Part shown: positions 1 to 64,000 of the stretch, piece after piece | How the letters are laid out: every line of letters starts with the position of its first letter | Position numbering within the stretch: the first letter of the stretch is position 1 | Assembly: GCA_001600815.1 (NCBI GenBank) | Contig: BCKZ01000013.1 | Location: 1-64,000 of the forward strand | Length of the DNA stretch: 64,000 bases | Direction of reading: 5' to 3' | From: Alloascoidea hylecoeti | Lineage: Eukaryota | Program-made: the position numbers and the translations under genes | The notes under the pieces: generated by a model | What the model was told of the DNA's origin: nothing | The model's input: the letters and a program-made list of their open reading frames with translations, nothing else | Databases searched by the model: none

Positions 1-1558
1 CCTTAAGTTGTTTCTTTTCGAACGATGTCAGAACATCACTGTTTAGTAATTGATGCTTATTAATGTGAGCATATTTCTCGTGAATGAAATAAATTTTCTC
101 TAGCTCTGGTTGTTTAACCATTGGTTTAATAATTTCAACATCCANACATAAATGATTATTCATCCTGTTGATTTTAGCAACATTTTTATTATTGTGTGAA
201 ATAAAATTGTAATTGGCATATTCTCTAATAAAGTAATTGTTTTCATATAAGTATCTTGTAGAAATTAGATTAGGAATACCGGTAATTATGGCACAGTTTA
301 ATGATAATGTTGAATTATCCTTGAATTTAATAACCAAAGTACCTTTTCCAATTATTTTGAATGGTTCACCAATAGGGCTTGCAATTTGAGGTAAGTCATT
401 TATGTTAGTACTGACATTGTGTAATAAATTGCAAATATTTGAATTGATGAGGTTGAAACCAGCACCTGTGTCTAAAATTAGATCGTGATTTGGTTGAAAT
501 GTATCAACTTTATTAAAACACCAACCAGGAAGGACAGATGGTTCAGATTCATCTTTATTCGTGTTTGAGTCAAGTGTTCTATTTGTATTNCCTTTCTTAT
601 TTCTTTTTCTTTCTGGACATTCGAAAAAGTAATGTCCTTTGTTACAGGTTGAACAACGAATATCATTGGTACAATCATCAGTTGAATGTTCAGTTGAGCC
701 GCATCTAAAGCAACGTTTGNGTTTAGATTTAAAATGACGTTTTTGTCTTGGCTGGTTGTATTTATTCACTGGAGTTTTATTATTTTGTTGTCCGTTTCGT
801 TGACCTGTGGGTTGGGAAGTCTTTGATATATAATCAATAGTAATGACTTCCTGTTGTTTCAATTGTGATTCAATTGCTAACATTTTTTTTTTTATTTCTT
901 TTTCAGTTATATTTTGACCAATCATTTCGATTGCAACTTTCTCGTATTCTGCTTCCAGACTGCTTAGCATCATATTTAGTTGGGTGGTTACTGGAAAGAT
1001 AATACCTTTAGATTTCAATTCCCTAAAGTAACTCAAGTATTGACCAATGTATCTGGTTACAGACATTGTGTTGACGTCGAATGTTTGATTCATCAATTCA
1101 TGAAGTAATTGTCGAGCTGAAATGTCCGGTTTTACACCACTAATAATGTTGTCAAATGATACTTTTGCACCATATACTAAGTCTATGAAGTCATTTTGGA
1201 TGGCTTTATCTGTTGTAGTCATTAGTATGTTCATGACAGTATCATGTTCTTGCAACTGAGTATCGTTAAGTACATCTTCAGTTGGAAGATCATCATATAT
1301 TGTTGCGTCCAAGATGTATTCTGATAAGTTCAGTCTTCTTAATGTTGATCTTATCAGATATTCCCAAGTTTGGAATGATTGGGGGGAACAATCAATTGTT
1401 AATTTTGGTAGCATTGATAATTCTACCGAATTGATTGTCGTCTGTTTGTTTCCCGTGACAACGATCCTATTACCCTTACTTGTCTCTGGTACCGCGCCGC
1501 TACCATGTTGGCTTATGGGCTCATATGTGGCGATGTCCTTGAATTGTTTCGGAGGCAT
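1..1558 (-). CDS. Gag-Pol polyprotein, single frame, 3'-truncated by the window
   Basis: ATG at 1558 (MPPKQFKDIATYEP...). Zinc knuckle CFRCGSTEHSTDDC (712-671), protease LILDTGAGFNL (D codon at 472) and integrase-type HEKYAHIN near 80 are all in one frame. It is presumably missing from the ORF track because no stop lies inside the window. Confidence 0.92.
   Translation of the reverse strand, partial: MPPKQFKDIATYEPISQHGSGAVPETSKGNRIVVTGNKQTTINSVELSMLPKLTIDCSPQSFQTWEYLIRSTLRRLNLSEYILDATIYDDLPTEDVLNDTQLQEHDTVMNILMTTTDKAIQNDFIDLVYGAKVSFDNIISGVKPDISARQLLHELMNQTFDVNTMSVTRYIGQYLSYFRELKSKGIIFPVTTQLNMMLSSLEAEYEKVAIEMIGQNITEKEIKKKMLAIESQLKQQEVITIDYISKTSQPTGQRNGQQNNKTPVNKYNQPRQKRHFKSKXKRCFRCGSTEHSTDDCTNDIRCSTCNKGHYFFECPERKRNKKXNTNRTLDSNTNKDESEPSVLPGWCFNKVDTFQPNHDLILDTGAGFNLINSNICNLLHNVSTNINDLPQIASPIGEPFKIIGKGTLVIKFKDNSTLSLNCAIITGIPNLISTRYLYENNYFIREYANYNFISHNNKNVAKINRMNNHLCXDVEIIKPMVKQPELEKIYFIHEKYAHINKHQLLNSDVLTSFEKKQLK
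1495..1505 (-). other. Primer-binding site for the 3' end of initiator tRNA-Met
   Basis: TGGTAGCGGCG right after the LTR-terminal CA; compare Ty1 TGGTAGCGCC. Confidence 0.8.
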
Positions 1559-1759
1559 AGTTGGTAATAAATTTATGTTATAAAGAACGTGTCTTTTTTT
1601 TCTAAAACTAAATAATGTGGCAACTCGCTAATATATAAGGGAAATGAAGCTCTTCATAAATATCACCCCATATATATGAAACTATGTAATAACAAAAACT
1701 ATTTTAATTTAATTATATGACTATATATCCAATAGACTTAATTAACCTTTATTATAACA
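1506..1759 (-). repeat. 5' LTR (~254 bp) of the Ty1/copia element
   Basis: Minus strand starts TGTTATAA (1759) and ends CCAACA (1506) immediately before the PBS. It contains TATA-like runs and the gag ATG. The outer boundary is inferred, because the second LTR is outside the window. Confidence 0.7.
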
Positions 1760-2694
1760 ATGGAAGCAGATTTTGCAAAATCACCTATCAATTCTGTAAT
1801 CATTAACACCGTTCAAAAATTTACCCGTTGGTTGTGTGTGTGGGATCAATGAATTTTAAACTTTGTTCAAAGAACAGCAACGGACAAAGGCAATTGTTCT
1901 AAGATCTTTACTCATAGCGTATCCATCATCATACCTACTAAAATTTTTCCTGCTCGTAGCTGTTAAATATCCACTTTATGCGATTTTATCGAATGTTAAA
2001 ATATCGGAAGTAAACGTTATTTCAAACTCTTCACAAATTGATACATTTCAGACAGAATTTTTCATTAAATTAGAACCAAGGAAGCGCTGTTATACATATA
2101 TATGCGAATACAAAGCTTTCACAAGTTACTCTTGATAATATAAGTTGTCATTGTAACCTACCTCAAAACAAGTGTTGACTATATCAACCAGGACGATCAC
2201 CTAAAATATGAAATATTTTGTCGATTCTACTGACAGTCTTCTAAGCGTTCCGTTTTAAAACAGAGTTGGATCTTTTTTCTAACCCTATTTTTAACCATAT
2301 ATCTCGAGCACAAATTGTTTGTTTATACATCAAACAAATTACCAACGTGTTTATTTATGGGAGGAACTTTTCTCTCTCCTGAAAATATAGCAATACTGAT
2401 TCCTTAGCTGTTTACTCCACGCCTTATTTATTTGAGCTTCTATGCCACTCTTTGTCTAGGAAATTAACGGTATTATAATTTTTTATTTTCGATCTTCATA
2501 ATATCATTTAACAGGGAGATTGTAAAATGAGTTATTGTGATATCCTCAAAAGGGAATCTGGGGGAAGAAGGTTGTTCCGAAAGAATCAGATAGCAAATAT
2601 CTTGAAACCCAGATTCTAATAACTGACTTTTATAATGTTGATCTTTTTGGTTGGCTCTAAATATAAGCCTTATAGAATGTCATTTAACGTCTTC

Positions 2695-3207
2695 CTACTC
2701 AAGATCTAGCACCTCCTTGAGCGCCGTTTTTCGATTAAGAAGCACTATGATTGGGTAAAAGAATAATAAAATATTTGTGTTTATTATCATATGGCCATTT
2801 CTTTCGTGATTTATCAACAACATAATCTCAATGATTAATTTAACTCGTATTGAATCATCTGATTTATATATATTGTATGGAATATTATAAGGAATTAGTG
2901 GGTGGGAGTATTCTGTTAGATGGTTTATAAAGGCGCTTATAAATCCGGATGAATACCACATTAATAAAGGTAAATCTGGATATTTTAAATCTGTTTTGTT
3001 CTTCTTTTGAGACATTTTAGCTGCTAGAATTTGTAGATTATTTAAAGAGTTCGATTTCGAAATACCATACTCCTCAAAAATATTTTTCTTCATTGATTGG
3101 TTGAAATTATTATTTTGAAAAGCCTTACAAACAGTCTGAAGTTTTTCTTCAAAATATTCATGAATGAGAAACGCATTGGAAAAGGGTGAAATTGTTGGTG
3201 GAAACTT
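2695..3207 (-). pseudogene. Decayed ORF, weakly RhoGAP-like
   Basis: The frame is open upstream of the 132-aa ORF. ISAFINHLTEYSHPLIPY resembles RhoGAP LKxFLRELPEPLIP, and NIFEEYG lies where GIFRxSG would be. Weak similarity only. Confidence 0.3.
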
Positions 3208-3599
3208 TGAGAAAATTCATTAACATATTTCAACAGATCATGGTCAGAAGAATCTCGAGTTTTGTTGTTTAAACGGTTGTTTAAACGGTCATTTTATACT
3301 CACTTGAGGTTGTTTTTGTTCCTTCTCCCTAGTAAACCCAATAGTTGTCGATAAATATTATGGATTTATTTAATAAAAATTGAGAAGAAAAGAAATTAAA
3401 GGGGTTTAAAACTTCATACCCCATTAATATTTTGATCTAGTAAACGTGATGAATCTGTTGGATATATATTACACTCTTAGAACAGTTCACTAAAGAGTCG
3501 ATTGGCTTTTTGGCGCAACTGGGAGAACAGGCACTTTGAACTTTAACAGAATCTACGTATTATTAGGTCAACTATACTTTAATTACCACTTTCAGATAC

Positions 3600-4376
3600 T
3601 GGTAAGTTTATCTTTGTGAAAAGTTTCCTTACCAACAATACTTCCCAGGAGGATCGATCGAAAACACATTAATCAATAAGTTAACCAGCAATGAAGAATT
3701 TAATTTCTGGTTCATACGATTGTGTGTGTGTGTAATAATTTGGGAATTACCAGATTTCAAACCAATACACCGTATAAGTATCTTACAAGAAATTTGTGAT
3801 TATTCAATTATGAAGGTAGCTTTATACAAGGATTATATTGTTTGTTATAGTTTTGAATATATGCAGGTTTGGAAATCAAGTCTCGATAATTTAGAAAATC
3901 AACTACAGTTCGATTTACAGTACAGTTTAAAAGGAATCTGTTGGAATCATATTTGCATTCATAATGACATTATATATGGTAATATAATGTCAGATGAAGT
4001 AGGATACTGGAATCTTGAAACTGGTGAAATGATATCAAAAAATTCCGATATCATGTACTGAGGTTCCCAGCAGTAAATGATCAATACATATTTGCTCCTC
4101 GGTGCAAACAAATAGCAGTTCAAGATTTACAATCAAGTAAATTGATAGATATTATACCAGATGATGGGTTTTGAAGAATCATATGGATTATTTATGCTTG
4201 ATAATAAAATCTTTTGTGTTGATCATAATTGTGTGTTAAAAAGTACAGATCCTCGAAGCCCACCTTTTTCAATTGATGCTGATTCCAAAAAGATGGCTGC
4301 TTATGCTTTGGATGGTGATCTGGTTATTTATAATTATACTAAACATTTAAGAAAAAAATATCTAAAACATTTATAA
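3600..4376 (+). pseudogene. Fragmented beta-propeller (WD40-like) coding relic
   Basis: Two consecutive ORFs (3720-4061, 4161-4376) with WD-type strand ends (VIIWEL, MQVWKS, VGYWNLETGEMI, DGDLVIYNY), separated by a stop. Confidence 0.4.
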
Positions 4377-4530
4377 TTTATTTAAAGTTGAAAATACACA
4401 TCGTTTCGTAACTGTAGAGAAATTTAAATTGAAACGAATATCACCATTTCATTTGTATATCTACTGTTTAATTACATTTTTCCTTCGCACGGAATTAAAC
4501 TCGTATTTTCTAAATATCGTTCCATATCCC

Positions 4531-4544
4531 CAGGGCTCATAACC
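4531..4544 (-). other. Half-tRNA-iMet PBS (Ty5/Drosophila copia type)
   Basis: GGTTATGAGCCCTG directly after ...CTATCA; a 14-nt complement of the tRNA-iMet anticodon arm CAGGGCUCAUAACC. Confidence 0.8.
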
Positions 4545-4913
4545 TGATAGTGTGTAAAGCTGGAAATGTCGGATGCAGATCTAAAGAAAGGCTTATGGCG
4601 TTACCCAGGATGATTTGGTAGTGCTGTTTGTGGAAATTATTTGGTCAAGGTTAGCGTTATATATTACGTAAATTAATTAGCACTATTCTATAAAATTATT
4701 TAACGATCGGTATAAATAAATAATTAGCCACTTATCCGAAAATTAATTAGTGATCCATGCAAAAGATTGGCGATTCTGCTGAAAATTAATTACACTTATG
4801 TTTGAACTTTAATTGGTCGTATGTATGAGAATTAATTAGCGTTCGGGGTGGGAGTTAGTTAGTCATCCCTTGGCTAGATAGTATATATAATTAAACCATC
4901 TTACAAACCATCA
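4545..4913 (-). mobile_element. LTR (~369 bp) of a second, truncated Ty5-type element
   Basis: TG...CA termini with an imperfect 15-bp inverted repeat (TGATAGTGTGTAAAG / TCTTACAAACCATCA, 11/15). It abuts the PBS, and no gag follows. Confidence 0.65.
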
Positions 4914-6719
4914 AAATACTGTATTATATATGAAATTAATATTCACCTTATTTAGTTGATGATGGACCGAAGATATTTTGGGTGGATGGGCACCCCATAC
5001 TAACGAACTGGTCATTTTGTCTGCAGTTGTGATCACTCTAAATCTGAACATCATTACACGACAGTACATGTAATAATTGAGTAATTCGAGTTTCACCTTA
5101 AACAAAACTAAAGGATTGGAATAATATTGGTGTCTCAGTAGTAACTAAGAGGACCTTGAGAGATGGTAGAAAGCTCTGTGCTCCTTGGTTAAGCGAGGCA
5201 GTGGATAGATGGTACTGATTATTTCGCCTACGGGGGAGACAGTTTATCCCCAATTAGGTAGAAATTGGCGTTCCAAAAACACGCACCAAAATCAAAAAGG
5301 AGTTTTATACCTGGCGATGATCAATGCAATAAATAAAGGATTTGTCTTCTACTATTATCTAAGGGTCAGTAAGATTGGTGTTTGGCAGTTTGATCCAGCC
5401 ATGGCAGTGCATCTGTCTCTATGCAGGCCGCCAAACTAAACAGAAAAATACACAAGAGGATTTTTAAATAAAATTTATTTGAGAGAATAATTTTGGAGGC
5501 CGGAATGACTGAAAACAAACAATATTCAGTGGCATATATGCTAGATGGAGAATTCTCAAGGAACGATCGACGTTAACAGTTCAATTTCAAGAATTGAACG
5601 CTAAGGCTTGCAGCCTTTAAAAGCAAAATGAAATAATTAAGAAACGATAGGAAATTTAAAGGCAATTCAAATTCTCGACGAATATCCAGTATTTAGTTAT
5701 CTCCGAGTAAAAAAGTAGAAGAAATCTTCCAACTTGAATTGAAAATAGATATGTCAGTGGATGTTTTAGTAAACGCTACAAGTAGCGCTTATTTTTGAAT
5801 GGTTGGAAGCCTTGGTGGTTGGAACCTTAAGGTATACAAAATTTAATTCCCACAAAATGCCTTCTTCTGATAATTTCTTTCTGAAGCCTTTAAATTTACC
5901 TACTATTTTAATTTTAATATTAATGTTCAACTGGATCCATTTTCTGTGCTGAACTGTTGATCGATCATAAAATAGGAACACAAAACAAACATTATTACCG
6001 GATAATCCTATATTTCAATCCCGGATTCTTTCTTTTGTACTGGTACCACTTCATTAATAAGCTATTGTAAGAGTACCCATACCCCGAAAGTAGATCACGG
6101 GTTACTTATTCTGCCCGGCTTCTTTCCGAGGTTGGTACGATCCGAAATTGGTATCTACTCGGAAGTCGGTGCCCGTTATAACCGATGGCTGGCACCTGAA
6201 AATTAAGTTTCAAAATTCTAAATCATTTACCGATATTACACTGCTTCTTAGTCAAGTCAAAAAATAGATTGCGAGTTAGACCTGAAATACTATTATTGGG
6301 TTACATATACTACGATATTCGTAATTAGTGGTAGACCACTGGTGGTTCACTTCTACCAAGTGTATATCGTATAATTTTCTAACACAAAGGTAATTCGGTT
6401 TTGTGATCCCTGCCGTATTTCGTAATTATATATATATTTCAATTGTAACCTACAAATTAAAGGGATCACTATGGTTCACCACCATCATAACAGGTAACAA
6501 ATGAGTCATGAACCAGCAGTTGCAATTAAACATCAAAAAAGGGTGACAGATATAGGGTTACTGCGTGACACTAAAACTGCCATTCCTATTAATAAGTTAC
6601 AGTGCTACATTCTAAAAGTGTCGACAACAGGTCTCAGTCACTAATTGTATCACGTGATCGACTTCATATATAAAGACGAGCACAGCCTTTACACAACCAG
6701 ATCTTTAACCGTCTTGATC

Positions 6720-7526
6720 ATGTATAGGCCTCAGGAAGACGAACTTGCTGTAAGACATTAATCGATGAAACTTAAGTTTATAACTCCTAACTGTATATGA
6801 CAGATAAATCCAACTCCAGAAGAAGCTTTTGGTGAAAAGAAACCACACAGACCAGAACGAAAATCAACCTCTAATAGCTATGATAAGATCCAATACCAAC
6901 CCCCCAAGAGGACACAACAGCAACAGCAACAACAACAACAACAACAACAACGTTTTCGCCCGTCTCGTCCTCCTTCTGTGGCTTCAAATGCATCCACCTC
7001 TGCTGAACAAATGGAAAGAAAATTACGAGAGATATTTAATAGAGTTGATGTCAATAGGTCCGGTCTTTTATCCGAATATGAATTGAGCAGCGCCCTCATT
7101 AACAATGACTATACCCGTTTCAACTCAGATACAGTCCGACTCATGATAAAACTATTTGATAAAGATGGAAGTGGGACTATTAATTTCCCGGAATTCGTTG
7201 AATTGTGGAAATACATTGCTTATTGGCGTAAAATCTTCCAACAATTTGATGTTGATGGAAGTGCCACCATTTCTTTTCAAGAATATCAAGATGCTTTAAA
7301 AGCATTTGGATATGCCATGTCTGCAGACACAATTCTTTTCATTTTCAATAAATTTACTCATTTTCAGCGTGGTACGATCCCGGTTATGCAATTTGATATG
7401 TTTGTGGATTCTTTAATATGGTTGCTTCGTATCACCAATTCTTTCAAGAAATATGATGAAAGGGGAGATGGAGTTGGTGTATTCCCCTTTCAACAGTTTG
7501 TCATGGAAGTTATGAATTTTAGATGA
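6720..7526 (+). CDS. PEF1: Penta-EF-hand protein (peflin); join(6720..6749,6804..7526), 250 aa
   Basis: EF-hand loops DVNRSGLLSEYE, DKDGSGTINFPE and DVDGSATISFQE; polyQ/Pro N-terminus. A 54-nt intron (GTAAGA...TCCTAAC...CAG) restores an in-frame ATG. Confidence 0.9.
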
Positions 7527-7862
7527 TTATATTAATTATGAGCAAATGATTGAATATCAATTGATTTGTTTCTGTTTTATTTAATCTTTATAAATTTGCA
7601 ATTGTATTATTATTATTATTATTATATATTTTGTTTACTTTACGTTGTTGTTATTTTTAATAAATATTATACATTTTAATTTTCATTTTCATTATCATTT
7701 TTCATTTTTACTAACAGTTAAAATAATACTAACATAAAAAAAAATTAAGCGCCATAGGCATTGAAGTTTCCCACCTACTTCCACATTTCTTTTTCCACTC
7801 TTTTTCCTTTCACTCCTCCCTTTTTTCCCTTTCTATATTTTTTATATTTTCATATAACTAAA

Positions 7863-10094
7863 ATGATTATGGGTTTTGCAGATGAGAATGATTATCCTTA
7901 CCATTTGGAAATTGATTATGAAAATATCCCAGATGAATGCATTGATTCAAATCTAGAAAGATCAATTGATCAATCCGTTGATGAAAATGATTTCAGCTTC
8001 ACCCCTACTATTGATGGTTATAATGATAAATTTGAGGAAGAAATTAAGCCTGGTGATAACAAACTGGAATCGTCAGATAACGTTGAAAATAATCCATTCT
8101 TCGATCACAATACCACTCCAAATCCAGTTATCGAGACTACAAACAATTCATGGGATACTAATATTGATCAAGTTGATAGTCCTAGTAAAGTCAGCTTAGT
8201 TGAAAGCAGTAGGTCAAGACATGTGTCACAAACACCTTCCACAAAAGAATTCTCTTGTGATTCTACTATGGGATTACACTACTTACCTCATCAAAAGTAT
8301 GTTTATAAAAAATCATCTTGATTTAAAAAATATTATTATTTTTGTCTCTGTTACTAAAAATAATATAGGCGCTATCTTGCAAAGAAACAAGGAGTCTCTT
8401 TAACATTAATGACTGTAGGTCATTCTGGATCTGGTATGTGTTATTTTTTATTTTTTATTATAAATATTAATACAAACAACATTAACAGAAGTATATATAT
8501 AAACAGGAAAAACTACTTTTTTAAATACTTTGTTTGCGACTGATATATTCACAACACCAGGAGTAAATAATGACTGTAACAGCAGTCTATACAGCTCTTC
8601 AAAAGGTGAATCTATTCAAGGCTCTACTCCATCATCTGCTAAGGTCATTTTGAGTGATAACGAAACTATATCTACTGCTTCAACTTCATCAAGTAGGTAC
8701 AGTCAATCTTCTCTTTATAGTGGTGCTTCAAGTTTTGATCCCATTGCTAGTTATATCATTAATGCTAGTTCAAGCCAAACTGAATCACCACCTCTTAAAC
8801 TTGATGTTACAGATGCTATATTATATGAGAATGATATTGAACTACGTTTATCTGTTATCGATACTCCACAATTTGGAGATTCTTTAAACAATTCCAACTG
8901 TTGGGCAAAGTTAGTAAATTTTATTGAATCAATGCATCATGCTTATATGATTCAAGAAGAACAACCTTCCAGAGATAATATTTTTGATAGAAGAGTTCAT
9001 GCTTGTCTTTACTTTATTGAGCCAATGGGTAATGAATTGCGCCCTTTAGATGTTCTTACTATGAAGGCGTTATCTTCTCGTGTGAACTTGATACCTCTTA
9101 TATCAAAAGCCGATTGTTTCACCCAAGAAGAATTAAAGGCTTTTAAAAACCAGGTAAGTTGATAGCCAATTTCCGTTAATTATGAAGAACTCAATAACTA
9201 ACTTATCCATATTTTAAACATCTTTAGATCATGCAAACTATCAAGGCCCAAAATATATTCCTGTGTGGCAGAAATTTTAATGGTCCTAAATTAGCCGAAG
9301 ACCTATCCTTTACTAGTGATATCCCTTTTGCGGTAATAGGATCACAGGAACAATTTGAAACATCTGAAGGAAAATATGTTCGAGGAAGGAAATATAACTG
9401 GGGTATAGCTGATGTTGAAAATGAGGACCATTGTGATTTTGTTAAACTTCGAAATGTCTTGTTAGGAGAAAATATGTTGGATCTTGTTCAAACAACAGAA
9501 GTTTATTATGAGAAGTATCGTTCAGAAGCAGTCTTCCAAAGATTAATGAAAGCCAAGAATGACCCTAATCTTGATTACAACGATATTAGTGATATCGACA
9601 ATCAAATGACAGGCTTAGAGATTCAAAAATTAGTTTCTCCTATCAAACAATTTTATATCCCCAATTATAATGATGAAATCTCAAATAGAGATAAAATGTC
9701 TTTATATAAGAAATATAAAAGATTATCTTCACAACATGATGAACGTTTCAAAGCTTGGATCGAAGCATTACGCAACCAAGAAAAAAACTTGAATGAAGAA
9801 CTTCAAGAACTTTATCAAGTAATAATGTCTAAGCATCAACAGTATGGAATTACTATGGAACTAGGGTTTTCTGAAGGAACTTATCAAGATGGTTCTATCA
9901 TTCATCAGCATAGTATTCTTTCTCGATTGAATTCAGTTACAAGTTTAGCTAAGTCAAGCGCAAATTCAAGCAGCTCAAAGTCAAGTTCAAAGGCAAGCTC
10001 ACATACTAGCTCAAGTACACATTTAAGCTCAAAGCCTGAAAAGACAGTCACAAAATTTGGGTCAAGATTTACAGCAAAAAGAGAATTAAAATGA
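7863..10094 (+). CDS. SPR3: Septin, probably sporulation-specific Spr3-like; join(7863..8296,8369..8433,8507..9153,9228..10094), 670 aa
   Basis: Three GT-AG introns (72, 73 and 74 nt) yield G1 GHSGSGKTT, DTPQFGD, G4 SKAD, the septin element GRKYNWG..VENEDHCDF and a C-terminal coiled coil. PEF1-SPR3 adjacency matches S. cerevisiae YGR058W-YGR059W. Confidence 0.85.
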
Positions 10095-10598
10095 TTAGAT
10101 GCATTTATGCATATTCGCGTTCCAAAAGAATTAGTATCCTCTCATGTCTTGGGAATTTTTTATTTCTGATATATATAATCTATAAGATATAGCTTATAAA
10201 TAATCAATCATCATTGAAATAAATTTTTTATTTATTGGTATTTTGGGGGAAATCTATACTCGTGGATACAGGTAGCCGTATAATCTCTTTGTCAGGATTA
10301 TTGTAAAAACAAAGAAGTTTATAGAATCAACATAAGAAGCGATATATCGTGTATGAAATACGAAAGGGCATTGTTTACGTACGAGATCTTTTTATAAATC
10401 ATGGACAAACAAGCTTTATTTGGTTGTAGTTTTACTTCCCTTTCACCTTTTATAATCATAGAGGCCTAGACAAGATTCATTTTTGAAGATAAAGATATAG
10501 AAGGTTAAATAGATTTCTTCCAACTGTGATTTACTTTCTTCTTAAACTTTGGAAACATCAAGAAAGTCTGTAAAACTTTGAGGATTTAGTAATATTCA

Positions 10599-11912
10599 AT
10601 GAATTGTTATCCATTTCAACCATATTGTAACAATAACATTAACTATGATAATCCTTCATTGAATTACAATAAAGTGGCAAATGCTGATGATTTGCAGCCG
10701 AACTGCAATATTCAGCATCCAGGTCTAGGGTCATCTCTGAACATATCAACTTCATTTAACACTTCTGAAAATCCAAATACTAATGAATCAGTTACTAGGC
10801 AAATACAACCATCTATAAGCAAATTAACAACTCATTTTTGGGAGGATGAGAAAACCATATGTTATCAAATTGAACTGAATTCAGTTATAATTGCAAGAAG
10901 AGAGGATAATAATTTTATCAATGGAACAAAATTATTAAATGTTGTTCCTGATATGACAAGAGGTCGAAGAGATGGTATTTTAAAAGTTGAAAAACAAAGA
11001 CATGTCATAAGGTTCGGTCCAATGGTTTTTAAAGGAGTTTGGATTCCACTTGAAAGAGCACTCAGATTAGCAAATAGAGAAAATGTTGTTGATCAATTAT
11101 ATCCATTATTTGCTAATAATATTAAAGATTTAGTTTCCCAAGGTCCATTCTTAAAACCATCTGTTAAGTCGCGTGATCAAAATCAGCGATCTGTGAGATA
11201 TTCCAAGAATGAAGGTTCTACAGGACAGATTCCTCTGGCTCAGCCTGTTGATCTTACTTATTATTATGACCAAGGAAAACAATTTAGATATACACAAGCT
11301 TACATACCTACCCATGACCAAAACCAACAAATCTATCTTCAACAAGCAAATTCATGGCTAGCAGGTGCATACACGGCAAATCAGGGCAGAACCCCAATAG
11401 TAAATCAAAATTCGATAATAAGGCAACAAAAAATTCAAAGTTCTATTCAGTATAATTATGATAATAGTCCCTTGCAGAGAGTAGCTCAATCTAGCCAAGG
11501 GGATTATTTAGATATTAATTCATCACGATCAAGAGCCCCTCAAATGCAAGAAATTTCTATTCCCAATACAAATGGTGGAGAATTTTGTAACACCAGTGAA
11601 AATGATAGCAACACTATAGCTAATTTAAGTGCTGGTAATTTGAGGTCATTGACCCCAGCATCAATAGTGGGAACTGTTCCAGAACAGTCAGGATTACATT
11701 CTACGACACATTATGATACTACTATGAGTAGTATAAGTAGAACTCTAACACCTATTCCAGTTTCACTAATGAGCACTAGTGTATCTGCTGTGAGTCACGA
11801 TGACAACCTTCGAGATTTGCAGTTGGAGACAGAAGGTAAACTAAAGAGGAAAAGAGGTTTTCAAAGTTATGAAGTCTCTCCTAAAAATATACAATACACT
11901 ACAGTTATCTAA
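10599..11912 (+). CDS. APSES-domain transcription factor (StuA/Sok2/Phd1/Efg1 family), divergent
   Basis: [10 protein letters not shown]...[28 protein letters not shown]...[10 protein letters not shown]...LYPLF. Confidence 0.92.
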
Positions 11913-12284
11913 ATACAAGCTTAATTATTTATATTAATACAATTGCAAATGATAAAGACATTTAATTATATAATATACAATTAACTTTTAAATGTTGTAT
12001 AATTAATTTTAGCATATAGAGAATTTTATTTCATTTTGAAGCTCATTGTTTACATGTAATTTAGGTATTATACTTGATTCACAGAAGCCCCATTATAAAA
12101 TGTATAACATCTCAATTGCAAATATTTGGTGGTGAAACCTTGTAGATATGGTTAAGAATTTTAAATAAACAGTATAAGTTATTGATATTTATACCATGGG
12201 TACCAATGTCATGCGTTAATAATTTATTCTTACTCGTTATCTAAACTTATAGTTATAACTTTATATAATTTAAAGATGCATTGA

Positions 12285-15200
12285 CTAGATATTGTTATTG
12301 ATTTCAACTCCACCAATTGCCCATATCTCCCTTTCATCTTCAAATCTATCTGAGAACATAGTTTCCTCATCTCCTCCAGCTGCAATTCTTTCTCTTTCAA
12401 CGCTTGCTAACCTAGCACCAACTCTCTTCGTATAATCGCCTATTGACCTCGTTTGAATTTTCTTCCCTGTAGTTGTCTCTACTGTTGGTGAACTACTAAT
12501 CGTACTGAACCATTTGTTAAAAAGTTGCAACTCTGGATCCTCGACTAATTTAAATATGCCTAGGTAAGCCTTTTCAGCAGCAAGTTTGATAGGAATAATA
12601 AGCTCTCTTACACCGACAAATACTGCAGGACCGAGAATATCTAAATGAGGCCGTATCATTAAATCATAATTTGCTCTCGCAATAGTTCGAACAACGACTA
12701 ATGATAATCGTCTAGTATCGTTAGAGCTACTTACCGGTGCTTGCATAGCCTTAGATAATGTTTCAATAAGTTTCTTTGATAATGGGAATGGGACCTCATA
12801 TTTCTCTTCTTGGTTATCTCCTTTTGTACCATTAAGTAGCAATAATTTACCAGCAGCAACAACACCATTTTCACTGATGTATTCTGATTTAGATTCAATA
12901 CAACCCATAATAAAATTTGTAATGTCCTTCAATAAACTATTATTGAAAATGTGGAAAGGTGCATCTTTCAAGAAAGCATTGATTGAGAGCACACCAAATT
13001 TCCCAGTATCATCGAGAATATAACTATCCTCTCCAGCATCATCCTCTTCTACTTCTGCTGTTGTTAAAATTTTAGATTTAATGAGTTTAGTAGCTTCATC
13101 CGTGGATAGGATTTTAGCCAATGATCCTAATAATCTTGCGTATGTTTCACTTAGTTTGACATCAGCATCAGAAATTTCAACTTCTACCAAGGTCATTACC
13201 GATACCTTAGAAACTTCACTCATCTTAGAACCAGCTTTACTAGAAACTTCGATAAGAGCCTTCAACATTGCATTTTTAACTCCAATATCATCTGTTTTAG
13301 ATCCAGTAACCAATTCAGCTACTAATGGATCAACACGAGGTTGGTATCCAATTAAGTTACCAATAGCTTTTGCTGCTCTTGTTCGCAATACTTCATCGTT
13401 TGGATCTGATAGTGACTTAACGAAAGTACGTTGTAACTGTGGTATAAATGGTCGTAAGAATTGAGGTACCTTTGAAAACAAGATGTTTAGAGCGTATAGT
13501 ATAGCTGCTTTAACACCACTAGGAAATCTTTCGCCAATTGTTCGAATCAAAGGACCGGTTATCATTGTGACAAAAGGTTTTAAGCTATTTACACTTGATT
13601 TCTGTATTAAATCAGCAATACCCATGGCTGAAACTTCTCGTAGATCACTACTGCCATACATCAAACCATGAAGGAATATAGGCAAAATACAGCTGGGACC
13701 CTTTGGTAAAGAGAACCCAGGAAGGTCGTGGTCAACAGTACCAGTAATAGAAAGAGCATCTCTAGCAGGTCTAATAAGTTTCTCGAGTGCATCTTTTGGT
13801 TGGCTCTTGATCAATTGTGTGAGAGCATTCCAATCATTAGTAACAACCTCTAGATCTCTATCATCTAATGAAACAATACATTGAACAACGATATCTTCTG
13901 TATACGCACTGTAATCCAAAGTTGTTTCTTTGAAAAACGTAGACAAATGCTTATATATTAGTGAACGTTTTTTATGGTTATCATCTTTTATAATTGAAAT
14001 AAGTTGTTTTAAAAGTGGATGGGTACCTTCTTCATCATCAACAGATAATAAAATTCTATCAAAAGATGACTCAATATCTGCCTTAACCTCTTCATCTTTC
14101 TCTAGTAAGATGGCATCAATAAGAGCATTTATGATTGTCGACAGTTTTCTGTATAGAGCAGTACCAGCAACCTCAGCCAATGAGCCCAAGGCAGTTGCTT
14201 TAAAGGCATCGATTGGTGGTGAAAGTAACGTGGGAATAAGAATTGGGAAGATAACATCTGATTTGGTAGCCATGATTTCTTGGAGGGCCAACAAAGCATA
14301 CTCAGAGCTGCTGCCTGTTGCCTCAAGTTGATTGAGAAGATGTGGAATAATTTCATCGATCGCAACATTACCAATAGATTCCTGTAATGCATCAAATGAT
14401 TGAGCGGCAGCTTCTCTAACATTAGCATCACTATCAATCAATGCTCTCTTAATAATATTGATCAATTTACTCTGATACTTTTCAATATTATCCGCTGAGG
14501 TAGATTCAATAAGTTCACGTAAAGCAATACAAATACCTTGTTTAGCATCTGGATCGGTAGTATCAAGACCATTCTCGAGAGTAGGAAGTAATTGTGAAAG
14601 AGCATTTCCACCAACCCTTCTAACAAGTTCACCAAGCGTTTGTGCAGCAATTGATCGTTGTTCCTCATTCGGGCTTGCCAACCTTTTGATAATTATTTGT
14701 GTTAGAGTAGGTAAAATTTCTTTGATGGTACGAGGAGTATTAGCAACCAAACTCTTCCACATGTCAACAGTAGAATTCCTGACAATTCCTGCTGTATCAA
14801 ATCTACAAACGAAAAGTGAAGCAAGGATACGATCGCGACGCTCTTGACCAAGAACTGCTATAAGGGTCTTATTAACCGCACCAGATAGTTCATATTCATC
14901 TTCCGATAATTCAGTTTTGCCTGTAATACCTCCAATTTGGAATAACAAATCACCAGTAAGTTCAACAGATGAAAGCCTGATTCTATAATTATAATCTGAC
15001 AAACCACGTTCAAGTTCTGGTAACAACAAATCAACAGCTTTGGTGGCATAATTCTTAACTAAATATCTTCCAGCTCTTAAAGCCGTGTCTCTAACACCTT
15101 CCTCTTTATCAGCCAATCCAGAAAGGATTGGGGGGATAACTTTACTCAAATAAGGACTAAAACTATTCCCAAAACAAGCAGGTAAGAAAATAAGTAGCGG

Positions 15201-18200
15201 CATAAACCCTTGTCTGATGTAAGACTTTGAACTTGACGCACTTTGCAAAATAACCGGAAGCAATTCGTCTAGTTTATGAATACCAAGACCGCATATAACT
15301 TCACTAAGACCTTGAGCAGCACCTAATCTATCGCCAGCTCTATCTTCAGATCTAAGAGTATCCAATAATCTTGGAATCAAATCTGGGAACTGATCTTCAC
15401 CAAGCTTTTCAACCAAAGATCCAAGAGCACGAGCAGCTGTAGCTCTCGTTTGAGGAACAGGATCAACCATAGAATTTTCCAACTCTGAAACAAGTAATGG
15501 TAAATGTGGAATCAAATCTTTGCTATCAACTAAAATAGCCATATTTCCAACAATCTGACAAGCCTTCTTTTTAACTGCAGCAGATCTGTCTTTCAATCCA
15601 CGATCAATAACATGAATAACAAGGGCCAAAGAAGGTGCATCAATATAATGAACAAATTGAGTCTTAGTCAAAGCATCTAAAGCTTCATCAGTGTGCTTGG
15701 TTGGATTACCAATAGCTTTAATCAAAATTGGTACAAGAGCTTGAATTTCAGGATTTCGAATAACATCGCCAAAACTCTTTAAAGCACGGTTGGCAGCATT
15801 TCTGACTTCCTTATGAGTATCACCCAAAACACCAACCAATTCAGGAATAATTTTAGATAAAGAGTATGATAATTGTGTAGGATCAAGATAAGCCATAGAA
15901 CCAAGTAGATCAACCGAACCTTTCTTTGTTCTCCAAGCATGTTCATCTAGATTTTCAATTGCCAATGGTATGAATTGCTTCACACCATAGCCTGTTGTAT
16001 TTTTCATGATAATTTTAGTAGCATAACCAGTAGCATCTCTAACATCATTAGAAAAATCACCTAAGCTAGACAATATAGTAGGCAAAACTTCAATAACGTA
16101 TGGTTCAAAATATTTCCCAAGACTCTGAGAAAGACATTCAAATCCAAAAATTGCTCCTTCACGTTTTTGAGAATCCTTTTTATCTTCAGATGCTTCGCAT
16201 AATGTTCTTATAATATCATAATCTGCTAAAGCACGAATTCCAGCGCCTTTAACCAATCCAGCAATACCATAAGCAGCACCACGCCTTGATGCCATTTTCT
16301 TACCTTCAAGTAACTTCTTAATTAATTTTTCGAGATAATTTCCCAATTCAGGTTTAAAAAGATTAACCAATGGAGCAAGACATTCAGAAACTGCATATTG
16401 AACATCCTCTGATGGAGTGTCTAAAGTAGCAATAAGTTTATTCACAATTTTTAATAACCTTTGATCCTCAGAACTTAAATGTTGAGCCAATGCACCATAC
16501 ATGATGATAACTGCTTCTCTAACTCTATCTTGAGTTGTACTATTTTTATCGGGCAGACTGAGACATTTTTCAAAAATTGGGGCAATTGATTCCATATCTC
16601 TCTTACCATGACGTTCAATAATTGAAACTCCAGCTTCTTGAAGATCATGACCAACTGAAGGCTCTTTATCAGCTAGGGCTTCAGTATTAATAATATATTC
16701 AAAAAATTCAACTGTGCTTGGGCTGTTAAAATATGGAGACAATCCTTTAATTGTAAGAGCCACACCACTTCTAGCTTCCCATGGATCTTTCTGTTCATAA
16801 GAGGTTTTAACTATTAGTCCATACTCGTCCAAAATTGGCGCTGGAGGTTTACTCTTAGTATCATACAATGACATTAATTGTTTAAAAATAGCACTAAAGA
16901 CATCATTATTCTCATCTTGTAATGATTCAATAGATTCGGTTATAGCCTCTGCAACTGAAAGACGCTGTGTATGTTCAGGTAAATCCAAGAAATCGAGTAA
17001 TTTTGTAGGGGTTTCCAAGTCAATTTTCAATTCACTTTCTTCCCATATAGTACGAGCCAATTCAGCATTACTAGGAACACTATCATGGCAAGCAATCCAC
17101 AATTCTGATGAATAACCAATCTCTCTAATATCCATTTCTGCATCAATAGCTTCTAATACAGCAGTTCTTACAAAAACATTTGAAATAATAGTATTAGATA
17201 AAAGAATATCCAAATCATTTCGTGTGATAACTATACCAATATGTTCACATAAACGTAAGAAACATTCTTTTGCAATTTTACCCCTACTAGGAGTTGTCAT
17301 CAAAGATAATAGAGATTTTAATATTCTACCACAAGGGATACTTGGATCACCAAATACTTCACTATGAGCTGTTAAAATTCCAAGAGATAATAAAACTTCT
17401 TCGTCTCCTGTATCTGGTAAATCTTCATCAGTTCTAACTGTATTTGTAACTGGAAGAGATTTACTTTCTCCATCAATAAGTACATTAGTTAAAAGAGGTA
17501 AAATAAAGATCAAAGAATTTGAATCCAAAGGTTTTTGATCCGCAAGAAATTTAATCTTATAAAGAATGCGTAATATTAAATCATCCAATGGTTCTTCAGT
17601 TAACGAAGAATCAAGATCAATATTTAATACACGTAATGTTGCAACACCAATAAAATATCGAGCACTACCAAGTCTTTCATTCAAAGTTTGAGTAATTGCT
17701 AAGAAAGCTTCATAACCTAAGTTTCCAAGTAATTTATTAGCACCAGCATTTAATATATCTAACAATTTATTAACAGAAACAGGTAACCAAACGTTAATGC
17801 CATTTTCAGTAGCAGCTGATTGTTCAGCCAGTGCTTTAACTAGTCCTACACCACGTCTTAATTTTAAATAATCATCTTGTATTTGTATCCTTATTTGATG
17901 TTCTTTTTCTAATTGTTCTTTTCTAGCTGTTAATTCTTCTTTTGTTAACTTTTTTGTAATACCTTTAGCTTGTTTTTTCCTTTCAATTTCTTTTTTAATA
18001 TCTTCTTCCCATTTCTTTGTATTGTAATCTTTAACATTTTTACTTTCTGTATATTTTGGTTTTTTCTTTTCTAAAACATTAATTGCTAAAGTTCCTTCGG
18101 GAGTTTTCCAAATTTCTAATTTATCTTCAGTAATTTCAACTAATCTTGATTTATCGAGATCAGTTTTAATTACATCTGTTATTAAAGGAACAATTTCATT

Positions 18201-20560
18201 TGGTGCAATAAAAGAAGCTTGTCCAATACTTTTAAAACATGCTTCAAAAATTTCATCATTTTTATTATCATATAATTGTTCAGATATAAAATTAACAATA
18301 TTTTTAGAATTTTTAGAAATAACTTCTCCAGGATCAATACCACCTCTTAAACAAAGTCCAACCCAACCATCTTTAATTGAAATTTTTTTATCATTAACAA
18401 TAATAAGTAAATTTTTAAGATGAGAAATTAATATATCTTTATTTAAAATTTCTGAATTATTTATAAATAAATTTAATAATCCAGATAAATATTTATAATT
18501 AAAAGATTTAATTAAATCATTTTCATAAAAACCAGATAATAATTCAAATAATGATTTAATTAATAAATCACCAACAATTTGTTGAGAATCAATATAATCA
18601 TTTGATAATTTTTGAATTGCAGACCTTCTAATTTCAGGTAATGTATCTTTTGATAAAATTAAATTAATCCAAGCTTTTGTCCAATTTAAACCAATTTCAT
18701 CATTTTTAACAAATTTTATTGTTGTTGATAAAGATTCTAAATACCAATATTGATCTTCCTTTGTTATTAATTTTGTATAAATTTTAAAACTTGTTAACAT
18801 TGATGGTTTTTTTAAATCAATACTCGATAAAGATTTTTCAAATATATTTAATTTATTATTGATAAAAATTGATTCTGATTCTGTTGATTTATATCTATTT
18901 AAAATTGAAGCAATACAAAGAATGGAATAGCCAGTTGATATAAATTTATTTTGAATTGAAAATAATGGATTACTAACAACTTCTTCCCATGCTTTTAAAA
19001 ATTCATCATTAAATAAATTTAAAAATTCAATTAATTTTAAATGATGATGATTTTCAAATAATAATTGTGATGCAATTTTTGTAATCCAAACTTTTTTAAT
19101 ATTTGATCTTTTGTCTGATAATCCTTTTTTAATAATATCAATTATTGATTTTTCAATTCTAAAATCATCATTTGAAATTCCAAAAAATAAATGTTTAAAA
19201 AATGAATTTAAAATTGATGATAATGCAATTTCATTGACTTCTTTTCCAACTACTGAAAGTAAATTATTGACCACAATTTTTGAAATTGATATGCTTTGTG
19301 GTAACTGTTCTATAGCTTGAGCATATAAACTTTTTTGATCAGCATTATTTAATTTATTTGTTTTTAATGGTGTTATAATTTCAATAGTAATTTTTTCAAG
19401 TATTTCATTATTTTTTGTTTTATCATTACAATGATTTTTAACAATTTCAACAAATGTTTCAAAACTTCCAATTCTAATTAATTCTTTTGATGATTTAAAA
19501 GAAGATAATAAATATTTTAATAAATTTTTTAATAATTCTTCAGATAAATCAATAACATAAGATAATGATTTAAATAAATTTTGACTAACTGAATCAAATA
19601 TAACTTCAGGAGATCTTAAAAAAGATTTTTCTAAATCAGGTAAAATCACTCTTGTGAAATCTTCTTTTGAAATATATTCATTAAAAATTGGATTAAATGA
19701 TTCAATTATATATTCAGGAATTGTTGTTTTTGAACCAAGTATTTCACGTTTATAAAATTCCAAAACATCATTTTTATAAATTAAAAACTCTTCATGAATA
19801 TTTGGAAAAGTTGGTAATAAATCATTTGAAGCTAAAGCAACAACACCTAATAAAACACAAGTTTTTAAATTTGAAGATTTTGAAGTTAAAACTTTCATAT
19901 ATTCATCAACATTTTTATAACTTTCTTCATTTGCTGAGAAAATCTTAGTTAATGCAAATCTTGTTGTTTTTAAAGCTGATTCTTTTAATCTTCTAGAATG
20001 TTGACTTTGTTGTTCAATATTTCTCCTCCTTTTCCCATCATCATTTGTTGAATTTAAACATTTCTCAAGTAAATTAGCTTGATTTAAAATAAAAGAAGGT
20101 TTATCAATAACTGAAGCATTCGCTGCTCTAATTGAAAAAAAATTAGACCATTCTAATAGTGTTAAAAAATCAGTTATTGCAACTGAATATAAATCAGATA
20201 TAATTTTTTTTAAAACAATTGAAAATTTCTCTAAAAATTTTGGTTCTCTATCTAAAATTGTACCAAATACTTTTATAACTAAATTTCTTGAAATTGAATC
20301 TTGATAATGTGGATAAGTTTTAAATAATAATTGAGAAATAAATGGTAATTCAGTTGTTTCAACATCTATTGAAAGTTAGGGGTATGAACTCGAATAAGTT
20401 AATGAAATCTTCAAACATATTTACCTTTTGATTTTATCAAATAATTAATTCTACTAAGAACAGCTTCTCTTACTTTTGTAGAAGAATCAATCAATTTAGA
20501 ATCTGCTATTAATGAGAGATCCTTCCAACTAATTGAAGAATATTTTTCAGATAGATCCAT
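12285..20560 (-). CDS. GCN1: Translational activator Gcn1 (HEAT repeats); complement(join(12285..20365,20425..20560)), ~2738 aa
   Basis: Hallmark segments RRGAAYGIAGLVKG, WRTKKGSVDLLGSMAYLDP and C-terminal MFSDRFEDEREIWAIGG. A 59-nt intron (GTAAAT...CCCTAAC...TAG) joins the ATG at 20560 in frame. Confidence 0.95.
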
Positions 20561-20805
20561 GATTCAACTATACAAACAATGTTAATATTTATTTTGATAC
20601 AAATAAGTTCTTCAATGAACCTTCAAAAAAAGAAGAAAATAGATAAATAATTTATGAAAACATACCAATTACGATCAAACTGAATTAATTCCAGGAGATT
20701 ATATGTTTTTTCAGATATTTCAATTTACACTTTTATTCTACGAGTAGTGATACTGAAATGTACGCAGTGTGGGAATTGAGAAGGCGTATATTTCATCACT
20801 ATCTA

Positions 20806-21500
20806 TGACTCAAATTAGTGTCTAATTACAGTGATGCCACTTAATTTAGACCATTTCTAACTTATATTCGCCACATAATGCTCTATTGTTCCACCACATG
20901 TTGAATTAATTATTCGGGCATCTTTATGGCCAACTATGACTCAACACCAACACCGGTATTTCAAAAACTTTAAAGGTGCTCAATGAAAGCCAGGCCTTTG
21001 AAGATATTCAAGAGGGTCTCATATTCAATCATCATAATACACCTATACATCAAACTGGAATCGCGATGAATTGGTTTCATGAGAAGGAAATATGGGTTGT
21101 ATCACTCTCTGTTTACATGTATACAGAATTACGACCAACATTCGATTGAGAAATAGTATATTATTAACAACTGAGATAAATACTGATGTGTGGTTTTGCA
21201 CTGAAGAATTAGTAGAATTAATCTCCAATGCCCAGTAGATGTCGTTCTTTTGATGCTTCCTTTTCATTCATGAGTCATATCATACTTGCTCTGTCTTATT
21301 TAGTTGAAGTGGGACTAGCTTAGGGATGATCAGGAACAATGTAGACTCCAAATAACTTCCTACACATAATGATCGTGATTCAATTGGATTCTTTACACAC
21401 ATTGATGCTGTTATATACCGGTATTGCTCAGTTTTATGATGCTATTGACATGAACAATAATGTTAAGTGTATGAGTATATAGCACACGTGCGATGAGTAA
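20806..21500. promoter_or_regulatory. GCN1/MET17 divergent promoter with Gcn4-type and Cbf1-type sites
   Basis: TGACTCA at 20806 and 20937, ATGAGTCAT at 21270-21278, and CACGTG at 21485-21490 next to ATGAGTAAT; typical of MET promoters. Confidence 0.6.
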
Positions 21501-21541
21501 TTGAAGATAATAATGAATAGTATGCAATCCCCACTTATTAG

Positions 21542-22942
<1,401 letters not shown>

Positions 22943-23099
22943 ATTAAATAAATGAATTACCAGGTATATATTATAAAGTATATTTTTAACATTAAATTTA
23001 CACTTTTTTTTGAAAATCCTTCTATAAAATGGCACATAGCACCCTGATGTGTATAATGTTCAAATTCAGTAGATGATAGAGATTATATTAACGATCATG

Positions 23100-23520
23100 A
23101 CATTTTAAATCTAGCGTTAGTAAGGCCAATGAAACAATAACTCTGAAGGATCCAAAACACAACCTTACCAAAAATGGTGAACTCTTTCGAATCAACAATA
23201 ACGACTCTTCTATCTATGTTATTAGATGCAATTGTAACGTGTTGAAAATCAAAGATTTCACTTGTATTATAGACTTTGGAGCAGAAAGTATTTAGGGACC
23301 ATATATATGCTTTATCGGCTCATACAGTACCTGCTTTAATAACCAACGTTAACGACTTTACCATTACTTTAATTTCTTGAACCGGGTTGTCCAAGTTCAC
23401 AACACGAATTTCCAGTTACTTGAAATATCTTGAACTGACGAATTAATCTTCATCATCATATCAATGAGGTGTTTGAAGTATTGTGTGAAACTTGGTTTCT
23501 AATTGTAGGGGCTATTCCTA
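23100..23520 (+). mobile_element. Retrotransposon aspartic protease relic
   Basis: Frame IYVIRCNCNVLKIKDFTCIIDFGAES*. DFGA (23272-23283) is one substitution from DSGA. Otherwise decayed; limits approximate. Confidence 0.35.
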
Positions 23521-23741
23521 GATATAGCTTAATAAATTTATATTAATATAAGAAGTATAATCAACTGATGTACCAGTGGACTGGATTTCATATTAATTGA
23601 TTATTTAATTAATATAAACAATTTATATATAAACATATAACTTTTCTTTTTAATACAATAAGTATCTACAAATACCAATACTTTAAACTCATTTTCTAAT
23701 CCTATCAAAAGACATCAAAATAAGCACAACTTTCTTTAAAC

Positions 23742-24210
23742 ATGTCAAATACAGGATCAACTGTTCATAAATTGAATCCAGGAACTCCTAAATTTAATAG
23801 TGTTGCTATTGATGTTAAAGCCGTTGGTAAAGCATTTTCTCCATATGTTCAACATGGTAGCTATATCATTCCACCTGTTGGTCTTAAAAGTCTTAAAGTT
23901 AGATTACCAAGACTTCCTAAAGATATTCAAACTTGCTTGTACATTAAAAGATTTACTAGAATGTGGAATGAAATATTTTGATGCTGTAGTATGGTTATCA
24001 GCTGGAAGACCTATATCTGAACCTTTGTTAATTAATACTAATTTAACTATTGATTCAATAATTAGTAATGATTTAATCACTAAATCTTTATTTTTTGTTT
24101 ATTTTTTTTTATTAACTCAAGCAAGGTATCCTTATCAAGAGAACAATTCACCTCCTATAAAAGTACCTAAGCTTTTAAGTTTATTAATACTGAAAATGCT
24201 CATTTTATGA
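23742..24210 (+). pseudogene. Candidate endogenous viral element: nucleocapsid-like gene of a negative-strand RNA mycovirus (discovirus/bunya-like), frameshifted and 3'-truncated
   Basis: Two overlapping ORFs with A/T-ending codons join by a 1-nt frameshift near 23930 into LNPGTPKFNSVAID...GSYIIP...DLLECGMKYFDAVVWLSAGRP...LFFVYFFLLTQARYP...KVPKLL. Family recognised from memory. Confidence 0.65.
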
Positions 24211-24469
24211 ATTAAGTGCTGTATTCCGTAAGTTTTGCGTGTTGTCTGCCGGGTTTGTGTCTCCATAAACATCAACACGTGATGGTGATGGCTGGTCTTT
24301 TTATTGTTATGGTAATAACAAGAAGTTAAGTTAACTGCTTAGTGTCCTCCACGTAAATATCAATAATAATTATAATCATAATCAATCCTTTTCTTATTGC
24401 CTATTTATATTTACTTCCCTACTATAAAAGTAAAAAACTATCTACTTCCATAAATAAAAGCCCATTATT

Positions 24470-25474
24470 ATGATATTTAGTTGGGATGCATTAAACTACG
24501 CACCATCAATCATTACAGTAAACATTCATGGATGGGGAGGTCGTCAATCACAACAATTACAACAAAATAAAGGAATTTCATTAATTTCACTCCTTTTATT
24601 TTTCCTGATAACAATTTTTACATTTTTAATATGTTTATATTTATATATTTCTTGGTTTCAATCACAATCAAGATATTATAAACTGAGGAATTTAATGATT
24701 AAAAATGGTGATTTTAAAATATATGAAACAGATAATGAATTTATAAATTCAATTATTCCAGTATTGATTGTTAATAAAAAACCATTGACATTAGGATGGA
24801 CTAAAAAAATTGAATCAAAAACATTAAAAAATTATTTAAATCTACAATTGAAAGAAAATCATGATGAAACTAAACAGCATGTTGATATAAATTTTAATCA
24901 GTTACAAATACAAGAATCATCACAATTTTTAAAAAAACAATCCAAATTTAAGTTCTTCATTCAAAATCAAAACCAATCCAAATCATCAACACCCATTACA
25001 ATAAACTCACCATCTAAAAGAAAACGAATATTTGAAATAAAAGATAAAACTATAAACAACAACAACAATAATAATGATAAACATGTAAGTAATACTAACA
25101 TTAACAATAATAATAATGAAAAAGAATATAAATTGGATAAACCAGTAACTATCAATAGTAACATTAATCCATTTAATTTTAAAACAATTTCAAATATAAA
25201 TAATAATTTTAACAATTCGGAATTAAATTATAGTAATAATGATAAAACACATTCAAATTCAAAAACAATTGAAATTTCAAAATCTACTTCAATGACATCA
25301 TCATCGACACTATTAAGTCCTGTGGAAACAAAATCTGAATCCAAAACTACAATGGTAACTTCTACTTCAATAGGAAAGGTTTCAAATTTAAAGGTATTAC
25401 CTAAAAAACCACCAAAGAGCCTATCATTGAATACATTTTCAAAGGTTTCTTCCCAATCAAGATCAATTGTATAA
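24470..25474 (+). CDS. Hypothetical single-pass membrane protein with Asn/Ser/Thr-rich tail
   Basis: 334-aa ORF; hydrophobic stretch LISLLLFFLITIFTFLICLYLYISWF; low-complexity C-terminus. Confidence 0.7.
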   Translation: MIFSWDALNYAPSIITVNIHGWGGRQSQQLQQNKGISLISLLLFFLITIFTFLICLYLYISWFQSQSRYYKLRNLMIKNGDFKIYETDNEFINSIIPVLIVNKKPLTLGWTKKIESKTLKNYLNLQLKENHDETKQHVDINFNQLQIQESSQFLKKQSKFKFFIQNQNQSKSSTPITINSPSKRKRIFEIKDKTINNNNNNNDKHVSNTNINNNNNEKEYKLDKPVTINSNINPFNFKTISNINNNFNNSELNYSNNDKTHSNSKTIEISKSTSMTSSSTLLSPVETKSESKTTMVTSTSIGKVSNLKVLPKKPPKSLSLNTFSKVSSQSRSIV

Positions 25475-25717
25475 TATATTACTTACAATTACACTAAAAT
25501 AGACAATTATTAATCAAAGAAACAAATCTACATACCACACAGATGAAAAATATTCAAGTTTTTAAGAAATGTGAATGTCAATAACTATTAAAAGTTATAT
25601 ATTTTATAAATAGTAAAATTTAAAATTTTAAAAGTCACAAATGAAATTAAAAATAAAATAAAAAGTATAATAAAAACCAAAAGTATAGTAAGAAATATAG
25701 AAATAGAGAATGTTAAA

Positions 25718-27520
25718 TTATAAAACAACATTCTTTGCCAATTTTTCTTTATATTTACCAATACTACCATTCCATCTAGTTGCTGTTTTATTTTCACAAA
25801 CATAAATATCTTTTGCAATTTTATCTAATAATCTAAAATCATGAGAAACAACAACAACACCACCAGAAAATTCATCAATTGCATTAGCTAAAGAATCAAT
25901 TGTTGGAATATCTAAACCATTTGTAGGTTCATCTAATAAAATCATATTTGGAGATTCTAATGCCAATAATGCAAATACAACTCTTGATCTTTGACCTTCT
26001 GATAATGTTGCCATTTGTGCAGTTTGTCCATCACCAGTTAAACCATATTTTCCCAATTGTTGACGCCAATATTGATAATCTTGTGAAACATGACTAAATT
26101 TATCTCTAACGAATTCTAATGGAGTTTTTGTTAAATCTAATTGATCTTGAGAATGTTGTGAATAAACACCCATTTTTAAATGAGTATGTCTTGAAACTCT
26201 ACCAGTTCTTGAAGTTAATTCACCAGTCATTAATTTTAATAAAGTTGATTTACCAACACCATTTGGACCGACTAATGCAATTCTTGAATCCATATCAACA
26301 CCAAAATTTAAATCTTCATATAAATCATCTTCTTTTTTACCACTATATGAAAAAGAAATATCATCAAATGATAAAACAGGTGGAGGTAATTTTTCAACAT
26401 CAGGAAATCTAAAAGAAAATACTCTATCTTCAACAACTTTTGGAATTAAACCATCAGCTTCCATTTTATCTAAAATTTTTTGTCTTGATTTTGCTTGTCT
26501 TACTAAATTTGCATAAGTACCAGCAGAAGCAATAAATTTTTTAATATGAGCAATTTCTTCTTGTTGTTTTGTATAAGATTTCATTTGATTTGTTTCTAAT
26601 TCAGATCTTGTTTTAACATATGAATCATAATTACCACCATAAGCATTTAATTTTTGTAATCTCATATCAAGCATATTTGTACAAACACCATTTAAAAAAT
26701 CTTGTGAATGAGATACTAAAACTAAAGTTCTATCCCATCTTTTTAAATATTCTTCTAACCAAACACATGCTTCTAAATCTAAATGAGCAGTTGGATCATC
26801 CAACAATAACAAAGTTGGTTTAACAAATAAAGCTTTTGCTAAAGCAACTCTCATTTTCCAACCACCAGACATATCTTTTGTCTTTTTTTTAATTGTAACA
26901 CCATTAAAACCTAAACCAGTTAAAATAACAGCAGCACGACTTTCAAAAGTAGCAGGATCCATTGAATCAATACGTTCATATAGATCATCTAAAATTGGAG
27001 ATTCAGGACCATCGTTAACAATAATTTCTTCAACTAAATCTTCCATTCTCTTTAATTCATTTTCAGCTTCTCTGACAACATAAGTTAAAGCACTATATTC
27101 ACTTGGTTCAGCAGGTTCATTTAATAAATAAATATCAATAGCTTCAGGTATTGGGAATTCTCTTTCAGCAATAGATTTTAATAATGTTGATTTCCCACAA
27201 CCATTAGCGCCTAATAAACCATATCTTCTACCATAATTTAATTCTAAAGTAGAATCTTGAATTAAAACTTTTCCATGAAATAAAAGAGAAACGGAAGAAA
27301 GTTTGATATCTCTTGAAGTTTCTAAGGATGATAAAACTCCAGTTGTTACTCTATCGGATAATCCATGTTCATCTTTTTGTAGTTTTAATTTTTCAATTTC
27401 TGCTGCTGCTTCATCAACAGGGGAATCTGCTCTTGAATTAACCTTAGACCCTCTTTTAGAACCTTTGGCTTCCTTTTTAGCCAATCGTTTTGCTTTAGAA
27501 GCTGATATTTTACTTGACAT
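25718..27520 (-). CDS. ARB1: ABC-F ATPase (ribosome biogenesis)
   Basis: Two ABC cassettes (GANGCGKST/MSGGW/LLLLDDPT; GPNGVGKST/LSEGQ/ILLDEPT), no transmembrane domain, and GLSDRVTTGVLSSLETSRDIK. Confidence 0.96.
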   Translation of the reverse strand: MSSKISASKAKRLAKKEAKGSKRGSKVNSRADSPVDEAAAEIEKLKLQKDEHGLSDRVTTGVLSSLETSRDIKLSSVSLLFHGKVLIQDSTLELNYGRRYGLLGANGCGKSTLLKSIAEREFPIPEAIDIYLLNEPAEPSEYSALTYVVREAENELKRMEDLVEEIIVNDGPESPILDDLYERIDSMDPATFESRAAVILTGLGFNGVTIKKKTKDMSGGWKMRVALAKALFVKPTLLLLDDPTAHLDLEACVWLEEYLKRWDRTLVLVSHSQDFLNGVCTNMLDMRLQKLNAYGGNYDSYVKTRSELETNQMKSYTKQQEEIAHIKKFIASAGTYANLVRQAKSRQKILDKMEADGLIPKVVEDRVFSFRFPDVEKLPPPVLSFDDISFSYSGKKEDDLYEDLNFGVDMDSRIALVGPNGVGKSTLLKLMTGELTSRTGRVSRHTHLKMGVYSQHSQDQLDLTKTPLEFVRDKFSHVSQDYQYWRQQLGKYGLTGDGQTAQMATLSEGQRSRVVFALLALESPNMILLDEPTNGLDIPTIDSLANAIDEFSGGVVVVSHDFRLLDKIAKDIYVCENKTATRWNGSIGKYKEKLAKNVVL

Positions 27521-28727
27521 TTCTTTATAATTAACTTGAAATAAAGAAGCTTGAAGAAATAAAAAGGTAAACGGTTTTGATGTGCAGTAAGAAAAGATTC
27601 ACATACAAATTTTTTTTTTTAATTTTTATTTTTTGAATCTTTATTTGACGTGTCCACAGAACAGTTATGGCGGAAGTGCTGTGGGTGTTTGTGTAGTTAT
27701 GCGTGTTTGGCAAAAGAAAAGAGAAAAAATTAGAAAATCAAAGAAAACCATTCAAATTTGACTTTTTTCCAAATGCACCCAGACAACCATTCCTCTTCCC
27801 GCCAATCGTTCCAATCGCTGGCATATGGGAAGTACCAAAAGTACGCCGGTCCTTCGTTCCAATGTTCCCCTTCTCCAGAGTGTCTTCCAAAACCTGTCTT
27901 TTCACATTCCTCTCCCCAGCTCCACCCTCAGAATACTCATTTCGGAACTCCTTTCGTCCCACTTAAACATAAATCTAATAATACCAGAAAAACAAGTGAG
28001 GACAATATCAAAATCGAACACGATCTCCGAAGAATCCTCAGAATATCATGAAATTCTCGTTAACCTTTCATATTTGCATCCTTTGTATTGTTCCTAAATG
28101 TAGTGATGGTGACGTCGACATTTTCTATTCTTCTTTTTTTATTGTTGAGTTAATGATTCCATACAAAATTAAATGCTGTCTCCTACAATTAATGTCACGC
28201 TACATTACAGTATCATTATCACGATCATAAGTCTTCATCTTTTATCTTACATTTTTAGCATAAAAATCATGTCATTATTCATATTTATTTTTATTTTTGT
28301 TTTTATTTGTTTAATTACATATATTGGTTATACTTTTTTGTATGTTAGTGGCGTTTAGCTCTTGGGGTCTCAATTCAACTTTTTTTTGATTTCCTTGATA
28401 TTTGGAAACAAGTCTCAGCTGTAAAATTGTATTGTATGTAAGTCTTATAATCGGTATGTTAATAAGAACATTTTAATGTGGAGTATTACTTTGTATTCCT
28501 TACAAAACATAATATATAAACTGAAACATAATAATCTTAGCTATAGAGTATAGGATATATAACAAAATTAATGAAACTCCATTTATATAACAAATATAAT
28601 CCTGTCCATTATAATTTAAATAGATTAATAACCTAACTCATTATCAAAACGCCACAGCATTCTTGACATAATCTTGACATATCGATATCCATTTCACAAT
28701 ATTGCAACAACAAAATTAAAATTTTAT

Positions 28728-29501
28728 TTATAATTCAAAATTCTTCTTAATAAGCCTTGATAATTGTTCAAATTTAACCTGTTCAGAACCAATAACAGGT
28801 TTAACTTCATTATTTTTATTAATTGGAATTTTAATTGTTTTTCCATCATTTGAAAAATCCCATTTTAAATTTAATTTTATAAAATTTTTAAATTTTAAAC
28901 CATTTTCTTCATTAATATTAATATTAATCCATTTTGAAAAAATGTTAGAATTAATTTCTAAACTTGATAATTCAATCGATTTTGATATATTTAAACGAAT
29001 ATCATCTTCAAAATTATTAATATTTTTAAAAATTTTATTACCATTTTTTTTTGAAATTTTTAAATATTCAATCCAAAATTTTGAAAATTGTGAACCATCT
29101 AATAATTGAAATAATTTAAAAATTTGTTGGACATTATAACTAAAATCATCTCCACTTTCTTCATTGTTTTCATCAATTTCATTAACAATAATATAAGGAG
29201 GTAATAAATGTAAATATAATGAAAAATCACTATATAAATAGTTAATTAATCCTTTAATTAAAATTGATATAATAAAATCTTCTCTTTCTTTTAAAATTAA
29301 TGAATCTTCTGAATTTAATTCATATAATTTTAATAATGCTAAATTTGATTGAATATCATTAAATTGTTTTAAACACTGTTCAATTAAATAATCTTCTAAA
29401 TCTTTTATAACTGTTCCATCATATCTTTTTAATGTTGTTAAAATTTCATCAATATTATCTGGTCTTTCAGATGGTTTGGTAACAAGTGTATTTAGTGACA
29501 T
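28728..29501 (-). CDS. Translation initiation factor eIF3 subunit K (PCI domain)
   Basis: RPDNIDEIL..LKRYD...LEDYLIEQC....DIQSNLALLKLY and C-terminal IPINKNNE....SEQVKFEQLSRLI match fungal eIF3k. Confidence 0.85.
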   Translation of the reverse strand: MSLNTLVTKPSERPDNIDEILTTLKRYDGTVIKDLEDYLIEQCLKQFNDIQSNLALLKLYELNSEDSLILKEREDFIISILIKGLINYLYSDFSLYLHLLPPYIIVNEIDENNEESGDDFSYNVQQIFKLFQLLDGSQFSKFWIEYLKISKKNGNKIFKNINNFEDDIRLNISKSIELSSLEINSNIFSKWINININEENGLKFKNFIKLNLKWDFSNDGKTIKIPINKNNEVKPVIGSEQVKFEQLSRLIKKNFEL

Positions 29502-29695
29502 GATGGTGTTTTATTGATTAACCAATGCTAACCAGAAAAAAATTCAATTGATTTGTTGTAGAACTTGTGGTGGTTGGTCTGATGTGTGTCTAATTTTTCA
29601 CCGTGAACAAATTTGAAATCTTGATTCCCGTAAGTATTGCATTACATGTTACGGTAGCATATACAAATCAAAATTAAAACATATGCATAAAATAT

Positions 29696-31291
29696 CTAAC
29701 TAGTTATACTCTCAACACGTACAGAATTTACATTATTAACAGTTTTATCCAATTGCATCTCTTGTATCTCTTGATCACTATTTTCAAAATCACCTTCCAA
29801 TAAATTTAAATCTGTAATTTTTTCTTTAATTTTCTCTGTAATTTTTTCTAATTCTTCAAATTTAAAACAATTATTCCCAGTTTGAAAATAAAGTGTCATA
29901 ACAGGTTCATCATCATTATAATTAGTTGTTATAACATCAATTAAAACAGAAGCAATTCCATAAGTACAATAAAATGAAAAACTCATTCTTTTAATATTAA
30001 ATTTTGAATTTTTATTATATATAAATTTTTCAAAACCTAAATTTGATATTGATAATGATGCTAATAAATTTGAAATTGATAATGAATTTGTTAATTTAAA
30101 AGGATTATTAAAAATTGGAGAATATAATATTGATGCTAAAGTATTGTTAAAAACTTTATTTGTTGATATTTCTTGTTTTAATTGTTTGGAATTATTTCTA
30201 ACTTTATCCCAAAATGATTGATGTTTTGTTAATTTTTTATCATAATAAAATTCAACTAAATTTGTGAAAAATCCAATAATTGAATTTGATTCAATTTTAT
30301 CTTTATTTATATATTTTCTTGTGTCAATTGGTACTTGGTGCATTAAAATATCTTTATTTAAAAAATTACTTATAACTTCAATACTAGCAATATTTAAAAA
30401 TGCAGTAACTGTTGTTTTATTTTTTTTACATGCTTTTATAATATTTTTTGTTTCAATTCCATTAAGATTAACAAATATACTTTTAACTGGTCCAAGTTCT
30501 AATACATCTGGAAGAGTTCCATTATATTTTGATTGTTTTTCCACTGATAATGGTGGTGGGAAAGTAATATATTTCATATGTCTTGGTTTTAAAAAATTTG
30601 GAAGTATTGGTAATGAAGCTAATTTAATTAAAAATGATGTTGACAATTTATAATGTAAATAAAGATCTGAATTATTAATTTGTTGTATATCTTTAGGTAT
30701 ATCTTTTTTACCAATTTTTGTAGTATCATCATCTTTAAAAGGAATATTTTCAAATTTTCGAAGTTTATTAAATAAATTTCTTTGAAAAATTGATCCTGAT
30801 TCTCCATCTTGTAAACCATGTGAATAAATAAAACAAATTTCAATTTCATTTAAAATAATTAATTTCCACAATACTTTATCAGATTTACCAAAATTTAAAT
30901 CAAATGGACTTTTATATAAAAAATCTGTAATAAGGGATGAACTAAATGGACTTTGAACATCATCAGTTTGGGAATTTTTAACATTTTGAAATTCAACAAC
31001 ATCATTTAAATTAATTTCATCGATGTATTTCCAATATACATCTTTTGCAATACCTTTAAAATCACCGGCATTGAAAAGATTAACAAGTAGCCATGGTTCA
31101 TCAAGTAAAACACTCCTGAGTGCTCGAACTACCTCTTGTTTATTCAATGGTTTGTCATATCTAGCACTAACCATCACACCTCCAGAAAGGTGTCTATGCT
31201 CTAAAACAGTGAAGTACCATTCTCCAGGATTTAATGATCTGATAATATCGGATTTATCTTGGGGCTTGTCTGTTGTAGTTGCAAGTGACAT
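29696..31291 (-). CDS. Alcohol/N-acetyltransferase (Atf1/Atf2/Sli1 family)
   Basis: Catalytic HxxxDG (HGLQDG), WKLIIL, CKKNKTTVTAFL, PIDTR and SISNLG motifs. Confidence 0.85.
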   Translation of the reverse strand: MSLATTTDKPQDKSDIIRSLNPGEWYFTVLEHRHLSGGVMVSARYDKPLNKQEVVRALRSVLLDEPWLLVNLFNAGDFKGIAKDVYWKYIDEINLNDVVEFQNVKNSQTDDVQSPFSSSLITDFLYKSPFDLNFGKSDKVLWKLIILNEIEICFIYSHGLQDGESGSIFQRNLFNKLRKFENIPFKDDDTTKIGKKDIPKDIQQINNSDLYLHYKLSTSFLIKLASLPILPNFLKPRHMKYITFPPPLSVEKQSKYNGTLPDVLELGPVKSIFVNLNGIETKNIIKACKKNKTTVTAFLNIASIEVISNFLNKDILMHQVPIDTRKYINKDKIESNSIIGFFTNLVEFYYDKKLTKHQSFWDKVRNNSKQLKQEISTNKVFNNTLASILYSPIFNNPFKLTNSLSISNLLASLSISNLGFEKFIYNKNSKFNIKRMSFSFYCTYGIASVLIDVITTNYNDDEPVMTLYFQTGNNCFKFEELEKITEKIKEKITDLNLLEGDFENSDQEIQEMQLDKTVNNVNSVRVESITS

Positions 31292-34024
31292 TACTTTGAT
31301 AAATTTCAGTTCTTTTAAATCAAAACCTCTTCAAGTCCGCGTTTGAGTTATAATTATAGGAATTTAAATTCTTATAGATTACAACAGTTTTAATCTTGGT
31401 TTAAATACATAAACCCATAGTCTTTTAATTATAATATCTCAAACTTTAGTTTTAAAAGTTGTATTAAATACCTACATGAATTACCCAGATTTAATAAATA
31501 TTCTCCTTCTTCTAAAATTGAATACCATATATTTATCGATATCGTCCCACTCACCGATTGAAAATCAATTTGAGATCCCCAAGATACTCATTCCTTCGAT
31601 ATTCACATCACGAGCTTAATGCAATCAACCTATCAAAATTTAATGCATTAATATTCTTTTCCAAATTGTCCTAAATGTTTAGTTAATTATTGTGGAACAT
31701 AGATAGATGCATGTCGTAAACTTCTAATGTTTAGTTACAATTAAAGGACTTTGCGCCGTTGAAATAAATGTTGATTGCAATTGTCAAATTTTACTTTTCC
31801 CTTACACCATATATGCGCATAACAGGACGCATCCGTTTGGCTAGCGCTACAATTGATTATACATACCAGAGTTATTAACTATAGTCTTTGTTAATAATGA
31901 TACATGGTTATTCCACTTACACAATTCGGCCCTATGATGAATAAATATTCTGTAATGTTTATTATTACCTAGTTTAAAAGGTGTTCGAAATTAAGTTGTA
32001 CGGTCGATATCGATTGTAATATCAATTCCGGAAATGAAGCTTTACATAGAAGAACGACATAACATGATCAAATCATTTATACTGTTCGATTACCGATCTT
32101 GAGTAAAATTAAGGCGTTACAATCTTAATATAGTAATTGTAATTTATAACCATTTATAGATCAAGTTAAAACTTAATAAGCTATATTATATTATCTCTAT
32201 AAGTCGATAAGTAAGAAGTATAGAATCAAGAGCTCTAACCTGCTTTATAGTAAATATAATATCGCGGAGTAATTCCCTAAACTAATTATAACCTGCAACA
32301 GTAACTTGAAATGAATAACTATCATCGTGTGTGTATGAGATTAATAACAATACATCGAATATCAATGTCAAGTACACTAAAATTCTATCTTTTCTTAACT
32401 AGCATCAACGACAACCAACTGTAAAAAAAAATTCATTATAATTAGAAAATTCAGGAAATTCATAAATTCTTGTAAGATTCACACAAAACGGTAAAGAAAA
32501 AAATAAAAATAGCACTATTCATTTATGACCCCTATATCTGACTTTTGAAAACATTTCTATAATATTGTTTAGATTCAGTTTCTCTCGCATTGATAGTGAA
32601 GCATGTCCCCATTATGATATTTATTCTTATACCGTATATATATAATAAATATATTCATGTCTTAACAGGTAAAGAGCCCACAGCTGCATCTGTCATATGA
32701 GACAGCTGAACCCGAGAGAAAGCATATAGCTTTATGTATAACACAACTTACGGGATTTAACATTTTGGTCTTTACAAGAGTTTATATTATTACAGTGAGC
32801 TACCATTCCCAGAAAGTCGTGATATTGAAACTTTTTGAGATTTTCTTCATTTTTGAGTTATTGATTATTGTGTTTTCTATCATTTAGATATTCTTGTTAG
32901 AATTTCTATTTTCCTTCTGTTATTTTTATTGTTGAGAAAGTTATCCACTTATTCCCAAAACGTTATATGCTTTGGTAGAAAGTTCCAGGATAGGAGCACT
33001 AGATAAAGTAGAATCTTAGCATGTCATTCTTTTGATAAACAGTTAGTCACTTTGCTAGAAAAGAAGAAGAAGAATCATTTGATTGATTAAACTTGTTTGA
33101 TTGGCTTTTACAGCCAACTTAAGTGAGAGATAAAAAAAGATTATTGCTTAATTCGGTTACCACTTATTAAGTGTTAAGTTATCAATAATTTCTTTCTTTA
33201 TCTAGGAGTTACTAGAGTGTGTTTATTTCACATTTTATTTTACAACTATATTTACATAGTAGTTTCGACAGTCCTTAAGCTTATAAGCTTCATATACTAC
33301 ATTTTTGCTAAATGGAAATTTCTTGTTATTTAATATAAACCAATCATTAAATGAATAAAATATATGTTATAGTCTACATATAGACTATGTTGTAACTATT
33401 ATATGTGATGGTGTCGAAAGATCACACTGTTACTTTATATCTTCTAGATAAATATGGTACTTAATTTCGATACAAATTAATACAGAATATTACAGCTATG
33501 CATGCATATATGATCAAGAAAAATTATCAGGAAATCTAAATGGAAGAATATTTAAAATTTTCGCGACCAAATCCCATTAATCCACCACTAGCGCTGATAA
33601 TCAAATAATACAAAACACATGTAAACAATAAAGATATTTATTTATCTCTCTTAGACTATTAATAGACTGTAATTACAAAGTATTTATTGTCAATTTATTT
33701 ACAAGTGAATAGGTGTAAAAGAGTAAAGTTCCAATTTAATGGAAAATAGAATTAAAATTAGTGAGTAAATAAAATATGTAAACAAAAATGAATCATCGGT
33801 TCAGGAAATTAGTTAGAGATTCTCTGTAAATAAGAGTAATAAAAATATAAAAGTGAGTTAAATATAAAAAGAAACAGATGAAAATAAAACGATAAAGTAA
33901 AAAAGGCAGAATGCATGCCAGTCAACCAACCATCAAAAAAACCACATTATTATTATTCATTATTATTGTTCATTTAATATTGATTGCTTTTAGCAATTTC
34001 TTCCTTCGCTGGGGGGGATTTATC

Positions 34025-35020
34025 TTATAATTCGCTTGCTAACATATGTTTCCTTTCTGGAATTGAAGAAGTTACTGTTGCTGCATCATCTTTCTTCTCA
34101 ACTTTATCGTGATTCAAAAACCTGCTAAAGACAATGCTGATTCTCTTCTTAGGTTTGTCTGCTTCTTCTTCTTTCTTGGCATCCTTTGCAGCTGTCTTCT
34201 TTTTCTTTTCTTCTTCAGATGAAGTCCTTGGTAAAAGGGACTTGAAGTTAAATTTAGCTTGACGGTTGTTTGTTGAAGTTGTTGGAGCTTCCTTCTGTGC
34301 GTCAGTTTCCTCTTTGGATTCTTCTGTTTCATCAAGATGTGTGACCGCATCGCTATTACTAGTAGAATTGGCTGTAGTTGTGGTGTGGTCGTTATTCAAC
34401 ACACTAACTCTCTTATTGGATTTATCAACTTTTTGTTCTTTCTTGGCATCCTTTTCAGCTCTCTTTTTTGTTTTTTCTTCTTCGGATGAAGTCTTTGGTA
34501 AAAGAGACTTCAAGTAAAATTTAGAAGAATTACGGTTTGAAGTTGTTGCACCTTCGTTTTGTGTGTCAGTTACTTCTTTAGCTGCTTCTGTTTCATCAAG
34601 AGGTGTGGCCGCATCGCTATCACTAGTAGAAGTAGTTGTAGTTGTGGCGTCGTCGTTATTCAACCCACTCTTCTTGGGTTTATTAGCTTTTTCTTCCTTC
34701 TTGGCATCCTTTTCGGCTTTCTTTTGTGTCTTTTCTTCTTCAGATAAATTCGTTAGTAAAAAAGACTTCAGGTTAAATAGAGTATGACGACGGTTTTTTG
34801 GAGTTGTTGCACCGTCCTTCTGTACCTCAGTTTCTTCTTTAGATGCTTCTGGTTCAACAAGAGTGGCATCATTGCTACCACTAGTAGTGGTATCATTGTC
34901 ATCAGCCGTGTTATGGTTGATTGTATGCAATTCAGTAACCTTGGCAGGTTCATTGATATTGACTTCGGGTGAACAATTTGTTGATTCAAGACTAAGAATA
35001 GTATTATCAAGAGTAGACAT
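34025..35020 (-). CDS. Charged low-complexity protein with three ~87-aa internal repeats (331 aa); paralog of the neighbouring gene
   Basis: Likely ATG at 35020 (MSTLDN). The module KEETD.Q.E..TT.....F.LKSLLP.TSSEEEK.KK.AEKDAKKE occurs three times. Confidence 0.8.
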   Translation of the reverse strand: MSTLDNTILSLESTNCSPEVNINEPAKVTELHTINHNTADDNDTTTSGSNDATLVEPEASKEETEVQKDGATTPKNRRHTLFNLKSFLLTNLSEEEKTQKKAEKDAKKEEKANKPKKSGLNNDDATTTTTSTSDSDAATPLDETEAAKEVTDTQNEGATTSNRNSSKFYLKSLLPKTSSEEEKTKKRAEKDAKKEQKVDKSNKRVSVLNNDHTTTTANSTSNSDAVTHLDETEESKEETDAQKEAPTTSTNNRQAKFNFKSLLPRTSSEEEKKKKTAAKDAKKEEEADKPKKRISIVFSRFLNHDKVEKKDDAATVTSSIPERKHMLASEL

Positions 35021-35708
35021 TTTAGTAAAATAAATATTTGGAACAAATGTGAATATACGGATGAAAAGAAAAATAAGAAGAAGAAAAGCAACTGGACCTT
35101 TATAATACAAAATTTTACAACTACAAATTTTATATATTTATTTAGAAGGTGCAACATAACAAAGCTAACTAACCATGCAAAACGTAATCAGCCGCGTATA
35201 ATATGCACAATACAATTTGTATCTAACTTTAAATAAAAAACTTTAAATATTTACGCATGAAAAGTTATAGTTTTACTCAACGCTCCAAAATGTATTAGAT
35301 GATTCTAAATTTATTTATTGCAACTTCAATTACAAATTTAAAAATAACTAAACGATCATATCATATATCAATGATCTGAATACTATTTATCGCCAAGTAA
35401 ATATATAAATATAAACTAATTAGGGCCAAAAAAACATAACGCTCCAATGTATTTTAAAAATATTGTAGAATTAAGATAACAAATAATGAACAAAAATTAA
35501 TTGGATGTGGGATAGATAGTAGTAGTGATTCTAAGAAGAGAAAATTAATTAAGAATGTGTATGTAGGATTAATAAAGGGTAAGGTAAACAATTAAGCAGA
35601 GGTCCAACAGCACAAAAATCAAAGTATAACTAAACGGATGAAAAGAAGAAAACTAAAAACAAGCAGAATGTATCAATCATCAAAAGAAACAATATCGTTT
35701 TGATTCAT

Positions 35709-37262
35709 CTACTTTTTCTCAGCGGTAGTACCTTCTGTCACTGGAGCAGCTTCTACTGTCTTTGGTTCTTCTTTTGCAACTTCAGGAACAACTGGTTCAA
35801 CTTCCTTCTTTTCTTCAGCCTCAACTGGAGCAGCTTCCTTTTTTGGTTCAACATCAGCTACAATAGCTTCTTCTGTTTTAGGAGCAGCTTCAACTTCTGG
35901 TTCAGAAACAGGTTTCAATTCTTCCTTTGGCTTTTCTTCCTTGGTGTGGTCAAGAACTTTATCTGGAGAAAAATGAAGAGATCGTCGTCGAATATTTTCA
36001 ATGAAAGACTTTCTGAATGATCTACCTCGCTTGACAGCAGCTTCAGCTTTTGGTTTAGGTTCTTCAACCTTGGTTTCTTCAACTGGTTCAGGTGCAGCTT
36101 CGACTGGTGTAGCTTCAACTTCAGCTGGTGTTTCAACTTCCTTTTCAACTGGTGCTTCAACTGGTTCTTCAGTCTTAGCTACTTCTGGAACTGTTTCTTC
36201 CTCCTTCTTTGGTTCTTCAACTGCAGCTGGTTTATCTTTCTTATGCAAAAAGTTAAAGTTAGAAAATATACTGAATCTCTTCTTGTGTTTTTTATCTTCA
36301 CTTGATGATGTGCTTTCCTTTTCGAGCTTCTCAGTTTTTTCTTCCTTCTTTTCAGCATCTTCAGCAACTGGTTCAACAGCTTTATCTTCAGCAACTGGTT
36401 CAACAGCAGCTTCCTCTGCTTTCTTTGTAGCAGTTTCTGGGTTTTCTAATTCACTAACAAGAGCAATGCTATTTAAAACATCATTTTCGAAACTTTCACC
36501 TTCTTTACCTTTACCCTTTTCTTCTTCAGCTTCTGGTAAGCTTGGTGAAATAGCCTTTTCAGCATCTTCCTCAACAGGTTTCTCATCCTTTGCGATTGGT
36601 TCTGGCTTTTCTTCGGCTTCTTCAGAAGCAACAGCAGCAGCGGCAGCGGCAGCAGCGGCTTTTTCTTCCTTTTCAGCTTTCTCTTTAGCTAATTTTTCAG
36701 CTTTTTCTTCCTTCTCAGCTTTCTCTTTAGCTAATCTTTCAGCCTTTTCTTTTTCTAATTTTTCAGCTTTTTCTTTTCTTTCTTTTTCTCTTTTCTCCTT
36801 TTCTAATTTCTTGTGTTCTTCTTTCTCCTTCTTCTTGGCATCCTTTTCAGCCTTCTTTTTTGCCTTTTCTTCCTCAGTCAAGGTCTTAATTGGTAAAAGA
36901 GACTTTAAGTTAGGTAGAGAAGGTAAATGACGTTTTGTTGGAGTTGTAACACCTTCCTTAGGTTCTTCAGTTTCCTCTTTTGTAACTTCTTGTGCAGCAA
37001 CAGGCGTTTCAGCAGATGCATCAGCAGCATCAGTAGTTGTAGCTTCTTCTTTTACAGGAGTTTCGGCAGCTGCAGTTTCGACAGCTGCAGGTGTTTCTGT
37101 GACTGGAGTGGCTGGAAGATCATCCTTGGCTTCAGTGGCGGCTGGAACAGGGGTTTCAGGTTTTGGAGCTTCAACCTCAGCAGCGGGAGCACTGACAGGG
37201 GAAGCAATAGTTGCAGGTTCAACGATTGGGAGGGGTGTTACTGTTTCAGTAGCAGTAGACAT
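35709..37262 (-). CDS. Glu/Lys/Ala/Pro-rich disordered protein (517 aa)
   Basis: Likely ATG at 37262 (MSTATET). Strong codon bias, one copy of the shared module, and an EKAEKLAK coiled-coil-like stretch. Confidence 0.85.
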   Translation of the reverse strand: MSTATETVTPLPIVEPATIASPVSAPAAEVEAPKPETPVPAATEAKDDLPATPVTETPAAVETAAAETPVKEEATTTDAADASAETPVAAQEVTKEETEEPKEGVTTPTKRHLPSLPNLKSLLPIKTLTEEEKAKKKAEKDAKKKEKEEHKKLEKEKREKERKEKAEKLEKEKAERLAKEKAEKEEKAEKLAKEKAEKEEKAAAAAAAAAVASEEAEEKPEPIAKDEKPVEEDAEKAISPSLPEAEEEKGKGKEGESFENDVLNSIALVSELENPETATKKAEEAAVEPVAEDKAVEPVAEDAEKKEEKTEKLEKESTSSSEDKKHKKRFSIFSNFNFLHKKDKPAAVEEPKKEEETVPEVAKTEEPVEAPVEKEVETPAEVEATPVEAAPEPVEETKVEEPKPKAEAAVKRGRSFRKSFIENIRRRSLHFSPDKVLDHTKEEKPKEELKPVSEPEVEAAPKTEEAIVADVEPKKEAAPVEAEEKKEVEPVVPEVAKEEPKTVEAAPVTEGTTAEKK

Positions 37263-40200
37263 GATGGTTGGTATAGAGTGGATACTTGAGAGGGATGTTG
37301 AGTGTACGACCGTATGGGAAGAAGAAGAAGAAAAAAAGGGAGAAGCAGGGGCGGCTGACCTTATATTAATAGCACAGGGCTCAGATTGCAAAGAACTTTG
37401 TTCGGAATGAAGCTGACGGGTACTTTTCAGAGACAGAAGCGAAGATTTACCGGATACGGAAGATAATACGCCCTTGGGAGCTAAAATAGCCTCAAGCAGT
37501 AATTGTGAAGGGTCATTCTTGTGCACCAAAACGGAATTTGTTAATGCAAACATTACTGGAATGTGCAAAAAAACTTATAATTATTAAGGCGGTCGCGGTT
37601 TTGTTTTGTTTTGTTCTCACCTGCACCCGCACACGACCCCGAATATTAATGTTTTTTGTCCTCTGTCTTTAGTTCAACAAACAGGATCACCAACGAACTT
37701 ATTTCTTCTTGAAAAGATTGAAGACTCAATAGTTCTGAGTTTCTTCGAATTCTTCTCGGTTTCCTTTAAAATTTAAATTTAGACTCGAATAGACTCTTTG
37801 TTACGGATCGAAACTGTATATATGCGGCTCCGAACTTTGTTCCGTTAGGTGACCACACGCGCAATATTAACTTTAAATAAAAGTAGGTTTGTAAAATTCA
37901 CAACAACAATAAACAGTGATGGGGAAAAAGAAGAGTGTAAAAATGGAATTAGAAGGAGTCTCTTCTTTACAATGCGTGCTTCCTATCTCCTCATATATAC
38001 TGTATGTTCAATTGAATTTAAACTGCGAAGCAGACGTTCTATTAATCTTGTTATAGCCTTTAAGATCCCAAATATATAATTAGATACTGTCCGGTTCTCA
38101 TCCTGCTATATCCTTACAGACTGATTATGGCCTGATCCCACTTCAGCTTCCGCGATTAGAAGGTTTCCTACTGGTTAAGCTAACGCTTTCCTAACTTTGT
38201 CACTCGATAAAAAAGCAATTGGATGCATTGACCTCAGAGTCACCTATTATCAATTATTGCATCCAATAACAGCTGCAGCCCTGTTCTTTTTCTAAAATCC
38301 CAACTGAAAGTTTGAAACCCTAAATTAAAATGAGATCTGTTTTTTAAACCGCTTTCTGAATTTTCTGAGAAAACAACAATGAAATATCGAACTCTACAAT
38401 TCATATGCAAAAAGAGATCAATTGCAAGCATTCTTTCATATCATTAGCTCACTGCGGCTGACTCGTACATCGTGTTTATGTACTTCTGCACCAACTACCT
38501 GACCCATTAGACAACTTTAGTTGATAAAACAAAAACTTTTAATAAAACAAGTTGTTACCTTTCATCCCCCAAATACCGAATTTTGAAAGAATCAACGCAA
38601 ATCATTTTATATAAAAGCTTCTTATCTGCAACTGTCATCTTTATTCTTACTGGTTTCCTGATTTGAGCAGGATCAATGAGCATCACGGTAACAATTCATC
38701 ATGTATTCATGTAACTATTTATAAAAGGCGTAATTTGTTGCCGTGGGACCCTACGTTTCCAGTTCTGCTATAGTTGTGTGATGCAAACAGTATGACAGAT
38801 AACTACAGGCTAGCACTTAAAAATAGCTATAGCCTTATAAAACTTATTGTCGCTAAATAATTTACAATAGTGCAACAAAAATAATAAGGCTTCTAACAAT
38901 AAAACTTTAAATTTATCACCATCATTTTCAGTCCTAACTTAAGACCAAATAACTTGTTGCTAGAGGATTTATGACTTTTTTTAAATTAAAATGAAAATGA
39001 TTTTTAAAGGAAATGATTTTCATTTTAAACTTCCAATTGCAAATTGCAATGTAATTAATTGCATATATATTGTATTAATATTATAATTTATACTGATACT
39101 GGTTTTAAATTGGTTTCAATCATTTGATTGGCACACGTGAAAATTATTGTAAAACATTCATGTTCGAGAACTACGTGATTTTAACTCTCATTCACATAAT
39201 TAATAAGACATTTTGACAGTTATGAGAAGATATAGCTATATGGGAATGAGAATGAGAATGTATAAAATTAGAACACCACTGATATAAAAATAAGTTGTCC
39301 AAACAACTTGAGAACATGTAATCAATGTAATGCCAGGGTGGGAAAGATCGCGATAGCTAGATCTTTTTTTTCTTTTATATGATCATTAAATTTATATTAT
39401 TCCTAAGCTTAAGTTTGCATAATTACCCTTGCATATTAATCTTACTCTCCTCTAAGCTTAAGAGTAATTCTAAGTGACCCTGACAGGTTTTTTTTTTGCT
39501 GAGCCAATATTAAGTTTTTCTACTATTTTCTACATATCCGGGGCCGTTAACGTTTAGAATTTCTTTAATATTAAACATATCTCATTTACATCAACTTCAA
39601 TGTGACATATAAGAGAAGGTATTGTAGGACTTTTTTATGAATAATTTTCGTTAATCATACCTTTCAATTTTAATTATAACAGGTTTTTCATCTTAAATAA
39701 TGTAAAGAAAATTCTCTTGCTACTGATATAAGCAGAGTGGATTCATGGATGTGAATGCTAATTATAATTAATATTGGTCTTCGATATAAACTCACACAGT
39801 TGATCATGAAAAGTCTATAAATGTTGTAATTTGCAAAAAATGTCATACACAGATGCATGATCGATATCTATTTATACTTCAATATTCTTTATTCATTCTG
39901 AAGTGAAGCACAAAGTAGACCAGAATGTATAGCGCTAGCTATAATAATATAGATATAGATAGCTGGTAAAGTGTAAGAAGGAATTGATAAATGAACAACG
40001 ATTGCATAGAAGTTTCTATTTACCAGGAATATCACATGCGATTGATGTTTCAAGCTTATGACACATCGGGCAAATATTAATAGTCAATTATCTACAAAAT
40101 AAAGATATAAAAATCATGAATAAAAGCAGACATTCCTAGTTTAGGTCCAGAATCTACTACCTACAACACTCAAACTTATTCGGATCGATCTATCTGACGT

Positions 40201-42554
40201 ACATTATCTTATCTTTTTTTAAGCAGGCTATTATATGAGCAATGGCAAGTCTAATCACTATATGACAGATTTATATTTACTTTCAAAACTAAGGCCTATC
40301 TTTCACCTTATGGAAGAACAATATAAATTATTAGGAGAAGGTGTGCTGTGGAGAGTATTAACGACGAAAAACATGATATCAATACTAGTTAAGTTTTAAA
40401 CTTATTTATCCTTTTCTACATTCACCAGCTGTAACTACAATAGTACTATAAATACAAATAATAGGTAGATTAGAGGGAAATAAGATTGACCTTCTGATCC
40501 TTCTTGTTACCAGGATTTTGAAGTTCCTTCATGGAATTAATGGATGTTTCTCCAGATCGTACGCTTAGATCAGAATTCAGTTTTTATCCAGGGAGAGGAT
40601 ATATTATTGCAATATTGATTATAGTTCTATAACATAAACGATATCAATACTATACATAGTTCTAGCAGACAACAGTACTATTAACAATACCGCTACATTA
40701 ATTAGAAATGTATCACGTTTGTCATTGCAATTGATTAATCGCAATTAAAATTAAAAATGATATAAGGAATTAATAAATTAATATTAGTTGATAATAAGTT
40801 AAAAGTATCAAATCATTATTTATACTTGTTGTGTGTTGTTTATCCGTATTAATTGGTGGGATATCGCGATTTTAAAGGTTGTGATCGCGATCGTTCTCAA
40901 TCATCTACCGTATATTAATTGTTAAATATTAATATCGTTATCGTCATTTATGTTAAATAGATAGAGATGATCTCAATATTTCACAATTTCACTTACAATT
41001 GCAAAATCACATGCATCTTCAAAATAGAAAGACAGCTATAATCGTCCAAATGTGGACCAAACTAGCTGCAAATATATTAGGCTCTGCAGGAGCTGCACAA
41101 ACAAAAAGTAAGCTTAAACCAATTAAGAATATATCAATTCCAGATTTAATTATAGTTCATACTATTTAAGTTTAACGAGTAAATTTTAGTTATGTGTGAT
41201 TGATGTGAATTTTTTCGAAACTAAATTCTTTATAATTGATATTGATTATCTATATGGAATTAGAAATGTAACTAAATTTTAAACAGATCAATACCCACAT
41301 CTAAGGTTATAATGTCGAGATACATGTTTTATATAAAGCATAAGCTTATATATTCAAGTATAAAATGTACATCAACTTCTTTCTTATACTTTGTGTATTA
41401 TTTAAAATTTGTATGCTTCCAATTGAAAATATTACAGTTCCATTTGTAATAAAAATGACGACATCAAAGATTTTTTAGATCCATATATTGGAATATAGTT
41501 AGTAATTAGTTAGTGCTTGTTTAAGCTTAAGTTCGCACATCATATCTTTCTAAACCGTTTTGAATTCCTTCGGATTAACTAGAATTTTTCCTATAAAAGG
41601 GGCATTGTATTCGCATTCGATCCCACCACCCCCCCATTTACAGTTACACGTAGTAATGTTTCTAGCTGGAAATTTAGTCAAGGGTATCTCCGACAGCTCA
41701 TACCAACGTTACCTACTGTGAGGAAGCCAGTCTACGCTTCTATTTTGAGATATAAGTTTATAAACAGCATGGTTTGACACTCGGACGAGTAAGGGTATTC
41801 GGAGAGGTCTACTAGTTACAGCTGGTTCAAGTCTAAGGTTATGCTTTTATTTTTTTCGAACGCCACTCCAAAGACCTCCCTAAGAACCCTTCTGAAAAAA
41901 TTGAGGCTTGTAAGGCCTTCTTTGAATAAGAATTGCCAAAGGAACAGACAAATATGGTCTAAAGATTGGAATGGTCTCATGACGTTTGTATTGTATTCAG
42001 TGAATATTCGGCCGTTACAGAATTCGGATCCGGAAACGTATACGTATATGTCCGATAACAGTCAAGACAGGCCTTTGAACCTCAAAATATTTATAACTAA
42101 GGAAATCTGTGCCTATGAGCCTTACAGTCTGGATGTAATTTGGAAAAAGAGGTTGTAATTCAAAGTAGAATGGTTCATAATGCCTCATAGAGCGGTGGCT
42201 GTTTATGATGTAAACATTGTGATGCGTGTAAACAGTATACTAAATTTCAAATGGCATTTTAAATCCATATAGACTAATAAATAATCTAGAATTTACGCAA
42301 CACTATGCACTATTCTGAGAACCTTATAAGATCTTATATTTGTTGAAATGTGTTATGATCCAGATGAATTCGAAGCCTTCAACCGTAGGGGATTCAGTAC
42401 CGTAAGACACATGCTAACAACTCTTCTGGTGTAACGCCTCCATGAATAAAATAGCCCACAAAACTCACTGAAGGGGCAGGAAATCAACTCTGAGTAAAAG
42501 CTTCCCCACTAAATACACTTGGTAGGCTGCCTACAGAGTTCCACATTGACCATC

Positions 42555-42711
42555 TAAGAACCCTTCTGAAAAAACATGAATATATTTGATATTTTCTACG
42601 TGTAAAAGGCGTTATCTTCAGATCATATCATTCTGTTCCTTTGGTTCCTCTCATTTAGGAATGCCGAAAATGTTCCATATCCACACAGTTTCAGAATTCG
42701 AAGGGTTCTTA
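42555..42711. mobile_element. MITE-like element (157 bp) with terminal inverted repeats
   Basis: TAAGAACCCTTC (42555-42566) ... GAAGGGTTCTTA (42700-42711); the outer TA could be a target duplication. A related copy starts at 41880. Confidence 0.5.
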
Positions 42712-45700
42712 AGTGATATTTGCAGGAAGCTTTTACAAGTCTAAGAATTTGATTTAATGCTATTCCCGTAAGTTTTTCAAGCTTTCTAATTTGAGGAGGT
42801 GTTAGCCAGTTGCAATTTCCTTTTATAATTACTGTTACTTGAAATCTCGCTTAACGGAATTCTAGAAGTCATTCTATGTAGTATATTTAAAACGAAGGGG
42901 GTTTTTGCGAGCTTAGCAGGGCTACCTTTTCCCATCTAACAACGAATGTTTTAAACGAAAAAAAAAATGACATCAATTGCAAGACTTATATGAGCTAACC
43001 AATTAGTGAAAGATATTTCGGAGCTAATGTTAATAAAAAGTATTATAACTTATAATGATAAGTGATTAGATTCGGTCTCCTACCAAAAGGAATCCCTCTG
43101 ACGCCGCATATGGGAAGTAAAATCGGAGCATATGCATACATAAGACTGATATTGATTTTGATCTTATTTTTCTGATGTTTTATATCACATTCATTTCACT
43201 TATAAGGTATAGGTTTTCCACATTTTAATTGTTTCTTGAGCTTTAATTTAATTTGATTAATAGATATTTTTATATTGGTACAGGTATTAGAGCGCGAGCT
43301 CCTATGAATATTTAACTCTCTATGATGCTCTTAATGGAGGTGATGGAGAAAAACAAAATTCTTACGAATCCCTGCATGCTGTTATTTTTGTGAATTTTGA
43401 AAAAGAATGGTATATTGGTCCTCTACTCATTTTTAATATTTCCTCTCGTTTCCATCCTCTCAGATCGCATTTTACCTTTATGTGCAACAATCTACAGAGA
43501 AAAATTAAGTGTAAACATTCTTTATGGTAGTACTGTACTTGATTTTCTCATCTATAGGCACAAATAGTTTCTCTACAAAAATATCTATAGTTGCATTGTT
43601 TCCAAAAAGAGAAAAAGTTAAAAGAGTAAAAACACCTCGTAGAAAATATCTTAAGATTAATATATAAAATTAATTCTAGCTGGAGGTGAATTTTACGAGA
43701 ATACAACTCAGCTGCAGGGTCAACCAAAAAAAAAAAAAAAAAAAAAAAATTCATAGATTGTACCCCTTCGCTGCTTTTCATTGTAAAGTTGTTCCTTTCT
43801 AAAATTTAAGTTAAACAAATTTTTGATCTCTTTGTGTCAAAAATTAAACCAAATTTTATAGACAATTTTCTAAATAATGAGCTCTTTTAATGTCTCTAGT
43901 GCTGGTAATCGTGTATCTTTGATAGACATAATCTTCATCCAGATATAAAGAGTCAGGTAATTTAAAATAATCAGAAGATGAGTCTTTTAATTTATATTCT
44001 TGCCGAATTAGATGGGTTGCTGATGATTTGAATAGTTGCAGTATAGAGAGTTTGAAAAAGTCATGATGTTTTCAAATCAATTGTGAATCGTCAAAAACAC
44101 CAAAGCAACCGACCGCTAAACAAAAACATCAGCGACTTTGAAAAAAATTATATCAAAATCATAAAGTTGTGTTCATAACGAGAGCAAAAGTATTGATTCA
44201 AAATGATCCAAAACAACCACAAAAATGGTCGAATCCCATAGTTTGTGAAATACAATTTTCCCGTGGTGTTCACCCAACTAGTTTTCAAAAAGAAAATGTT
44301 CTTTCAATATTTCCATGTTCAACTTCATCTTATTATAATGTGAAGTTAGTTTGTCCGGCCTTCTTATCTTGATCAATCACTGAAATAAAATGAGCGTTTC
44401 TCATAGTTATATGTAATGATACTGATATCGATATAGATATTTATTTTAGTATTGACTACTGACGATCATGGTAAAGAAAAAGATCTCGAGTGTTTTTAAC
44501 GTTATATATAAGCATAAATAGCATTTGTATAAGTCAAGGAGGTATAAAAAATAGTGTTATATTTAGAACTTACATGTATAATATCTTATCATATGTCATA
44601 CGGATTTATCATACCATGGCCACTTTTGAGATAATGTCATATTAATGCTATTAATAAAACTTAATACTTACAAGCTATTATTAGTACTTTACTACATTTG
44701 TTATAACTACTTGGTAGGTACTTAGTATCTGTAAGCATTTGCTACTTATATAAATTATCATTGATTACTTGCAATTGGGCTTAATAAGTCTAACAAATAA
44801 TAGTGTTGAAACTATAACGTCAAATAACATAATTATAATCGAGTTTATAAAAATTAAGATAGCAATCTCGAGCTTCTCTGAGATATCCCAATACATACAT
44901 ATTTATAATTAGATTTTTAGTGGGTATTAGGTAAGGTAGTTATAAATTTCACTGTATATGCATAATAAATGGATTGAAAAAATAATATTTATATTTTAGG
45001 CAGTACTGTTAGATTTACTTAACGTTACCATAAATTAAACATATGTTATTTTTTTTGAACTTAACATTTCTAAATTCATTGGTGAGTTATTCTAGCACCA
45101 AGGTAATCTTGGCTTATGCTAAAGCTAGTGTTCCACTGCCTATTTCGTAAAACTCTACTGATCTTTTTGGATGGATACCTTACTGATTCTCCTGTGTCTC
45201 TTCTAAGATAAGTAACTCTTATATAGACCATAAATAAATTTGTTAAGTCTTAAAACCAGTTTTAGTTATATGCTTGCAGTTTGCTATGTCACTTATAATA
45301 TGGAAAATCGAAGTAATATGGCTATAATTAGAGTTCTAAGTAATCATCAAATATAGAAAGGCCAATCGATTCCTAAGAAAATTGTTATAAAAATTCTAAA
45401 CAAATCACTGATTAATTTTATATAAAAATGGTTATTGTACATTTTTAAATAAATCGTTGGGTTTAGAGTTTAAGAAGACCCAATAAATTTCAGTTAATTT
45501 AACCGCCAATTAATTTCCAGACAATTAAATTTTTAAGTTAACCACTGATTACCTACTACTTGGTTGGTGAATATTCTCAGAAATCCCGAAAGTAATGTAT
45601 ATTCGCTAAATATCTGTAGGTCTATATTGATTCATTAATTGATATTAGCTTCATTTTGGACGAATAAGTTTCAACTAAGACGGAAAACTTTTCAAAATAT

Positions 45701-48700
45701 ATCTTAGAAATCATATTTAAATGAACAATAACATCTATGAGCTTGATATAAGATATTATATATTATCTCTAATTTTATCCTGGGCAGCTCGGACTCATTA
45801 GCTAAGATTCTTAACATACACAACTGTACTCATTTAAATAAGTACAGTTGAGTAACTATAATGGATTACAGAAATAAAAAAATGTAATACATGGAGAAAA
45901 GGAGGTATTAAAGATGTACTCGCACAAGTCAACCATTATATTAACATCTAGGTTGCAGCTGGTCGAAAATTTAGATGTATCTTACAGTCGGCAGTATATA
46001 TGATCGATTATAATTTATATTTCTTACAATTATACTAAAATAGGATATCAGTTCCAGATAATAGTTTAAGGAATTTAAGGGGAAATATGGATTCTGTTTA
46101 TTATGGTGGTAGTCTAGATGAATCAATTAAAAGCAATCAGCTATTCTAATTATCCAATTCCGCAATTGCAAATAATTGTGTAAATAAATGAGAACCTTTT
46201 TTGGATGATGTTGAATAGTAGTTATATTTATGTATATGACGCTCTTAGAGTAGTCGACTTAAGGTCATATCGCTTTTTGGCGCAACCAGTTCGATACATG
46301 TTTGATAATATTGTAATTGTAACTATGAGTAAATTTGAAATGGGTAGGTATACAAAGACTATATATCTTCTCGACTATATATAATTAACTGGGATTGGGG
46401 CTTGCTCCTGTAATTATATTGTTGATGATGCTATACCGCGGTAATACATATGCAGATCTCATCATTTTCCAACCACCTCTAAGATTGAGGAAAATTCCTT
46501 TTGGACATCTTCATACTTGAAAAGACTTCCAGAGTAACTATGAGTCTAAGTCATCAAATAGAAACCTAACACGTCTTTTGTTATTAAATTCCAGAATGAA
46601 CAATTTGGAGAAGCACATGGAAAGAAACCATCTCGAATATTGAGCATTGTGTAATATAAAAGTTTCCTTATGATAGTCAGAGGTTAGTTAAAAATGAATC
46701 TGCATGTGAGTAAATATATCAACAACTTATCTTGTATGCATAACGTATGATAATATGTGTCAAAAAATCAACTCCAATATATATTGTATACATTAATTTT
46801 AAATTCAATGTGATGTATAATATATTGTTGAACTTTCCACTAACTAGATGCACCCATATTTTCCATAAATGCACTAACTAACTGCAAAAGAATTCATTCA
46901 TTTTTGTAATACTTATGTATATCGATAATTTTTCAGGAAGGTGGGATCAACCAAGCAGTGAAGCTTAAACTTAGGTAATTGTAATTACAGTCACACCAAT
47001 AATAAAAGTGATAACGAGCTATGGAGTCCATTATACTAATTATGAAGTTGCCTTTTTTCTGTTTGTTAGCGCAATTATATTATAGTTAATATCAAGATAC
47101 ATATTAGAGATTCAATATGTATGAATACAGTTAAAAAATGTATGGCTATACTACTACTAGCACTGCTAATATCTGATATAGCTAATACCAACTATAAGAT
47201 ATAACTACGTACAATAATTTATAAACTAGTACTAACTTCACCTTATATATAAATCATCATGAAACATAATGTAATTGTAAGGTTAAAACTTAAGATGACC
47301 ATGCAATTGGTACAATAAGTTACATTGATATCTTTCTAGCTGCAATATGTAAATCATATATAAAAATACAATAACCCTCCAAAGAGTTGAATTCTCTTAT
47401 TAGAAACAAAAACTCGATAACATATTTGAGATAGATTGTTTTGTATGATAGGGATTTCATGCTGTCCTAGTCCCAAATAGTAATTCATCTGGATGCAGTA
47501 AACTTGCTATGCTCAAAAATTTAAAATTTCTGCCGAGGAGAACTTAAATAGAGAGGTCTTCTTAAAAGGAAGGTGAATTTTAGATGTTCTCGAATCATGC
47601 CTTTAACTGAACCCAAAAACGGATCGATTGAAAAAATGTGCATTTGCATTGTCCTCACTCCCACCTCTTAACAACATATGTATCTAGTCTCGAGAAAAAA
47701 TTCATTATATCGAAATATAAACCAACACACAATGGGAAATTACATTTAGTAAAAATTGGTTCTGTGAATAATGAAGAAATTATGGTATTATGAATCAGTT
47801 CTATTATCAAGAGGAAAGAACATATTGAAAATTAAAAGAGTTGTATTGGTTGATTATACAGCGGTAGTTTCAGCAAAGAGAGCTCAACATGTATAATTGC
47901 AATTGATAAAGCATCAATAAATGTTTCACATACATATATGCAATTTTTGGTACATATATAATCTCTAATTTCGAATATTATATTAATAATATAAAATTCA
48001 TTAATGTTATGGTAATTAATTTATATTCAGATCTGCAGAAGAAGTTGAGTATAAGAAGCTTATAATTATGATGTGATGATGCATGGATAGCCCCTCCAGC
48101 GAATCAATACAATCGATAAAACAATAATGAAGATACTCAAGAACATTCGACTATATAGTTACAGTAAGTTGATATATATTTCATTTGTTAATTATAAAGT
48201 TCACAGTGGCTAATTTTTTTTACGTTAAAATATCTACGATTCTACGGTGATCATGATCCAATATTAACATGTATTAATTACAAGTAGCTGCAGCGATCAC
48301 ATTGTAGATTCCTCTTCTTGCATATGCGCATGAAGGAGAAATTTTTGAACAAACTGAGTTCGAGGAAGCAGCCGAGAGATAGAAAAGCAATCGTTAAATA
48401 TAGAGTAAAAACATTTGTTCAAAGATAAAAAGATAATCGTTCATATCTTTGAAATGGTCCGAATGTTTGAATTTGAATTTGTTATTTTTGTATGTAATTA
48501 TCGACTGATTCTGAACATAAGGCAAGCCCTCAATTTCAAAGCTTATCAAGTATATGCACAGAAAATCACCGCAGTTTGAAGTGTCAACGAAAGACGTCAA
48601 TCTTAGTGCTTAAATGTTGTATATATCACAAGTTTCCATTAACTTATATATAACTTATACAATAGTGATTCATACGATATCCTAAATTAACACGTCTACA

Positions 48701-49088
48701 TTCAGGAAAAGATCGTTGGTTTAAAATTGTTCAGTTTGGTTTAATTAATTAAATTAGCGAACTGCCTTTTTTGCCAATAGCAGAGCGTACAGAATGCACA
48801 GAACACTAAGTGGCAATTGCGGCATGCATAATGTATTATCTGCAGGCTCCTATTGGCTCGCTGCACGTCTAGAAGCTAGAGATTCCCAATGCAGTCGAGG
48901 ATTGCCTTCGGCAGAGATGCATGTCCGGCAATCAGCATTCGTGCATCCAGTCATGCAAGAGAGAAAGTTGCTCAATTTGTTTTCCCACATTTGCATTCCA
49001 TTTTTCTTTCTTCTGTTTTTTTTCTCTTCAACATTCGACAAGAAGTAAACTACTTATATTCATCTATATTTATACTAAACTATTACCA

Positions 49089-50471
49089 ATGGCTCGCTCT
49101 AAAGCATCCACTCATAAATCAAACGTTAAGGCTGAAACTGGCAACTCTTCTCAGAAGGATACGAAGCCGCAGGTGGGCGGACAGCAGGGACCTCCTGGTG
49201 ACCAACCTATCCTACAGGTCGCCATGAACGCGAATGCTCCAAAGGTCACTACCACTTTTTGGGAGGATGAAAACACTTTATGCTACCAGGTTGAGGCTCG
49301 TGGAATTTTTGTGTCAAGACGCGCAGATACCAACTTCATCAACGGAACAAAGCTTTTAAATGTTGCTGGCATGACAAGAGGCAGACGAGACGGGTTATTG
49401 AAAATTGAGCCTGTTAGACAGGTCATGAAAATCGGGGCTATGAACTTGAAAGGTGTCTGGGTTCCTTTTGATCGTGCTATTGACTTTGCAAAACGCGAGA
49501 ATATTTATGATGATTTGTATCCATTGTTTGTGGAAGATATAAGAGCAGTGCTGGATAGAACCAGCGTGGTTTGGCATGCTGCATCCCAGAACCGAAGCTC
49601 TATTCCTGGTGTCGGAGCATACCCAATACAATTGAATGAAGACCCTAATATGTTTAATTCTTCCGAGAAACATAAATCCGCTAAAGCTAGAAATTTAAAG
49701 GAAAGCTCTAAGTCTATGAGTGTTTTGAATTTCAAGCAGAAAAAGGGCAAAAACAACAAGCAGGATGCATCAGCTCAAAATGTCATTACACCAAACCCTG
49801 CTTATGGATACCCTTCAAATGGAGCACAAGATGGTTCTCAAATCCCGCCTGTTAATGGATATCAAGGCTATCCTCAACCTCAGCAATATCCATACTACTA
49901 CCAACCTTTCCCACCTCAACCTCAGGGAAACGGAATTAACGGCTCCATACCGCAGGCCCAGTATCCAGTAGCACCAATCCCATCCTCTCAATTAGGGTCT
50001 TCAGGAACTCCAGGTAATGCTACTAATTCTCCAAGTTCTCAACCAGGACAGGGGGCACAGCCTTATGGATATCCTCCTGCATATCCTCCATACTACGGTT
50101 TTTACCCATATTATCAACCATCTCCCAATGGAAATGGCCAACAGGGTGTACCACCACCAATGTATCCTTATAATGTTTCTGCCTACAATTACAGTCCACA
50201 GCCCAAACCTCCAAAGCCTACTGAAGAACAAAAATCAATTGCAGATGATTCTCAAAACAACATTCAAAGTGATATTCCAAATAATACTCAAGGTGATAAT
50301 AAAGATATCCAAAATGATAATAAAAATGGAGATCAAAAAGTAGAAGAAGCCCAAGAAGCAACCTCTGATGATGAAACTAAAAGGGTTCCTAAAAAACGTG
50401 GTAGAAAGCCAAAAAAGGAATTAGATGAAGCTAACAAATCTGATTCTCTTAAGAAAACTCGAAACAAATAG
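49089..50471 (+). CDS. APSES-domain transcription factor (Efh1/Efg1/Sok2-like), 460 aa
   Basis: [45 protein letters not shown]...[16 protein letters not shown]-rich region. The likely start is MARSK at 49089 rather than 48921. Confidence 0.92.
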
Positions 50472-51583
50472 ATTAGACCATAAGATGAGAGAGCTATAAA
50501 TTTTTTTATTATTATATGTTTTTTGTTTTTTTTCGTTTAAATATATAGGTATATCTTTATTTATATATATTTACGCTCGTTTGTACTTTATTATATGATG
50601 ATAGTGTATAGTGGATTGCAATTGCTTTCTATTGTTTTATATGTTCTAAGGCTAATTAATGTTGAATTGAACTCAAATATTTCTTAACTTACATACATAT
50701 ATAATCAAATACTTAATTGAATTTGTATTTTTGCACTGCGGCTGTTATTTAATTGGTAATTATAGCGTGTAGTTACATTAATACAAGCATTGAACACTAT
50801 TATATTATTAATGGATTTTTGTCAACTAATTAGAATGAATAATAAGTATACGTACTGTATGAATTTGTGAATCTATGTATCGATGTATAAAGCATATCGT
50901 CGATTCAATTTGAATCTAGTATTAACATTATTTATAGCTAATTGATCTATAGCGACAATGTAGTAATCAATTGGGTTATATTATTGTCTTAAAATTTAAG
51001 TTGTATTGTTTGAAGTTTTTAAAAATATGCAACTCATTTTTTTACGCATCTCCTCAATTGCAATATCCAAGCAGCTAAGTTTAAAATAAAGAATGAAAAA
51101 AAATATTTAGGTGATACAGATTTACACACATATATATATTTATGTATATACAGATAAATAGATAGTCCTAAATACTTGTTTTTCAACGTAAAGTTTAGCG
51201 AGTGAATATCAATATGAAAATATAGTTAGCTCTCATATCATATAGACCATAATAAAATATGATAATGCATATGTGCGACTATAACCACTACTTCCAATAT
51301 TAATTGCAAGACATTATCTCCAAAACTATACACTACACAGTGCATTCTCCAGATAACCATGTAGTAAAAGAATTAACTACAAGTTATAAGAAGTGTTAAA
51401 TTTGATATTGTCAATTGCAATATCTCAATCAAACAATTATAAGCCCTCTTCACCAGAAATAAATGTGGCTTCAATAAAAAAAAATTTGTAATCAAACGTT
51501 TGAGTATTTGAATCAATTTTGTATTTTTTTCGTTTCAGCTTAGGTTTGAAAGCTTTTTGAATATCAACAGATAGTGTTATTAA

Positions 51584-52828
51584 TTACGATGTCCATAACT
51601 GTCCTGTTCCACGAGAAATAAAAGCATCGGCATTCTTAACTTTAAACTTTGGCCCTTCAAAATTATCACCTTCAGTATCAAAATTTTCTGAAAAGCCATC
51701 AAATGATGGCGGTGAATCTTGATGGAAACTTGATTTTGAGAAACCATCGCTCTTATTGCTCTTAGTACTGCGACGACGAGGTCTTCTACGAACTTCTTGT
51801 TTAAAAACCTTCAAATTTTCCGCTGAACTAAAAGAAGTTTTACTCTCCAAATCAGCTCTATCTGAGGTATCATCAGATGTAGTTTTATGAAGTTCCTTAA
51901 CTTTTCTAATATCTTCGTTGGCTGCTTCAATAGATAATGTTTTAATACCATAAGCTTCCGCCCAAATTTTAACTTCTTCATCTTCAGTAATCAAAGACCA
52001 GAGTTTTGGTTCCTTAATATTATCTTGATTTTTGGCTCCCCAATGAATTTGATATAATACAGCTTCAAGCAAGCTTCTAGTTTTATTCCCAATCTTTGCA
52101 TCAGGACCATTAAATTCATCTTTTTCCAAAGCCTGTTTTTTTAAATTCAAAGTTTCACTTTCTTTCAAAGCGGGATTAAAAACAGTATTAAATTCAACTT
52201 GTTTAGGTCTTCTTTGTAAATAAGCATCACATTTTTTCCAAAAAATGACTTCATTTCTCTTTTGGATTTTCACAGAAGCATGATTAGAACCACCAGAAGA
52301 AATATTTTCATCCTGTTTTAATAATCTTTCAATAAATCTAACACTTTCTCGAGCATTAATATTTAATGTGGAAACACCGGATTTTAACCTATCAAGTTCA
52401 TGTAAGGTTGAAAGAGGAACCAAAAAAACAATATCCGGAGTTTCAGACCAACGTTTGATTGTCATGATAGTTTTTGTTAAAACAGAAGTATCAAGAATAA
52501 AATGGTCACAAATTTCACCATCTTTTTGAACTGAAGCTGGTTTTGTATAGGTACTCATATAACAAATATCATCTCTCTTTGTGTCACTATAACTGCTTGT
52601 GGATTTGGGTTTATAATATGACTAGGAATTGTTAATACTATATTTTTTCGATCCAAACTTTTCAAATTCTGAGTGTAAAACCAGTGGTCTTATATAAATA
52701 GTCTCAAATACGACATATATCCAAGACAAGATAGTAAAACATACCGATTTCTTTCTTGATCGAAAATTACGACCTCTGTTGGCTGGGCCAGTTGGGGGCT
52801 TAACAGGCATATCTGATACAAAACTCAT
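51584..52828 (-). CDS. NMD4: PIN-domain protein, Nmd4-like; complement(join(51584..52621,52745..52828)), 373 aa
   Basis: FILDTSVL, FLVPLSTLHELDRLK, NARESVRFIE, WSLITED and C-terminal RGTGQLWT. A 123-nt intron (GTATGT...TATTAAC...TAG) joins the exons in frame. Confidence 0.75.
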
Positions 52829-53140
52829 TTCCAATTGCCTCTCCCTAAATACTGATTCGATAAAAAAATCAAAAGCAATTGCAAAATAGCAAAATAAAAG
52901 GGTAGCAAATGAGTATAAAACGCTTTGGTTTAAGACTTCAATAATATAATGGAAGGAAATAAAGATGTTATGTCCGGGTGACCTCAAAGTATTTTTTTAG
53001 AATTAAAAAACACAAACATTTGGGTTATCATCAATCTTCAGCATTTTGTGTTTGAGAATGAGGATAGGTACGCAAGTAGTCTTTAGTTGATAGTTCACGA
53101 TGGATCTGAGAGGTAGAGAACCTATGAGAAGCTTAAGATT

Positions 53141-53490
53141 GCATAATTTATTGAAGGTTCCATAAAGGTTTATATGGTTTTTACTAACCACATTTATCAG
53201 TGTATAAACTTTAATAACATGGATTTTGCTTATTTGTTCCACAATTTCGATCTTTATTGATGGATGATAACATTTAATCGTTAGCATTAAACATTTCTAG
53301 GTATAATGGTGGAATACGGTTTATCATCCAACATTAAAGATCGAAATTGTGGAACAAATGAACAAAATCCATATTATTAAAGTTTGTACAAGTATCCTTA
53401 TGTGCTGAAAAATGATCATTATTGAAATACATTATAATCATACAAACCTGCAGACAGTATAGAATCTGATAACTCTTCAATAAATTATGC
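53141..53490. repeat. Inverted duplication within a decayed copia-like pol relic
   Basis: Arms 53201-53270 and 53321-53390 are 64/70 complementary around a 50-nt spacer; outer match 53141-53156 / 53475-53490. Confidence 0.85.
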
Positions 53491-54837
53491 GAAATGCCAG
53501 AAGATTCAACTAGGGATGAATTAATGTTGTTGCACCGAAGCGCTTGGTTCAATATAGCCCAGATTGACTCAGTGAAATGGATTGAAGCATGTATAAGGAA
53601 CATGTACAAAGGATTAACCCATAAAATCTGAAGTGAATTAAAAGAAAAGTGATACTGAGGAACCAAACAAGAAAATGACCTTTGATTGTCAATATCACAC
53701 AATTCAATCAAGTTTCAATCGAAAGAGCGGTTATGGGATTGATGGACCAAAGAAATGGCCAAACGAGTAGAGCAACTGATAACAGACAAATGGCTGAGGG
53801 ATTCAATAACATTATTTACCATTTGATATAAGGCAATTTAGAAGAATATGCCGAAATAACTTAAAAAAAAAAAGAAAATTTGGTAATATGCAAACCAAAT
53901 ATTGAATGTTACTTACAAAGTAAATATCCGAAAACAAATTTACAATCACAAAAGGAAGAAAAGTCATATCAATAAGACATCCATATCAAAGTAAAGAATA
54001 ATTAATAGTGTGGTACAATAACACGTTTTTTAAATTATGCCTTTGCTATAAAGAAGTTAGCTATAAGTTAGCTATAAGGCTTTAGAGGAGACCGGACCAA
54101 AATAATCTAAAATTATCCAACTCTTTAGTGATCAGTCTGAAATCTCAAATTGTATTTTATTCACTATATTTAAATATAAGCTACATGTAATACAACAGAT
54201 CGAAGCCACAAATGGTATTCTTTTATTGTAGTCTGGGAGCCAGATGCAGAAAAGGAAGGTAAAAAATAATATTGATCTGGGGAAGTATCGAAGAGTTAGT
54301 GAAGAGAGCTGGTGATAACAAATTCAAGGAACTTGAATCATTAGTATAACAGCTTTACCTAGATTCTTGCGTTGGAGAATACTAGGAGTCCTTCTACGTC
54401 ATATATTTAAAAAGATGGAGTTTGTGGGGAAGACCACTTATAATTAGATGTATATTCGGGACACAATTCACGTCCTCCGCTGCCCCTTCATGATCAATTA
54501 AAATTGAAGCCGGGCAGATACAACAAATTCACCCGTGCTGAACTCTCGGGGTGTCTGAGTTAATTGTATTCTCCTGATATCCTCAGATTCCTCACCCTAG
54601 ATAATCAAAAGAGTACCTTGGCCACGATTACTATACTGTCCACCTTCGTCATGACCCGGGCCGGCGTTACACTGCATAATACTGCTGCTATATTATACCA
54701 CGTGACTCTGCTTCCGGGTAGCTCGGGAACCGTTCCGATCGGCACAGGAGTCTTTTTCACCTCTTTCCCAGGCTTTGTATGCGAATAAGCAGGGTATGGG
54801 TACCAAACCTCCGTCTCCAAATAAATAAACTTCCCAG

Positions 54838-57654
54838 ATGTCGTATCCACTTCCTACCATAGACACGTCCACCCCCCCTCCACGGGTACAGCAGCAACAA
54901 CAATCGTCTCAATATACCCAATTTCAACAATTTCCTTCCCTAACTCCGCCGCAGGGTCCACAGGGAACATCTCAGGCTCAAAATATAAACATCAATCCCA
55001 AGACAAAACGACCAAGACTAAGGGTATCAAAAGCATGTAACCGTTGTAAGAAACATAAGATAAAATGTAATGGTGAACTACCCTGTGCCCATTGTGTTAG
55101 AAATGAAGTACAATGTGCTTATTCATTTTACAATCAAGACCAAATCACAACAACCTTTTCAAAACTTAATCAAGACGGTTCTAGAACTACCATTACTATT
55201 GATGGTCCTGATCCATCAGTTAAACATGAAGGGGATAATGACAGGGAAAAAGAAAAAGAAAGAGAAAGAGGAAAAGAAAAAGAAAAAGAAAAAGAAAAAA
55301 GTAAAGAGAAAGATTCTGATAGTGATAGAAATAATGGTACTTTAAACTCGAATGGAAAAAGAAGTTTATCACCAATTTATTTATCTCAATCTTCAAATTC
55401 AAATTCAAATCCAACTCCGAATCACAATCACAATCATATTCATCATCATAACAACCATCCTCGGCCGATTTATGACACGTCAGAATCATCTGATGAGATT
55501 CAAAGACTTAATTCTCGTATCCAACTATTAGAAACATTACTTAATTCTGTATCCGACACCTCCCTACTTAACGCTGCTTCGAAAAGGGATTCTTCCAAAC
55601 AAAATTCTAGTTACAATGGAACATATTCAGATTCATCTGATGATGATGATAATGTAGCAGAGCGCACACAGACAGATGAAGAAATTATTTCCTATTACAC
55701 CAGTAAAGGTAGATATGGTAAAAGTTATACTTCTTCATTAAATTCAAAACTTGCAACTTACTTATATAATGATTTACCTCCAGAAAGTCAAAAATTAGTT
55801 TCAATTCCAAGAGTCACAAGATATGGTTGGAATATGAGTGGTCAACATTATTTAGGTGCTGTTAGATTATCAAGAACACCAGATTTAATTGATAATGAAA
55901 CATCATCATTTTTAGTTGATTATTTTATGAAAAATATAAATCCATTATTTTGTATAATTCATGATAATTTATTTAGACTTCAATTGGCTAAATATCAAGG
56001 CAGACCAGATACTGATCCAGAAATAAGATTATTTACTGCTTTATTTCATATAATTTGTTGTATTGCAATGAGATTTTCAGAATTTGAACACAACAAATAT
56101 TTTCAAAAAGGTTTAGAAGAAAAATTATTTAGTGATGCTCATCAAGCAATTGAATCAATGACTTTTGAATATGAATCTGTTGAAATTATTCAAGGTTGGT
56201 TATTAATATGTTTATATTTACGTGTTTCTCATAGACAAACATCATGTTGGAACGCACTTGGTAGAGCATGCCATATGGCAAAAGGTATGGGATTAAATGC
56301 AAATGTTCATCAATTTGTTAAATTAAAATATCATCTTTTAAAAAGACAAAGAGTCTTTTGGTCTTGTTATATGATGGATAGAATAATATCAATTGAAACT
56401 GGAAGACCTTTTTCAATTAGAGATGATGAAATTTCATTACCTTTCCCTGTTGAAATATCCAATTATAAAGATGATACTTGGTCAAATATATTATCTCATT
56501 CATTATTAAGATTAACTACAATTATGGGTAAAATGAGAATCAGAGGTCCAAATGGTGTACCTCCATCCATCACCAAATATATTTCTTCATTCCTTAAAGA
56601 TTGGAATGAACAAGTTAAACCTTTTGGTTTTGGTTCAGATACTGAATTAAATCAATCAAGATATAGTATTGCATTAATTGGTCATTTACGATTAATTTAT
56701 AATGAAATATTATATGAAGTTAATGCAAAATCATTATTTCCATTAATATCAAAAGAAGCTGAAATATCAGGTTTAAAACATAAAACATGTCTTAAAGCTT
56801 CAAAAAATATGGTTAATATTGTTGAAAATTTAATTAATACTAGTCAAATTAAAATCCCATGGTGGCTACCATTATCATCATTATATAATGCAGGTAATTG
56901 TTTTATAATATTAATAAATTCAGGTTTATATATATCACAATCAACTGCATTTTTAACAAAAACAACAAATTTACTTGAAAAAATTTGTCGTTTAGAAAAA
57001 TATCATATGGCAAAAGAATGTACTTGGGCATTAAAAACATTAAATCACATGATTTCATTAAGATTATCAAGTCTTTCTGCTTGTGTTGAAAATGCAGGTA
57101 TAGATCATGGAAATAAAGATGTTAATAATAAAAGATTTGGTCAATTAGGAAAACTTGGTGAAAATTTCTTATCAAGATTAAGACCTCCAGATGTATCAAG
57201 ATATCAAAATGATGTTTGGTCAGATCCAAGACGCAGTCCTGGTGGAACTACTGTTTTACCTCCAATATCAAGTATAAGTAGTGGTAGTGATAATTTATCA
57301 GTTACTCATGAATTTATGCAACCATTATCACCAATTGCACCAGATCGAAGTCCATTTCAGTTATCAGAAAGAAGTCCATTACCTATTGTAGATAGAAATT
57401 CTTCTGAGACTAAAAGGCATTCAATTTCAAGCTTAATGGATACATCAAATTCTCAATCAAGTTCTTCTATTAATCAAAATCCTACAACTACATCAATTCA
57501 TTTACCTACAGTTATTCCACCTTCTCCACAATCTAGTATTCCAAGTTATACAGAATCTGTTGATAATCCCGATTTAGCAGATATGGAGATTAATTTGGCA
57601 TGGTTTGATGATTGGAATTGGGATTTCAATTCTGCAATGGTTGATATTAGTTAG
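54838..57654 (+). CDS. STB4: Zn(II)2Cys6 transcription factor with fungal middle-homology region, Stb4-like
   Basis: RLRVSKACNRCKKHKIKCNGELPCAHCVRNEVQC; PRV.RYGWNMSG.HYL; RQRVFWSCYMMDRIISIETGRP. The ortholog name is less certain than the family. Confidence 0.8.
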   Translation: MSYPLPTIDTSTPPPRVQQQQQSSQYTQFQQFPSLTPPQGPQGTSQAQNININPKTKRPRLRVSKACNRCKKHKIKCNGELPCAHCVRNEVQCAYSFYNQDQITTTFSKLNQDGSRTTITIDGPDPSVKHEGDNDREKEKERERGKEKEKEKEKSKEKDSDSDRNNGTLNSNGKRSLSPIYLSQSSNSNSNPTPNHNHNHIHHHNNHPRPIYDTSESSDEIQRLNSRIQLLETLLNSVSDTSLLNAASKRDSSKQNSSYNGTYSDSSDDDDNVAERTQTDEEIISYYTSKGRYGKSYTSSLNSKLATYLYNDLPPESQKLVSIPRVTRYGWNMSGQHYLGAVRLSRTPDLIDNETSSFLVDYFMKNINPLFCIIHDNLFRLQLAKYQGRPDTDPEIRLFTALFHIICCIAMRFSEFEHNKYFQKGLEEKLFSDAHQAIESMTFEYESVEIIQGWLLICLYLRVSHRQTSCWNALGRACHMAKGMGLNANVHQFVKLKYHLLKRQRVFWSCYMMDRIISIETGRPFSIRDDEISLPFPVEISNYKDDTWSNILSHSLLRLTTIMGKMRIRGPNGVPPSITKYISSFLKDWNEQVKPFGFGSDTELNQSRYSIALIGHLRLIYNEILYEVNAKSLFPLISKEAEISGLKHKTCLKASKNMVNIVENLINTSQIKIPWWLPLSSLYNAGNCFIILINSGLYISQSTAFLTKTTNLLEKICRLEKYHMAKECTWALKTLNHMISLRLSSLSACVENAGIDHGNKDVNNKRFGQLGKLGENFLSRLRPPDVSRYQNDVWSDPRRSPGGTTVLPPISSISSGSDNLSVTHEFMQPLSPIAPDRSPFQLSERSPLPIVDRNSSETKRHSISSLMDTSNSQSSSSINQNPTTTSIHLPTVIPPSPQSSIPSYTESVDNPDLADMEINLAWFDDWNWDFNSAMVDIS

Positions 57655-58044
57655 TTTGATCAACAAGAATGATAAATAAATACAAATGTTATATAATATA
57701 ATATAATTCTATTAAACAATTCATTTTAATCACAAAAATAAATAAAATAGCAATATGTATACATTTTTACAGAAATTTTACGTTATGTCATATGTTATGA
57801 ATTTTAATTAGAATTATACATTTTAAGATTTACATTTTTTCAAAATTTTAAAGGATTTATTTATTTAAACCTTTAAATCTAATATTAATATAAGCAGTTA
57901 ATATTAAATTGATAACCATTTATAATTTATAGAAATATTTATATTCGTAATTTCACATATATCAACAATTCTAATAAATTTCTCTGATAATAATATGCCC
58001 TCTTAATTAATCCAGTCCATTTTTATTTTTTCATGTTTTTATTC

Positions 58045-59105
58045 TTATGTGACAACACATAACCACCCTAGTACCAAAAAGAATAATCCAACAGGAAATA
58101 AAGCTAAGAATAATCTACCTGGCAAAACCCCACTATTTCGTAAAGAATAAGAAGCTGAATATAATCCCCATCCGACAAAAAATGTATCAAGTATAGCACG
58201 GATAAAATGCCATTTTATAAATGTACTAAAAGCAACAGCTAAAAGTAATGGGAATAATGAATATCCAATAATACTTAAAGCATGGAAATACGAACTAAAA
58301 ACAAAAAAAGAGTTAGTTCATGTATAACACACCTACGACATAACAATTACTTACATCGATCCTCCAAGTAATTGAATATTAACAGTTGTAAGTGCAAGCC
58401 CCAACCATATTAAGAAAAAAGTACCAGAGAAAACTATTGATGATTGTTTATCAGGTGCCAGTAGTGCTAAAACCAATGAAAATAATAGACAAAATGTCAA
58501 AGGACCCCTAAAAACCATTATTAGTTTCTAAAAATTGATAAAGTCATATCTCATCATCATAAAAAAACTTACCATAAATCCCATTCGTGCAATAATGATT
58601 CTGAACCTTCAACAACTTGTGTAGTTGAATCTGGAATATATTTATTTAACATTCGAGGCCATACAACACATAATAATCTTTGTCCAACTTTTTTAACATC
58701 TCTCATAAGTGTAGTTAAAACAGGTTCATCCAGTGTATCACCACCAGCAAATCTTCTTTCTTCAACTCTATCACCTCCAATTGTAGTTGGATTTGTAAAT
58801 GTACTAAAATTCCCAAAGCCACCAAATCCAAATCCTGATGATGTATTTTGATTATTATTGCTTGTATTAGCGTCAGTTTCAACTCTCCTATCATCAAGAG
58901 GATCTGACCCAATATCTCCTAATAAATCACCTCCATCAGTATCATTAAATGGATTTGAAGTTGTTTTTGCCTTATCATTTTTACTTGATGTTCCTGAGTA
59001 AACAGGTAAGTCATCTTCATCATCATCAGCTTCAATTGTGAAAGGATCATTATGTTGTTCATCATCAACTTTCTGTGGAACAGATGACCATTGTGAATGT
59101 GACAT
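58045..59105 (-). CDS. YIP4: Yip1-family Golgi membrane protein; complement(join(58045..58294,58355..58507,58573..59105)), 311 aa
   Basis: DTLDEPVLTTLMRD, EWDLW|GPLTFCL and NIQLLGGSI|SYFHALSIIGYSLFP; two GTAAGT introns (65 and 60 nt) with AACTAAY branch points. Confidence 0.9.
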
Positions 59106-59537
59106 TGTTAATCGCGTGTTTTGTTATTGTTTCAAAGGGAAAGGAATTCTCACACACAACTGCTTCAAGTTTATCCCAAAAAAGAACAAATTTCGATTTT
59201 TTGGTGGCACTACAAACATCCAAACATCAAACCTTCTTTTTTGACATTTTGAAGGTTTTGTAATTTGTGTATGGCCGCCCTCGTCCCCCCTATTCATACT
59301 TAATTAAATTGCGTCTAAATTGAGCTTAGCTTGCTACACTATAAATCAAGTAATATTATCGTCTTCAAGTCCTGTGAGTATATGCTGATATTATAAAGCG
59401 TTGGAAGGTGTATTTATAATTAAAATCTACCACAACACAGAATAAGATCAAAACTGCAGATTTCGATTTGAGATCACTGATTAGATTCAACCACTACCTC
59501 ACAAATACCGAAGCCCCCCAGATGGGTCAAAAAAGAA

Positions 59538-59608
59538 TGCGTCAGCCCGGAGTCGAACCGGGGGCTCTTCGATGGCAACGAAGAATTTTACCGCTAAACC
59601 ACTAACGC
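59538..59608 (-). tRNA. tRNA-Gly(GCC)
   Basis: GCGTTAGTGGTTTAGCGGTAAAATTCTTCGTTGCCATCGAAGAGCCCCCGGTTCGACTCCGGGCTGACGCA: 71-nt cloverleaf with A/B boxes and a T6 terminator at 59534-59529. Confidence 0.97.
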
Positions 59609-61989
59609 GTTTTCGATGACTTTCAAGGAAGTATATTTACATTATTGTCTCATTCTAGAATCCCAGCCCTTCAGCAAAAAGTTTTGTTACAGAACCTTTA
59701 TAGCAATCATTGAATTTGAGTTTCATGCTAAAATATGTTTGCTTCATGCTCATGTCTTTTACCGCCCTATCCATTTCCAATATGTCATGTTTCAGAAATG
59801 TTAGCTGCATCACCCATGATCGAGCCCTTCCTTCATGCTCTTCACAAGTATGCCTGATCCAAGTTGTTATTTAATTGCAATTATGAATTCATATGTATGC
59901 GATAATGGTCAGGATAAGTGGAATGGAAGAGTTTCGGATCTATAGGAGAGAATACATTACGTTGCAATTGCAATTGTATCTACAGATAAAAAGAAAAGGT
60001 CATTGTGATTTTGGTTAATTTTGACAATTGGATCAAATTTGGTTAACTAACATTCATTTCTATATCTGTTATAATTAGTTACCTATCATATTATAGTGAC
60101 ATGGCAGTGCTGGTACCAACATAAACTTGGGTTTCAAAACTCAATCGGAAGTGAACGTTGGATATCAGAATGTTGAATCTGAAGTGGGCGTAAGATTGAG
60201 CGATATGTTATATATGGGTATCATATGGCGCCGATACATCTAGGGGTCGTGCGACTTTCTGGCACATATAAGCGGTTTCAACGGGCGCTTTAATGGGATA
60301 AAAGGGGAATAGATCCCAGACAGTAGGCGGCGGCTATGGTTCCCGATACGCAGTTCATAATTCCAGAACGGAACCTATATCTAGGTATATGTGAAATCTT
60401 GGTCAAGTTTCAATTGCAGTTGCTTTTGAGTGTCATGCTCACAGATCTAATTACCGGATTTTCCGTTAATCGACACTTAATTAAAGTGCGTTCTAACGAA
60501 TTTTACTTACTACAGATACGAATTACTTCATATAATTACCGAATATTTTATACAAACTCTTAGATCTAGATGTTGTCATTTTGTCATATGCCGCGGATAC
60601 TTTAACAACAAGGAATTTGCTATTGTTTCCGAAATGAACCGGAAACAGTACATAATATAATAACTTTTATATTCTTCATATTAGAAGCAACAATATATAT
60701 CGAATGATATCGTATGTACTATCAATATTATGTTTTATGGGGCATTGAAATGACTCAGGTAGAAACAAAGCCTATTTCCAAGAATAAAGTTAAAAAAGCA
60801 TAGATAGTGATGACAATCTTCAACATTAATCAATCATCCATGATGATATCGATCAATGATGTATTTAGTTTTCTCATATCAATCCCAGTTAAAAAGCTTT
60901 ACTAATAATACCATTAATATAGGTAATGTTAGTTTGACAGTAAACGAATTATGTCAATTTTTTGAAACAGCATAAATTGTTTTTACAAGACAATTTCATT
61001 CTGCATTTTGGTAATGTACTTAATTACTTATAAAATGACTTCACAATAACTGTAGTACTGTACTGTACCGTCGGTACCTTATATTTAATTTAAAGATTTC
61101 GGATAGAAATTGCGATAAATGTTCTCTTGAGTGCAATTGTTCGTTATAGAATTATACATTAATATTACAATTTACAGCGGCAGGGACACCCAACTTTGAC
61201 AGTAATGATACGATATATCGGCTAAGATTAACTAGGCGGAATAACAAAACCTTAATACTTGATATACAGAAAGTGTGTGATATATAATATAACATGGATA
61301 GTTATTAGCAAAGGTCAATTCTAACAATGTTATACAACTCTATAATTAGTTCTATCAGATGAGAAAATTAATTACTACAAAAGGGATTAATTCCATATGT
61401 AATTATTGGCAAGCGCCCGAATTAATATTTGAGGCTGATGAGTACTTAGGAAGTGGTTTTCAGTGATCCGAGAGAAGAGACTAATGTCCATCCGCATATA
61501 TTTCTATAGAATTAATTAATGGTACAACTTCTGTTAACGTTGAAGTTCCAGAATAAATGGTCAATATTGTATGTAACCGAATATAGAACAGTTTGAACAA
61601 AAGACATACGTCTGTGTGGAGTAATAACCCGTCTATTACATTTAATAGAACTTTCAGGACAACGCTCTCCCTAATTGGCAGCCAAAAGCACAGAGAACAA
61701 GAAATTTAAAGGGAGAGTGTGGTATGGAAATGGAAGAATCTCGTGAGCGCCTTATACTTCAGCAGATACAGAATGCTTTCCTGTTTTGGGCTGCATCTTA
61801 AAACGGGAAACGCACAGGAACGCATACGGAGCACCGCACTCCAGCCGCTCCTGCCTGATTCGGACGACGCGCATTTCATTGTATAAATAAGCCTTTTTTC
61901 CTTTTTTCTTCAGTTCGAATTTTACTTTACAATTTAAAATCCAATCCTCTTTTATATTTATATTTATTCCTGAAAATCAACGGTCAAAA

Positions 61990-62961
61990 ATGGATGCAGT
62001 TTATTCAACGCTTGCGGCTGAGATAATCGAAAAGCTCAACTCTTCCCACAAATACAGAATCCTAGTCTTTATCGCTGGAACTCCCGGTTCTGGCAAGTCT
62101 ACCGTCGCCCAACACGTAAAGGATAAGATAAACCTCCTTTATAATTCAAACAAGTCAAAATCACCTTTGGTCAATTCATCTTCTTCAAAATCATCCCTTA
62201 ACTCCACAAATGTCGCCGTCTATCCCGGTTCTCATGGTTCAATGGAAACGTCAATTAAGGTAATATCTTCTCCTGTTGATATCCCTTCCAAGTCCGCCGA
62301 TGACTCTTCCTTTGTTCAAACCCTCTCAATGGACGGCTTCCATTATCCTCGTTATATCTTAGATAAACTCCCAAACCCACAAGAAATGCATAAACGAAGA
62401 GGTGCTCCATTCACTTTTGACGATGAACAAGTTGTCAAAATGTCGAATATCCTAAGTCGAACATGTATTGATGCACCATCATCATTAAATTTATTTCAAA
62501 CATTACCATCATCAAAAACAAGAATTCCAACCATTTTATTACCATCATTTGATCATTCTAAAAAAGATCCAAAAGTTGATGATATTGAAATTTTACCAAC
62601 AACAAGAATTATTATAATTGAAGGTCTTTATATGTTATTAAATACAAATCCATGGAGAGATATTTATTTATTAAATTATTCATCATGTCCAAAACATTCA
62701 ATCCAATTAAATTCAAATATTACAAGTCATGTTAAATCTTCTTCAATTTCTTATAAATCAGATCATGCTATTTCAATTTATATTAATGTTTCTGAAGATA
62801 TTAGTAGAAATAGAGTTGCTAAAAGACATATTAAATCTGGTATATGTAATTCTTTAAAAGATGCAATTGGAAGATTTGATTCAAATGATGCTATAAATGG
62901 AAGATTTGTTGACACTCATAGTTTTGTGGCTGATATTGTTGTTTCTTCCATTAATGAATAA
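61990..62961 (+). CDS. YFH7: P-loop kinase of the PRK/URK/PanK family
   Basis: IAGTPGSGKST, SMDGFHYPR, RRGAPFTFD, PSFDHSKKDP, IIEGLY, RVAKRH. Confidence 0.9.
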   Translation: MDAVYSTLAAEIIEKLNSSHKYRILVFIAGTPGSGKSTVAQHVKDKINLLYNSNKSKSPLVNSSSSKSSLNSTNVAVYPGSHGSMETSIKVISSPVDIPSKSADDSSFVQTLSMDGFHYPRYILDKLPNPQEMHKRRGAPFTFDDEQVVKMSNILSRTCIDAPSSLNLFQTLPSSKTRIPTILLPSFDHSKKDPKVDDIEILPTTRIIIIEGLYMLLNTNPWRDIYLLNYSSCPKHSIQLNSNITSHVKSSSISYKSDHAISIYINVSEDISRNRVAKRHIKSGICNSLKDAIGRFDSNDAINGRFVDTHSFVADIVVSSINE

Positions 62962-62974
62962 AAATAAATAATTT

Positions 62975-63290
62975 TTGTTTGTGGTTTGTTTATTTTGTTT
63001 TTGTTTTCTTTGTTTTCTTTGTTTTCTTTGTTTTCTTTGTTTGTTTGTTTGCATACCAGACCTCTTAAAACTTATAAGGTACTGGATCTCCTTATATTAT
63101 GTTTATACATTACCCAATGGTCTCTCTTGTCTATACTTATCAAATTGTTGATTAATACTTGTTACTATGTCTTGTCTATATTACTTCATTACACATTCTA
63201 TTTTTAATACTTGTTACTATTATTCTTGTCTATATAACTTCATTTACATTATTTCTAATCATGTCTATCTCATGTCTATATATTCAATTG
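62975..63290 (+). repeat. (TTTGTTTTC)n-like run plus a degenerate ~53-bp tandem repeat
   Basis: TCTTGTCTATA at 63125, 63170 and 63224; TAATACTTGTTACTA at 63153 and 63205. Confidence 0.65.
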
Positions 63291-64000
63291 TTCATTATTT
63301 ATTCATTATGGGGATTCTTTTTCTTTTTTTTGTCTTTCCCCTCCCTTTTTATTTATTGTCCTGTATATATGTATCCTATATATTTATCTATTTATCTTAT
63401 ATGTAACCTCTTGTACTTACTCTCATCATTACTCTTCTTGTTATTACTTAATTTTGTAACTAAATAAATATATATATATATTCAAAAACTAGTTTTGTTC
63501 ATATCTTTTCATTGATTAATAGTATCGGTAATAATTTTTAAGATTATACTTTAAATTTCCTTTGCAATTGATTAATTAATTGTTATCTTTTTAAAATTAT
63601 ACTTTTATTTGAATATAGTTAATTATTATTGCAATTATCTATTGTTTTTTTGTTTCCTATTTCTTATTTCTTATTTCATCGCTAATCTAATAAATCTATA
63701 ATGAATAAGCTCAATTATATGTTTCATTTAATTGTTCTTTCTTACATTTTAATCTTTTTATTTTGAATTCATGGAGTTAAAGTTCCCGTTGACGGCGTTG
63801 ACCAAAAAGAGTCGCACAACCTCTAGTTATAACTGCCAAGAGCACCATATGATGCCCATATCTAACATACCTATATTAATTAATAATAATTATAATTACA
63901 TTGGTATCTTCTTTGATAAATTTTGTATCAGCACTGATTCAGTAGTGAGTGTGCCACAAGTGAGTTAAGATAATCATCTCAAATTTTCATTCCCGGTCAT

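Follow-up and report, generated by a model that had tools for sequence, protein, structure and literature searches.

Positions 23742–24210 of the Alloascoidea hylecoeti contig analysed here (the window, meaning the whole stretch of 64,000 nt) probably hold a non-retroviral endogenous viral element, that is, a DNA copy that derives from a mycoophiovirus-like negative-strand RNA virus and covers the 5′ half of its nucleocapsid-like gene, the last gene of the polycistronic RNA2; the copy is intergenic, between a MET17-like gene and an unnamed open reading frame (ORF). The copy would keep the viral start codon; it carries one +1 frameshift near 23935 and ends at position 143 of the 304 positions of its protein family. 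Since half of the protein is missing and the remainder is out of frame, the element cannot encode a nucleocapsid protein, and the locus would now be a pseudogene without protein function. The preliminary description of this DNA had proposed a non-retroviral endogenous viral element, and this proposal gains support from family homology, truncation, the frameshift, host flanks in independent assemblies, and nesting in a clade of exogenous sequences; it had also traced the sequence to a negative-strand RNA mycovirus, namely to the N-terminal half of its nucleocapsid gene, which agrees with the coverage of positions 10–143 of 304 and with the gene layout and predicted fold of the relatives. The features are collected in Table 1.

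Table 1. Features of the element and of the surrounding window (positions are those of the window).
Feature	Position	Strand	Basis or remark
ORF with KilA-N (APSES-type) DNA-binding domain	10599–11912		domain match
Upstream host gene, Cys/Met-metabolism PLP enzyme (MET17-like)	21623–22942	+	PF01053, E = 3.4e-133
Frame 0 ORF	ATG 23742 to TGA 23979–23981	+	79 aa
First piece of the putative viral nucleocapsid-like gene	23742–23936	+	frame 0; profile positions 10–61 match 23778–23936
Frame +1 ORF	open from 23800 to stop 24208–24210	+	direct reading of the sequence
Break, +1 change of reading frame	23930–23940	+	two profile matches abut at 23935/23936
Second piece of the putative viral nucleocapsid-like gene	23935–24186	+	frame +1; profile positions 60–143; best conserved motifs GMKxFDAxVWLxAGRP and YFFLLTQARYP
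TGA stop of frame 0	23979–23981	+	last 15 of the 79 codons lie past the break, out of family register
Short non-homologous tail and stop codon	24187–24210	+	alignment, profile search
Downstream host ORF, Asn/Ser-rich	24470–25474	+	no Pfam family
Host ABC-F type ATPase gene	25718–27520	-	PF00005, PF12848
ORF with KilA-N (APSES-type) DNA-binding domain	48921–50471		domain match

Frame 0 and frame +1 can be joined by a single four-letter step (written X) into a read-through product of 155 aa, while the remaining third frame of 23742–24210 contains many stops. Apart from the single frameshift, the 155 codons are free of stops; among 2000 shuffles of the 469 nt, none was stop-free, and the mean number of stops was 12.1. 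The ATG at 23742 is aligned two residues upstream of the family start. Two coding-like ORFs fusing with a 1-nt shift near 23930 into a product of about 155 aa, with a characteristic string of motifs, had been described beforehand; the frame change was found at 23935/23936, the X-bridged read-through has exactly this length, and GTPKFN, GSY, LLECGMKYFDAVVWLSAGRP, FFVYFFLLTQARYP, and KVPKLL are all present, each at columns that are conserved in an actual protein family. An intron in place of the frameshift was also considered and rejected, as inspection by eye of 23880–23990 found no GTATGT...TACTAAC...AG consensus pattern.

When the read-through was searched against 5.8 billion proteins, one match was obtained, P0004, with 51% identity over 87 aa (E = 8.4e-15). 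A search with P0004 in turn matched 420 proteins; among the 120 matches listed, most are 302–310 aa long, none is named, and all are encoded on contigs of 1–3.9 kb. Correction of the frameshift followed by a protein search, the check recommended in advance, has led to a large unnamed family, mostly from metagenome or read-archive contigs, with 314 representatives at 50% identity. All 2542 pieces of the six-frame translation of the window were compared with the family profile (alignment A3, 71 members), which matched 23776–24207 (profile positions 60–143, E = 5.8e-27) and 23724–23978 (profile positions 10–61, E = 2.9e-5), with every other piece of the 64 kb at E ≥ 3.8. The element therefore corresponds to family positions 10–143 of 304 split across two frames, short of the single frame of about 300–330 aa of a full-length member, and the same six-frame profile search found the C-terminal half of the family (positions 144–304) neither at the element nor elsewhere in the window. 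In the alignment, the product spans the first residues of the family to about residue 150, and the frame change falls within one column. With phmmer, the read-through matched 218 of 270 family and related proteins, with a best E of 2.6e-34 in this small set. The element is a fragment of a family member and not a functional member.

Pfam was searched with the two pieces and the read-through, with P0004, and with seven ORFs from the related loci L001 and L030, and gave no family, or noise at E ≥ 0.14; against the PDB, sequence searches that started from P0002, P0004, and profile A3 found at most stomatin noise (E = 0.44); a scan of a viral contig collection gave 32 pattern matches, of which 0 were confirmed; and the ESM Atlas gave no usable match. 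Members also vary in length. Among the 119 listed proteins (query excluded), 8 have 327–328 aa, and the 4 of these that were inspected all have an N-terminal extension of 23–24 aa; P0153, P0167, and P0234 reach 498–701 aa, their N-like core being preceded or followed by long stretches that are charged or rich in Pro/Gly/Gln.

The state of the copy bears on its age. A copy recently acquired from a virus adapted to the host, or a constraint of some kind, fits better than a long-decayed fossil, because there are no stops beyond the frameshift and because the GC content of the element (28.4%) is like that of the flanks (28.2%; window 31%) and below that of all 80 related viral-type contigs (36–53%, median 42%). 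The same features have a bearing on the possibility that the element, although of viral origin, is not dead, and that related viruses are hindered by its RNA or by a shortened N-terminal product, of 79 aa or, with +1 slippage of the ribosome, of 155 aa: the ATG of the viral gene has survived, the only stops are those due to the frameshift (0 of 2000 shuffles being stop-free), the composition is host-like, the sequence is identical in the assemblies of three studies, and a yeast-borne totivirus capsid copy conferring immunity, as described in passages of PMC6166632, is a precedent in kind. However, no canonical yeast +1 slippage heptamer was seen by eye at 23925–23945, and half of the protein is missing, so that such retention appears unlikely. 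The joint proposal that the element records, for the first time, infection of the budding-yeast lineage by a negative-strand RNA virus and that the half-gene was kept because its fragment or RNA interferes with mycoophio-like viruses is likewise an improbable one; if true, the retained half-gene would parallel the proposed role of endogenous bornavirus N copies and of yeast totivirus capsid copies.

Related ORFs in fungal genomes, which had been anticipated for this family, were found in Erysiphe. All named family members that were met come from Erysiphe pulchra, E. neolycopersici, and E. necator, where they are annotated as hypothetical proteins (e.g., EPUL_002789); Erysiphe accounts for 14 of the 32 matches of the search concerned, and the other 18 come from metagenome or read-archive assemblies on contigs of 1–4 kb. 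There are several such genes per genome, some on contigs of 8–10 Mb, mostly full-length (316–539 aa); the proteins match one another with E values down to 1e-127, and P0264 matches the profile with E = 8e-28. The Erysiphe set consists of P0264, P0182, P0277–P0283, P0285, P0286, P0232, P0248, and P0252. They probably represent endogenous copies of the same viral gene that are present several times per genome and are largely intact. Like the yeast element, they belong to the family and are encoded in fungal genomic DNA; they differ in being multi-copy and mostly full-length and in forming a clade distinct from the yeast copy.

The relationship was examined in a FastTree phylogeny of 91 rows, comprising the element copy, 14 Erysiphe sequences, 16 ‘core’ exogenous sequences, and 60 representatives of 285–345 aa, chosen by length from the best 150 of the 314. 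The element copy is placed in a clade with all 16 core exogenous sequences (SH-like support 99); those of Erysiphe group apart from the element, in their own clade (support 99). The exact sister of the element is unsure because its row has only 49% of columns filled and a long branch of 1.12. Since the element nests with exogenous sequences and Erysiphe forms its own clade, the tree favours virus-to-host transfer, which would have occurred independently in the yeast and the powdery mildews.

The presence of intact-looking homologues in three Erysiphe genomes, some of them on contigs of 8–10 Mb, may also be read in the opposite direction, with the family being an old cellular fungal gene that was captured by viruses and the yeast locus a decaying vertical copy; in passages of PMC9698584, a Claviceps hypothetical protein is the best match of CaNSRV2 ORF7, which points the same way. 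This origin is very unlikely, as named genomic copies were met in Erysiphe only (14 of 32 matches), all 120 P0004 matches listed come from metagenome or read-archive assemblies on contigs of 1–4 kb, the yeast copy nests within exogenous sequences with Erysiphe in a clade of its own, and the predicted fold is that of a negative-strand virus nucleocapsid.

The type of virus that would have donated the gene is suggested by the relatives. A metagenome scan with the N family gave 80 related loci on public contigs of 1.1–3.7 kb, those with several ORFs measuring 2.0–3.7 kb. ORFs of at least 90 aa on these loci are mostly on the plus strand, i.e., the strand of the ~304-aa ORF (249 vs. 67 on the minus strand), and 73 of the 80 loci have two or more such ORFs on the same strand, the other 7 being short single-ORF contigs. 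A small ORF family of about 100–115 aa (~109 aa) occurs on 61 of the 80 loci; the commonest layout is the ~109-aa ORF, then an ORF of 330–480 aa, then the ~304-aa N (21 of 80, or 32 of 80 when layouts with one extra ORF are included), and the N-like ORF is last in 60 of 80. No L-like sequence was found on the 80 loci. For the motif A6-8C, 212 occurrences were counted on the coding strand, against 25 on the opposite one; 197 of the 212 lie outside ORFs, though ORFs make up 82% of the bases, and the motif follows within 200 nt after 141 of 196 ORFs, at a median distance of 58 nt. Genes of Mononegavirales end with U-tract signals, and by analogy with these gene ends, A6-8C may be a transcription-end signal of a negative-strand virus. 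The available passages of the mycoophiovirus papers make no mention of such a gene-junction signal.

Several other features of these contigs were observed. A direct self-repeat is present in 10 of the 80, and in nine of them (L004, L005, L009, L013, L020, L023, L062, L067, and L079) it joins the contig ends, with periods of 1960–3031 nt; in seven of the nine, the repeat comprises exactly 99 shared 25-mers, equal to a 123-nt overlap, and the gene order of the end-joined contigs, e.g., L013 and L020, wraps around. The repeat of L058 is a short internal one of 108 nt. The wrap-around contigs point to RNA2 molecules in circular or head-to-tail form, or to an assembly effect, and chuvirus-like circular segments came into consideration on their account; in the passages available, mycoophiovirus segments are described as linear. 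Directly after the N gene-end motif, at L005:1939–1953 and also in L004, L009, L010, and L013, comes a conserved stretch of 15 nt that contains a small inverted repeat (CCTA..TAGG), a comparable inverted repeat (GTCTTA..TAAGAC) is found in L054, and the 15-nt stretch may mark joined segment termini. An extra ORF lies downstream of N in L058 (3126–3644) and also in L035, L045, and L069; its N-terminus, with an LPxEIL..I motif, may be F-box-like.

The layout of the relatives agrees with that of RNA2 of the mycoophioviruses (‘Mycoaspiviridae’). It has been reported, in passages of a preprint, that RNA2 of GWHaMOV1/2 measures 2911 and 2872 nt and carries ORFs of 108, 400/393, and 328 aa, and that HHpred ties the last of these (HP3) to Aspiviridae nucleocapsids (bioRxiv 10.1101/2025.03.21.644598). 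In 2024, ORF4 on the 2184-nt RNA2 of Fusarium culmorum mycoophiovirus 1 (FcMOV1) was tied likewise by HHpred according to passages of PMC11417338, and in 2022, the first such RNA-2, of 2947 nt, was described for CaNSRV2, whose ORF7 resembled only a Claviceps hypothetical protein in the corresponding passages of PMC9698584. The contigs of the relatives (2.0–3.7 kb) are comparable to these published segments (2184–2947 nt), as are the order and sizes of their ORFs (~109 aa, 330–480 aa, then 304–328 aa), and the last ORF shows a structural tie to Aspiviridae nucleocapsids, as do HP3 of GWHaMOV1/2 and ORF4 of FcMOV1; ORF7 of CaNSRV2 is probably their counterpart. The family is therefore probably the putative nucleocapsid of mycoophiovirus RNA2, a link that rests on genome layout, ORF sizes, and fold rather than on direct alignment with the named proteins. 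Unlike RNA2, the element comprises only positions 10–143 of 304, is frameshifted, and lies in chromosomal DNA; the partner ORFs of RNA2 (~109 aa and 330–480 aa), which stand beside N in the relatives, were not found in the window by tblastn or by the small-ORF profile.

The fold was compared by means of AlphaFold models of two full-length relatives that are about 20% identical to each other. For the first model (P0017, pLDDT 80.1), the top BFVD matches are two ophiovirus nucleocapsids (E = 9.3e-6 and 7.1e-4, probability 1.00), with weak rows for coat protein fragments of citrus psorosis virus and Mirafiori lettuce big-vein virus and for a qinvirus N. The second model, built on a broader alignment (pLDDT 88.5), has the same two top matches (E = 5.3e-6 and 3.1e-5), a citrus psorosis fragment at E = 6.3e-3, and weak rows for qin-, paramyxo-, filo-, lispi-, and nyami-like nucleoproteins. 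Ophiovirus N is thus the best and only significant BFVD match of both models, with a probability of 1.00, TM scores of 0.39–0.50 on the query and sequence identities of 11–15%, and no bunyaviral N is among the significant BFVD rows of either model. Comparison with solved structures gave weaker results: Foldseek against the PDB found no match at E ≤ 0.001, a wide fold search with the first model reached a best Z of 2.7 (Ebola NP 2.2), and an additional fold comparison gave no Z ≥ 2. For the second model, 6 of the top 9 rows are N proteins of RSV, NDV, Nipah, Sendai, measles, and Ebola viruses, weak at Z 3.8–2.5, with 169–201 residues aligned at an rmsd of 4.6–5.9. The nucleocapsid or coat protein of the ophioviruses (Aspiviridae), of 48–50 kDa, differs in its length of about 445–454 aa and shows no sequence-level match to the family; it is encoded on a monocistronic RNA3 of about 1.5 kb. 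The assignment of the family as a nucleocapsid, predicted from structure comparison and context, is well supported.

The preliminary description had, moreover, placed the donor among bunya-like viruses, as a Discoviridae-type S segment, and this part of it found no support, as judged by the published descriptions of Discoviridae. In passages of the preprint cited above, these viruses have three monocistronic segments, with the nucleocapsid on an RNA3 of about 1.1–1.2 kb, and discovirus nucleocapsids of 305 and 285 aa (bioRxiv 10.1101/2025.03.21.644598). A donor gene from the S/RNA3 segment of such a virus would share with the family the nature of a negative-strand mycovirus N of about 285–305 aa, and 7 of the 80 related loci are indeed short contigs with one ORF; however, at least three of these short contigs (L026, L028, and L029) retain the upstream A6-8C junction, and in 73 of 80 loci the N-like ORF is linked to other same-strand ORFs, in contrast to the monocistronic ~1.2 kb segment by which Discoviridae are described. 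The assignment to Discoviridae is unsupported because the layout of the relatives matches mycoophiovirus RNA2 and their fold matches ophiovirus N, with no significant bunyaviral N row in BFVD; the Pfam families of bunyaviral N are also unmatched. Such a donor is accordingly highly improbable. A bipartite Mymonaviridae donor, raised by the polycistronic N-bearing segment, was rejected as well, since the N of these viruses has about 415 aa and the second position on a segment of 3.9–5.0 kb, and the fold points to Aspiviridae.

The junctions and the break are covered by assemblies of several origins. A contig of 20,708 nt (X2) spans 22800–24800 and a metagenome contig (X1) covers 22960–24800, both with 0 differences; these two may be the source of the window itself, while X4, from an independent study, bridges both junctions and the frameshift site with two contigs (22800–24065 and 24167–24794, 0 differences) that leave a gap at 24066–24166. 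The frameshift site is covered by X1, X2, and X4 contigs, i.e., three studies, without indels, and a further sample, X5, holds 24006–24237 with one difference. None of the sequencing runs listed for this stretch was an RNA run. Lack of support for the locus in reads had been named beforehand as what would speak against it; contigs of three studies carry it unchanged. In DNA assemblies of more than one origin, the putatively virus-derived sequence runs directly into host genes. That the locus is an assembly chimera or contaminating viral cDNA outside the chromosome, for which it could be said that the window may itself derive from X1 and X2, two of the three full carriers of the locus, is scarcely credible, because the independent X4 joins the MET17-like gene to the element and the 3′ part of the element to the downstream ORF without differences, the X5 sample holds part of it, and the composition of the element equals that of the flanks. 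The stretch 24066–24166, at which the X4 contigs break, is T-rich and of low complexity, encodes FFVYFFLL, and shows a spike of summed depth in the metagenome run.

The surroundings are those of a host chromosome. In addition to the genes in Table 1, the window contains a GCN1-like protein, a septin, an alcohol acetyltransferase, and a Zn2Cys6 factor, and its only tRNA gene lies at 59538–59608; judged from their sequences, the neighbour genes would fit a yeast-like fungus with a low-GC chromosome. As for traces of integration, no poly(A) tract, target-site duplication, or LTR was found next to the element, no second copy of 22943–24469 was found within the window, and flanking direct repeats were not convincing. 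Among 14 large ORFs scanned, 11 had a Pfam match (3 were without a family), and 0 of the 11 had a retroelement domain. The 201 accessory ORFs of the related loci, searched by tblastn, gave no match at E ≤ 0.01 in the whole window, the best value being E = 0.007 in a 4 kb database, which is chance level; the small-ORF family gave two weak minus-strand matches at 23100–23300 that its profile did not confirm (best E = 0.49). Three short stretches, 22853–22940, 23053–23090, and 24224–24257, are matched at about 85–88% by other contigs of the same organism; the first lies in the 3′ end of the MET17-like gene, perhaps reflecting a paralogue, and the other two are unexplained short repeats. Elements of this kind are usually explained by a cellular retroelement having reverse-transcribed the viral RNA, with the product then captured at a break. 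In this case, the N mRNA or an RNA2 fragment of the virus would have been reverse-transcribed by the enzyme of a cellular retroelement, and the viral cDNA would have been captured during chromosome repair; since there is no poly(A), target-site duplication, LTR, or other viral ORF remnant beside the element, this route can only be inferred.

The viruses known from budding yeasts have dsRNA or (+)ssRNA genomes. In the passages that the literature search yielded, the yeast viral insertions are totivirus-like, and no paper describing a negative-strand-derived element in a budding yeast was met, in a search that most subscription journals lay outside and that is no proof of absence. The element would add a yeast-like fungus to the past hosts of ophio-like mycoviruses, and it provides a concrete query for a live virus in relatives. 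The analysis also ties a large unnamed family (314 clusters at 50% identity), together with the Erysiphe ‘hypothetical proteins’, to the recently proposed mycoophiovirus nucleocapsid, and this probable link would help annotate many orphan contigs. The kind of object, an endogenous viral element, is already known; what is of interest here is the lineage of the host, together with the connection between the family and the nucleocapsid.

Two groups of known elements are closest to the one described here. L-like sequences were reportedly found in Erysiphe pisi by Kondo et al. in 2013. Endogenous bornavirus-like N elements are N-gene fossils of negative-strand RNA viruses, as passages of two papers describe (PMC4574747, PMC6115245). 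Like both of these, the present element would be a disrupted, host-flanked DNA copy, here of a nucleoprotein gene, from a virus without a DNA stage; it differs from them in its yeast-like fungal host and mycoophio-like donor, and in keeping the 5′ half rather than the 3′ poly(A)-bearing part, with no retroelement signature found. Passages of two further papers describe totivirus-like integrated genes in budding yeasts, namely the STORM array (PMC13756089) and a ‘counterfeit’ capsid (PMC6166632). These, too, are non-retroviral RNA-virus genes fixed in yeast chromosomes, but they are of dsRNA-virus origin and include intact, expressed capsid genes, whereas the element reported here is broken and probably of negative-strand origin.
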